32,000 nt of DNA from an uncultured Bacteroidales bacterium (GTDB lineage Bacteria > Bacteroidota > Bacteroidia > Bacteroidales > F082), in the NCBI GenBank assembly GCA_937896505.1, contig CALBNP010000137.1, positions 32,895 to 64,894 of the forward strand, given 5' to 3'. The translations under genes were made by a program, and so were the position numbers. Numbering within the stretch: the stretch's first letter is position 1; every line of letters starts with the position of its first letter. The notes under the pieces are model-generated. The model was not told the origin of the DNA, did no database searches, and was given only the letters and a program-made list of their open reading frames with translations. Of the stretch, positions 1 to 32,000 are shown piece by piece.

Positions 1-207
1 CGCTAAACTCATTGTCTTTGGTAAAGATGCCAAAATATGGATGTGATCGGGACGACCACCTACCTGAATCGATACACCCTTGACATTGTGGATGATACCG
101 CCTACATAATCGAAGATACGTCCCAAATCTTCTTCGCGCATAGTGATGCTGGTGCATTTCGTGTGAAAAACGATGTGCATATATTGCTGTACTAATGTGC
201 TTGCCAT
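1..207 (-). CDS. IS200/IS605-family Y1 (HUH) transposase, N-terminal 69 codons only; the gene continues past the left window edge
   Basis: Minus-strand ATG at 207-205, frame open to nt 1: MASTLVQQYMHIVFHTKCTSITMREEDLGRIFDYVGGIIHNVKGVSIQVGGRPDHIHILASLPKTMSLA. The 'YMHIVFHTK' N-terminal strand and the 'DHIHIL' His-hydrophobic-His motif are the Y1 transposase signature. It is absent from the ORF track because it is edge-truncated. Confidence 0.8.
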   Translation of the reverse strand, partial: MASTLVQQYMHIVFHTKCTSITMREEDLGRIFDYVGGIIHNVKGVSIQVGGRPDHIHILASLPKTMSLA

Positions 208-231
208 GATGTTTGTTTGTTATTCGTGGAT

Positions 232-254
232 GGCGAAGGTTTACACCATTCGCC
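232..254 (-). repeat. Hairpin GGCGAA-N11-TTCGCC about 25 nt upstream of the transposase ATG; candidate IS200-type subterminal hairpin
   Basis: Perfect 6-bp stem ggcgaa (232-237) / ttcgcc (249-254). It overlaps the stop codon of the DUF4296-like gene. Confidence 0.3.
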
Positions 255-613
255 TATTGGCTGTCGTCCTTTCTAGACTCCATCTGTGCTTTCAGCAGAC
301 GGTTGGTAACCGAATCCATGATATTTTCCAAAGCCGTAAGATTTTGGGTGTAGTATTTTAGGTTAAAACTGAAAATACTATCGGTGATGCCATAATGTTC
401 AAATAATTGGTCGTAAAAGGCAACGGAGAGTGAATCGGTGTTCATGCCTTTTGCCCTTCGGCTATTGATGTCAGCCTCGATGATTTGCACATCAGTCATG
501 ATGTCAATCATTTGGCTTTCAGAAAGAAGCCCTTCGGGCGTAGCGTTTTTTTGTCGGTCGCACGACAACACCGACAGCATAGCTATCATACCTATGATGG
601 CTTTCCATTTCAT
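254..613 (-). CDS. Small lipoprotein, DUF4296-like
   Basis: 119-aa ORF. Signal peptide plus lipobox (MLSVLSC). The 'LLSESQMIDIMTDVQIIEA' segment resembles the DUF4296 core as I recall it. It starts 23 nt after the recQ stop on the same strand. Confidence 0.6.
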   Translation of the reverse strand: MKWKAIIGMIAMLSVLSCDRQKNATPEGLLSESQMIDIMTDVQIIEADINSRRAKGMNTDSLSVAFYDQLFEHYGITDSIFSFNLKYYTQNLTALENIMDSVTNRLLKAQMESRKDDSQ

Positions 614-635
614 GATTGCTCTATTTGTTTGAATA

Positions 636-2840
<2,205 letters not shown>

Positions 2841-2875
2841 ATATCCTCCTATTGGTATTATCCAAACTTTTGTGT

Positions 2876-2883
2876 TATTTTTG
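2876..2883 (+). promoter_or_regulatory. Candidate Bacteroidota -7 promoter box (TAnnTTTG) upstream of kdsD
   Basis: tatttttg at 2876-2883 matches TAnnTTTG exactly, 108 nt before the kdsD ATG. That distance is long, so this is tentative. Confidence 0.35.
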
Positions 2884-2990
2884 CAATCTCTATTTAAATC
2901 TTTCGTTGTTATAGCAACAATGTTGCCTTTATCATCGAAGACAAAGTTAGGGCATTTAAATCAAACGAAGCAAGAAAAATCTGCAAAAAA

Positions 2991-3956
2991 ATGAAAAAAA
3001 GTGAAGATATTCTTGAAATTGTATCTCAAATCATTGAAAACGAAGCAAATGCAATAATTGGCTTACGGTCTTTGATTGATGAAAATTTCAAGAAAATTAT
3101 TGAAATGATACTTGAAAACAAGGGTAATCTTGTTTTTTCGGGAATCGGAAAGAGCGCAATTATCGCACAAAAGATAGTTGCAACGATGAACTCAACGGGG
3201 ACGACATCGGTTTTCATGCATGCTGCTGACGCTATTCATGGCGATTTGGGTATCGTCCGTGATGGCGATATCGTAGTTATCTTGTCGAAAAGTGGCGAGA
3301 CTCCTGAGATTAAAGTGCTGGTGCCATTGATCAAGTTGCGTGGCAACAAGATTGTTGCCATTGTGGGCAATAGGCAGTCGTTTCTTGCTATGCAAGCTGA
3401 TTGCGTACTCGACGTCACTGTCCCCGATGAAGCCATGCCTAACAGTCTTGCTCCCACCTGCAGCACTACGGCGCAACTTGTCATGGGCGATGCCTTGGCG
3501 CTTACGCTGATGTATTGCCGCGGTTTCTCGATCGATGATTTCGCCAAGTTCCATCCTGGCGGTGCCCTTGGCAAGCAACTATATTTAAAGGTGAAGGACT
3601 TGTATCCTAACAACGAGAAGCCTGAAGTTGCTGTCAATGACAACCTCACTCAAGTGATTATCGAGATGACACGAAAGCGCCTTGGAGCGGCAGTCGTTAC
3701 CGATGGCGAACAGATTCTGGGCATCATCACCGATGGCGACTTGCGGCGTATGCTGATGCGCCACCCCGACATCGAGCATGTGAAGGCTAGCGAAATAATG
3801 ACCCATAACCCTAAAACGATAGATGAAGATGCCCTTGTGGTAAATGCCTTGCATCAGATGCGCTTCAACAGCATTACGCAACTGCCTGTCACGAGCAATG
3901 GACGCTATGTCGGAGTAATTCACCTACATGATATTTTAAGAGAAGGTATTTTTTAG
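2991..3956 (+). CDS. kdsD: KpsF/GutQ-family arabinose-5-phosphate isomerase (SIS domain plus 2 CBS)
   Basis: 321-aa ORF. SIS-domain motif GIGKSAIIAQKIVATMNSTG and a C-terminal tandem CBS pair. It lies next to lptB, which fits an LPS/KDO context. Confidence 0.9.
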   Translation: MKKSEDILEIVSQIIENEANAIIGLRSLIDENFKKIIEMILENKGNLVFSGIGKSAIIAQKIVATMNSTGTTSVFMHAADAIHGDLGIVRDGDIVVILSKSGETPEIKVLVPLIKLRGNKIVAIVGNRQSFLAMQADCVLDVTVPDEAMPNSLAPTCSTTAQLVMGDALALTLMYCRGFSIDDFAKFHPGGALGKQLYLKVKDLYPNNEKPEVAVNDNLTQVIIEMTRKRLGAAVVTDGEQILGIITDGDLRRMLMRHPDIEHVKASEIMTHNPKTIDEDALVVNALHQMRFNSITQLPVTSNGRYVGVIHLHDILREGIF

Positions 3957-4033
3957 TTTTTTTGTGGCAAACGGGGGGACCTTGAGCAAAGCCCAGGCGG
4001 AAACTGAGTGCCATTATTCAACATTGAGCGGAT

Positions 4034-4771
4034 ATGAAACTTTGGACTGAAGATTTGATAAAGAAATATAAGCAACGTACTGTGGTAAAAGGCGTTAGCG
4101 TTAATGTTAATCAAGGTGAAATTGTGGGTCTTCTTGGCCCCAACGGAGCTGGTAAGACGACGACATTCTATATGGTTGTGGGTCTTATCAAACCTTTTTC
4201 GGGCAAGGTATTCCTGGATGGGCAGGACATCTCTGATCAGCCCATGTATAAGCGCGCACAAATGGGAATTGGCTATTTGGCGCAAGAGGCTTCGGTGTTT
4301 CGCCAAATGAGCGTTGAAGACAACATTGCTTCAGTTATGCAGTTCAAGAAAGGTTTGACCAAGGTGCAGCAACAAGAAAAACTCGAATCCTTGCTCGACG
4401 AATTTGGCTTGCAGCATGTGCGCAAGAACAAAGGCATCCAGCTTTCAGGGGGCGAGCGCCGCCGCACCGAGATTGCCCGCGCCTTGGCGGTCGATCCCAA
4501 TTTCATTCTCCTTGACGAACCTTTCGCTGGCGTTGACCCGATTGCGGTGGAAGATATTCAGCGTATCATCTTCAAACTGAAAAAGAAAAATATCGGTGTG
4601 CTCATCACCGACCATAATGTGCACGAAACGCTTTCGATTACTGATCGCGCCTATCTTTTGTTCGATGGTTCAGTGCTGATGTCGGGAGCACCCGAACAGC
4701 TTGCTGCCGATGCCCATGTCAGGGAGGTGTATCTCGGTCAGAACTTCGTGCTTCACAAGAAAGAACTGTAG
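4034..4771 (+). CDS. lptB: LPS export ABC transporter ATP-binding protein LptB
   Basis: 245-aa ORF. Walker [13 protein letters not shown] signature LSGGERRR, Walker B ILLDEPF. Size and N-terminus are LptB-like. Confidence 0.9.
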
Positions 4772-4776
4772 TTTTT

Positions 4777-5493
4777 TTATTCTATGTCCTTCCCCTCGAA
4801 GAAAATCGACAAGAGGATGTAGGCTATCATGATGAATGGCAGCGCCACGAAACGGAAGATGGCGAAGCTGATGACGGCCAGTGCGATGAAAATGAAGCGC
4901 ACTTCGTTGCCTTTCCATTTCAGTTTTTTCATCTTGAAGGAGAAGAATCTCAAATTGCACACCATCATAAAGGAGAAAACGAGCACGATACCGATGCAGT
5001 AGCCCAACCGAAGGCTGCCGTCGCTGAGGTGTCCGACTTGTGCCAAAGCCAAAGGCAATGATGCCACGAAAATGGCCATGCCTGGGGCTGGAATGCCGCG
5101 GAATGAAGTCTTCTGCGCGTCGTCGATATTGAATTTTGCCAAGCGGATGGCCGAGAAAACGGGCAACAAGAAAGCGATGAAGGTCAAAAGCTCGAATGGG
5201 CCAACAGGGACGATGGGGTTCCTTATCGTCTTGATCATCAGCCAATACATGATGAAACCTGGTGCGACGCCGAAAGAGACCACATCCGAGAGAGAGTCCA
5301 AATCGGCACCGATGGGCGAGTGGGCGTTCAGCAAACGTGCCGCAAAGCCATCGAAGAAATCGAAGATGCCGGCTACGAAAATCATAAGGGCAGCCTTGAC
5401 GGGCATGCCATAGATGAGAAATAGGATGGAAAGGCAACCCGAAAGCAGGTTGCAGCACGTGATGGCATTCGGAATATGTCGCTTGATGTTCAT
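4777..5493 (-). CDS. pssA: CDP-diacylglycerol--serine O-phosphatidyltransferase (CDP-alcohol phosphatidyltransferase family)
   Basis: 238-aa polytopic ORF with the DG(x2)AR(x8)G(x3)D(x3)D motif: DGFAARLLNAHSPIGADLDSLSD. Confidence 0.85.
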   Translation of the reverse strand: MNIKRHIPNAITCCNLLSGCLSILFLIYGMPVKAALMIFVAGIFDFFDGFAARLLNAHSPIGADLDSLSDVVSFGVAPGFIMYWLMIKTIRNPIVPVGPFELLTFIAFLLPVFSAIRLAKFNIDDAQKTSFRGIPAPGMAIFVASLPLALAQVGHLSDGSLRLGYCIGIVLVFSFMMVCNLRFFSFKMKKLKWKGNEVRFIFIALAVISFAIFRFVALPFIMIAYILLSIFFEGKDIE

Positions 5494-5515
5494 GTTTGTT
5501 GAGATTTTGAATGGA

Positions 5516-5523
5516 CAAAAATA
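5516..5523 (-). promoter_or_regulatory. -7 promoter box for pssA
   Basis: The reverse complement reads tatttttg (TAnnTTTG), 22 nt upstream of the pssA ATG at 5493. Confidence 0.55.
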
Positions 5524-5533
5524 CGAAAAACAT

Positions 5534-5541
5534 TATTTTTG
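5534..5541 (+). promoter_or_regulatory. -7 promoter box for the divergent hypothetical gene
   Basis: tatttttg at 5534-5541, 17 nt before the ATG at 5559. It lies inside the ORF-track 5' extension (5511), which argues for the later start. Confidence 0.55.
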
Positions 5542-5558
5542 CAGCAAAATATTTTACA

Positions 5559-6110
5559 ATGGACGATTCGGTTTATTATAGTGTCTTTGAATCGAACTTG
5601 CGCGATGAACTGGTTCGTGTGTGTTGTATGCTCAAGGCGTTGAGTGGCAACCTTTTGCGCTCTGACGATATCGATGCCAAGTGGACGGAGCTTGCCCCCG
5701 ATTATATGGCTGATGCCATGAAAGTCATCACCGATTATCCAATGGTTTCGGTGGCATGGGCTGGCTATTTGGGCATGGCCATTGCCAAGTGGTGGGACCA
5801 GGATTGGGCTACCTTCAGCCAATATCCATACGCCAGATTATTGGGTAAGCACGGCTTCGATGATATGGATGAGCATATTGTCAACGATATTCTTGGCATC
5901 AAGTTGGAAAGCGACGAGGCTAATCAGTTGGAAGAAATCATGAGGCAATGCGCCACTACAACCATCGGTTTTATCCGTCACGAAAACATTGAGCCTCAAA
6001 GCATTCGTGCTTTCTACATCTATGCCCGCTCGGTGAAGGTGATGTTCGAGATCGGAGCCGCCATCGAATTGCATCGTTTGGGTTATAAATGGAAAAATGT
6101 GATTTCGTAG
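5559..6110 (+). CDS. Hypothetical cytoplasmic protein (183 aa, Trp/acidic-rich), no family recognised
   Basis: The ORF track gives 5511-6110. The start is moved to the ATG at 5559 (MDDSVYYSVF...) because a -7 box sits at 5534-5541 and the pssA promoter occupies 5516-5523. Confidence 0.6.
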   Translation: MDDSVYYSVFESNLRDELVRVCCMLKALSGNLLRSDDIDAKWTELAPDYMADAMKVITDYPMVSVAWAGYLGMAIAKWWDQDWATFSQYPYARLLGKHGFDDMDEHIVNDILGIKLESDEANQLEEIMRQCATTTIGFIRHENIEPQSIRAFYIYARSVKVMFEIGAAIELHRLGYKWKNVIS

Positions 6111-6141
6111 GGACTGCAGTCTATGCTAAATACTTATTATT

Positions 6142-8628
6142 ATGCAGCATCAATTTTATTCTTTGAGTCAGATTTTGGAGGTCGTCGGTGGACAACTCGT
6201 TGGAAATGTCGTTGAAAAGGAAGTCTGTGATTTATTGATTGATAGCCGACAACTTGTTGCTGCCGACCAGGCTTTGTTCTTTGCGCTCGTCAGTTCGCGC
6301 AACGACGGACATAAGTACGTCAAGAGCTTATATGAAAAAGGTGTGCGCGCCTTCGTGGTTGATCATTTCCCTGATGAATCATTTCCTGAAGCGACGTTTC
6401 TTGTCGTTGACGATACTCTGAAAGCGTTGCAGACTTTGGCAGCCTATCATCGTCAGCAGTTTGATATCCCCGTGGTGGGTATCACTGGAAGTAACGGAAA
6501 AACCATTGTAAAAGAATGGCTTACGCAGTTGCTTAGTCCCGACTACAATATTGTCCGCAGCCCGAAAAGCTATAATTCGCAAGTAGGTGTACCGCTGTCG
6601 GTATGGCAGATGAATAGCCAAAACCAGTTTGCAATCTTTGAGGCGGGTATTTCCGAACCAGATGAAATGACGGCTTTGCAAGAAGTCATCAAGCCGACGA
6701 TAGGCGTTTTCACGAATATCGGTCAGGCGCATGATGAGAATTTCATCAGCCGAGTTCAGAAGGCAGGAGAGAAACTCAATCTCTTTACCAAGGCCGATAA
6801 ATTGGTATATTGCATGGATTATCCTGAGATACAGCAAGTTGTGCTTAAATCGGACATTGCTCAAAAAGTGAAGCTATTTACTTGGAGTCGCAAGTTTACT
6901 GAGGCTGATTTGTTTGTGGAGTCGGTGACGAAAAATGAGAATACTGCCGAGATGGTTTGCCGTTATCAAGATTCGCTGTTGAAGTTTTCGATTCCTTTTG
7001 CCGATGAGGCTTCCATCGAAAATGCGCTGCATTGTTATGCTTTTGGCTTGCTAATGAAGATGCAGCCAGAAACCATTGCTGAGCGGCTTCTGCATCTTAA
7101 TTCGGTGGCTATGCGTCTCGAGATAAAGGCTGGCATCAATAATTGCACGATTATCAACGACTATTACAATTCGGATGTCAATTCTTTGGCGATTGCTTTG
7201 GATGCCATGAACCAGCAGCGCCAGCACAAGAGCCACACGGTCATCTTGTCAGATATCCTCCAAAGTGGCCGCAATGAATATGATTTATATGGAGATATCG
7301 CACAACTGCTTGAAAAAAAAGATGTTGATATGCTTGTCGGAATTGGGACTTCCATTTCGAACCAGGCAAAACAATTCAAGATGGAGAGTTATTTCTTCCC
7401 GACAGTTGCCGATTTCTTGGTTCAGTTCCCTTTCTCAAAGTTCAACAATCAGGCGATTTTGCTGAAGGGTGCTCGTGCTTTCGAGTTTGAGCAAATCGGT
7501 ATGGAACTGCAAGAAAAGGCTCACGAGACGGTGCTCGAAATCAATTTCAACCATTTGGTGAGCAACCTGAACTATTATCGTTCGAAGATTAAGCCCGAAA
7601 CGAAACTGATGGTTATGGTGAAGGCGTTTGGCTATGGTAGTGGAAATCTGGAAGTCTCCAATGTTCTTCAGTTCCACAATGTTGATTATCTGACGGTTGC
7701 CTTTGCCGATGAAGGCGTCGAACTGCGCAAGGCTGGCATCAATTTGCCCATCATGGTGATGAGTCCTGAGGTGAACAGTTACGACAATATCATCAAGTAT
7801 CATCTTGAACCCGAAGTGTTCAGTTTCCGCAATTTGGACCTTATCGAGAAGGCGATGCAGAATCTTGCCTTGCCGGAGGCTCATCCGCTCAATGTGCACA
7901 TCAAGCTTGATACGGGAATGCACCGTTTGGGCTTCGCCAAGAGTGAGCTCCACGAACTCATCAAGCGTTTGCAGGCCAATCCAATGCTTCATGTGGCGAG
8001 CGTGTTCTCTCATTTGGCCACGGCCGACAATCCTGCCGAAGATGCGTTTACGATGAGCCAAATCAAATCGTTCGAGGAAGGCAGCCAGATGATTGTTGAC
8101 GCTTTCCCGTACAAGGTGTTGCGCCACATCCTCAATACTGCCGGCATCACGCGCTTCACTGAATATCAGTTCGACATGGTGCGCCTTGGCATTGGTTTGT
8201 ATGGTGTGCCCACTTGCGATGCAGACAAAGGCAACTTGCAGACGGTGGTCTCGTTGAAGACAACCATCAACCAGATAAAGGACATTCCGGCGGGCGATAG
8301 CATCGGTTACAACCGTCATGGCCATGCCGACCACAATATGCGCATTGGCATTGTCCCGATTGGCTATGCCGATGGTCTTTCGCGTTTGCTGGGCAACGGC
8401 AATGGGAAGTTCTATGTCAATGGAAATCAAGTACCCATCATCGGTGACATTTGCATGGACATGTGTATGCTCGACCTCACTGACATTGAGGCTCACGAAG
8501 GCGATACGGTGGTAGTTTTTGATGGTGAACATAGCATCAACGACATCGCAAAAGCCTGCATGACGATTCCTTACGAAATCATGACGCGCGTTTCGCAACG
8601 GGTGAAGCGAGTGTATTTCCAAGAATGA
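6142..8628 (+). CDS. murF-alr: Bifunctional UDP-N-acetylmuramoyl-tripeptide--D-alanyl-D-alanine ligase (MurF) / alanine racemase (Alr) fusion
   Basis: 828-aa ORF. The N-terminal half is a Mur ligase (P-loop GITGSNGKT). The C-terminal half (from about aa 460) is an alanine racemase with the PLP-lysine motif VMVKAFGYGSG and a C-terminal beta-domain. Confidence 0.9.
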   Translation: MQHQFYSLSQILEVVGGQLVGNVVEKEVCDLLIDSRQLVAADQALFFALVSSRNDGHKYVKSLYEKGVRAFVVDHFPDESFPEATFLVVDDTLKALQTLAAYHRQQFDIPVVGITGSNGKTIVKEWLTQLLSPDYNIVRSPKSYNSQVGVPLSVWQMNSQNQFAIFEAGISEPDEMTALQEVIKPTIGVFTNIGQAHDENFISRVQKAGEKLNLFTKADKLVYCMDYPEIQQVVLKSDIAQKVKLFTWSRKFTEADLFVESVTKNENTAEMVCRYQDSLLKFSIPFADEASIENALHCYAFGLLMKMQPETIAERLLHLNSVAMRLEIKAGINNCTIINDYYNSDVNSLAIALDAMNQQRQHKSHTVILSDILQSGRNEYDLYGDIAQLLEKKDVDMLVGIGTSISNQAKQFKMESYFFPTVADFLVQFPFSKFNNQAILLKGARAFEFEQIGMELQEKAHETVLEINFNHLVSNLNYYRSKIKPETKLMVMVKAFGYGSGNLEVSNVLQFHNVDYLTVAFADEGVELRKAGINLPIMVMSPEVNSYDNIIKYHLEPEVFSFRNLDLIEKAMQNLALPEAHPLNVHIKLDTGMHRLGFAKSELHELIKRLQANPMLHVASVFSHLATADNPAEDAFTMSQIKSFEEGSQMIVDAFPYKVLRHILNTAGITRFTEYQFDMVRLGIGLYGVPTCDADKGNLQTVVSLKTTINQIKDIPAGDSIGYNRHGHADHNMRIGIVPIGYADGLSRLLGNGNGKFYVNGNQVPIIGDICMDMCMLDLTDIEAHEGDTVVVFDGEHSINDIAKACMTIPYEIMTRVSQRVKRVYFQE

Positions 8629-8664
8629 ATTTTGAAAAAAAAGTTGTGGTTTGTATCTTTTTAC

Positions 8665-8672
8665 TAATTTTG
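8665..8672 (+). promoter_or_regulatory. -7 promoter box for the outer-membrane protein gene
   Basis: taattttg matches TAnnTTTG, 20 nt before the ATG at 8692. Confidence 0.55.
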
Positions 8673-8691
8673 CCTAATAATCCTTGATAAT

Positions 8692-9963
8692 ATGAAAAAG
8701 TTATTCCTTTTTATTGTTGCTTGTTCTGTGTGTGCTCTTGTGCAAGGACAGTCTGTCGTGGAACAAAAGGAGAAAATTGAAGATTACAACCCCGAACTCG
8801 GTTATTTCCAAAAAGCCCAAACCGATTTGGGAGACCCACGTTTCATGATTACCGACAACACCGGTAAGTTCGTATTTGGCTTGGGTGCCACGTTTCACAT
8901 GACTGGATATTTTGATTTCGCCGGTTCCATACGCGATTATACGTTCAAGCCTAGCTTGATTTCCATTCCAACCTATGAGCCTCAGCATTTGGGATTCACC
9001 ATGTCTAATACCGAGTTCCATATCAAGGCAAAGAGCTATTTGGGGAAGCATAGGTTAATAGCATATTTGCAAATCAACAACAAGGCCAAGGAATGGGGGA
9101 CCAATGATATTCGTCTCCAACAGGCCTACATCTCGTGGAACAACTTCTCGGTGGGCCGCACCTATTCGTTCTTTATGGATTTGGAGGCGGGTGCCATGAC
9201 GGTTGATATGCAAGGCGCCAATGGCGAAGTAAGCCGTACTCACTGCTTGTTTGGTTACACGCTCCCGTTCCGTGACAAGTGGACTTTTGCAGTGGCTGCC
9301 GAAGAGCCATCGTTCAATGCTGTCTCTACTGAAGAATATGGTGTTGGTGTCGATTTCCAGAAGGCTCCAGATTTGGCGATGCACCTGAAGTATAAAGGGG
9401 ATATCGGTCATGTTCAGTTGGGTGGATTGCTGCGTTTTATGGCTTACTATTCTGTAAATGTCGATGGACCTCTGGCGGGGATTAAAACATTTTACGAACC
9501 AGGTTTTGGCGTTTCGCTGAGTGGGAAAATATGTGCTACACCATGGTTGAAATTTTCTGCTCAATTCACGGGTGGAACGGGTATTAGTCCTTATATCAAT
9601 GATCTTGATGACTTGAATGTGTTTTTTGGCCTTATCAATGAGCTTAATCCCGAAGGATACCACCAATTGAGGGCGGTGCCAGTGGAAGCAGGCTATGCTT
9701 CGACTACTGTCAATTGGACTGATGCGTTGCGCAGCACATTCCTCTATGGTATTACTTATGTCAACAAGCCAAAGAATATGGCGTTGCTGAGCAATCTGAA
9801 GACTTCCCAATATTTCGCTGTCAATCTGTTCTGGCATATTTCGCAGTACCTTTTTGTTGGAGCGGAATATTTGCATGGCTACAAAACCATTTATGCAAAC
9901 GAAGGTGCTCTTGATTGCGCTCATGCCAACCGCCTTGATGCCACAGTGACTTATCGTTTCTGA
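8692..9963 (+). CDS. Outer-membrane beta-barrel protein, porin-like (possibly DcaP-like)
   Basis: 423-aa ORF. Cleavable signal peptide (MKKLFLFIVACSVCALVQGQ), alternating amphipathic strands throughout, and a C-terminal aromatic residue (..TVTYRF) typical of BAM substrates. Confidence 0.65.
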   Translation: MKKLFLFIVACSVCALVQGQSVVEQKEKIEDYNPELGYFQKAQTDLGDPRFMITDNTGKFVFGLGATFHMTGYFDFAGSIRDYTFKPSLISIPTYEPQHLGFTMSNTEFHIKAKSYLGKHRLIAYLQINNKAKEWGTNDIRLQQAYISWNNFSVGRTYSFFMDLEAGAMTVDMQGANGEVSRTHCLFGYTLPFRDKWTFAVAAEEPSFNAVSTEEYGVGVDFQKAPDLAMHLKYKGDIGHVQLGGLLRFMAYYSVNVDGPLAGIKTFYEPGFGVSLSGKICATPWLKFSAQFTGGTGISPYINDLDDLNVFFGLINELNPEGYHQLRAVPVEAGYASTTVNWTDALRSTFLYGITYVNKPKNMALLSNLKTSQYFAVNLFWHISQYLFVGAEYLHGYKTIYANEGALDCAHANRLDATVTYRF

Positions 9964-9981
9964 TATCAGTCTGACTAGACA

Positions 9982-10018
9982 AAAAGCGTTGCAAACCTTG
10001 TGGCTTGCAACGCTTTTT
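9982..10018. terminator. Bidirectional intrinsic terminator between the convergent porin gene and atpG
   Basis: 10-bp stem agcgttgcaa (9985-9994) / ttgcaacgct (10005-10014), flanked by an A-run on the left and a T-run on the right. Confidence 0.8.
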
Positions 10019-10041
10019 CGTAGCTGTCGCTTTGCAATGTC

Positions 10042-10914
10042 TTATCCGTTCAGTGCTTCGGCTCCGCCAACGATGTCAATCAACTCGTTGGTGATGACGT
10101 TTTGACGTGCCTTGTTGTACTGTATCTTCAGCTCTTGCAGCAACTCGTTGGCATTGTCGGAGGCGATGTGCATGGCGGTCATGCGAGCTCCGTGCTCGGC
10201 GGTAAAGGTGTCGAGCATGATGGAGTAGAAGTTGGTGCGCACTACCTTCGGGACCAAGTCGTTGATGAACTCTTCCTTGTTAGGTTCTACGATGTAGTCG
10301 AAGACTTGCTCTTCTGAAGCGGCTTCGGCCTTCAGGGGCAAGATGATTTCACGCTGCGGAACCTGTACACCTGCGTTCTTGAAGTGGTTGTAGATCAGTT
10401 CCACTCGGTCAACCTTATGGCTGAGGAAAAGTTCCACCATCATGTCGCTTATCTCGGCAGCGGAGTCGAAACTGGGTTTTTCGCTCATCGGCTCGTAGTA
10501 TTGTGCCACTTTGATGTCGAACTTTTTGGCAAAGTCGCTGATTTTCTTGCCCACCAAGAAGACGATGACGTTTTCAGCGCCGAGGCTTTCGGCATATTCG
10601 TCGTAGGCATGCTTGAAAAGCTTGCAGACGCTCGAGTTATAGACGCCGCACAGTCCACTGCTCGACGAGAAAGCCATCAGGGCCACTTTCTTCACTTCGC
10701 GGTGCTCCGCCAACGGGATGTTGACTTCGCCTTCCAGCGAACTGAGGTAGTTGGTCAGGGCCTCGCTGAGTTTGTTCTTGTATGGCAGGAAACGCACCGT
10801 GGTGCTCTCGGCTTTCTTTAGCTTGGCTGCCGAAACCATCTTCATCGCGGAAGTGATTTTCTGCGTGGAGCCTACCGATGTGATTCTTGCCCGTATTTCT
10901 TTTAGTGATGCCAT
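10042..10914 (-). CDS. atpG: F-type ATP synthase subunit gamma
   Basis: 290-aa ORF. N-terminus MASLKEIRARITSVGSTQKITSAMKMVSAAKLKKAE and C-terminus ITNELIDIVGGAEAL are canonical for gamma. Confidence 0.95.
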   Translation of the reverse strand: MASLKEIRARITSVGSTQKITSAMKMVSAAKLKKAESTTVRFLPYKNKLSEALTNYLSSLEGEVNIPLAEHREVKKVALMAFSSSSGLCGVYNSSVCKLFKHAYDEYAESLGAENVIVFLVGKKISDFAKKFDIKVAQYYEPMSEKPSFDSAAEISDMMVELFLSHKVDRVELIYNHFKNAGVQVPQREIILPLKAEAASEEQVFDYIVEPNKEEFINDLVPKVVRTNFYSIMLDTFTAEHGARMTAMHIASDNANELLQELKIQYNKARQNVITNELIDIVGGAEALNG

Positions 10915-11016
10915 TTTTAGTTGAGAGTATTAGGGTTGAGAGTGGAAAGATGAAAGTTATGTATCGGAAGCATCGCTTTGCGCCAACTTTCGACTTTCCG
11001 TTTTATCGTTGTCCAC
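10915..11016 (-). repeat. atpA-atpG intercistronic spacer with duplicated 9-mer gttgagagt
   Basis: gttgagagt at 10920-10928 and 10935-10943. The motif resembles, in opposite orientation, the 'attctcaat' units in the atpB-atpE spacer. Confidence 0.4.
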
Positions 11017-12594
11017 TTATGCGAATTGTTCACCTAACAGGAGGGCTTCTTCTTTCAGCACAGCCTTGATTTCGTCGTCAATCTTGCCTGATTTCAGCTT
11101 GTTGAGCACATCTTTGTGCTTTACTTCCATCAGGTCGAGGTATTGCTTTTCGAATTCGAGCACGCGGTTGCCTGGCACCTTGGCGAGCAGGCCGTTGGTA
11201 CCGCAGAAGATGATGGCAATCTGTTTTTCGACCGGCATTGGCGAGTATTGAGGTTGCTTCAGCAGTTCCACGTTCTTGCGGCCCTTGTCGAGGATGGCCA
11301 TGGTGGCAGCATCGAGTTCGGCACCGAACTTCGAGAAGGCTTCCATCTCACGGAATTGTGCCTGGTCGAGCTTCAGTGTACCTGCCACCTTCTTCATTGA
11401 CTTGATTTGAGCGTTACCACCCACACGCGATACCGAGATACCCACGTTGATGGCAGGACGGATACCGGCATTGAAGAGGTTGGTCTCCAAGAAGATCTGA
11501 CCATCGGTGATGGAGATGACGTTGGTAGGAATGTAGGCCGACACGTCGCCAGCTTGGGTTTCGATGATAGGTAGGGCAGTCATTGAACCGCCACCTTTCA
11601 CGATGTCTTTCATCGACTCTGGCAAGTCGTTCATCTTGCGAGCCACATCGTCGTTCTTGATGATTTTTGCGGCGCGTTCGAGCAGACGGCTGTGGAGGTA
11701 GAAGATATCGCCTGGATAAGCTTCACGCCCTGGGGGACGACGAAGAATCAGTGAGACTTCACGATAGGCTACGGCTTGCTTTGAGAGGTCGTCGTAGATG
11801 ACCAAGGCATGGCGGCCTGAGTCGCGGAAGTATTCGGCGATGGCAGCGCCAGCGTATGGTGCGTAGAACTGCATGGCGGCTGGGTCGGAAGCGGTGGCCG
11901 ACACCACGATGGTATAGTCCATGGCACCGTTCTCTTCCAAGACCTTCACCAAATTGGCTACGGTTGAGCCTTTTTGGCCTACTGCAACATAAATGCAATA
12001 TACAGGGTCGCCGTTCTTGAAGTTTTCCTTCTGGTTGATGATGGTGTCGATGGCGATAGCGGTCTTTCCCGTTTGGCGGTCGCCGATGATAAGCTCACGT
12101 TGTCCGCGGCCGATAGGAATCATGGCATCGACGGCTTTCAGACCGGTTTGCAGTGGCTCATTGACGGGTTGACGATAGATGACGCCAGGAGCCTTGCGTT
12201 CGAGAGGCATTTCGTAAGTCTTGCCACAGATGGGACCTTTACCATCGATAGGCAAGCCCAAACCATCCACCACACGGCCCAACATGCCCTCGCCAGCCAA
12301 TACGGAAGCGATGCGTTGGGTACGCTTCACGGTTTCGCCTTCCTTGATGCCTTCGGTAGGGCCAAGGAGCACGACACCGACGTTGTCTTCTTCCAGGTTG
12401 AGCACGACGCCCATGGTGCCGTTTTCGAACTGCACCAATTCGTTGGCTTGAACGTTGTCCAATCCATAGATGTGGGCCACGCCGTCGCTCACTTGCAGCA
12501 CCTTGCCGATTTCCTCAAACTGGATACGGTTGCTCAGGTTCTGGAGCTGTTGCTGCAGAATGCTTGATATTTCACTTGGTTTGATGTTTGACAT
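11017..12594 (-). CDS. atpA: F-type ATP synthase subunit alpha
   Basis: 525-aa ORF. Walker [12 protein letters not shown], with alpha-type N- and C-terminal domains. Confidence 0.97.
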
Positions 12595-12613
12595 ATATCT
12601 GTATTTTATTCTT

Positions 12614-13150
12614 TTACTTCAGTTTTTTCTTCAGCGCTTCGAGTTGCCCGGCTACCGAGGCATCCATGCGGTCGTTTTCGATGTCGAGGATGAAACCACC
12701 GATGATGCTTGGGTCAATGGTGATTTGCATTTCGGCATGGCAGTCGAAGTTTTGCTCCACGAAGCCTTTCAGCTTGCGCATGGTCTCGTCAGGAAGTTCG
12801 GTGGCGGTGGTCACATGGGTGAGCAGGATGTCTTTCGAGTCGCGATACATCTCTTGGTATTTCATGGCGATGCGATAGATGCTGCTCTCTCGTTTCTGTT
12901 GGGCCACAAACTCGATGAAATGTTCCAGGCAAGGGTGGAGTGGCTCGCCCACAGCAGCCTTCACGAGGTTGACTTTCTCTTCCGTCCCGATGATGGGGTT
13001 GGTGAGGACCTCGTTGAACTGTGCTATGGCCAAGTCATAATTTTGGGTGAGACGCATCAAGCCTTCATACACTTCCTGCTCGCAATGTTCTTGTCGTGTG
13101 AGGTTAAGCAAGGCGCGTGCGTATCTGACCGATATCTTTCCGTTGTCCAT
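12614..13150 (-). CDS. atpH: F-type ATP synthase subunit delta (OSCP)
   Basis: 178-aa ORF. The N-terminus ([12 protein letters not shown]) and its position between b and alpha are OSCP-like. Confidence 0.85.
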
Positions 13151-13155
13151 AGTCG

Positions 13156-13656
13156 TTATGCTTCAATCTGTTGGTTGCTGCGAAGCAGCTTTTCGATATA
13201 GTCGCTCTGCTTGTTCTGCTCTTTCAGTTCGCTTTGCAGAAGCTTTTCGGCGATGTCAACCGAGAGGGTGATGACTTGGCTCTTGATTTCGGCCATGGCT
13301 TCGGCCTGCTCCTTTTCGATGCGCAGACGTGCGTCGGCGACAATCTTTTCGGCCTCTATGCGGGCTTGCTGCTTGGCTTCTTCGATGAGTTGCGTCTTCA
13401 TCTCCTGACTTTCTTTCATGATGCGAAGTTGCTCGGCTTGCGATTCGGCCAAGGCTTCCTTCTTGCGTTGCTCAATGCCAGCCAAGGCGTTGTTGGCTTC
13501 TTCTGCCGCCATCAACGAGTCGGCGATGTATGTGTTGCGCTTTTCGACAGCACCCATGATCATGGGCCAACCCACTTTGGCAAGGATGGCAAACACGATG
13601 AGGAAGGCTATCAGCATCCATATAACTAAACCGCTTTCAGGGAGAAATAAATCCAT
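13156..13656 (-). CDS. atpF: F-type ATP synthase subunit b
   Basis: 166-aa ORF. A single N-terminal TM helix is followed by a long charged coiled coil (AEEANNALAGIEQRKKEALAESQAEQLRI...). Confidence 0.9.
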   Translation of the reverse strand: MDLFLPESGLVIWMLIAFLIVFAILAKVGWPMIMGAVEKRNTYIADSLMAAEEANNALAGIEQRKKEALAESQAEQLRIMKESQEMKTQLIEEAKQQARIEAEKIVADARLRIEKEQAEAMAEIKSQVITLSVDIAEKLLQSELKEQNKQSDYIEKLLRSNQQIEA

Positions 13657-13682
13657 TTTGTTGTCTTTTTAAGGGTTAAAGT

Positions 13683-13711
13683 GTCGGAGGCTTGTCAGCC
13701 AAGCCCCCGAC
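13683..13711 (-). promoter_or_regulatory. Intercistronic stem-loop between atpE (c) and atpF (b)
   Basis: gtcgg-a-ggcttg / caagcc-c-ccgac: an 11-bp interrupted, GC-rich stem. No U-run follows on the mRNA strand, so it looks like a stabiliser or partial attenuator rather than a full terminator. Confidence 0.45.
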
Positions 13712-13724
13712 GAATTTAAGGTGA

Positions 13725-13970
13725 TTAGCCGAGAACAGCCAACAGGCAGACGACGATGGCGAAAAGAGTTGCACCTTCGACGAGAGCACCAGCGATGATC
13801 ATGCCTGATTGGATTTTGCTTGCTGCTTCAGGCTGACGTGCCATGGCTTCCATGGCTGATTGACCGATTTTACCGATACCGAAACCTGCACCGATGACGG
13901 CGATAGATGCAGCGATGGCTGCCAGACCTGGAGCGAATGAAGCTGCATCGAGAAGGATTGATAATAACAT
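13725..13970 (-). CDS. atpE: F-type ATP synthase subunit c (proteolipid)
   Basis: 81-aa two-helix hairpin with the ARQPEA loop and a carboxylate in helix 2 (GALVEGATLF). Confidence 0.95.
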   Translation of the reverse strand: MLLSILLDAASFAPGLAAIAASIAVIGAGFGIGKIGQSAMEAMARQPEAASKIQSGMIIAGALVEGATLFAIVVCLLAVLG

Positions 13971-14256
13971 GATTGATTGAATTTAGTTTGTTAATGGATT
14001 ATGTTTGTTTGTTTATTTGTTTATTGTTTATTTGTTGAATTGATTATTGGACTTTGGGACATTTAGACTTGTGGACTAAGGGACTTGTGGATATTTAGAC
14101 TTTTTTGACTTTGGGACTTTGTGGGATGCTGAGCTGCTTCCTGAGCGGTGGCTGCTGAACGGAGCCGAAGCAAGTCGAAGGGGAGCCGAAGCGTCGTTTC
14201 TCATTATTCTCAATTTTCAATTCTATCCTTAATTCTCAATTCTTAATTAAAAAAAC
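13971..14256 (-). repeat. 286-bp repeat-filled atpB-atpE spacer (four low-complexity modules)
   Basis: Plus-strand view. 13971-14051 has no C, so the mRNA has no G. About 14048-14127 holds tandem gacttTGGGa / gacttGTGGa-type units. About 14128-14196 is GC-rich with gagccgaagc twice. About 14197-14250 holds attctcaat / tttcaattc / ttaattctcaat units. Confidence 0.8.
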
Positions 14257-15399
14257 TCACTCTTCCTCCGGTTCATGTTGCGCCATTCCGATGAAGAGCG
14301 ACGACAAGATGGTGAACACGTAGGCTTGGATGTAAGCCACCAGCAGTTCCAAGCAAGTCATGAAGATGGTCATGAAGATGGATACGATGGATATCACGCC
14401 GCCCATGCCTGCGCCATACATGCCACCGATGATGAAAATCAAGGCCATGAGCACCATGATGATGATGTGACCGGCAAGGATGTTGGCGAACAGACGGACC
14501 ATCAGGGCGAAAGGCTTGGTGATGGTGGAGATTAATTCGATGATAGGCATCAGCGGGAAGGCCTTCAGGAAGATAGGAACATCGGGCCAAAGGATGTCTT
14601 TCCAATAGTGTTTGTTGCCGAAGATGTTGACGAAGAAATAGGTCAGCAGGGCAAGCACGATGGTGATGCTGAGGTTACCTGTCACGTTGGCGCTGAAGGG
14701 GAACAAGGGAATTAGGCCGAACAGGTTGGCGAAGAAGATGAAGAAAAACGCCGTCAGAAGATAGGGAGCGAATTTCTTTACTTTCTTTTCGGGGATGTTG
14801 GGAGCGATGATGCCGTCAATAACCGAGTAGGTGAGCCATTCCACCATGCCTTGGTATTTGGTAGGCTGGCCCATCGGGTCTTTCTTGTATTTGTAGGCGG
14901 CAGGCAGGAAGAAGGCCAAGAGGAAGACGCACACGAGGAAGATGCCGAAGGCATTCTTGGTGAACGAGATGTCGAATGGCCGCTTGAGTTCGCCTGTACT
15001 GCTCACTTCAACCAGCTTGCCTGGATATTTGGCGGCGTTGATAGGGGAGATGTAGAAGTTGGAACCTTTGTGGTTGAAGGTCTCGCCTTCTTTCAGCTCG
15101 CAGACGTGTTTCGACGAAAAACAGTGCCAGCCCGTTTCCTTGCTCCTGACGATGACGGGAAGCCATATGCAAACAGGCTTCTCGTGAATCTCCGTGATGT
15201 GGTAACAGTAACTGTCGCCCGTGTGCCCGAAGATGAACGACTTGGCATCGAACTTCTCGGGTTTGGCTTCTGCCTCTTCGCTGATGGTCTCTTCGACTTG
15301 CGCATCGGCTTCCTCGGCTTGGGCAAAGCCGTGCAAGGGTACGAAGGCCATCAAGGCGACGAGTAGGATGAGCGTTATGGATTTGAAAACATTATTCAT
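14257..15399 (-). CDS. atpB: F-type ATP synthase subunit a, with a roughly 150-aa N-terminal extension carrying a signal peptide
   Basis: 380-aa ORF. The stator arginine motif MVRLFANILAGH and the C-terminal TM bundle are present. The N-terminus MNNVFKSITLILLVALMAFVPLHGFAQA looks like a cleavable signal peptide, followed by an acidic linker and a Cys-containing soluble domain. Confidence 0.9.
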   Translation of the reverse strand: MNNVFKSITLILLVALMAFVPLHGFAQAEEADAQVEETISEEAEAKPEKFDAKSFIFGHTGDSYCYHITEIHEKPVCIWLPVIVRSKETGWHCFSSKHVCELKEGETFNHKGSNFYISPINAAKYPGKLVEVSSTGELKRPFDISFTKNAFGIFLVCVFLLAFFLPAAYKYKKDPMGQPTKYQGMVEWLTYSVIDGIIAPNIPEKKVKKFAPYLLTAFFFIFFANLFGLIPLFPFSANVTGNLSITIVLALLTYFFVNIFGNKHYWKDILWPDVPIFLKAFPLMPIIELISTITKPFALMVRLFANILAGHIIIMVLMALIFIIGGMYGAGMGGVISIVSIFMTIFMTCLELLVAYIQAYVFTILSSLFIGMAQHEPEEE

Positions 15400-15790
15400 G
15401 TTTACTCTCTTTGTTGAGGTTCTTTATGTAGTGGGTATAGACGCTGGTCTCGATAACCAACGCGACGAGATAGGATATTGCGGTGATGATAAGGAACGGC
15501 TTGAAGCTTTGCTTGACGAAGATGACGAAAAGCACCAACGCAACGATGGTTACCACTAGCTTGATGCCTTTGTAGATGTAGATCCATGCCAGCTTGGATG
15601 GGTCGGCTTCCACGTTTTTCTTCATCATCTGGCAATAGAAAGCACCGAGGATCATGAAGATATTCGGAATGGATATCATCCAATTGTTCCACCATGCTTT
15701 TCCGGAAAAGCCACAGAGAAGGATTCCGTCGAGCACGAGGCAGACCAAAAGGAAGATGGTCAAATACTTTGTTGTCGGGTCTTTTTTCAT
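15392..15790 (-). CDS. Small 4-TM membrane protein within the F-ATPase operon (AtpI/AtpZ-like position; family not recognised)
   Basis: 132-aa hydrophobic ORF. It is translationally coupled on both sides, overlapping the atpC stop by 4 nt and the atpB start by 8 nt. Confidence 0.6.
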   Translation of the reverse strand: MKKDPTTKYLTIFLLVCLVLDGILLCGFSGKAWWNNWMISIPNIFMILGAFYCQMMKKNVEADPSKLAWIYIYKGIKLVVTIVALVLFVIFVKQSFKPFLIITAISYLVALVIETSVYTHYIKNLNKESKHE

Positions 15791-16026
15791 ATCTCAGCGC
15801 AAACAATCAGCGTGTTGTCATGGTTTTCGCAAAAGCCGCCCTTGATGGCAAACTCAAGTCCTTCCCCGTTTTCTTGGGTGAGGCTTATCTTGCCTGCTTC
15901 GAGGATGGCCACGATGGCGGCATGATGTTCAAGTAGGGTGAACGGGCCTTGCTTGCTCGGTACCGTCACCGAACTCACCGTTCCGGAGAACAGTTTTGAA
16001 TCGGGGGTGATGATTTCGACTTTCAT
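15787..16026 (-). CDS. atpC: F-type ATP synthase subunit epsilon, short form (beta-sandwich only)
   Basis: 79-aa ORF, MKVEIITPDSKLFSGTVSSVTVPSKQGPFTLLEHHAAIVAIL... This matches the epsilon N-terminal domain, and no C-terminal helical hairpin is encoded. Confidence 0.85.
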   Translation of the reverse strand: MKVEIITPDSKLFSGTVSSVTVPSKQGPFTLLEHHAAIVAILEAGKISLTQENGEGLEFAIKGGFCENHDNTLIVCAEI

Positions 16027-16038
16027 GACACCTAAATA

Positions 16039-17679
<1,641 letters not shown>

Positions 17680-17681
17680 CT

Positions 17682-18233
17682 ATGAAGCAAGACGACGATA
17701 TGAAATGGAAAGTGCTCGAGAGCGAAACGCTCTTCGGCGAGTTGTGGCTCAACGCGCGCCGCGACAAGGTGCAACTGCCTGATGGCCGCATTTATGACAG
17801 TTATTATGTGTTGCACTATCCCGATTGGGTGAATGTCATTGCCATTACCGACGATGGCCTTGTCGTGCTCGAACGGCAGTATCGCCACGGAATAGCATCG
17901 GTTTCGACTGAGATTGTGGCTGGATGTGTCGAGCCTGGTGAAGCGCCTTTGGAGGCAGCGCAGCGCGAGCTGATGGAAGAGACGGGCTTCGGTGGCGGCA
18001 CCTGGACGCCGTTGATGACTCTTGCGCCAAATGCCAGCACGCAAGACAACCGCTGCCATTGTTTCCTTGCCGAAGGTGTCACCTTGCAAGGTCAGCAGCA
18101 TCTCGATGCTACGGAAGATATCCGTGTCATGCTCTATTCGAAAGAAGAGGTGAAACAGATGCTCGATGCAGGCGAATTCGTCCAAGCCATGATGGTGGCT
18201 CCGCTGCTCAAGGTGTTTGGATGCTGGAAATGA
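17682..18233 (+). CDS. NUDIX hydrolase (ADP-ribose pyrophosphatase-like)
   Basis: The Nudix box GCVEPGEAPLEAAQRELMEETG fits the GX5EX7REUXEEXGU pattern. The start is placed at 17682 (MKQDDDMKWKV), downstream of the -7 box. The ATG at 17700 (MKWKVLE) is an equally plausible start. Confidence 0.85.
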   Translation: MKQDDDMKWKVLESETLFGELWLNARRDKVQLPDGRIYDSYYVLHYPDWVNVIAITDDGLVVLERQYRHGIASVSTEIVAGCVEPGEAPLEAAQRELMEETGFGGGTWTPLMTLAPNASTQDNRCHCFLAEGVTLQGQQHLDATEDIRVMLYSKEEVKQMLDAGEFVQAMMVAPLLKVFGCWK

Positions 18234-18290
18234 AGTTTCAGTTCCCCGTCACCAATACACCATCGTTCTGTCATCAAGGGGACAAGTAGG

Positions 18291-18420
18291 GGACAAGGCC
18301 GCACTTTCTTCTTGGTTTCCGCACACTTTTTTCGGAGCTTCTTCGGTCATTCACCGAAGAACCCCCGAAGAAACCTACTAGTTGGTGCGGCCGAGAAGGC
18401 AACTTGGTGCGGCCTTGGTC
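18291..18420. repeat. 130-bp compound imperfect palindrome (nested helices) in the NUDIX / T9SS-gene intergenic region
   Basis: The core hairpin is 18327-18373 (21-bp arms, 18/21 paired, 5-nt loop cattc). It is flanked by ccgcac (18319-18324) / gtgcgg (18385-18390), and outside those by gacaaggccgcac (18291-18303) / gtgcggccttggtc (18407-18420). Confidence 0.7.
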
Positions 18421-18526
18421 ATGCTGTGATTTGCTGATTTTGGTTGTCACAGTTGTGTCATACGACTGGCCCAAGTTGACGGGTTAAAGGATGTTTTTCC
18501 GTTTTTAATAATTCTTAGAGTCTGTC

Positions 18527-18551
18527 TTGATTTAGGTGAAACAAATAACAA
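18527..18551 (+). repeat. Copy 1 of a perfect 25-bp direct repeat ttgatttaggtgaaacaaataacaa
   Basis: Identical to 20099-20123. The two copies bracket the T9SS cargo gene and its promoter. Confidence 0.9.
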
Positions 18552-18596
18552 TGTCATTTCGACCGTAGGGAAGAAATCTATTGTTATTTGTTCCAC
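18536..18596. repeat. 61-nt hairpin whose 5' arm is part of direct-repeat copy 1
   Basis: gtgaaacaaataacaat (18536-18552) pairs with attgttatttgttccac (18580-18596), 16/17. An inner helix atttc (18556-18560) / gaaat (18573-18577) is also present. Confidence 0.7.
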
Positions 18597-18770
18597 TCGG
18601 GAAAAGCCTTTAGATACCTTCTTTTGTCGGTATGATATGGGTTGGCACCGAAAGATATCAAAAACCGCAAATGTGATTGAAGTGTTGCTTACTAGTGAAC
18701 CCGCCAACCTTTGCCAGCCACCTATATGCAAAAAAGATGTTTTTTGCTGCAAGTTGTTCGAAATTCTCAT

Positions 18771-18778
18771 TATCTTTG
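18771..18778 (+). promoter_or_regulatory. -7 promoter box of the T9SS cargo gene
   Basis: tatctttg at 18771-18778, 25 nt before the ATG at 18804. It lies inside the ORF-track extension that starts at 18711. Confidence 0.6.
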
Positions 18779-18803
18779 CGGACCAACTTTAAAATTTCAA
18801 GCT

Positions 18804-20045
18804 ATGTCAAGATTCTACATTAAAAATTGGATGGTCGTGGCCATCTGCTTGCTGGCAAACGTAGCCTTGTTTGCCCAAACTCCCGATGTGTATGTCGGAG
18901 GCATCCTCAACAGCGAGGGCGCAATCTGGAAGAATGGAGTCGCCGAGGTGATTCCCAACACCGACCAAGTCTTTTTCATTGTATTTGACGGCGATGACGA
19001 ATATGTCGCCGGACGCACAAAGGAAATGGTTCCCGTAGTTTGGAAAAACGGCGAGGAACTCTATAGGTTTGAAGGGGAATATCAAGACAGGTCCATCTCG
19101 TCGATGGCAGTCCGCGATGGTAACGTGTATGTCACTACTATCGATTTGACCCCAACATGGCAAAACGATGCCGCGGTGTGGGTTAATGGCGTGGCTTCGG
19201 AAGACTATGCCGATGCTGTCGAAATCAACGGCATCTTCCTTGATGGCGATGATGTTTATGTGGCAGGTCGCACCTTCGACCAGGCTGTGATCTGGAAAAA
19301 TGCCGAACCTCTTTACACATACTTTTCTGAAGGCACAGGCCTTTTCTGCGATGTGATTGTCGTTGACGGCGATGTGTATTATCTGGGTGGCGACTTTGGT
19401 GGAGGCGCCGGAAAGACGGCCGCGGTGAAGAGCCAGGACGAAGTTCCTGCCCATCAAGAACACGGTAGGGATTTCGGTATCAAGGCTTGGAAGAACGGCG
19501 AGGAACTTTACTACCTCAGCGAAGAGCTTTATGGAGGCCGCATTGCCGTATCGGACGGGAAGGTCTATGTCTCGGGCCAGGCTGCAAGCGGCATGATCTA
19601 TAGGGCCTTCCTGTGGACTGACGGCGAAGCCACTCCCTTGTCCGACGAATGGAGCGGCACAGGAACCATGTGCATCTACGATGGCGACATTTATGTAACC
19701 GGATTCAAGGGCAATTACCCCGAACTCGACGCCTACATCTGGAAGAACGGCGAGCTTGAAACGATTGCCACTGGAGGCTACAACTACGGCAACTGCATCG
19801 TCGTGGTTGATGGAGAGACGAGCGTTGAAGAAAGCCAAGAGACCTTTGCAGTTTTCCCGAATCCGGCCAACGGCTGCATCTCAATCGAAAGCGTTGAGTT
19901 CAGCGAAGCCGCCCTTTACAACAACATGGGACAACTGGTTCTCACCACCAACGAGAGCAGGATTGACGTCACGGCATTGGCATCGGGACTCTACCTGCTG
20001 AAGCTCGACGGCAAAGCCTCGAAAAACATTCTCATCCAGCATTGA
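18804..20045 (+). CDS. Secreted repeat protein with a T9SS C-terminal sorting domain; seven 'W-K-N-G ... V-Y-V-x-G' repeats (predicted beta-propeller)
   Basis: Start at MSRFYIKNWMVVAICLLANVALFAQ (signal peptide). There are seven spaced W[KVT][ND][GA] motifs, each followed by D(G/D)xVYVxG. The last ~70 aa (FAVFPNPANGCISIES...GLYLLKLDG...ILIQH) match the T9SS type-A CTD pattern. Confidence 0.8.
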   Translation: MSRFYIKNWMVVAICLLANVALFAQTPDVYVGGILNSEGAIWKNGVAEVIPNTDQVFFIVFDGDDEYVAGRTKEMVPVVWKNGEELYRFEGEYQDRSISSMAVRDGNVYVTTIDLTPTWQNDAAVWVNGVASEDYADAVEINGIFLDGDDVYVAGRTFDQAVIWKNAEPLYTYFSEGTGLFCDVIVVDGDVYYLGGDFGGGAGKTAAVKSQDEVPAHQEHGRDFGIKAWKNGEELYYLSEELYGGRIAVSDGKVYVSGQAASGMIYRAFLWTDGEATPLSDEWSGTGTMCIYDGDIYVTGFKGNYPELDAYIWKNGELETIATGGYNYGNCIVVVDGETSVEESQETFAVFPNPANGCISIESVEFSEAALYNNMGQLVLTTNESRIDVTALASGLYLLKLDGKASKNILIQH

Positions 20046-20068
20046 TGAGCGTTAATCTGATATGAAGA

Positions 20069-20100
20069 GACGGTCGGGAGCGATTCCGACCGTTTTTTTT
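20069..20100 (+). terminator. Intrinsic terminator of the T9SS cargo gene
   Basis: Stem acggtcgg (20070-20077) / ccgaccgt (20086-20093), followed by T8. Confidence 0.85.
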
Positions 20101-20123
20101 GATTTAGGTGAAACAAATAACAA
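20099..20123 (+). repeat. Copy 2 of the perfect 25-bp direct repeat
   Basis: ttgatttaggtgaaacaaataacaa, identical to 18527-18551. This copy has no inverted partner. Confidence 0.9.
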
Positions 20124-20202
20124 GGCAAATATATACTTTTTGGCCCAACTGCATATCCTAATCAAATGATAAAGGGCCTAATTGTATATAGTTGCCGTTT
20201 TT
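20124..20202 (+). other. 73-nt long-range hairpin followed by a T-run (second terminator-like element or small-RNA 3' end)
   Basis: ggcaaatatatac (20124-20136) pairs with gtatatagttgcc (20184-20196), 12/13. An inner ggccc / gggcc helix is present, followed by g-ttttt (20198-20202). Confidence 0.4.
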
Positions 20203-20350
20203 AAACAATTTCTCAATATATTTCATTGTATCTTGCTTTTCCATAAGAATAGGTGAAAAGCATAATACAAAGAGTCATTATAGTTTTTTCTCAATATGGT
20301 TATTTTCCCCAATACGGTTATTTTCCTTTGATATTACAAATGGAAATGCT

Positions 20351-20358
20351 TATCTTTG
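20351..20358 (+). promoter_or_regulatory. -7 promoter box of the V-ATPase operon
   Basis: tatctttg at 20351-20358, 59 nt before the ntpE ATG. Confidence 0.6.
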
Positions 20359-20417
20359 CACGCTAAATTTTTGATAAAGAGAATAGGAAAATATAAATAG
20401 TAAATAATCAACAAGTT

Positions 20418-21029
20418 ATGCAAAATAAGTTGCAAGAATTGACCGACAAGCTTTACAACGAAGGTTTGTCGAAAGGAAAACAGGATGGCGAAGAACTGCT
20501 GCAGAAGGCTAAGGCCGAATCGGAAAGCATCATCGCCCAGGCCAAGGCTGAAGCCGAACGCATCGTAGCTCAGGCTCAGAAAGAAGCCGAAGAGCTGAAA
20601 ACCAAAGTGTCAGCCGATGTGAAGATGGCTGCTACGCAAAGCATCAGCGTCACCAAACAGGAAATGGAAAAGATGATAGTGACCCGCACCGCTGCCGAAG
20701 GCGTGAAAGCCAACATGGGCAATGCGGCCTTTGTCAAGGAACTCATCATGAGCGTAGTGAAGGCTTTCAACCCGCAGAATGCATCGCCCGTCGATTTGAG
20801 TCTCATCTTGCCCGAATCGCTGAAAGCCGAAGTGGAGCCTTTCGTGAAGAACGAAATCGCCAGCCAGTTCAAGGCCGAGGTGAAGGTCGATTATTCAAAG
20901 AAGATGAATGGCGGCTTCAAGGTGGCTCCAAAGAATGGCGGTTATGTGCTGCAATTCACCGATGAGGAGTTCCAGAACCTCGTTGCCAACTACTTGCGTC
21001 CTGCCACCAAGAAAATCCTCTTCGGATAA
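20418..21029 (+). CDS. ntpE: V-type ATPase subunit E (peripheral stalk)
   Basis: 203-aa ORF. The N-terminus is a long charged coiled coil (AKAESESIIAQAKAEAERIVAQAQKEAEELK) and the C-terminus is globular. It is the first gene of the operon. Confidence 0.85.
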   Translation: MQNKLQELTDKLYNEGLSKGKQDGEELLQKAKAESESIIAQAKAEAERIVAQAQKEAEELKTKVSADVKMAATQSISVTKQEMEKMIVTRTAAEGVKANMGNAAFVKELIMSVVKAFNPQNASPVDLSLILPESLKAEVEPFVKNEIASQFKAEVKVDYSKKMNGGFKVAPKNGGYVLQFTDEEFQNLVANYLRPATKKILFG

Positions 21030-21628
21030 TGGATAACTATGTTTATATAGTGGCCGGCTTGCCCGAACTGACTGCCAATTATGATGGCGGTAGTTTCGAC
21101 TATGCCGCCCTCAAGACATCAATCGTTGAACTGCTCTCTGAGAAGGACCAGCAGCTGGTCGAACTCTTGGAGGAAGGCTTCGATGAAAATACGCTCGGAA
21201 AAGGTTTTTACGAAAAGGCTGCCGCGAGCAAGAACGACTTCATCAGGCAGTACTTCGATTTCGATGCCCGTCTGCGCAACATGAAGGTGAACTATTTGGC
21301 CAAGCGCCTCGGCAAAAGAGGTGAGGACTACCAAGTGGAGCTGCCTGAGGCCGACTTCGATGAAGGCAAGCAGATAGAGGAAATCCTCGCCGATGCCGAC
21401 TTCGTGGAGCGCGAGCAGAAAATGGATGAGCTGAAGTGGGAGAAGGCCAGTGACATTGCCCGCATGGACTACTTCAACATGAATGCCATCTTCGCCTTCT
21501 TGGTCAAGGCCAAGACCGTACAGCGTTGGGCCGAACTCGATGAGAAGAAAGGCGAAGAGATGTTCCAGAAACTCGTTTCGGAAGTCAGAGGAACGTTTGA
21601 AGGGGTCAAGTACGACGAAAATAAATAA
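21029..21628 (+). CDS. DUF2764-type V-ATPase-associated protein (candidate functional analogue of subunit C/d)
   Basis: 199-aa ORF. The start overlaps the ntpE stop. The YIVAGLPEL N-terminus and the FDFDARLRN segment resemble DUF2764 as I recall it, and the family occupies this operon slot in Bacteroidota. Confidence 0.7.
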   Translation: MDNYVYIVAGLPELTANYDGGSFDYAALKTSIVELLSEKDQQLVELLEEGFDENTLGKGFYEKAAASKNDFIRQYFDFDARLRNMKVNYLAKRLGKRGEDYQVELPEADFDEGKQIEEILADADFVEREQKMDELKWEKASDIARMDYFNMNAIFAFLVKAKTVQRWAELDEKKGEEMFQKLVSEVRGTFEGVKYDENK

Positions 21629-21755
21629 TGAGATACCACGAAGGATATCGGCGAATTTGGTTTTGGACTTGCGCTGGCCAAGTTCTCATTGAAACCACGA
21701 ATTACACGAATTTACACGAAGGGTTGCTTTGCAATTGATAAACAAACAAAAGAAA

Positions 21756-22136
21756 ATGATATATGCAGAGGAGGCATATAATATAATAGGGGCAGCAATG
21801 GAAGTCCATAGGGTGCTGGGTCCGGGCTTTCTGGAAGCCGTGTATCATGAGGCTCTTGAAGTGGAAATGCGTAAAAGAGACATCCCTTTTGAAACAAAGG
21901 TGGCTTTGCCGATTCAATATAAGGATGTGGTGCTGAAGAAGTGTTATGAGGCTGATTTGTTTTGCTATGACAAGATTATCGTGGAGTTGAAAGCAGTTTC
22001 GGAAGTCACGTCTGAACATGAAGCTCAAATTCTTAATTATCTGAAAGCAACAGGTTGTGAATTGGGTTTGCTGATAAATTTCGGAAGTAAGGAATTGTAC
22101 AGGAAACGTTATTTGAATACAAGATGGACTGTTTAA
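21756..22136 (+). CDS. GxxExxY protein (PD-(D/E)XK nuclease-fold family; TIGR04256 / PDDEXK_3 as I recall)
   Basis: 126 aa from the ATG at 21756 (the ORF track starts at a TTG at 21729). The family-defining motif is present: GPGFLEAVY = G-x-x-E-x-x-Y. A PD-(D/E)XK-like core is also present: EADLFCYDKIIVELK (D...E-x-K). Confidence 0.85.
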   Translation: MIYAEEAYNIIGAAMEVHRVLGPGFLEAVYHEALEVEMRKRDIPFETKVALPIQYKDVVLKKCYEADLFCYDKIIVELKAVSEVTSEHEAQILNYLKATGCELGLLINFGSKELYRKRYLNTRWTV

Positions 22137-22154
22137 AACTACGTATGCACACAA

Positions 22155-22221
22155 TGAAACCACGAATGACACGAATTTACACGAATGTCTATTTCGTGGG
22201 ATTTCGCGTGAATTCGTGGTT
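22155..22221. repeat. Imperfect palindrome at the right end of the cassette
   Basis: aaccacgaatgacacgaatttacacgaa / ttcgtgggatttcgcgtgaattcgtggtt, with a 7-nt centre (tgtctat). Each arm is made of three 9-nt 'cacgaat' units. Confidence 0.8.
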
Positions 22222-22282
22222 CCGAGAAAAGGATTTGCGAAGCAAATCATAAACGAAGAAAATATAATTAGATGTTTTAAAT

Positions 22283-24031
22283 ATGAAAACAACAGGTAAA
22301 GTTACAGGTATCATTGCCAACTTGGTCACCGTTCAGGTGGACGGCCCTGTCGCTCAGAATGAGATCTGCTTCATCGACCTTGACGGTGTCAAGCTGATGG
22401 CAGAAGTCATTAAGGTGAACGGCAACAAGGCCTCCGTGCAGGTGTATGAAAGCACCCGCGGCCTGAAAATCGGCAACCCGGTGGAATTTCAGGGTTACAT
22501 GCTTGAAGTGACCTTGGGACCTGGTTTGCTATCAAGCAATTTCGACGGCTTGCAGAACAATCTCGCCACTATGACGGATGTGTTCCTCAAGAGAGGCGAA
22601 TACACCAAGCCGCTCGATGAAAACAAGAAATGGGATTTCACTCCGCTTGCCAAGGCTGGTCAGCAGGTCGTGGCCGCCGACTGGCTGGGCGAGGTGAAAG
22701 AAGGCTGGCTGCCTCACAAAATCATGGTGCCGTTCTCGTTTGAAGGGACCTACACCGTGAAATCGGTGGCTGCCGCCGGACAATACAAGATTACCGATAC
22801 CATAGCCGTCCTCACCAATGCCGAGGGCGAAGAGGTAAAGGTTACGATGATGCAGAAATGGCCTGTCAAGGTGGCCGTGGGCGGTTACGTCGAAAAGCCG
22901 CGTCCGTTCAAGGTCATGGAGACCGGCGTGCGCTGCATCGACACCTTGAACCCGATTGCCGAAGGCGGCACGGGCTTTATCCCTGGTCCTTTCGGCTGTG
23001 GCAAGACCGTCTTGCAGCACGCTTTGGCCGAACAGGCCGATGCCGATGTCATCATCATGGCGGCTTGCGGTGAACGTGCTAACGAGGTCGTGGAAATCTT
23101 CACCGAGTTCCCTGAACTGAAAGACAAGCACACGGGCCGTAGCCTGATGGAACGTACCATCATCATCTGCAACACATCCAACATGCCTGTCGCCGCCCGT
23201 GAGGCTTCCGTCTATACGGCCATGACCTTGGGCGAATATTACCGCGCCATGGGCATGAAGGTGCTGCTGCTGGCCGACTCCACTTCGCGCTGGGCTCAGG
23301 CTTTGCGTGAGATGAGTAACCGTTTGGAAGAATTGCCGGGTCAGGATGGTTTCCCAGTTGACCTTTCGGCTATCATTTCTTCCTTCTACGCCCGCGCCGG
23401 TTATGTGAAACTGAACAATGGTGCCACGGGTTCCATCACCTTCATCGGTACGGTTTCGCCTGCTGGCGGTAACCTGAAGGAGCCTGTCACCGAATCGACA
23501 AAGAAGGCTGCACGTTGTTTCTATGGCCTCTCGCAGAACCGCGCTGATAAGAAGCGTTATCCTGCCGTTGACCCTGTCGATTCCTATTCAAAGTATCTTG
23601 AATATCCTGAAATCATTGAATATCTGGATAATAAGATCGAAAAAGGTTGGGTTGACAAGGTAACCAAGATGAAATATATCATCCGCAGAGGTAAGGATGC
23701 TTACGAACAAATCAACATCCTGGGTGACGACGGCGTGCCGATGTCGTATCACGAGCAGTATTGGAAGTCGGAATTGCTTGACTTCGTCATATTGCAGCAG
23801 GATGCTTTCGATGAAATCGATGCTTCGACGCCTCTCGACCGTCAGAAGTTCATGCTCGACCTGCTCCTCGAAGTCTGCGACCGCTCGTTCAAGTTCAATG
23901 ATTTTGAAGAATGTACAACCTACTTCAAGGAGTTGATCAACATTTGCAAGCAGATGAACTATTCGGAGTATCAGTCGGAACAATTCAATAAATATCTCAA
24001 TCAGTTTAAGGAGGAATTGAAACATGAGTGA
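22283..24031 (+). CDS. ntpA: V-type ATPase catalytic subunit A
   Basis: 582-aa ORF. Walker A GPFGCGKTV and the A-subunit-specific non-homologous insert region are present. The length is normal, so there is no intein. Confidence 0.95.
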   Translation: MKTTGKVTGIIANLVTVQVDGPVAQNEICFIDLDGVKLMAEVIKVNGNKASVQVYESTRGLKIGNPVEFQGYMLEVTLGPGLLSSNFDGLQNNLATMTDVFLKRGEYTKPLDENKKWDFTPLAKAGQQVVAADWLGEVKEGWLPHKIMVPFSFEGTYTVKSVAAAGQYKITDTIAVLTNAEGEEVKVTMMQKWPVKVAVGGYVEKPRPFKVMETGVRCIDTLNPIAEGGTGFIPGPFGCGKTVLQHALAEQADADVIIMAACGERANEVVEIFTEFPELKDKHTGRSLMERTIIICNTSNMPVAAREASVYTAMTLGEYYRAMGMKVLLLADSTSRWAQALREMSNRLEELPGQDGFPVDLSAIISSFYARAGYVKLNNGATGSITFIGTVSPAGGNLKEPVTESTKKAARCFYGLSQNRADKKRYPAVDPVDSYSKYLEYPEIIEYLDNKIEKGWVDKVTKMKYIIRRGKDAYEQINILGDDGVPMSYHEQYWKSELLDFVILQQDAFDEIDASTPLDRQKFMLDLLLEVCDRSFKFNDFEECTTYFKELINICKQMNYSEYQSEQFNKYLNQFKEELKHE

Positions 24032-25346
24032 GAAAGCATTTCAAAGAATTTATACCCATTTGACTGCCATCACCAAGGCGACCGTTTCATTGGATGCCGA
24101 GGGTGTGTCGAACGATGAACTGGCTCTCGTGGCTGGCCGTCTGGCTCAGGTGGTGAAAATCAAGGATAAGAACGTTACCTTGCAGGTGTTCGGCGGAACA
24201 GAAGACATCCCGACCGATGCCGAGGTGACTTTCTTCGGCGAACCTCCATGCCTTAATGTGAGTGACGACCTCGCTGGCCGTTTCTTCAATGCCTACGGCG
24301 ACCCTATCGACGGCGGTCCGGCTGTCGAAGGCGAAAAGCGCCAGATTGGCGGCCCTTCGGTCAACCCGTACAAGAGAAGACAGCCTTCGCAACTGATTCC
24401 GACAGGTATTGCCGGCATCGACCTGAACAACACTTTGGTCTCCGGTCAGAAGATTCCTTTCTTCGCTGACCCTGACCAGCCTTACAACCAGGTGATGAGC
24501 ATGGTGGCCTTGCGTGCCGATGTCGATAAGATTATCCTCGGCGGCATGGGCTTGACCAACGACGACTACCTGTTCTTCAAGAACCAGTTTGAAAGTGCAG
24601 GTGCCTTGCATAAGATTATTTCTTTCGTCAACACCACTGACCAACCGCCTGTCGAGCGTCTGCTGATTCCTGACATGGCTTTGACGGCTGCCGAATACTT
24701 CGCTGTCGATAAGAACGAAAAGGTTTTGGTTTTGTTGACCGACATGACCCTTTATGCCGATGCTCTGAGTATCGTGAGCAACCGTATGGACCAGATTCCT
24801 TCGAAGGACTCCATGCCTGGCTCGCTTTACTCCGATTTGGCAAAGATTTACGAAAAGGCCGTGCAACTGCCTGATGGCGGTTCCATTACCATCATCGCTG
24901 TGACCACCTTGAACGATGGCGATATCACCCACGCTATCCCTGATAACACGGGTTATATCACTGAAGGTCAGCTGTTCCTGCGTGCCGATGCCGATTCGGG
25001 CAAGGTCATCGTTGACCCGTTCCGCTCGTTGTCGCGTCTGAAACAGCTGGTGCAGAACAAGAAGACCCGCGAAGACCACAGCGCCGTGATGAACACCTCA
25101 GTCCGCCTGTATGCCGATGCAGCCAACGCCAAGACGAAGTTGGAAAACGGTTTCGACCTGAGCGACTACGACTTGCGTTGCCTCGACTATGCCAAGGAAT
25201 ATGCTACCCGATTGCTCGCCATCGACGTCAACATTCCTATCAATGAAATGCTCGACACCGCTTGGGAACTCTTCGGAAAGTATTTCACCAAGGCAGAGAC
25301 TGGCTTGAAGGAAAAACTGATTGAAAAATACTGGAAGGAAAAATAA
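24024..25346 (+). CDS. ntpB: V-type ATPase subunit B
   Basis: 440-aa ORF homologous in layout to A/V-type B subunits. The start overlaps the ntpA stop by 8 nt. Confidence 0.95.
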   Translation: MSEKAFQRIYTHLTAITKATVSLDAEGVSNDELALVAGRLAQVVKIKDKNVTLQVFGGTEDIPTDAEVTFFGEPPCLNVSDDLAGRFFNAYGDPIDGGPAVEGEKRQIGGPSVNPYKRRQPSQLIPTGIAGIDLNNTLVSGQKIPFFADPDQPYNQVMSMVALRADVDKIILGGMGLTNDDYLFFKNQFESAGALHKIISFVNTTDQPPVERLLIPDMALTAAEYFAVDKNEKVLVLLTDMTLYADALSIVSNRMDQIPSKDSMPGSLYSDLAKIYEKAVQLPDGGSITIIAVTTLNDGDITHAIPDNTGYITEGQLFLRADADSGKVIVDPFRSLSRLKQLVQNKKTREDHSAVMNTSVRLYADAANAKTKLENGFDLSDYDLRCLDYAKEYATRLLAIDVNIPINEMLDTAWELFGKYFTKAETGLKEKLIEKYWKEK

Positions 25347-25349
25347 GCC

Positions 25350-25964
25350 ATGGCTATCAAGTTCCAATATAACAAGACTTCGCTGAACGAGCTGAACAAG
25401 CAGCTCAAGACGCGTGTGCGTGCGCTGCCTACGCTGAAAAGCAAGGAGAGTGCCCTGCGCCTTGAGGTGAAGAAAGCCAAGCAACGCTCCGAGGCTCTTG
25501 TTGCCCAGTTAGAGGCCGAACTCAAATCATACGAGTATATGGCCAGGCTTTGGAATGAATTTGAGCCAGGTTTGATTTCCGTGACAGATGTGAAGCTGAA
25601 AACCGTAAAGATTGCCGGTGTGCCTACGCCCGCCTTGGAAGAGGTGCTCTTCGATGTGAAGGACATCAACCTTTTCACCAAGCCGATGTGGTATGCCGAC
25701 GGCGTGCAGATTCTGAAGAACCTTGCCCAGTTGGGCATCGAGAGTGAGGTCTATACCGAAGTGAGTCGCGTTCTCGATTATCAGAGGAAGAAGACCACGC
25801 AAAAGGTGAATCTTTACGAAAAAGTGCAGATACCTGGCTATAACGAAGCCATACGTAAGATTAAGCGATATATGGAAGACGAGGAGAACCTCTCCAAGGC
25901 TTCGCAGAAAATCGTGAAGAACAAACACATAGCAGAAGAAGAGGAGGAAGAAAATGGTAACTGA
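25350..25964 (+). CDS. ntpD: V-type ATPase subunit D (central stalk)
   Basis: 204-aa coiled-coil ORF (LNELNKQLKTRVRALPTLKSKESALRLEV...) with an acidic tail, in the position after B. Confidence 0.85.
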   Translation: MAIKFQYNKTSLNELNKQLKTRVRALPTLKSKESALRLEVKKAKQRSEALVAQLEAELKSYEYMARLWNEFEPGLISVTDVKLKTVKIAGVPTPALEEVLFDVKDINLFTKPMWYADGVQILKNLAQLGIESEVYTEVSRVLDYQRKKTTQKVNLYEKVQIPGYNEAIRKIKRYMEDEENLSKASQKIVKNKHIAEEEEEENGN

Positions 25965-27741
25965 AATGACGAAATATGACTTCATATTGCTCAGTGGCGA
26001 TATGGAATCCTTCCTCGAAAAGTTGCAATCTGTGGGCGTGGTCGATATCACACGCTCGACGAAACCCATCGACGAGACTTCGGAGAAACTCTCGCTTCAG
26101 GCCGACATCATGCGTCGCGCCCAGCTGTCGCTCAAGAACGTGATACCCGCCAACAAGTCGGGCGAAGTGCCAGAGGATGTCGCTGCTGAGGTGATGCAGA
26201 CCCTGAACGAAAAGGAAATCCTGATGGCACGTCTGCCATTGCTCGAAAAGCAAATGGAAGAAGCTAAGCCTTGGGGAACCTTCCATCAGAAGTCGCTCCA
26301 CGAGATTAAGCAACTTGGCCTTAACTTGCATTTCTACAAGGTAAAGTCGTCGGCCTTCGACCCTGCTTGGAAAGAACAATACGCACTCAGCGAGATTTCT
26401 GAAGACGGCACGAACACCTATTTCGTGGTGGTTTCCGATTTTGATGATTACGATTTCCCGCTGAAGGAACTCCCTGCTCCTGAAGTCGATGCGGCTGAAG
26501 TGAAGAAGGAGATTTTGCAGCTGCAAAGCGAAATAGCCGAAAAAGACCAACGCCTTGCCGAACTGAAATGTTATGAACAGACATTGCAGAAAGAGTTGAC
26601 CCAGACCTTGTCGAAACTCGACTTGCATCTGGCCAACAAATCGGGCGAAAAGGCAGTGGAAGATTACTTGACGGTGTTCGAAGGCTTTGCTCCCGCTGAA
26701 TGCGAAGAGGCGCTCCGCTCCATGCTCGACGAAGAGAGTGTGCTCTACATTGCCGAGAAAGCTGTGGTGGATGACAATCCTCCCATTAAACTGAAGAACA
26801 ACAAGTTCGTGTCGATGTTCGAGATGCTGACCGACATGTATGGTCGCCCGAAATACAATGAGTTCGACCCAACAGTATGGATTTCCATCTTCTTCATGCT
26901 CTTCTTTGCCTTCTGCATGGGCGATATGGGCTATGGCTTGATGCTCATCGTTGGCAGCCTCGCCCTGAAGAAGAAATTGGGCAAGATTGCGCCTTTGGGT
27001 GTCACCTTAGGTGTCGCCACGACTGTGGTTGGTTTCCTCTTCCACACATTCTTCTCCATGGATATGCTCACCTGGACTTGTATCCCCGATAGTGTGAAGA
27101 AAATCATGCTGCCCTCGCAGATTGCGGGCTTCGATGGAACCATGGTGCTCGCCTTGCTGGTGGGTATCGTCCACCTTTGCCTCGCCATGATTATCAAGAC
27201 GTGCCAAGCTACCAAGCATAAAGGTTTTGCCAATTCATTGGGCACTTGGGGCTGGACTTTGCTCATCGTGGGTGGTGTCATCGTAGGTGGCTTTGCCCTG
27301 ATGGGTGTCATCGACAAGACGGTTACCAAGTGGATTGTCATCGTTTTGGGCATCCTTTCGGCTTTGGGCATCTTCTTCCTCAACGACTTGCACCGCAATC
27401 CGTTGCTTAATTTCGGCTCGGGCTTGTGGGAAACCTACAACACGGTGACGGGTTTGTTGGGCGATGTGCTCAGCTATTTGCGACTCTACGCCCTCGGTCT
27501 GGCAGGAGCCAAGTTGGGTGAAGCCTTCAATGCCATTGGCACTCTCGCCTTGGGCGATGGTGGCGTGAATTGGATATTCTTCATCCTCATCGTAGTGGTG
27601 GGCCATGTCCTCAACCTCGCGATGTGCGTGTTGGGTGCCTTCGTCCATCCTTTGCGACTCAACTTCCTTGAGTTCTTCAAGAATTCAGGTTACGAAGGTG
27701 CTGGACGTAAGTATAACCCTTTGAGCAATACGAATCAATAA
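25954..27741 (+). CDS. ntpI: V-type ATPase subunit I (a-type stator)
   Basis: 595-aa ORF. A soluble N-terminal half is followed by a polytopic C-terminal half carrying the stator arginine motif LSYLRLYALGLAG. The start overlaps ntpD by 11 nt; the ATG at 25966 is an alternative start. Confidence 0.9.
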   Translation: MVTEMTKYDFILLSGDMESFLEKLQSVGVVDITRSTKPIDETSEKLSLQADIMRRAQLSLKNVIPANKSGEVPEDVAAEVMQTLNEKEILMARLPLLEKQMEEAKPWGTFHQKSLHEIKQLGLNLHFYKVKSSAFDPAWKEQYALSEISEDGTNTYFVVVSDFDDYDFPLKELPAPEVDAAEVKKEILQLQSEIAEKDQRLAELKCYEQTLQKELTQTLSKLDLHLANKSGEKAVEDYLTVFEGFAPAECEEALRSMLDEESVLYIAEKAVVDDNPPIKLKNNKFVSMFEMLTDMYGRPKYNEFDPTVWISIFFMLFFAFCMGDMGYGLMLIVGSLALKKKLGKIAPLGVTLGVATTVVGFLFHTFFSMDMLTWTCIPDSVKKIMLPSQIAGFDGTMVLALLVGIVHLCLAMIIKTCQATKHKGFANSLGTWGWTLLIVGGVIVGGFALMGVIDKTVTKWIVIVLGILSALGIFFLNDLHRNPLLNFGSGLWETYNTVTGLLGDVLSYLRLYALGLAGAKLGEAFNAIGTLALGDGGVNWIFFILIVVVGHVLNLAMCVLGAFVHPLRLNFLEFFKNSGYEGAGRKYNPLSNTNQ

Positions 27742-27765
27742 GCCACATAGTCACGCCCTCACATA

Positions 27766-28248
<483 letters not shown>

Positions 28249-28273
28249 TTCACGGAAACCGTCAGGAAAAATC

Positions 28274-28301
28274 AAAGGCGACTCGCTTGCGGGTCGCCTT
28301 T
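28274..28301. terminator. Bidirectional terminator between ntpK and the convergent hslR
   Basis: aaaggcgac (28274-28282) / gtcgccttt (28293-28301), with flanking A and T residues. Confidence 0.75.
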
Positions 28302-28308
28302 GTTGTTG

Positions 28309-28698
28309 TCATTGGTCGTCTTTCATCTTCTCAATCATCCGTCGCTCTTTCTTGGTAGGCCGTCCGGCACCGCGGTCGCGCCATTCGGCTTTGTAGGCGT
28401 GCATGAACTCGATGCGTTCGTACTCTTCCTTTGGTGTGAGGTCGGTATAGACTTCTGGCACTTGCTTGGCTGAGACGCGGTTCTTCACGACAGTCTTCAC
28501 TTGCACCACCTTATGCAGTTGCTCAATCTGCACTTGTATGATGTCGCCTTCCTTCACTTCGCGTGAAGGTTTCACGGCCGTGTCGTTCATCTTTACCTTG
28601 CCGCCTTTTATGGCCTCGGCAGCAATGGAGCGGGTCTTGAAAAGACGAGCTGCCCAAAGCCACTTGTCCATCCGGACGATGTTCTCTTCGTTTTCCAT
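28309..28698 (-). CDS. hslR: Ribosome-associated heat-shock protein Hsp15 (S4 RNA-binding domain)
   Basis: 129-aa ORF. The S4 motif is RMDKWLWAARLFKTRSIAAEAIKGGKVKMN, followed by a basic C-terminal tail. Confidence 0.8.
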   Translation of the reverse strand: MENEENIVRMDKWLWAARLFKTRSIAAEAIKGGKVKMNDTAVKPSREVKEGDIIQVQIEQLHKVVQVKTVVKNRVSAKQVPEVYTDLTPKEEYERIEFMHAYKAEWRDRGAGRPTKKERRMIEKMKDDQ

Positions 28699-28719
28699 GT
28701 AGCTGATTTCTGCCGTTTT

Positions 28720-28800
28720 ACGTCATTGCGAGGAGGAACGACGAAGCAATCCAGAAATAATGCTTCTCATTTAGATAGTTTCATTCCGTTGGCAATGACA
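28720..28800. repeat. Degenerate copy of a palindromic 'gtcattgcgagg...cgacgaagcaatcc' intergenic repeat
   Basis: gtcattgc (28722-28729) pairs with gcaatgac (28792-28799). An internal attgc / gcaat pair is also present. The core resembles a short repeat that I recall as widespread in Bacteroidota intergenic regions. Confidence 0.4.
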
Positions 28801-28813
28801 CAAAACGAATTGA

Positions 28814-30121
28814 TTATTTCTCCTTGAAAATCAATTGAATCGGCACACCGTTGAAATCCCAAGTTTCGCGAATCTTGTTTTCCAGGAAACGCTTGTAGGA
28901 TTCTTTCACATCCTTTGGCAGGTTGCAGAAGAAGACGAACTGTGGGCAATAGCTCTTCAGCATGGTGATGTATTTGATGCGCACATAGCGGCCGCGTGAA
29001 GCTGCCGGTGGCGGCACCGACCCGATGATTTCCAACATTTTGTCGTTCAGCTCGCGCACCGGAATGCGGCGCTCGCGGTTTTCATATACCTTGTGTGCGG
29101 TCTCGAGCACCTTGTAGATGCGTTGTTTGTTGATGGCCGAGGTGAAGATGATAGGGAAGTCGGTGAAAGGTGCAGTTTGTGCATAGATGGCTTGTTCGTA
29201 AGCCAAGTGGGTGTTCGAGTCCTTCTCGATGGTGTCCCATTTGTTGACGACGACGACGAGGCCTTTCTTGTTCTTCTCGATAAGGTGCAGGATGTTCATG
29301 TCTTGCGACTCGAAACCGTTTTGGGCATCAATCATGAGGATGGCCACATCGCAGTCTTCGATGGCGCGGATGGAACGCAGCACCGAGTAGAACTCGATGT
29401 CTTCTTCCACCTTGCTCTTCTTGCGCAGACCGGCGGTGTCAACGAGCATGAAATCCATGCCGAAGGCATTGTAACGGGTGTAGTTGCTGTCGCGCGTGGT
29501 GCCTGCTATGTTGGTCACGATGTGACGGTCAACGCCAAGGAAAGCGTTGATGAGCGACGACTTGCCGACATTTGGACGGCCTACCACGGTGAATTTGGGC
29601 AGGTCGGTGTTGAAGTCGGTGGTATCGTTGGGCAAAAGTTCGCACACTTTATCGAGCAGCTCGCCGGTGCCGGTGCCTGTCATGGCCGAAAAAGCGAAAG
29701 GCTCGCCCAAGCCAAGAGCATAGAACTCGGAGGCAAGCGCTGCTTTGTTAGGTTCGTCAGCCTTGTTGACGGCCAATACGACGGGCTTTTTCTGCTGGCG
29801 CAGGATGCGCGCCACGTCTTCGTCGAGCACATGAAGGCCTGCGATGCAATCCACTACAAAGACGATGACATCGGCTTCTTCGATGGCCAAATCTACTTGC
29901 TTGCGGATTTCTTCTTCAAAGATGTCGTCCGACCCAACAACATAACCGCCCGTGTCGATGACGGTGAATTCCTTTCCGTTCCAGTCGCTCTTGCCGTAAT
30001 GCCTGTCGCGTGTCACGCCACTTGTTTCTTCCACGATGGCCATGCGCTGCTTCAGCAGACGGTTGAAAAACGTCGATTTTCCCACATTGGGTCTCCCCAC
30101 AATTGCTACAATGTTTGACAT
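28814..30121 (-). CDS. der: Ribosome-biogenesis GTPase Der (EngA)
   Basis: 435-aa ORF with two tandem GTPase domains (G1 GRPNVGKST at aa 9-17 and GRPNVGKSS at aa 182-190) plus a KH-like C-terminus. Confidence 0.95.
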
Positions 30122-30145
30122 ACTTTGTTCGGTTTAAATTTGCTG

Positions 30146-30153
30146 CAAAAATA
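30146..30153 (-). promoter_or_regulatory. -7 promoter box for der
   Basis: The reverse complement reads tatttttg (TAnnTTTG), 24 nt upstream of the der ATG at 30121. Confidence 0.55.
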
Positions 30154-30162
30154 GTAATTTTA

Positions 30163-30204
30163 GGTGAAAGGTAGCCTTTCACCATTCGCCTAAAACCTTT
30201 CACC
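30163..30204. repeat. GGTGAAAGG hairpin plus a third copy in the era-der spacer
   Basis: ggtgaaagg (30163-30171) / cctttcacc (30175-30183) form a 9-bp stem with a 3-nt loop. A further cctttcacc lies at 30196-30204. Confidence 0.7.
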
Positions 30205-30209
30205 TTTAA

Positions 30210-31091
30210 TTATGCTTCGTATCCAAAGCGCTTCAGTTCTGCTTCGTTGTCGCGCCAATCCTTATCGACTTTCACGAACAATTCGAGGAAAATCTTCTTG
30301 CCTGTGAATTCCTCGATGTCGGCACGGGCTTGCATACCCAATTTCTTGATGGCGCTGCCGCCTTTGCCGATGATGATGGCTTTCTGCGAATCGCGGGCGA
30401 CGTAGATGCTGGCACGGATGACAACGCGTTTTTCGCTTTCTTCGTAGGAATCCACATCCACTTGCACACAATAAGGCACTTCCTGCTGGTAGTTGAGCAA
30501 GATTTTCTCGCGGATGATTTCGGTGATGAAGAAACGCATCGAGCGGTCGGTGAGTTCGTCTTTCGGGAAATAAGGTGGGCACACAGGCAATTTCTCCAAA
30601 ATCTGCTCGAAAACGTTCTTCACATTGGCATTGTGTTGCGCTGAGATGGGGAAAATGGTGGCGTTGGGCAGTTCTTTCTCCCAAAACTCAACGGCTTGGG
30701 TCAGATTCTCTTGTGTTGAAAGGTCAATCTTGTTGATGAGGACGAAAACTGGTATCTCGCTGTTTTTCAGTCTTTCGACGGTCTTTTCCTCGATTTTCTT
30801 GTCGGTGATATCGACCACGAAAAGGATGAGGTCGGCGTCAATCATGGCCACGTTGACGAATTGGTTCATCACTTCGTGCATCTTGTAGGCTGGGTCTTTG
30901 ATGATGCCAGGCGTGTCGGAGAACACGATTTGGAAGTCGTCGCCGTTGACGATGCCCAAAATGCGATGGCGCGTGGTTTGCGCTTTCGAGGTGATTATGG
31001 AGATTTTCTCTCCAACCAGTTGATTCATAAGGGTTGACTTGCCCACATTGGGGCGTCCTATGATGTTGACATATCCTGCTTTATGATCCAT
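30210..31091 (-). CDS. era: GTPase Era
   Basis: 293 aa from the ATG at 31091 ([21 protein letters not shown]). G1, G3 (DTPG) and G4 (NKID) motifs plus a C-terminal KH domain are present. The ORF-track extension to 31193 would run across the tRNA promoter. Confidence 0.92.
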   Translation of the reverse strand: MDHKAGYVNIIGRPNVGKSTLMNQLVGEKISIITSKAQTTRHRILGIVNGDDFQIVFSDTPGIIKDPAYKMHEVMNQFVNVAMIDADLILFVVDITDKKIEEKTVERLKNSEIPVFVLINKIDLSTQENLTQAVEFWEKELPNATIFPISAQHNANVKNVFEQILEKLPVCPPYFPKDELTDRSMRFFITEIIREKILLNYQQEVPYCVQVDVDSYEESEKRVVIRASIYVARDSQKAIIIGKGGSAIKKLGMQARADIEEFTGKKIFLELFVKVDKDWRDNEAELKRFGYEA

Positions 31092-31139
31092 TTTGAAAAA
31101 AAATTGCTTTTTTTGACCTTGCAAAGAAACAAAATATTT

Positions 31140-31147
31140 ATCTTTGC
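31140..31147 (+). promoter_or_regulatory. -7 promoter box for the initiator tRNA
   Basis: tatctttg at 31140-31147, 48 nt upstream of tRNA position 1. Confidence 0.5.
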
Positions 31148-31195
31148 ACCCGAATTCGGGAGGAAAGAAATTTCTTGAACGAGTTTTTCGCACGA

Positions 31196-31270
31196 TGCGG
31201 GGTAGAGCAGAGGCAGCTCGTCGGGCTCATAACCCGGAGGTCGGAGGTTCGAATCCTCCCCCCGCTACCA
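31196..31270 (+). tRNA. Initiator tRNA-Met (anticodon CAT), CCA encoded
   Basis: The cloverleaf was folded by hand. Acceptor tgcgggg / ccccgct, D-stem agagc / gctcg with A11:U24, anticodon loop ctCATaa, three consecutive G:C pairs in the anticodon stem (ggg / ccc), T-arm ggagg-ttcgaat-cctcc, non-Watson-Crick 1:72 (U:U), discriminator A plus CCA. Confidence 0.9.
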
Positions 31271-31278
31271 AGTTTTTG

Positions 31279-31310
31279 AAAGCAGGTCGATAATAAGCCT
31301 GCTTTTCTTG
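31279..31310 (+). terminator. Terminator after the tRNA
   Basis: aagcagg (31280-31286) / cctgctt (31298-31304), followed by a T-rich tract. Confidence 0.6.
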
Positions 31311-31340
31311 TATTTTGTTGTCAATTAAAACTTTACAATT

Positions 31341-31766
31341 ATGAAAACGATAAAAAGACTTCTTTTGTGCACTTGCGTAGCCGCTATGTTTTTGGTCGGT
31401 TGCAGAGCCACTCACTATGTTTCACTTGAACCCGAAGCCAACAAGATGTGGGTTGGTAAACCCCATTCTGCCATCATCGAGGCTTATGGCGCGCCGAATC
31501 GCGAGATTTCTGATGGCGCTGATGGCCTTATTTTGATTTATGAAGAAACGCACACCGTAACCAATACGTATTCTACGCCTTCACCTATGTATATGGGTGT
31601 GTATGGCTTCTATTACCATGTGATGTCTCCAGCCGACTATCATACCGAAAGTCATCTTGAAACCGATTATGCACACTTCTATATCGGCGGCAATGGCAAA
31701 TGCTACAAGGTGGCAACCAATCTTGAAAAAGAGGTGTATGACGACGACGATTCAGATGTTAAATAA
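31341..31766 (+). CDS. Hypothetical lipoprotein
   Basis: 141-aa ORF. Signal peptide with lipobox (FLVGC) and an acidic C-terminus (DDDDSDVK). Confidence 0.7.
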   Translation: MKTIKRLLLCTCVAAMFLVGCRATHYVSLEPEANKMWVGKPHSAIIEAYGAPNREISDGADGLILIYEETHTVTNTYSTPSPMYMGVYGFYYHVMSPADYHTESHLETDYAHFYIGGNGKCYKVATNLEKEVYDDDDSDVK

Positions 31767-31790
31767 CAGCGATGTCCATCCCTCATAAAC

Positions 31791-31826
31791 AAGAAGCCCT
31801 GCCATGAAACCATGACAGGGCTTCTT
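31791..31826. terminator. Hairpin terminator between the lipoprotein gene and the convergent right-edge gene
   Basis: aagaagccctg (31791-31801) / cagggcttctt (31816-31826), an 11-bp perfect stem. Confidence 0.75.
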
Positions 31827-31842
31827 TCTTGCCTATTGAGCT

Positions 31843-32000
31843 TTATTGGGCGGCTACTTTATTTAAAGTGCCAGTCAAGATGCCACTAATTGTGACATTG
31901 ACAGGCGTAGGAAACATTTCATCTACTGCTGTTCCTTGGCCAGAAATTTTGCCATTGACATTCAATTTGTTACCATCTAAAGTGCCAGTCAAGTCGATGC
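31843..32000 (-). CDS. C-terminal 51 codons of an unidentified protein; the gene continues past the right edge
   Basis: The minus-strand frame is open from the window edge to TAA (31845-31843): IDLTGTLDGNKLNVNGKISGQGTAVDEMFPTPVNVTISGILTGTLNKVAAQ. It contains an internal LTGTL(D/N) repeat, and a terminator follows. No family was recognised. Confidence 0.45.
   Translation of the reverse strand, partial: IDLTGTLDGNKLNVNGKISGQGTAVDEMFPTPVNVTISGILTGTLNKVAAQ

Follow-up and report, generated by a model that had tools for sequence, protein, structure and literature searches.

The spacer between the DUF2764 gene and ntpA in the V-ATPase operon of this Bacteroidales genome is best read as the site of a mobile mini-cassette, which carries a GxxExxY gene as its cargo and is expressed by read-through (probability roughly 0.6). 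The inserted element is about 610 bp long, lies at about 21653-22262 of the window (the whole 32-kb stretch of DNA that was analysed) and is without a promoter of its own. The features of the region are listed here by position and strand.

21029..21628, + strand: DUF2764 gene, the upstream V-ATPase operon flank (PF10962, E 5e-30).
21653..21720, + strand: left terminal inverted repeat, with a small hairpin followed by a spacer and three tandem units.
21756..22136, + strand: GxxExxY gene, 126 aa (ATG at 21756, stop at 22136), matching TIGR04256 and PF13366.
22152..22186, + strand: internal second arm copy, repeating 21687-21720 in direct orientation (34 nt, 94% identity with that copy).
22191..22262, + strand: right terminal inverted repeat, made of an inverted arm, a spacer and a small hairpin; four inverted-repeat pairs.
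22283..24031, + strand: ntpA, V-type ATPase subunit A, the downstream flank (an ORF whose homologues carry the annotation V-type ATP synthase subunit A).

The original prediction described a 654-nt spacer between the two flanking genes, and both borders hold: DUF2764 stops at 21628 and ntpA starts at 22283. The segment also stands apart in base composition, a feature missed at that stage, with a GC content of 0.35-0.44 vs 0.50-0.60 in the flanking genes (a drop of about 0.12-0.15). The spacer matches no Rfam family, whether gathering scores or E <= 1 are applied; the sole Rfam match in the entire 32-kb window is one tRNA, and the window is therefore without rRNA.

The two ends of the element are terminal inverted repeats of about 70 nt, in which 47 of 62 aligned positions match. 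Each is composed of a small hairpin and three tandem 9-10-nt CACGAAT units. On the left, the hairpin (GGACTTGCGC..CAAGTT) occupies 21665-21684 and the tandem units (ACCACGAAT / TACACGAAT / TTACACGAA) occupy 21691-21720; on the right, the inverted arm (ATTTCGTGGGATTTCGCGTGAATTCGTGGTT, about 22191-22224) is followed by the small hairpin GATTTGC-GAA-GCAAATC at 22232-22248. A 31-bp direct repeat had been reported to bracket the gene. The repeat is present and does bracket it, but its true length is 34 nt (21687-21720 and 22152-22185, 94% identical), and the element exceeds the 31-mer: with a small hairpin on the outer side of each arm, the inverted repeat reaches about 70 nt per side. The internal arm copy adjoins the right arm, and the pair forms a local palindrome; the palindrome claimed downstream of the gene is real, with the inverted arm at about 22191-22224 pairing with the downstream direct arm. 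The left terminal repeat can be aligned to 22190-22262 in reverse complement and to four more arms in a second contig, L001; conserved throughout these six arms are the stem of the hairpin, the AACCACGAA terminus and the two CACGAA units.

The 27-nt core pattern of the arms occurs twice in the 32-kb window vs 0 occurrences expected from shuffles, and no further arm is found anywhere else in the window. The RNA hairpin predicted for the downstream arms has a free energy of -34.6 kcal/mol (z = -4.4), and 0 of 200 shuffled sequences fold as well. A chance repeat is ruled out by these shuffles, both for the core pattern count and for the hairpin fold.

Neither a TAnnTTTG box nor a terminator-like site on the + strand is present within 21629-22282, as had been noted from the letters alone. 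The nearest promoter box (TATCTTTG) is located at 20351, 5' of the gene for subunit E. The GxxExxY gene, which is preceded by an A-rich leader, probably depends on read-through transcription that starts at this promoter of the operon (about 20351), and its protein would be made from the polycistronic mRNA.

The open reading frame encodes the expected 126-aa protein, with both GFLEAVY and ADLFCYDKIIVELK in place, and profile searches bear out its assignment to the GxxExxY family. TIGR04256 is matched over profile positions 2-115 of 116 with an E value of 6e-45 (152.4 bits vs a cutoff of 35), and PF13366 (PDDEXK_3) is also matched above its cutoff, with an E value of 2e-42 (144.6 bits vs 22). 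The family motif is G24-F-L-E27-A-V-Y30, in which G24, E27 and Y30 never vary among 49 homologues; in the same alignment D67, E77, K79, Q91 and Y95 are invariant as well, and these five we take to be the RecB-family motifs II-IV. The catalytic set of E, D, ExK and QxxxY is intact in the 126-aa protein. The AF2 model (pLDDT 94.1, pTM 0.87) has the secondary-structure order H-H-E-E-E-H-E-E and, with the Foldseek comparison, displays a restriction-endonuclease-like alpha/beta fold. The top Foldseek matches are Cas4 4ic1, MGME1, lambda exonuclease, RecE and AdnAB, the best in the PDB being Cas4 SSO0001 (4ic1; E 2.5e-4, TMq 0.60); a sequence search of the PDB with the protein gave no match. The E, D, ExK and QxxxY motifs are common to the GxxExxY protein and the Cas4/RecB proteins. 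In contrast with Cas4, it has about 126 aa rather than about 200 aa, it is without the four-cysteine Fe-S module (only C70 is invariant), and its neighbours are V-ATPase genes and no CRISPR-cas locus. Judging from sequence and model, the protein would be a minimal RecB/Cas4-like PD-(D/E)XK nuclease, a prediction that extends to its activity and its substrate.

As judged from dN/dS values of 0.03-0.09, the gene is under strong purifying selection. The ratio is 0.09 between the window gene and that of L001, and about 0.03 at a second site, next to ychF, where dN is 0.06-0.14 and dS is saturated, as it is in ychF itself. The GxxExxY/PDDEXK_3 family is very large and comprises 18,713 clusters at 50% identity. 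Exact-sequence look-up returned no identical copy of either the GxxExxY or the DUF2764 protein of the window in the collection searched. PHROGs contains no match to the protein, and the only match among the PADLOC defence families covers 40 residues (E 0.0015). A viral origin was considered and is unlikely, with no GxxExxY homologue in 50,697 phage records and only two loci in IMG/VR contigs. In the paper library searched, the passages and the survey table entry found for GxxExxY and PDDEXK_3 give no function for the family, and nothing retrieved there on GxxExxY, PDDEXK_3, IVP-type cassettes or tandem-unit palindromes describes this type of element.

That the gene and its repeats form a mobile cassette lodged in an intercistronic spacer, as the original prediction proposed, is supported by the same junction in relatives, where empty sites exist and other junctions hold unrelated inserts. 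Eighty related junctions were fetched, and 71 have a measurable spacer. The junction is empty in 24 of the 71, where the spacer measures -4 to 31 nt; in 29 it measures 51-229 nt and contains small palindromes of several unrelated kinds, and the remaining 18 are 849-2299 nt long and contain other genes, such as a DUF3307 two-gene module and lipoproteins. The GxxExxY gene is present in none of the 71 measured junctions, and only one other contig, L001, has the cassette at this position. In the closest NtpA relatives (92% aa identity), the junction holds the DUF3307 module or has a spacer of 74 nt. This comparison shows an insertion polymorphism at DUF2764-ntpA, and the junction is, in this Bacteroidales lineage, a hot spot where small palindromic elements and modules of genes have repeatedly come and gone.

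The cassette of L001 is about 95% identical to that of the window, and the similarity of the two contigs changes along the flanks. The last 107 nt of DUF2764 are 90.7% identical to L001 and at most 72% identical to 55 other relatives, while the preceding 200 nt are 75.5% identical to L001 and up to 91% to others; the first 120 nt of ntpA are 98.3% identical to L001 and at most 91.7% to other relatives. Upstream, the window is 91% identical to locus L134, whose site is empty. The mosaic suggests that the cassette and its flanks moved between lineages by homologous recombination, although it is seen in one 1252-nt metagenomic contig, which may be chimeric and in which no right-hand breakpoint is seen. 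L001 also contains a second module, which has no gene and is bounded by the same two distinct ends, left and right.

Similar arms recur in many phyla, also beside other GxxExxY genes. They are not private to the gene but form part of a widespread class of tandem-unit palindromes. Palindromes of CACGAA units were found at no fewer than 120 loci (at least 120, from many phyla), mostly gene-less and at the 3' ends of genes. A GxxExxY gene is near the arm at only 3 of 120 sampled loci, which rules out arms specific to GxxExxY genes. The arm spacers of these palindromes are equal within one element and differ between elements, their loops are mostly 9-200 nt, and their gene contexts are co-directional (17), convergent (11) or divergent (3). 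Arm pairs more than 700 nt apart are not accepted as cargo cassettes: between them lie ordinary genes, such as those for 3-hydroxyacyl-CoA dehydrogenase, rhomboid or heparinase, and they are simply separate arms. The class of palindromes ranges from Bacteroidota to Acidobacteriota and was seen once in an archaeal MAG.

Inverted tandem-unit arms lie on both sides at 11 of 19 distinct sites of other GxxExxY genes, and at a further five the arms are on one side or in direct orientation. Among the 16 sites that were not retrieved via the arm pattern, 13 have tandem-unit arms of a related type (CRCRRAK) directly at the gene ends; in many cases the arms form an exact inverted pair with nothing but the GxxExxY gene between them. 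Wherever neighbours are called or annotated, the gene is co-oriented between genes, at junctions that include fabD-fabG, wzm-wzt, ychF-NUDIX, radA-FAD, metG-hemE and pfkB-MTase. The same cassette layout is thereby shown to recur in unrelated operons and phyla. Such arms also flank ParDE, DUF4160/DUF2442 and, with other units, a 23S_rRNA_IVP-type gene.

A possible course of events can be outlined for the mobile mini-cassette. The direct arm copies beside the gene would allow its loss by recombination, leaving a gene-less palindrome, of which the second module of L001 and the many gene-less CACGAA palindromes may be examples. The nuclease would serve the element's own retention or spread: it may cut DNA at or near the arms, or at empty sites, with recombinational repair from an occupied copy then acting in a homing-like manner. 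An action of the protein on its own flanking hairpin had been put forward in the original prediction as speculation. The hairpins are probably 3'-end or processing structures of the RNA, and hairpins of this strength may be tolerated because they are placed between cistrons. In a wider and tentative form of the proposal, which we regard as possible but doubtful, GxxExxY proteins would be the element-encoded enzymes of the cross-phylum tandem-unit palindromes; the units, which have the core CRCRRAK and are spaced at about one helical turn, would be candidate binding sites, gene-bearing copies would be autonomous, gene-less copies would be non-autonomous or excision footprints, and spread would occur by nuclease-provoked recombination.

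The arms are mostly gene-less and flank other cargo, so that the gene may be a passenger rather than the driver. The protein could be a host-useful nuclease (in repair, end processing or action against invaders) that resides in strongly expressed operons for co-expression, with the palindromes being ordinary dispersed intergenic repeats of REP kind, which would mark recombination-prone spacers, act as mRNA hairpins and have no specific link to the protein. The strong purifying selection and the long vertical retention at ychF-NUDIX, with saturated dS and the dN given above, are what such a gene would display; yet retention and selection at that site fit a host-useful and a selfish gene alike. 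The overwhelmingly gene-less arms, their presence around ordinary genes (3-hydroxyacyl-CoA dehydrogenase, rhomboid) and the unrelated cargo flanked by the same arms also agree with a passenger. However, it would not lead one to expect the patchy presence at the V-ATPase junction, the different cargo in near relatives or the mosaic similarity to L001; the known defence families are without a match beyond the 40-residue PADLOC hit; and arms directly at the ends of 13 of 16 GxxExxY genes amount to more than incidental proximity. On balance a host-useful passenger is unlikely.

The arms could also act at the RNA level, as in an intervening sequence (IVS). They would pair in the transcript, RNase III would cut the stem, and the two halves of the V-ATPase mRNA would be separately stable, which would set the ratio of E/DUF2764 to A/B/D/I/K. 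In the minimum-energy fold predicted for the full spacer, the left and right arms do pair, with the ORF enclosed between them, and the local hairpin has a very high stability. Loci L002 and L229, both at the ychF site, differ at one arm position, which has changed from A-T to G-C on both sides. The same tandem-unit arm layout surrounds IVP-type four-helix-bundle genes in loci L212 and L236, and there is a precedent in the 23S rRNA IVS of Coxiella burnetii, an ORF-bearing element that is excised by RNase III (PMC4990558). The cassette resembles the 23S rRNA IVS (with its S23p / 23S_rRNA_IVP ORF) in size (about 0.4-0.6 kb), in having one small ORF and inverted repeats able to form a long stem, and in being a horizontally acquired insert in a highly expressed, co-transcribed unit; it differs in its position in an mRNA spacer rather than a 23S rRNA helix and in the family of its cargo. 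RNase III excision, a feature of the IVS, would be hypothetical for the cassette. The strand-specific wobble test on the cassette arms gave no RNA signal: mismatches read on the sense strand as G.U number 20 vs 24 for A.C, with no excess of G.U, a comparison that is uninformative, partly because the local alignments overran the arms. Gene-less palindromes are also found between convergent genes, no Rfam match is obtained at E <= 1, and the insertion polymorphism and the conserved nuclease would be left unexplained. An RNA-level element of this kind is improbable.

An integron-like system, in which a recombinase encoded elsewhere integrates a circular gene-plus-arm unit into a resident palindrome and GxxExxY is one of many cargoes, would account for the arm-gene-arm-inverted-arm layout (window, L001, L212 and L228) as single-site integration into the left arm, and for the arrays of small cassettes in L105 and L212 (toxin-antitoxin pairs, DUF6036, IVP, GxxExxY) that are parted by such arms, but it is very improbable, as no integrase was noticed beside the loci that were inspected, the arm ends (GAAACCACG...CGTGGTTCC) are by eye unlike the attC R''/R' consensus RYYYAAC/GTTRRRY, the cassettes are single and dispersed in operons without one array platform, and many others are a plain arm-gene-inverted-arm.

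Among known mobile systems, the mini-cassette can be compared with REP/RAYT pairs. In both, short palindromic repeats are dispersed in spacers at gene 3' ends in many genomes, and a small enzyme gene lies between inverted cognate repeats, as it does between the arms of the window; the gene evolves under purifying selection, with vertical inheritance possible, and gene-less copies far outnumber gene-bearing ones. The enzymes are different, RAYT being an HUH Y1 (IS200/IS605-like) transposase and GxxExxY a PD-(D/E)XK protein of RecB/Cas4-like type. REPs carry a GTAG/CGTC tag, whereas GxxExxY arms begin with AACCACGAA and have no GTAG; REPs are lineage-specific, whereas the arms are tandem 9-10-nt units with a CRCRRAK core that is common across phyla.

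Free-standing homing endonuclease genes, such as the phage seg/mob genes, need no terminal repeats, and one homing enzyme, I-Ssp6803I, is of the PD-(D/E)XK type. The cassette is similar to them in that a small nuclease-family gene is wedged between conserved co-oriented genes, in the presence or absence of the insert at the site among relatives, and in the co-transfer of flanks, the latter from one contig (L001). It differs in having terminal repeats and in that no homologue is present in the 50,697 phage records and only two are present in IMG/VR contigs, and cleavage of the empty site would be a hypothetical feature of the cassette. A MITE or small transposon with terminal inverted repeats would likewise have repeats of about 70 nt, an intergenic position and gene-less derivatives with the same ends (the second module of L001); however, the cargo has no transposase domain, the terminal repeats are internally tandem-repetitive, and no target-site duplication is definable because no empty allele is close enough (the closest DUF2764 relatives are at most 86% identical at the amino-acid level).

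With these results the GxxExxY family gains a concrete genomic behaviour, that of a promoter-less mini-cassette with tandem-unit inverted repeats, co-oriented in conserved operon junctions (V-ATPase, fab, O-antigen ABC transporter, ychF). If the link between nuclease and repeat is true, it would represent a second, mechanistically different partnership of the REP/RAYT kind, and would account for a class of intergenic palindromes found from Bacteroidota to Acidobacteriota. Even on a conservative reading, DUF2764-ntpA is a clear natural insertion hot spot in an essential-type operon, and is therefore a convenient place to study how operons cope with selfish inserts and with strong hairpins between cistrons.

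The DUF2764 and ntpA genes of the V-ATPase operon are separated by a gap of the length originally proposed, and this spacer contains the 126-aa open reading frame with the expected GxxExxY motif.

Features of the DUF2764–ntpA region (window positions; source in brackets)
21029–21628: DUF2764 gene, upstream flank of the spacer (sequence reading and ORF listing)
654 nt: DUF2764–ntpA spacer (ORF listing)
about 21653–22262: whole element (TIR alignment)
GGACTTGCGC..GCGCAAGTT: left small hairpin (TIR alignment)
21687–21720 and 22152–22185: direct repeat, 34 nt, 94% identical
21756 (ATG) to 22136 (stop): GxxExxY ORF, 126 aa
GATTTGC-GAA-GCAAATC: right small hairpin (TIR alignment)
22283: start of ntpA, downstream flank of the spacer (ORF listing)

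The protein carries both GFLEAVY and ADLFCYDKIIVELK, and its sequence makes it a clear member of TIGR04256/PF13366, with matches far over the curated cutoffs (NCBIfam TIGR04256 GxxExxY, E 6e-45; Pfam PF13366 PDDEXK_3, E 2e-42). The spacer segment has a GC content of 0.35–0.44, versus 0.50–0.60 in the flanking genes. Scans of the segment for a TAnnTTTG box and, on the + strand, for terminator-like sites agreed with the first reading in finding neither, and an Rfam search of the spacer gave no match. The nearest box (TATCTTTG, at 20351) lies upstream of subunit E in a very AT-rich stretch (20100–20400, GC 0.26–0.32), which is likely to be the operon promoter region. Further upstream, the C-terminal tail of the ORF at 18711–20045 resembles, by eye only, a T9SS sorting domain; a tRNA gene is located at 31196–31267.

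The cassette is an insertion bounded by terminal inverted repeats (TIRs), with no promoter of its own. The direct repeat consists of three tandem units, as described, although it is 34 nt long and 94% identical rather than 31 bp with 30 matches; the window has two occurrences of its 27-nt core, where shuffles give an expectation of zero. The inverted arm directly follows the downstream copy, forming the palindrome that had been described (as RNA, −34.6 kcal/mol, z = −4.4). However, when the left flank is aligned to the right flank in reverse complement, together with four further arms from L001 (a 1252-nt ENA contig, the sole other carrier found), the inverted repeat measures about 70 nt on each side instead of 28 nt, and the element therefore spans approximately 21653–22262. 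At each end, a short spacer joins a small hairpin to the three tandem units (AACCACGAAT, xCACGAAxT and xxCACGAA), and an internal arm copy at 22152–22186 gives the layout arm-gene-arm-inverted-arm. Outside the element remain about 24 nt on the left and 20 nt on the right, the sum of which is near the length of the empty spacers of relatives.

A search of metagenomes with the DUF2764 protein gave 80 related loci from rumen and gut samples (72–86% aa identity), in 71 of which the spacer length could be measured. The spacer is −4 to 31 nt in 24 junctions, taken as empty sites; 51–229 nt in 29, with several unrelated small palindromic elements; and 849–2299 nt in 18, with other genes, most commonly a two-gene module, one of whose products is a DUF3307 membrane protein, and also lipoproteins. 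Gene-less ACGAAT-unit elements occur at L173 and L175, in the 51–229 nt group, and at L152, whose 1716-nt spacer places it in the longest group. The GxxExxY gene is present at none of the 71 measured junctions. The closest NtpA relatives (92% aa identity), whose named neighbours are Bacteroidales such as Candidatus Limimorpha, have the DUF3307 module or a 74-nt spacer. Empty sites and varied inserts among relatives thus identify the junction as an insertion hot spot that is occupied in several alternative ways, the GxxExxY cassette being one of them, and the comparison bears out the original reading of an insertion.

The junctions (among L130–L209 and L232–L235; examples are L134 3094–3114, L163 3106–4691 and L174 3094–3944) have further features. 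Divergence within the region peaks in the 3′ tail of DUF2764 (46–72% nt identity). The two-gene module encodes a protein of about 225–235 aa with a weak Sigma70_r4_2 match and the DUF3307 membrane protein of about 240 aa (L163 3106–4691, L131, L148, L152, L157, L176, L180, L187, L202, L209 and L232 2074–3467); ahead of it, 2–4 tandem hairpin repeats of about 32 nt (GTAAAAAAGCTTATATTTGCGAATTATAAGT) resemble multiple copies of an operator or RNA element. Two further small element types occupy the spacers of L146, L160, L165/L166, L199/L203 and L150/L168: a long hairpin, ATTGCTTCG...CGTCATTGCGAGGAACGAAGCAAT, and a tandem palindrome of GCTTCTGGC units (GCCAG inverted). The latter, seen as CTGGC-unit palindromes in L150 and L168, gives the tandem-unit palindrome style a second representative, built from another unit. 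In the spacer at L135 2175–2313 are three short hairpins whose loops are GGATTTGCAATCC-like and recall an anticodon arm.

The GxxExxY protein of L001 is 96% identical to that of the window. Across the junction the identity is mosaic: DUF2764 at 21322–21521 is 75.5% identical to L001 and up to 91% to other relatives (L134, an empty site), while the last 107 nt of DUF2764 are 90.7% identical to L001 and at most 72% to the others; the cassette itself is about 95% identical and absent from the other relatives, and the first 120 nt of ntpA are 98.3% identical, compared with at most 91.7%. Such a profile would be expected had the cassette, along with its immediate flanks, crossed lineages by homologous recombination, and suggests such a transfer as read from one short metagenomic contig, whose sequence shows no right breakpoint. 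A second, gene-less module directly follows the first in L001, with the same left-type and right-type ends and a 63-nt loop; module number therefore varies between close relatives.

The cargo is a predicted nuclease that is conserved and keeps its full set of catalytic motifs. The best PDB match of its AlphaFold2 model (49 homologues, pLDDT 94) is Cas4 SSO0001 (4ic1, E 2.5e-4, TMq 0.60), followed by MGME1, lambda exonuclease, RecE and AdnAB nuclease domains. Residues E27, Y30, D67, E77, K79, Q91 and Y95 are invariant in the 49 homologues, and we take them to be the E/D/ExK/QxxxY set of RecB-family nucleases; the protein lacks the Fe-S cysteine cluster and is therefore not Cas4 proper. The family has 18,713 cluster representatives at 50% identity (E ≤1e-3) and is essentially absent from phage records. 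Several members of 250–295 aa (the homologues P0241, P0243, P0245 and others) have two matched stretches, as tandem two-domain proteins. The part of the family's literature available to us gives no function. The gene is under strong purifying selection between the window and L001 (dN/dS 0.09). At the ychF site dN/dS is about 0.03, and synonymous sites are saturated both in the cassette gene and in ychF; the cassette at this site is thus old and has been retained by vertical descent. The main alternative is that the gene is a host-useful passenger in recombination-prone, repeat-marked spacers, which we consider unlikely. In the preferred reading, of an element with its own nuclease, the gene would be expressed by read-through from the operon promoter, recombination of the direct arms would lose the gene and leave the gene-less palindrome, and the nuclease may serve maintenance or spread of the element.

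The idea of a GxxExxY cassette with its own repeat arms holds in part: arms do recur elsewhere, some at GxxExxY genes, but most are gene-less. A scan of one genome per species with CCACGAA-N(2-5)-CACGAA-N(3-5)-CACGAA matched at least 120 loci; those listed are from Verrucomicrobiota, Acidobacteriota, Chloroflexota, Planctomycetota, Proteobacteria, Bacteroidota, Heliobacteria and one Thermoplasmata MAG. A GxxExxY gene is near the arms in 3 of the 120 listed, between the two arms in L018 and L111 and as one cassette of an arm-separated array in L105. The usual element is three units, a loop of 9–200 nt and three inverted units, with inter-unit spacers equal in both arms of one element and unlike between elements; related units (CACTAAT, CACAGAT, CACGGAT) co-occur. 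A stop codon frequently lies no more than 20 nt from the palindrome, and the neighbouring genes are co-directional in 17 cases, convergent in 11 and divergent in 3. Long-range arm pairs, considered as cargo cassettes, were rejected, as they merely bracket ordinary genes. An RNA-level, IVS-like role is improbable. A strand-specific wobble test of arm mismatches, in alignments running partly beyond the arms, gave no RNA signal (G.U 20 versus A.C 24).

The closest analogues each differ in a defining feature. The cassette has neither the HUH transposase nor the GTAG tag of REP/RAYT, and unlike MITEs has no transposase and no definable target-site duplication; that a recombinase acting in trans moves it is the least probable alternative. 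ORF-bearing 23S rRNA IVS elements (PMC4990558) sit in rRNA, which the cassette does not, and free-standing homing endonuclease genes are defined by empty-site cleavage, whereas the cassette is likened to them from sequence alone. The literature on the family and such repeats, as far as accessible, does not describe this cassette type.

Both layout and repeat style recur widely. Among 19 distinct GxxExxY sites (3 from the arm scan, 16 from protein-based look-ups, plasmid records and viral contigs), inverted tandem-unit arms lie on both sides in 11; in 5 the arm is one-sided or the copies are direct, and 3 have no tandem-unit arms. The units (CACGAAT, CACAGAT, CACGGAT, CACAGAG, CGCAGAT, CGCGAAT and ACGCGAAG) share the core CRCRRAK. 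The arm-gene-inverted-arm layout is found at ychF–NUDIX, B. finegoldii radA–FAD, Bernardetia ade–manC and in Treponema; arm-gene-arm-inverted-arm in the window, L001, L212 (wzm–wzt) and L228 (metG–hemE). At all sites where gene calls or annotation give the neighbours, the gene shares the orientation of both and is tightly packed between them; in Sphingomonas it lies between fabD and fabG. At ychF–NUDIX the units differ between species (L002/L216 versus L229–L231), with ACAGAT in both arms as against ACGGAT on the left and ACGAAT on the right; within an arm every unit has changed, as a set, and one position went from A-T to G-C on both sides, which indicates concerted evolution of the arms or a swap for another cassette variant. 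Two hairpins are conserved there, GGACGC-AA-GCGTCC ahead of the start codon and GCAGC-TTTA-GCTGC over the stop codon.

In L105 (765–3400), CACGAAT/CACTAAT-unit arms separate mini-cassettes encoding a ParD/ParE-like pair, a DUF4160 and DUF2442 pair, a CCDC90-like coiled-coil protein and GxxExxY; the array resembles that of an integron, but no integrase is visible in the 8-kb locus. Genes for 23S_rRNA_IVP, four-helix-bundle proteins of IVS type, have the arm-gene-arm-inverted-arm layout with other units (L212 8250–9050 and L236 80–640; CTCGAAG/CTGGAAG and CCTCAAAC/CCTCCAAC), which suggests that one cassette architecture is common to at least two unrelated small-protein families.
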